Shown one piece after another: positions 1-15,445 of a DNA stretch of 15,445 nt. The stretch comes from Tubiluchus corallicola (lineage: Eukaryota > Animalia > Priapulida): contig JAQGDQ010002087.1 in NCBI GenBank assembly GCA_030141605.1, positions 1 to 15,445 on the forward strand. Direction: 5' to 3'. Within the stretch, counting starts at the first letter, position 1. Each line of letters opens with the position of its first letter. The notes below the pieces were generated by a model. It had not been told where the DNA came from. It saw only the letters and a list, made by a program, of their open reading frames with translations, and did no database searches. Made by a program: the position numbers and the translations under genes.

Positions 1-20
1 GGCAGGGAAGGACCATAGGG

Positions 21-85
21 TCATCTAGTCTCCTGCCCTTTGGACTATCATCTAGTCTCCTGCCCTTTGGACTATCATCTAGTCT
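21..85. repeat. 27-bp tandem duplication (~2.4 copies)
   Basis: tcatctagtctcctgccctttggacta at 21-47 and 48-74, plus a partial copy at 75-85. Confidence 0.9.
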
Positions 86-456
86 TCTAGCACCACAATA
101 ATACAGAAGTAGTTTTACACTTTTATTTTGTTTAAAGTCATATATTTTTCTATACACACACAGTTCCAACTTACTCTAATTATGTTTGCATCTACAGTGG
201 AAATGCCACCATTTTAATATATTTTTGCTTTTTCACTGTCCGTGTTTTGTTGCGTCTATAAAACTAGCATTGCAGCAACCAGAACCAAGAACTTCAGTTA
301 TAAAGCAATAATTTTAATGTGTGTGACTGCATGCCTTCAGGTCGAATACTATGTTATGCACTTTTAAGTACATTCATCATCCATCATATTGTGTAGAATG
401 CATGTAAGTTGAAGGCTGCATTAAATAAATTGAATTTATACGTTTTAATAAATGAC

Positions 457-586
457 TATACGTTGTTACAATACGTTTTAACAACGTATAGCGTTTAACA
501 ACACAACGTAACAACAAAATTTTTGCTGTTAGGTTATACGTTGTTAAAACGATCGTAACAACGTATATACATCAAAAATTTTGTTG
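457..586. repeat. Nested palindrome/inverted-repeat cluster
   Basis: tatacgttgtta...taacaacgtata at 457-490 and 535-567; caacaaaatttttg (512-525) is the reverse complement of 573-586. Confidence 0.75.
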
Positions 587-840
587 AATTTAAAAAATTA
601 GAGTTCTTACAATGTTTAAAGTTCTAAATTACTTAAACATCCCGTGTAAAATTGTTAAAAAGTTCTTAAATCTGTTTGTAAACGCATTAAATTTTTACTT
701 GTTTGAACTTTGTTATGTGAATCATTAGATCCTTAAAATTCCGGCCACTTTAACAACCTTTGTGTGGTTGGTGTTGGGTGTTTTGTACCAAAATAGCAAA
801 ATGTTTTGGTTTTGTTTTATAAGTAAACACATAAGGAGAG

Positions 841-910
841 TGATTAAATGGTTTGTAAATGAATCTTTTAAACCATGATTAAATAGTTTGTAAATGAATC
901 TTTTAAATCA
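841..910. repeat. 35-bp tandem duplication
   Basis: tgattaaatRgtttgtaaatgaatcttttaaaYca at 841-875 and 876-910, 2 mismatches. Confidence 0.9.
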
Positions 911-1076
911 CCGTATGATGATCACTTCTTAAGAAACAGCTCTGTAATGCTTGCAGTTTTTTGCACGTTTTGTTACGTATTAAACTGCCAATTGCCGTCT
1001 GAATTATTTAAGAGGATTTTTGATTGTTTAGCGTAGAGAGCCGGCTCACTCATTTTTAAACTGTATTCAACTGACG

Positions 1077-1111
<35 letters not shown>

Positions 1112-1297
1112 CAAGCAAGCAAATAAGTAAGTAAGTAAGTTTATTAGTTTATCACCATTTTTAAAATAGCAAAATACATAACTAAGAGATTTGTAAATAT
1201 GTACACCATACAATAATATTACAAAGTGCAAAAGTAATTATTGATTAGTGGTGAAAGGGTGGTGAAAGAACTATAAGTTATCCAGGTCAGCCACCCT
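1077..1297 (-). mobile_element. LINE-like (CR1/L2-group-like) 3' end remnant with (TTAC)n tail and stem-loop
   Basis: (AAGT)n at 1077-1140 followed by tttatt (AATAAA on minus strand); hairpin agggtgg...ccaccct at 1256-1297, similar to 8130-8176. 5' boundary uncertain. Confidence 0.6.
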
Positions 1298-1639
1298 CTC
1301 AGGATTGTTACTAATATAATTAATTAGTTACAAGTTATGCCACATGCTTAAGTTTCTGAAAGACTGGAAGCCATTCTTTCGCGTTCTCAATGAGCGTAGT
1401 AGTAGTGGTGTTGGTTTTGAAAGCTGTTGTTCTGGACTTAATCTTAGCCTTGATTACTCCGGTTTTAGGCACAACTCTTGTTCTAATTATCACTAGTTAG
1501 GCTAATCATCCGAGCAGTCTGAGTGCCATCTAAAATTGAAACTGAAATTGGCTTAGTTGACTGACAAAAACTGGTAGAGTGTCAACTCACCCAGCAGACA
1601 ACTTGAATCGTTTTACATGGTATATTCATTTGCATTGTG

Positions 1640-1718
1640 AATCTAGCCACGGGGGGGGGGGGGGGGTGAGCCAGCCCAACTCAGTGCCAGTCCCAAGCCT
1701 GGATAAATAGGGAGAGTT
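1640..1718 (+). ncRNA. Twister ribozyme-like fold (type P1, 3' cleavage product), probably degenerate
   Basis: AA(1640-41); P2 TCTA(1642-45)/TAGG(1708-11); GC(1646-47); P3 CAC..TGAG/CTCAGTG; P4 CCAG(1687-90)/CTGG(1699-1702) closing the loop TCCCAAGC; GA-GAG(1712-16) where the consensus is GA-GGG. Confidence 0.75.
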
Positions 1719-2139
1719 AAGGTCAGGGAGGGCATCCGCCTGTAAAAACTGCGCCAAAACCTTCTATGAATGAGTCAGTGAGACTTAAAGGGAAAGTCCA
1801 TGAAGAAGTGGTCAGACCCGCTCTAATCTATGGGCTGGAAGCAGCTTCTCTAGAGAAGACCGAAGAGAAGAAAATGGGTGTGGTGGAGATGAGGATGTTG
1901 AGATGGATGGTGGGAATAACAAGAAGAGATAAAATTAGAAATAATAATATCAGAGGAACAGTAAAAGTAGTGGAAGCCTCGCAAGATTGCGATGGTATGG
2001 ACACCTGAAAAGAAGAGTCGGTGAAGATCATGTGGGAAGGGTAGAGATAAATGTAGAGATGGTCAACAACAGGAATGCGTGGAGAAGACTCATTCACAAC
2101 GGCGACCCAGAATAGGGAAAAGCTGGGAAGAAGAAGAAA
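1640..2139 (+). mobile_element. Internally deleted (bipartite) non-autonomous RTE-clade retrotransposon, 500 bp
   Basis: Perfect 16-bp TSD attcatttgcattgtg (1624-1639 / 2140-2155). 5'-UTR-like segment joined at ~1765 to an RT C-terminal remnant (KGKVH..VVRPALIYGLE; EMRMLRWMVGITRRDKIRN; after a frameshift LRWYGHLKRR...NRNAWRRLIHNGDPE*). (GAA)n tail. Confidence 0.92.
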
Positions 2140-2286
2140 ATTCATTTGCATTGTGGTGGAACATTGAAATGTTTTGCAGGCATCTTTGGGTTTAGCCCTT
2201 ATATGTTTTCTGAAGCATTCTTTTCAAAATGATTTTATTGATCCTGCTGTAGTGAAAGTTTTGAAATTGGCATATTTCATTTGTAG

Positions 2287-2430
2287 GTAGATCCAGTGAA
2301 CGTCAACGTACTCGGGATTGTCAAAGATGTCATGAATCATTACGAATGCATCAAGAAAATCATAGACTTTGTGAGGAGTCAATCGGTCATTTGTCCAGAA
2401 TTTCGTCTGTATCCAGACAAGGTGTATGAG
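2287..2430 (+). CDS. Exon A: VDPVNVNVLGIVKDVMNHYECIKKIIDFVRSQSVICPEFRLYPDKVYE (end of preceding domain, start of DBB)
   Basis: Acceptor tttgtag (AG 2285-2286); donor GAG|gttagg at 2431, phase 0. An alternative in-frame donor AAG|gtgtat lies at 2422. Overlaps ORF 2296..2544. Confidence 0.7.
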
Positions 2431-5400
2431 GTTAGGACGTTTTACTTCTTTGCAAAATCTGTAGTAAGAATGTTTGAAGTTAGTTTGCAAATGATTAAAA
2501 TGAAATTACAAAATAAAATTTGTAAAATTATAAAATTTTTGTAATTTGTGGTTTTGTTCCATGTTATTTGAGTAAGTAAGTAAGTAATTTATTTATAGCA
2601 TCATACGTACAACAAAATTTATGAGGTTTTGTGTACTGTAATAATTTATTGACATAACAAGGAGATTAATACAATTAATTCAATCAGTTTTACATTAACA
2701 TAGAGAATTAACATTAGAGATTTACTGTTGATGGTGCAAATTGCAACAGGATAGAAAGAATTTAAAGTTCTTGTGGTTTTAGCTTTAACTGTGCGGTATC
2801 TACTTCCAGAGGGAGCATTTCAAAATATTTATTACCTGGATGGAAATTCATCTTTCATGATAACTTGCACTCTCTTTGTGACCCTAGTTTCGTACAAATG
2901 TGCCACAGATTGCTATTGAATTCATACAATTTTGTTAAACAGGTTATAATTATGTACAAAATGGGTCAAGAATTTAAACATGTCTGTTTGTTGACTCTGA
3001 AGGAGTCAAATCAGTCATTTTTTTTTAAAAAATTTAATGAAATTACAGAGTGCCAGTATAAATAATTGTATATTATGTTTTTCTTTTGAAGGTAACTAAC
3101 AATTTTATTGTTTTTGCATGAGGCATTTAGAAAGGTACAGTCGACCCTTGTTAAACCGGACCCCGTTAGCCCGGATATCGGATAAGACGGACGTCATCTG
3201 ATAAAGGAAACTGACCGATTTCCGTCCGAGCCCGAGCGCTAAACACAACACGGCCTACCAACTGTACAATAATTTCTTTATCCTCACAGGTTAACTATTT
3301 TAAAGTAATATACAGTATAGTATATAGTGCAATGTATATAGGCCTTATTAAGGTGATTATTCCTGTATAGTATAGAGCATATATAGGCATATCGGATAAA
3401 TTGGACAATCGGCTAAACCGGACCCCCCCCCCCCAATTAGTCCGGTTTAACTAGGGTTGACTGTAATTAGTATTTACTATCAGCTGTAGTTAACGTACGA
3501 TATGATTAAGTAAAAAATTTTCTAATTTCTATGTGTTGTATAGAACGATCAAAAACTTTTAATTGTCACCAGTAAGGAGGTGCCCGACAAGTATGAGGTC
3601 AAGGTCAACTTGAAGGGTCAGACTGAAACTACACATCCTACCAAGCGACTCAACAAGTACAGCTTTGAATTCACGGCTCCCGGTAAGATTTGTGTAAATT
3701 ATTGTGAAGTTGTTTATGTAAATTTTGTAAAACTTGCTGAGTAGAGCATGATAGAGTACGCTGGATATGCTAAATGCTATTGAATAATTTAATGTTTCTT
3801 TGTTTTGTCGCAAATGCAGGTGTCTCATAAGTCACCATTAATTTTGATTTCTAACTTGATTTTTCAACAATCTCAGCAAACTCTTACGTAAATCAATCAG
3901 GGCCTTTGATATTCGTTTCATTTATATTTTGACTGGAACTCGGTTGCTATGGTGATGGGAGTAATATTAGAAATAAGGTGTAAAGTCATTCTCTATGTCC
4001 CTCGATCACCAACTTTTTCTTCTTCAATGAATCACACATCCAGGGACACACCGCCCTATGCCATGACTCCCTACATGCTGCAATGCCCCAAGTGGATTTA
4101 TTTCTAAGGATCAATGCTGAAGTGTTTAAATCTTTCCGTGCAAAATCTAAATATGTTAACATTTGTCCTCCTGCAGGTTTTTTAGCTTGTTCTATAGCTT
4201 CTTGAAGAGCTATCTTCACTGGAACATCATCAGGTAGTCTAAGCATATGCCCCATCCATCTTAATCTTTTTATTTTTATTGTCCAAGGTTCTTCTTTTAT
4301 TTTTTTCTTATAGATCTTTGTTTGAAATTTTCTTTGGCCATCTAATACCCAAAATATTTCTGTAATTTCGCCTTTGAAACGCATCAATTTCAGCTTTATG
4401 ATTTGCTTTTAATGTCCAGAGCTCAGAGTTATACAGAAATACAGTTTCAACTGAGGCTGAGAATATTCAGAGCAGTATATAAATTACACTGTTCTCTCAC
4501 TATGATTCAAGGTTAACTTCGTAAATAAAGTTCATGTGTGAATGAATTGCTGTATAGCAGAATAAAAGGAGAAAGACCCGAGTTTGTTTCAGTTTAGTCT
4601 CAGTGAATGAACTGCTGTACAGCAGAATAAAAGGAGAAAGACCCGAGTTCGTTTCAGTTTAGTCTCAGTGAATGAACTGCTGTACAGCAGAATAAAAGGA
4701 GAAAGACCCGAGTTCGTTTCAGTTTAGTCTCAGTGAATGAACTGCTGTACAGCAGAATAAAAGGAGAAAGACCCGAGTTTGTTTCAGTTTAGTCTCAGTG
4801 AATGAACTGCTGTACGGCAGAATAAAAGGAGAAAGACCCGAGTTCGTTTCAGTTTAGTCTCAGTGAATGAATTGCTGTACGGCAGAATAAAAGGAGAAAG
4901 ACCCGAGTTCGTTTCAGTTTAGTCTCAGTGAATGAACTGCTGTACGGCAGAATAAAAGGAGAAAGACCCGAGTTCGTTTCAGTTTAGTCTCAGTGAATGA
5001 ACTGCTGTACGGCAGAATAAAAGGAGAAAGACCCGAGTTCGTTTCAGTTTAGTCTCAGTGAATGAACTGCTGTACAGCAGAATAAAAGGAGAAAGACCCG
5101 AGTTCGTTTCAGTTTAGTCTCAGTGAATGAACTGCTGTACAGCAGAATAAAAGGAGAAAGACCCGAGTTCGCTTCAGTTTAGTCTCAGGGAATGAACTGC
5201 TGTACAGCAGAATAAAAGGAGAAAGACCCGAGTTCGTTTCAGTTTAGTCTCAGTGAATGAACTGCTGTACAGCAGAATAAAAGGAGAAAGACCCGAGTTC
5301 GTTTCAGTTTAGTCTCAGTGAATGAACTGCTGTACAGCAGAATAAAAGGAGAAAGACCCGAGTTCGTTTCAGTTTAGTCTCAGTGAATGAACTGCTGTAC

Positions 5401-7975
5401 AGCAGAATAAAAGGAGAAAGACCCGAGTTCGTTTCAGTTTAGTCTCAGTGAATGAATTGCTGTACAGCAGAATAAAAGGAGAAAGACCCGAGTTTGTTTC
5501 AGTTTAGTCTCAGTGGTAATTGTAAAATTTTAACTGGTAAACTGCCAAGTTTCGTTTGTATTTTACTCAAATTTTTTTTTTTGCTAAACATTAATTTTGT
5601 ATGTTCATGCTGTAATAATACCACTTTCACTTGTCAATTTTGGTAGATGAATTTAAAAGTGTAAGTTTCAAGAAATCGGTCTGGTTGCAGATGAAATTAC
5701 CATTTTTCAGTAGCACATTTGTGGACTCTATAATGATGGTTCTTGCAACTAAAATTATGTGGAACCGCAACAACTTTCGCAGCATTTTTTCCTTGAAAAT
5801 CCTGACATCTCGTCTCCCATTTCTGGCATTTAATTATTGTAATCTCAAGTATCGCTTAGCAACAAACCTAGTAGCCATTAACAATTTGCATGTCTAAAGA
5901 TAAAAGGTGAAACGACAGTCAAAATTTAATGTTCTAATTATATACTGACCCAAATATTAGGATCGATCATTAGTTGATTATCGATCGTTTTTGAAGGTCA
6001 GTGATTGACCATAGAAATAAAACGGATTCCCAACTCTAAATGTCAGATTGTATGAGTCAATAAGGTAGTCACCGTTGAGCACCACGATTTATATGTCGTG
6101 TTTTTAGCTAACAATTTGATGTGAAAGTTTGTTGGGCTTTGTTGTCTTTAGTCAACAGTTTTGTAACTTTGGTATTCCTACTTAAGTTAATGTCCGATTG
6201 TAAAAGCAATACAGCACACAATCAAATTACCGTGGCCTGAGCTACACGAGCAATTAGATTTTACTGTAAATGATATTATCTTCAAACTGGCCATTGTTAT
6301 ACCTCAGTTTACAGATGAACAAACAGTAACATTTCAGGTGTGCCTTTGTTACTTTCTAACAGCAGATAGGCTCATTTTGTACCTGGCAACAGGTGATTTC
6401 AAAATGTCAGTTTGTTATTGACAAACTAGAAGAGATACAAATATTTACAAGCTAGGCTCGTGTAAACCGCTGCTTTGCCGTAGCATCAAAAATGCGCATT
6501 TTTAACTTAAACATTTTTGAAATTGCTTTGACCTTCTTTACAAATGCATTTACATAAATTACTAAATGTTGTGTGGCAAATAGAGTTCAGGTAATTCTGG
6601 CATCTGCTATTTTAGGTTCAGCCAAGCTTCTTAAGTAAAAAAACGCATTTCCACACAATGAGATCAGCCTAGCAACAACAAATTTCCCTGCACCACATAG
6701 TTCACATTTTTTCTACTTTTTACAATTCAATGTTTAACAGTTTTTTATTAAACGGTGAATATTTCCGTGTCTGGAAGCTGAAAATTGTTTGTATATTGGC
6801 TGCCAAAAAATAGTTCCCCTTTTTCAATTCAATTTTAATTTATTTATCTCTTTATAATGCTACAATAAAACATGATTAATAAAAGGATGTCTAATAAGTT
6901 TTGAAGAATTGTTAAAATGTATAGATACATCTAGAACTAGAGAAAGGATAGCGAAAAGACTATAAAGTCACCTAGTCTGCTATCCTTTACCAAATATAGA
7001 TTAAAAGATTTTTTAGACACTGGTGGGCATTAATGTTATCAGTTTAATTTAGGAAACATTAGTAATTTTTAAAATTATGACATTTTCTATATAATCCAGA
7101 GAAAAGAATATACATGTAGTTTAATTAGCGGGCAACAAAATAAGGTCAATCTTGATTAAACTAAAAATTGCATTTAGATTTTATGTGAAATACAGGTGAA
7201 AATTGTTATGAAATGATAAAAACACTTTGGGTTAATAATGCAATTAATCAACAACAGGAGTTGAATACATTTTGATTTGAGTTCAACTTCATTATTTCTA
7301 GGCTTATTGATTAAGAACATAAACTACTACATCCCTTGCTTGTAGTAGTTTGTGAATTCTATTTATCCTTAAATCTGCTCAATTCTTTTCAGGTATATAC
7401 GCTAAATATCGTAGCGTTCAACTGTCTGTGCATTTAATGCACGGCGAAGAGACGAAAACGTTGGGTTCTGTGAAGTTACCATATCAACGGAACTGGGATG
7501 TCTTGACGGAAGCAACAAATCCTCAAACTTTGCTGAGTCAAGTTTTGGGTAAGCAAATTTAGATATTCTTTAGATGTAATCTGTAATCTTTAGATCACAG
7601 ATTGTAATCGAAAAGTTCGAGTTTCTTTTTGTCGTAGGACTTTTATTCCATTTCTCTTTCTTGTCTATTTTTTTCTGACATTTTTCCTTCTTTGTTATAG
7701 GAATACGTGAAAAAATGGGAATGTTTACTGTCCATTTTATCGTAAAATTTTCCATTCTTGTGAAAGCTGTTAAAAATGTCACAAATTAACTAAAGTCTAG
7801 TGATAGCCAGTTTATATATAACCTGATAACTAATTCGTAAAAGCTTCATATCAAGTGATGGTGAAAGTGCCTGCCTTGTTCTTCATAAAAATGGAATTTT
7901 TATATAGTCCTAGATTTTTTACAATATATTTTATTACTTTTGCTGTGTAAAATGCTGTAAAAAAAATCTGGGCTT

Positions 7976-8007
<32 letters not shown>

Positions 8008-11000
8008 TCTTTATTTATCATCTTTTTTACAAGAAAAACACAGAGCATGAAATGATAATATGATACAAAGTGACAAGATTATTAAATGAATAAATTATCT
8101 GAGTTAATGATGATCAAGTGATTGGTGAAAGGGTGGGGGTGGCGAAGAACTAAAAGTTACCAAAGTCAACCACCCTGTATAGTCCATCACAGTTGACTCT
8201 AATTCATACCCGACTTGTGGAATTAATCTACGTCACGAAAATTTGTTTGAATTAAGTTGAAATTTATAATAAATTAGTGGCCACACTTTGTAACAGTTTC
8301 AGTTTAGGATAGGTTTTTTCTTAACCTGTACTTAGGAGCAGTGACTTAGTCATAATTTGCAAAATTTCTTTACTTGACATTTTAAAGATACGTTATATTT
8401 GTTAATTAAAGGAAAACCACCCTCAAACAACGTTCATTGTATTTTAATATACAATTAAAAGTACTGAAATTACCACATACTATACACGTATAAAATCCCT
8501 TGCTGAAAAAGCAAGTAAAATTCATATCTTTATTTCCTGCCAAACCTCACTTGAGTTTTTTGAAAAAATGACGTAAGCTGGCAGACAACATGAAGGCACA
8601 ATTTGTTGATCAATAGCATTATCAACCCAAAGTGTTTTTATCATTTCATAACAATTTTCACCTGTATTTCACATCAAATCTAAATGCAATTTTTAGTTTA
8701 ATCAAGATTGACCTTATTTTGTTGCCCGCTAATTAAACTACATGTATATTCTTTTCTCTGGATTATATAGCAAATGTCATAATTTTAAAAATTACTATTG
8801 TTTCCTAAATTAAACTGATAACATTAATGCCCACCAGTGTCTAAAAAATCATTTTATCTATATTCGGTAAAGGATAGCAGACTAGGTGACTTTATAGTTT
8901 TTTGAAAAAATGACGTAAGCTGGTAGACAACACTTAGGCACGTGTAATAAAACACCTGTATTTCACTTTACAGCTCTGCTATTCTGGCTGATTAAATCTG
9001 TGTGTTTAATTGCGTTTATTCCCGATCAATTGACAACAACTTTAGTACTTGCATATCTCAAAGTGCGTAAGTCCTATGCGTAATCTATTTACAAATAAGC
9101 ATGGAATTCTACGAGGTTGCGAGTACATACTAGGTATACGGAGGTCCTTGGCTTACTGAGTTCAGTTACAGCTTGTTCAAATAATTATTCTGTTAGTTTG
9201 CCGGGGTAAATTAACCGAGGTGAATGGTATTACATTATCATCGGTAACTGGTTTCCGTTAAATATTGGGCAATAAGATTCATCAAAAAGTAGAAAATTGG
9301 ATTAATAATCTCTCGTTTAACATTTTCGGTTGTTTATAGTTGATAACGGTAACTGCAGCTGCAAAACTTTCGCTCAAACACCTGGCGAGACAAGTATTTA
9401 TATAAATCTTATATGGTAACCGTTCAAAATGAGCGCGCCATAGCGTGAAATAATCGGAACTTTAAATTGATTTTACTAATTACACGAGAGACTTAGCACA
9501 ATTTTATTGCTGAAACTTTCTAACATTGTTCCTAAATGTTAAAGTAAGCTCAACTTCCCGAGAGCCTTTAAGCTGGTCTCATTTTTTGGCATGATGTGAC
9601 AATTTAGCATTTATTGCCAATTAATCCTTTTTCTCAAAGACAATTGACCACCACTCTCTAGCATCTGTACCGTAAAATTAACATTCATTATTATAAATTC
9701 GTGTTTCAAACCCCTGCCTTTGCTTTGTCTAGGTTTAGATTCTCAATACGAAATTGATGAGTTGGATAAATATTTGTCAAGCTCATTCACCGCTTTGGAG
9801 ACTGCGCAATTGGAAGTACTGAGCCATAGTTTATTGAATAACCGAGGTAAGAAAGGAGAGAAATAATCTTCAAGCAATGAGCAAAATACTAAGAAGCAAT
9901 TGAAATGTTAACGTCTTGTAAGACTGCCCATTGCTGTATTGAAGTAGATTGCAATGATGGTATTGTTTCACATTCCCTTTATTACCATCACTTTCATATC
10001 AGAGTTGAGAACTGTCAGTTTGACAAACTGTATATCTTTATTTCAGATTTATGCGAGGATACGTGTTACAGCTGCATTGTGTTTTGCTTTAGTACATAAT
10101 GTTAAATGTACTTAGCATAAAACTCACATTCTTGCCTGCCTGGTCAACTTGTCAACAATAATCTCACTTGATACTTCAGTAATAGTAGTTTACTGACTCA
10201 AAAAACTCCAGCATACAACATTTACATACCTTCCAATATGATCACACATAATTAAGAAACATTTCTGTAATGCTCCAAGTTCTTTACTTTCTATACTCCA
10301 GCATACAACATTTACATACCTTCCAATATGATCACACACAATTAAGAAACATTTCTGTAATGCTCGAAGTTCTTTACTTTCTATACTCCACCATACAACA
10401 TTTACATACCTTCCAATATGATCACACATAATTAAGAAACATTTCTGTAATGCTCGAAGTTCTTTACTTTCTATACTCCACCATACAACATTTACGTACC
10501 TTCCAATATGATCACACATAATTAAGAAACATTTCTGTAATGCTCCAAGTTCTTTACTTTCTATACTCCACCATACAACATTTACGTACCTTCCAATATG
10601 ATCACACACAATTAAGAAACATTTCTGTAATGCTCGAAGTTCTTTACTTTCTATACTCCACCATACAACATTTACATACCTTCCAATATGATCACACACA
10701 ATTAAGAAACATTTCTGTAATGCTCGAAGTTCTTTACTTTCTATACTCCACCATACAACATTTACATACCTTCCAATATGATCACACACAATTAAGAAAC
10801 ATTTCTGTAATGCTCGAAGTTCTTTACTTTCTATACTCCGCCATACAACATTTACATACCTTCCAATGTGATCACACATAATTAAGAAACATTTCTGTAA
10901 TGCTCGAAGTTCTTTACTTTCTATACTCCAGCATACAACATTTACGTACCTTCCAATATGATCACACATAATTAAGAAACATTTCTGTAATGCTCCAAGT

Positions 11001-14000
11001 TCTTTACTTTCTATACTCCACCATACAACATTTACGTACCTTCCAATATGATCACACATGATTAAGAAGCATTTCTGTAATGCTCCAAGTTCTTTACTTT
11101 CTATACTCCGCCATACAACATTTACATACATTCTAATGTGATCACACATGATTAAGAAACATTTCTGTAATGCTCCTAGTTCTTTACTTTATGGACTATA
11201 ATTGAACTTACGTTATTAGTGAAAAAATAAATTCTACGACCAAGAAAAAAATTGCCCCATCTATAAATCATTACTATCGGCTAAATTAACACTCTCTCAT
11301 TGACTATGACTATAACCTATTTGAAACGCTCTAAAATTCAATAAGTATAGACATTTTTGAGAAAATGATTTTGGCAATGCAGCTACAGTTTATGCTGTGC
11401 TGAAACAGCGTGAAATTGTCACAGTTACATGGTTAGAAGATATGTGGACAACTTAGTCTTTTATAGTTACCCGTTTTCCTTTTGACTAAACTTTGTTACT
11501 TTAACACTCTTCATTTTAAGTATCTGCCTGTGAAGTCGAAGGCATGGGAAAAAGCATAAACCTTTGTGTGCTATAATAAAAGTTTTAAGCCTGATGGTTT
11601 TCAAGCAAGATGCAGTATCTTATATGAAATTTCAATTAGTATTTAGACTTTTTCTGCCAGTTGCTCAGGGAGTCTTTTAGAATCATTGTTATGAGAGGAT
11701 ATGATTAAAGTATATAATAAATATATATATAATAAGTATATATATAAAGTATATACACTACAAAACCAATAGATAGGTGTATTTACTCAAACCTGTTCTA
11801 TGTAATTTACTATAATTGTAAAGAGAGAGAGTTATAGAGTAAGGGTGTGCGAATTGCGGCTCGCGAGCCACTTGCGGCCCACCGAGAGAATTTGTCAACC
11901 TAATGAAAGTGCGGCCCGGGTGATTAATTGAGTGTATCCAGCTGAAGTCCGTGCCACGATCCCAAAGATAGTGCGGGTAGTTTTTTCTACTAGATCAGAT
12001 GCCATTAACCCTTACAAGACGGTTGTAGCTTAATGTTGCTGTACTACACAGACTGTGTGATACACATTACTAATATGCATTGTAATGAAATTACCACTAT
12101 CTGTCCCGAAAGTAGAAATATATGGTTTGTAATATAAATTTTCGTAAGTTCTAAAATAGTTTCTTGAGTGTAGTAGCAATGATGTACGCAGGTCGGATGC
12201 AAAAAAATCGTTATTAGGCCTTTCTGTACTCGGCTCCTTGACCAAACTGCATGTGGCCCGCAGCAATTGCGGTAAAGTTTAATGTGGCCCGGCTAGTCAG
12301 ATAATTTGCACACCCCTGCTATAGAGTGTTATGGCTCATATGCCATTGACTTGCACATTACATGGTAATTTCAGCGAGTCAAAGATTTTGTTGGTGCGTA
12401 ATGCTAAAATGGTTTTGTGGCTTTGCATCTTGAAATTAAGTTTAATTAGCAATTTCCATTTTCGTGAAGTTAGACGACATACGACGTTGATCATCGTGAT
12501 TTACCTAATGCATTAATGCTGTCGCCGGTGTTCAGTGTTAACATTCAATAAAGCGTATTAAATACTACATTGTTATATCGATTATAACAACTACATAGAT
12601 TGTAATTTAGCATTAATGTTGCTAATGGATCTACGTAAGCTCATTCTAGGAATAATTTTGCTGTTTTAGGTAAAAGCTCGGATCTCGTTCCAACTTTGCT
12701 ACATTTTGCCGCAAGGTTTAATTTACCTAAGCTGTGTGCAGCAGTTCTTGAGCTGCCTGCTGGTCAGGTCGCGTTGCGCATGGAGAACAAAGTTGGCGAA
12801 ACGCCAAGAAAGCTAGCTGAAAAGTATCAGTACCGTAGTGTTGTTAAATATCTGAAAAGCATGGAGGAGAGGGTATGTATATTACAGTTAGTCGGTGGCC
12901 TTAGTTATCTCACCCAATTATTATTTCTACTTTGAAACAAGTTTTTTTTATATCACTCTGCTATTACAATTGATTAAAGAACCCGATTTTTAAGTATGTA
13001 ATGAAAAGTAATCCTTCAGCTGTGCACTACAAAAGAACTGCACTTATTTTCTTCTGTCCTGATTTTATAATTGTACCACTTTCTTACTAAAAGCAGAGAC
13101 AAGATTTTTAGCATTACTGTTAGTTGCTGTCCATAATCGTTTACATTAAGTTGTTGTTGGCATCCTTCTGTCTCGGAAGACAATGGAGCTGCAGCGTCGA
13201 CTGTGGCTGAGCAGTCCGATCCTTGAACCACTGGAGTGGCCTCTCCAGGGCGCACGCCTGGGCAAGGTGTATGGAGACCCTGAGTTGCCCAGACAACAGG
13301 AACCCCCTCTCTTCCTCCCTGGTGTAGTCCAAAGGAAAGCGGAGCGATACGTTTGGCACCAGGTTGGCTGCAGGAGCTGCCGGAGTCAGTGAGCATGCTG
13401 CAGTGGTCCTCCTTCGGGGCTCCACTCCTGATTTGGAAGCTTTACTCCTCTACACATGGCCGTTGGATCACTTGACCGCTTACGTTAAGTAGGCTCCCTC
13501 ATATCCCAGCTTACCAAGTACTGAATTGTATCAGAAAATTGGTATGTTACTACAATGTGTGACGTTTATGTTTAATATTGCAATTTTTCTTAGCAGGCTC
13601 AAAGAAATGACAGAGTAGTTTCACCTCAGACTCCTCAGACTGGTGTGGAAATTCCAGGTATCAATACTGTTAACTCTCTGTCTATCTAGAAAAAAATTAA
13701 GCATTTTTTGGCACTTAACCTTCATGTTTAGTATAGGAAAACATCTTCCTAAATTCAAGCTTGACACACTATTATATTTGTTACAGTACATGAAACATAA
13801 AACAAAAATAAAAATAAAAATTTTCTCTCAAAATATATTTGTGAGAACTTATTCTTTATTAGAAATAAATTAACTTGGATGCTTACCTTTCTATTTATTA
13901 AGAACTTTATAAAAATTCTAGTGATTAAAAATATATAATTGTTTTTTTTACTTCCAGTCAAGTTTATTAAGTTCTTTTTTAAACTTCATACCTGGTCTTA

Positions 14001-15410
14001 CTCTTATGACTGATGTTGCCTATCTTAGCATTGATTGTATTGCACCTAGTACAGTAGTTTGCAAGGTATCATACCTTACGTCTCGTGTCCTGTGTTCGGT
14101 CTCTTAAATGCCCAACCCATTTTTGGTATTTGAATACTGTTCACAGTCTTTTTTTGCATCATTATTTGTGTTGCATCATCAGCTTGGTCTGAACCAATAG
14201 CTAAAAACATGAATAACATGAAATTTGCACAAATAATCAATGCAATTGGTTTTTCAAAAAAAAAACAGTTACGTACATATGTGGTCTGTTACTCACGATG
14301 TTGCATGGCAGAAATCTGCTTCTATTTCTTCTCATTTACTTCTCTTAGTGCTTCTCTAGTTACTCAGTTCCAAAGTTGTCATAGTTCTTACAGTTAACTC
14401 CTGCTTCACTGTGTCTTACTACATTATTTAAATGTCCCATTATTGATTGATCCTCTTCTTTTAAACTCAGTCTATTGACTATGTAAGTGGGATTATTCAC
14501 AGGGCGTATTAACCAATAGGCTAACTAGGCTATTACAACCTAGAGTGCCGAAGTTTGAGGTGCACCTTATTTTAGGCGCTCAATTTTAAAAAATTCTTAT
14601 TCTCCTCGGGAAAATTTGTCTATTCATTGTTCATATTCATGTAAAAAAAGCATTGTATAACACACCACAGACAGTTACAGAGGCCAATTGCTATATAAGT
14701 GTCACATAACAAAGTATGAGGTACTACACAAACAGCTGGCTGCCCAACCTGCTTCTATATAAGCCCTGATTATACACACGTAATTAACAATAACCATGTA
14801 GAAATTGGGTTAATAGTATTACTAATACACCACAAGTAATTGTTTAATCTGTTCACTTTATAATCAATCATGAATTCACAATACAGTTAGGGAGGACAGA
14901 TCTATCAGCCTAGCGTGTTGTGAAGTCTTGATACGCCTCTGATCATTCATGTTGTAATATATACGCTCATACCAAAGTTGCATTCCCATATCAATGTTAG
15001 TTTATTCTGCAAAAATACAAATTTTCTGTAGTCTACAATTACTGAAATAAGTGCTACAGATTACTACGTTACACTATTGTCCAATATTGAGTCGAGAAAA
15101 AGCCAGAATGTCAGTAAAAGGTAGCAGTATAATTATAAGTCAAATTTTAAATGTAACAGAGACGTGTGTACATAACAAGTTCCACCTATACAATGTCAGA
15201 GTAGAAAAAGTAGTCTAGCTTGTTGAACTACAGTCTAATACATTGTGGCTTCTAATGCATATACTATTTTGGGAAGGGGTAATGGACCAGAACATTTGTA
15301 CCTGCAGCACATGTATAGACACTTCTTCGTATGATATCTGATCTTCAGATGGTTAAAGAAATGTTACACTTTAATATTTTTTCAGCAGATGCTGAGGATC
15401 CAAGCAATAC
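2287..15410 (+). CDS. PIK3AP1-like: Partial multi-exon gene: DBB (Dof/BCAP/BANK) domain + ankyrin adaptor, PIK3AP1/BANK1/Dof family; 7 exons visible, ~280 aa
   Basis: Seven AG/GT-bounded exons join with matching intron phases (0,1,1,1,0,1) and no stop. The spliced product has family landmarks in the expected order: 'FRLYPDKV', 'NKYSFEFTAP', 'L.EATNPQTLLSQVL', 'ELDKYLSSSF', 'PTLLHFAARFNL', 'NKVGETP..LAEK'. Orthology to PIK3AP1 versus BANK1 is not resolvable here. Confidence 0.85.
2571..2912 (-). mobile_element. 5'-truncated Rex1/Babar-like LINE remnant (RT C-terminus, DUF1891-like) with (TTAC)n tail
   Basis: Minus-strand translation QSVAHLYETRVTKRVQVIMKDEF / frameshift / HPGNKYFENAPSGSRYRTVKAKTTRTLNSFYPVAI matches the 'HP...F...PSG.RYR....T.R...SF.P.AI' motif. 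(AGTA)n at 2571-2587. Confidence 0.82.
3138..3463. mobile_element. Tc1/mariner (pogo/Tigger-like) MITE, 326 bp
   Basis: 24-bp TIRs CAGTCGACCCTTGTTAAACCGGAC (3138-3161) and 3440-3463 (22/24); TA TSD (3136-37 / 3464-65); subterminal repeats of (taa)ccgga/tcggataa. Confidence 0.9.
3544..3682 (+). CDS. Exon B: NDQKLLIVTSKEVPDKYEVKVNLKGQTETTHPTKRLNKYSFEFTAP (DBB beta strands)
   Basis: Acceptor ttgtatag (AG 3542-3543); donor CCG|gtaaga at 3683; 139 nt, phase 0 to 1, open frame. Confidence 0.85.
4014..4472 (-). mobile_element. 5'-truncated RTE-group LINE remnant (RT C-terminus, disrupted)
   Basis: Minus strand: IFSASVETVFLYNSELWTL...IDAFQRRNYRNILGIRWPKKISNKDL*, then after a frameshift IKRLRWMGHMLRLPDDVPVKIAL...A.CRESWH. 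GAA-rich tail near 4014-4025. Explains ORF 3986..4387. Confidence 0.88.
4538..5515. repeat. Minisatellite, 65-bp unit x15
   Basis: Unit gtgaatgaactgctgtacagcagaataaaaggagaaagacccgagttcgtttcagtttagtctca; 4538-5512 = 15 x 65; 0-3 substitutions per unit; no spacers. Confidence 0.98.
6823..7254 (-). mobile_element. LINE-like 3' UTR remnant with stem-loop and (ATTGA)-like tail; contains arm 1 of the 296-bp inverted repeat
   Basis: ttcaattcaattttaatttattt tail on +; 10-bp stem aaaggatagc/gctatccttt (6943-6952 / 6979-6988); 6959-7254 is repeated inverted at 8603-8898. Confidence 0.65.
7393..7548 (+). CDS. Exon C: (G)IYAKYRSVQLSVHLMHGEETKTLGSVKLPYQRNWDVLTEATNPQTLLSQVL (DBB)
   Basis: Acceptor ttcttttcag (AG 7391-7392); donor TGG|gtaagc at 7549; 156 nt, phase 1-1, open. 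'L..A.NP...L.Q' motif of DBB proteins. Confidence 0.88.
7976..8176 (-). mobile_element. LINE-like 3' end remnant related to 1077-1297
   Basis: (AGTA)n at 7976-8007, then tttattt, and the hairpin gggtgg-cgaagaactaaaagttaccaaagtcaa-ccaccc. Confidence 0.6.
8603..8898 (+). repeat. Arm 2 of the 296-bp inverted repeat (reverse complement of 6959-7254)
   Basis: Manual alignment gives about 9 mismatches in 296 bp with equal lengths; flanked by a 46-bp direct repeat (8554-8599 / 8896-8941). Confidence 0.95.
9733..9846 (+). CDS. Exon D: (G)LDSQYEIDELDKYLSSSFTALETAQLEVLSHSLLNNR (DBB C-terminal helices)
   Basis: Acceptor ctttgtctag (AG 9731-9732); donor GAG|gtaaga at 9847; 114 nt, phase 1-1. 'ELDK.L..S' motif. 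Confidence 0.85.
10205..11190. repeat. Minisatellite, 90-bp unit x~11
   Basis: Unit actccaccatacaacatttacataccttccaatatgatcacacataattaagaaacatttctgtaatgctcgaagttctttactttctat; period 90; generates ORFs 10190..11149(-) and 10540..10881(+). Confidence 0.98.
11840..12318. mobile_element. hAT (Charlie/Buster-like) MITE, 479 bp
   Basis: TIRs TAAGGGTGTGCGAATT / AATTTGCACACCCCTG (13/16); 8-bp TSD ttatagag (11832-39) / ctatagag (12319-26) with central TA; repeated subterminal gYggccc motifs. Confidence 0.88.
12670..12872 (+). CDS. Exon E: (G)KSSDLVPTLLHFAARFNLPKLCAAVLELPAGQVALRMENKVGETPRKLAEKYQYRSVVKYLKSMEER (ankyrin repeats)
   Basis: Acceptor tgttttag (AG 12668-12669); donor AGG|gtatgt at 12873; 203 nt, phase 1 to 0. 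'PTLLHFAA...L...LP....A....N..G.TP..LAEK' is the BCAP/BANK1 ankyrin signature. Confidence 0.92.
13150..13476 (-). mobile_element. Short non-autonomous RTE-derived element (5'-UTR-like part fused to a very short 3' end), ~327 bp
   Basis: GC-rich island. The minus strand ends ...ccattgtcttccgagacagaaggatgcc(aac)n; the body carries ggagtggagcccc, ctcctgc...ctggtgccaaacgtatc and gccctggagagg, recalled from RTE 5' regions. Degenerate TSD cgtttacattaagt (13138-13151) / cgcttacgttaagt (13477-13490), 12/14. Confidence 0.75.
13597..13657 (+). CDS. Exon F: AQRNDRVVSPQTPQTGVEIP (low-complexity linker); alternative start at 13594
   Basis: Polypyrimidine tract + tagcag tandem acceptor; donor CAG|gtatca at 13658; phase 0 to 1, compatible with neighbours. 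Confidence 0.6.
14500..14941. mobile_element. hAT-type MITE, 442 bp
   Basis: TIRs CAG-GGCGTATTAA / TTGATACGCCTCTG; 8-bp TSD attattca (14492-99) / atcattca (14942-49), 7/8; subterminal taggct/agccta motifs. Confidence 0.75.
15386..15410 (+). CDS. Candidate microexon G: (A)DAEDPSNT; alternative start at 15389
   Basis: ttttttcagcag acceptor and gtaagc donor at 15411; open in phase 1. No homology support. Confidence 0.45.
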
Positions 15411-15445
15411 GTAAGCGATGTACTTCGTTCAGTTACGTATTGCTG

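What the first reader, a model, noticed from the sequence alone, without database searches (positions are those of the whole stretch)
1640..1718. Retroelement begins exactly at a twister ribozyme cleavage site
Seen: the 16-bp TSD fixes the 5' end at A1640. The element then reads AA-TCTA-GC-[P3]-CCAG-TCCCAAGC-CTGG-ATAAA-TAGG-GA-GAG, with P2, P3, P4 and the GC/GC pseudoknot pairable. Established: type-P1 twister ribozymes have this topology, cleave at N^AA just before P2, and are known at RTE 5' ends. Inference: the inserted RNA was the 3' self-cleavage product, so the ribozyme defined the 5' end, and the missing P1 5' strand must come from the target site. This copy is on the host sense strand upstream of exon A. 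It looks crippled (GAG instead of GGG opposite CCC 1692-94, poor P1 with the flank, G16 in P3), which would spare a host pre-mRNA from cleavage.
Basis: partly seen in the sequence, partly recalled or inferred. Interest (0 to 1): 0.85.

Follow-up and report, generated by a model that had tools for sequence, protein, structure and literature searches.

The report
Dead twister-headed mini-RTE retroposon copy
This 500-base insertion is a decayed copy of an abundant short jumping element whose copies begin at the base where a "twister" self-cutting RNA is predicted to cut, so the ribozyme likely makes the element's front end; this set-up is already published for a blood-fluke retrotransposon, and this copy's ribozyme is likely dead.

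Summary
Observation confirmed. An exact 16-bp duplication (1624-1639 / 2140-2155) bounds a 500-bp element. Rfam twister-P1 matches 1635-1720 (42.7 bits, E 1e-6, below gathering 67.2). The rest is a short 5' leader joined to the internally deleted 3' end of an APE-RT (RTE-like) ORF, ending in a GAA tail. The family carries G1715 (99.9% of summed depth). This copy has A there, at the position equivalent to Osa-1-4 G48, where every substitution cripples a twister, so it is probably inactive. The model (TSD abuts AA, target supplies P1) is published for Schistosoma Perere-3, and bipartite non-autonomous RTEs are known. The scan has noted twister-headed mini-RTEs in three other genomes. Host-driven crippling is not supported: the copy has at least 14 changes from the family, spread along its length, and the same G>A occurs in about 2% of listed Schistosoma sequences. 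A second haplotype makes the 5' end uncertain by one base. New member of a known kind.

The parts
1624..1639 (+). Left target-site duplication; its last bases would supply the 5' strand of twister P1 and the N-1 base G1639
   Evidence: Exact 16-bp repeat; Rfam alignment pairs 1635-1638 with 1717-1720
1640..1720 (+). Degenerate type-P1 twister head: AA 1640-41 (predicted cut 1639/1640), P2 1642-45/1708-11, T2 1646-47/1697-98, P3 1648-1686 with G16 at 1651-66, P4 1687-90/1699-1702, general-base G1712, broken T1 (A1715)
   Evidence: family letters C1642, G1689, C1700, G1715, G1720
1721..1774 (+). Short non-coding leader, likely the parent LINE's 5' UTR (resemblance to RTE 5' UTRs is recalled, not tested)
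   Evidence: Part of the high-depth repeat, with contigs bridging into the ORF fragment
1775..2115 (+). Internally deleted, frameshifted 3' end of an APE-RT ORF (RTE-like): aa 815-884 and 889-962 of P0004, with a 30-aa gap near 2041-2047
   Evidence: tblastn 74% identity over 70 aa, E 9e-38; 29 homologues among 63 candidates
2116..2139 (+). 3' UTR and (GAA)n tail
   Evidence: Sequence; sister contigs diverge into other flanks at 2137-2142
2140..2155 (+). Right target-site duplication (could extend to 2156 in a second haplotype)
2287..2430 (+). Host exon A, first of five in-frame exons of a likely DBB/ankyrin (BCAP/Dof-like) gene; context, not part of the element
   Evidence: Splicing in frame; weak Pfam DBB E 0.11 and Ank_2 E 0.019 on later exons; the BCAP name is recalled

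Best explanation
[quoted passage not shown] Inferred steps: (1) a source copy is transcribed inside a host or read-through transcript; (2) the twister, whose core lies wholly downstream of the cut, cleaves at N^AA, borrowing a weak and dispensable P1 5' strand from whatever flank it sits in; (3) the RT/APE protein of an autonomous RTE recognises the retained 3' end, and target-primed reverse transcription copies the RNA to its 5'-OH AA end, leaving a TSD. This copy then decayed, most likely neutrally. G1715>A breaks the middle pair of pseudoknot T1 and a G16 run is predicted to misfold P2/P4, so it likely no longer cuts.
For: TSD and element limits. Rfam hit whose NAA loop falls at the TSD edge. 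Summed contig depth in X1 is flat at 142.5 over 1590-1629, then 986 at 1640-44 and 475,399 at 1675-79. Of 24 loose-end rows shown (45 not shown), 10 lie before 1643-1659 in X1, X2 and X4. Nine of them (35 of 40 contigs) read AA then C(CTAGCCACT) after flanks that differ between rows, with A, C, G or T before the AA. Family majority gives a canonical core: G1715 in 99.9% or more of summed depth in X1, X2 and X4; G1689 and C1700 in 97.5-99.9%. The 3' part matches APE-RT ORFs at 66-75% identity, and contigs bridge the junctions at high depth. Same model shown for Perere-3, with G^AA cleaving in vitro (PMC8501958). G48 is one of four positions where every substitution gave relative activity under 0.2 (PMC5113685). 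As-is fold: P2 and P4 pair probability 0.00, against P4 0.79-0.95 and P2 0.73-0.99 (one pair 0) in four phage twisters.
Against: No cleavage assay. Rfam score is below gathering (42.7 vs 67.2), although 3 of 4 P1-type phage controls are too (59-66 bits). One of the 10 rows (X1 1657, 5 contigs, agreement 0.5) does not show the motif clearly, and 45 rows were hidden. Loose-end lines are blends of several loci, and TSDs of sister copies were not seen. X1 and X2 are one sample and may be the window's source. A second haplotype (A2156) leaves this copy's 5' end uncertain by one base. No autonomous twister-headed RTE was recovered from this genome. ViennaRNA does not model pseudoknots.
Confidence: 0.88

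Rival explanations
1. Same element, but the loss of ribozyme activity in this copy was favoured by selection: an active twister on the sense strand about 650 nt upstream of a splice acceptor would cut the host pre-mRNA, so only a crippled allele persisted.
For: The copy is on the host's sense strand. A1715 is private or nearly so: non-G depth is 6.7 in X4 against a left-flank depth of 6.55, and 330 in X1 against about 150. Five point changes fall in 65 ribozyme bases against 9 listed in the other 419 (Fisher p 0.028 if none of the 8 hidden rows count). Fast intronic ribozymes reduce splicing (Fong 2009 as cited in PMC10919898, passages).
Against: p rises to 0.08-0.16 if 4-8 hidden rows lie outside the ribozyme. 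Four of the five changes keep pairing: U-G in P2; A-U for G-C in P4, made of two CpG-type transitions and also seen in phage twister L001; A1720 pairs with T1635. With 14-22 random changes the chance of hitting one of 10-20 critical bases is 0.25-0.60. The same GAGAG string occurs 58 times against 2,509 GAGGG in the Liu supplement (redundant lists). One copy cannot show selection.
Confidence: 0.2
2. The 5' end is set by something other than cleavage, such as an internal promoter starting at the AA or reverse transcriptase stalling at the base of the structure, and the twister is a passenger inherited from the parent LINE.
For: No cleavage or 5'-end RNA data here. A stable structure could arrest RT (general knowledge). 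The Liu supplement lists many copies lacking one or both As (part 1 seen), so ends are not always exact.
Against: Ends fall at the scissile bond, two unpaired bases outside P2, in 9 of 10 rows. Cleavage at that bond was mapped in vitro and in a yeast reporter for Perere-3 heads. No tRNA gene and no A/B-box match to recalled patterns.
Confidence: 0.08
3. This copy still cleaves slowly and acts as a regulatory intronic ribozyme for the host gene, as described for CPEB3.
For: A1640, A1641, G1712, A1713, T2 and P4 are intact. Twisters tolerate many mutations (71% of single mutants keep activity). The same insertion is present in two studies.
Against: The one T1 change is at a position where no substitution is tolerated in Osa-1-4. 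The twister-like nested fold is predicted 6.2 kcal/mol above the minimum, and a G-quadruplex is also possible.
Confidence: 0.05

Closest known systems
T-variant twister ribozymes at the 5' end of Perere-3 (RTE clade), Schistosoma mansoni; Liu et al. 2021, PMC8501958 (parts 1 and 3-7 of 9 read; supplement part 1 of 104 seen and searched)
   Same: Type-P1 twister at the element's first base; TSD next to the AA; TSD supplies the P1 5' strand; insertion not site-specific; any base before AA; short-repeat 3' tail.
   Different: Here the element is a 500-bp non-autonomous deletion derivative, not a full-length LINE. It has a different P2 (CCTA/TAGG) and P3, a GAA rather than GTAA tail, and another host. 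Three short motifs of this family were not found in their supplement (the search works; three scanned tables are unreadable).
Bipartite non-autonomous RTE LINEs (RTESINE1/2, WALLSI3, MAR4_MD, Bov-A); Kojima 2018, PMC5786205 (passages and section 23 read)
   Same: 5' end plus 3' end of an RTE joined by internal deletion, no small-RNA head. Kojima links retention of the exact 5' end to 5' ribozymes.
   Different: The ribozymes cited there are HDV-like (Ruminski 2011, seen only as cited). This family keeps about 340 bp of ORF 3' end, not just UTRs.
R2 SIDEs (Eickbush and Eickbush 2012; seen only as described in PMC6765202 passages)
   Same: Short internally deleted non-autonomous elements that keep the 5' ribozyme and use the parent's protein in trans.
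   Different: HDV-like ribozyme, R2 clade, site-specific in 28S rDNA.
Rfam twister-P1 (RF03160), e.g. Osa-1-4
   Same: L1 AA, P2, T2, P4 and L4, general-base G.
   Different: Long P3 with a G run; T1 middle pair broken in this copy; P1 depends on the flank.

Membership tests
Type-P1 twister ribozyme (this copy) | Rfam RF03160 gathering score (67.2 bits) | tested here: not met
   42.7 bits, E 1.1e-6, full-length model; 3 of 4 P1-type phage controls also fall below gathering
Type-P1 twister ribozyme (this copy) | P2 (4 bp), P4 with conserved L4, pseudoknot T2, scissile N^AA, general-base G | tested here: met
   G45 as general base from PMC6154101 (passages)
Type-P1 twister ribozyme (this copy) | Pseudoknot T1, three Watson-Crick pairs (PMC5408937 passages) | tested here: not met
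   C1693-A1715 mismatch. The copy is therefore filed as a twister relic, not an intact member
Type-P1 twister ribozyme (family head) | T1 GGG and canonical P4 in the majority of copies | tested here: met
   G1715 99.9% or more; G1689 and C1700 97.5-99.9% of summed depth in X1, X2, X4
Type-P1 twister ribozyme (family head) | Self-cleavage at N^AA | not testable with these tools
   Needs an in vitro assay
Perere-3-like ribozyme-defined 5' end | Copies start at the AA after unrelated flanks | tested here: met
   9 of 10 shown rows, 35 of 40 contigs; 45 rows hidden
Perere-3-like ribozyme-defined 5' end | TSD abuts the AA | tested here: met
   This copy only, within one base given haplotype A2156; sister TSDs not seen
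Bipartite non-autonomous RTE LINE | 3' part derived from the 3' end of a single-ORF APE-RT LINE, with microsatellite tail | tested here: met
   (P0004: 962 aa, PF03372 + PF00078; match runs to its last residue); GAA tail. The RTE clade label rests on this architecture and on recall; no tree was built
Bipartite non-autonomous RTE LINE | Deletion junctions shared by many copies | tested here: met
   Contigs bridge 1775 (e.g. X1 1747-1870, X4 1732-1891) and 41 X1 contigs align across 2042
Bipartite non-autonomous RTE LINE | 5' part identical to the 5' end of an autonomous partner in the same genome | tested here: inconclusive
   No genome held. Loose ends at 1776, 2041 and 2047 read as undeleted RT sequence, so longer relatives exist, but none was linked to the head
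Pol III SINE | tRNA/5S/7SL-derived head with A and B boxes | tested here: not met
   No tRNA, no such Rfam hit, no match to recalled box patterns

The most novel reading that the evidence does not exclude
Because thousands of copies of this young family carry a self-sufficient twister core, host genomes filter them by orientation. Copies on the sense strand of introns persist only once the ribozyme is broken, as here at the one T1 base where no substitution is tolerated, while antisense and intergenic copies stay intact. The family would then be a genome-wide natural experiment on the fitness cost of intronic self-cleavage.
Probability: 0.2. Interest if true: 0.55.

Novelty: new member of a known kind. 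Interest (0 to 1): 0.24.

Why it matters
It extends the twister-headed RTE arrangement from Schistosoma Perere-3 to a short non-autonomous family in another animal, and fits the idea that ribozyme-headed LINEs spawn promoterless mini-elements. I found no paper on twister-headed non-autonomous RTEs in five keyword searches, but both halves are published and the scan has noted the combination in three other genomes. The remaining value is as material: a high-copy family in which orientation-dependent ribozyme decay can be tested.

Tried and rejected
No whole genome is held for this window, so copies could not be listed by orientation. A family-specific pattern found nothing in metagenome contigs or prokaryote genomes. 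A full RTE protein found no confirmed locus in metagenome contigs (27 pattern matches, 0 confirmed). A generic twister pattern gave 5 viral loci, used only as folding and scoring controls. No RNA holder was listed among public runs, so there is no evidence on expression either way. No joint skipping the whole element was among the 15 shown of 17, so an empty allele is neither shown nor excluded. Host identification: no homologue for the ankyrin exon among 86 candidates, only generic ankyrin hits in PDB, nothing clear for exon B; the Atlas gave unnamed eukaryotic clusters, commonest Cnidaria and Mollusca on very few records, so the host lineage is not established. Rejected: the G16 as an assembly artefact (present in X4 to 1666 and X1 to 1663; G runs of other lengths occur in other contigs). 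Rejected: A1689/T1700 as damage (they pair, and L001 has the same pair). Rejected: poor P1 as decisive. Rejected: Rfam MIR4227 hit at 457-567 (28.8 bits vs gathering 100). The bacterial promoter scan is not informative for this host. A search for exon tethering gave one irrelevant paper. No look-alike findings by sequence or in this genome.

Full report
Observation. The window holds an exact 16-bp direct repeat at 1624-1639 and 2140-2155. It bounds a 500-bp, GC-richer segment that ends in a (GAA)n tail. A scan of the whole window against Rfam gave two matches at E up to 1; the better is twister-P1 at 1635-1720 on +, covering the full model (42.7 bits, E 1.1e-6, gathering 67.2). The model's NAA loop falls on G1639-A1640-A1641, so the predicted cut is at the TSD edge. 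P2, P4 and T2 pair fully, P3 has three closing pairs and is then interrupted, P1 has 3 of 4 pairs, and T1 has a C1693-A1715 mismatch.

What the element is. Bases 1775-2112 match the C-terminus of single-ORF endonuclease/RT proteins (74% over 70 aa to P0004, running to its last residue, with a frameshift near 1981 and a 30-aa gap). The named hits are uncharacterised crustacean and plant proteins; the RTE label rests on the APE-RT architecture and on recall, not on a tree. No genome is held, so I used contigs of four public runs: X1 and X2 are one sample that may be the window's source, X4 is another study, X5 another organism. Summed depth in X1 is about 150 in both flanks and about 1e5-1e6 across 1638-2147. 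The tool warns that this is no copy number, but it shows a high-copy repeat with these limits. Contigs bridge the junction near 1775 and the gap near 2042 at high depth, so the deletions belong to the family. Loose ends at 1776, 2041 and 2047 read as undeleted RT sequence, so longer relatives also exist. The element is thus a non-autonomous, internally deleted LINE derivative of the bipartite kind described by Kojima (PMC5786205; passages and section 23).

Test of the 5' end. Laying the runs on 1590-1735, depth in X1 is flat at 142.5 to 1629 and rises only from about 1635-1644. Of 24 loose-end rows shown (45 hidden), 10 lie before 1643-1659 in X1, X2 and X4. Nine of these (35 of 40 contigs) end in AA followed by C(CTAGCCACT), one of them with two blurred letters, after A/T-rich flanks that differ between rows; the base before the AA is A in 2 rows, G in 1, C in 3 and T in 3. 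The tenth row (5 contigs, agreement 0.5) is unclear. One result cuts against precision for this copy: a second haplotype has A at 2156 (X1 72.5 of 174.8; also X2), which would make the duplication 17 bp and A1640 ambiguous. X5 holds related heads with other P2/P3 sequences.

State of this copy. The family has G at 1715 in 99.89% (X1), 99.98% (X2) and 99.96% (X4) of summed depth; the remainder in X4 (6.7) equals the left-flank depth (6.55), so A1715 is private or nearly so. Taking G1712 as the general base G45 (PMC6154101 passages), 1715 is G48 of Osa-1-4. In the saturation scan of Kobori and Yokobayashi (PMC5113685, part 1 of 2 read), G48 is one of four positions where every substitution gave relative activity under 0.2, whereas P1 was robust. 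T1 has three Watson-Crick pairs (PMC5408937 passages). Folded as it stands, 1630-1725 gives P2 and P4 a probability of 0.00, with the G run taking the C-rich strands; four phage twisters folded the same way give P4 0.79-0.95 and P2 0.73-0.99 apart from one pair (pseudoknots not modelled). The family's P3 5' strand is G-rich and 8-16 nt long, judging by where CCACT joins the alignment; its letters were not resolved. The copy is probably inactive.

Selection or decay. The copy departs from the family at 14 or more listed sites (8 rows hidden). Five fall in the ribozyme outside the G run and 9 in the other 419 bases; Fisher p is 0.028, 0.079 or 0.16 if 0, 4 or 8 hidden rows lie outside. Four of the five keep pairing, two as CpG-type transitions. 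A random set of 14-22 changes hits one of 10-20 critical bases with probability 0.25-0.60. In the Liu supplement the same GAGAG string appears 58 times against 2,509 GAGGG (redundant lists). The host gene is on + (five exons, 252 aa, no stop; weak DBB and ankyrin hits) and fast intronic ribozymes can lower splicing (as cited in PMC10919898, passages), so the idea is reasonable. One copy cannot distinguish it from ordinary decay; I give it 0.2.

Comparison with what is known. Liu et al. 2021 (PMC8501958; parts 1 and 3-7 of 9 read) report the same model for Perere-3: twister at the 5' end of all 113 full-length copies, TSDs next to the AA, TSD forming the P1 5' strand, and C, G or A tolerated before the AA. 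R2 SIDEs are the HDV-headed precedent for non-autonomous derivatives (PMC6765202 passages). Searches listed no paper on twister-headed non-autonomous RTEs; the library lacks most subscription papers and Repbase, and three scanned tables of the Liu supplement could not be read. The scan's own notes list three twister-headed mini-RTEs in other genomes (unchecked, not support).

Verdict. Real, well supported and already explained in principle: a new member of a known kind. Interest 0.24. The open part is the orientation-dependent selection test.

Noticed in passing
window 6954-7254 and 8603-8903: 301-nt inverted repeat, 97% complementary, 1348 nt apart, enclosing host exon C (7393-7548); a 46-nt direct repeat lies at 8554 and 8896. 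Such an arm pair could affect exon skipping or circularisation, or be the ends of a foldback element.
   Followed up: partly
window 3136-3465: MITE-like element with 26-nt terminal inverted repeats starting TACAGTC, Tc1/mariner-like by recall.
   Followed up: partly
window 11841-12319: Element with terminal inverted repeats and an 8-bp duplication at 11833 and 12320, hAT-like by recall.
   Followed up: partly
window 4538-5515 and 10205-11190: Intronic tandem arrays: 65-nt unit (about 15 copies) and 90-nt unit (about 11 copies), 95-98% identical. A 49-nt stretch at 914-962 resembles the 90-nt unit (71-76%).
   Followed up: no
window 3986-4408 (-): 140-aa open frame that looks like the C-terminal end of another LINE RT; no Pfam hit and no tblastn hit from the four RTE proteins.
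   Followed up: partly
window 1110-1297 and 7976-8176: Two related (68%) segments next to (GTAA)n runs, likely 3' ends of another retroelement on the minus strand.
   Followed up: no
window 13150-13500: GC-rich (58%) intronic segment that looks like a retroelement 5' region; no TSD of 7 bp or more found and no Rfam hit.
   Followed up: partly
L003 460-514 and 773-835: Viral contig with two twister-P1 matches about 260 nt apart on the same strand.
   Followed up: no
window 2135 to 2079 joint in X1 and X4: Contigs in two studies join the tail back to 2079 with the same 6 letters between, suggesting a sister copy with a duplicated 3' end.
   Followed up: no
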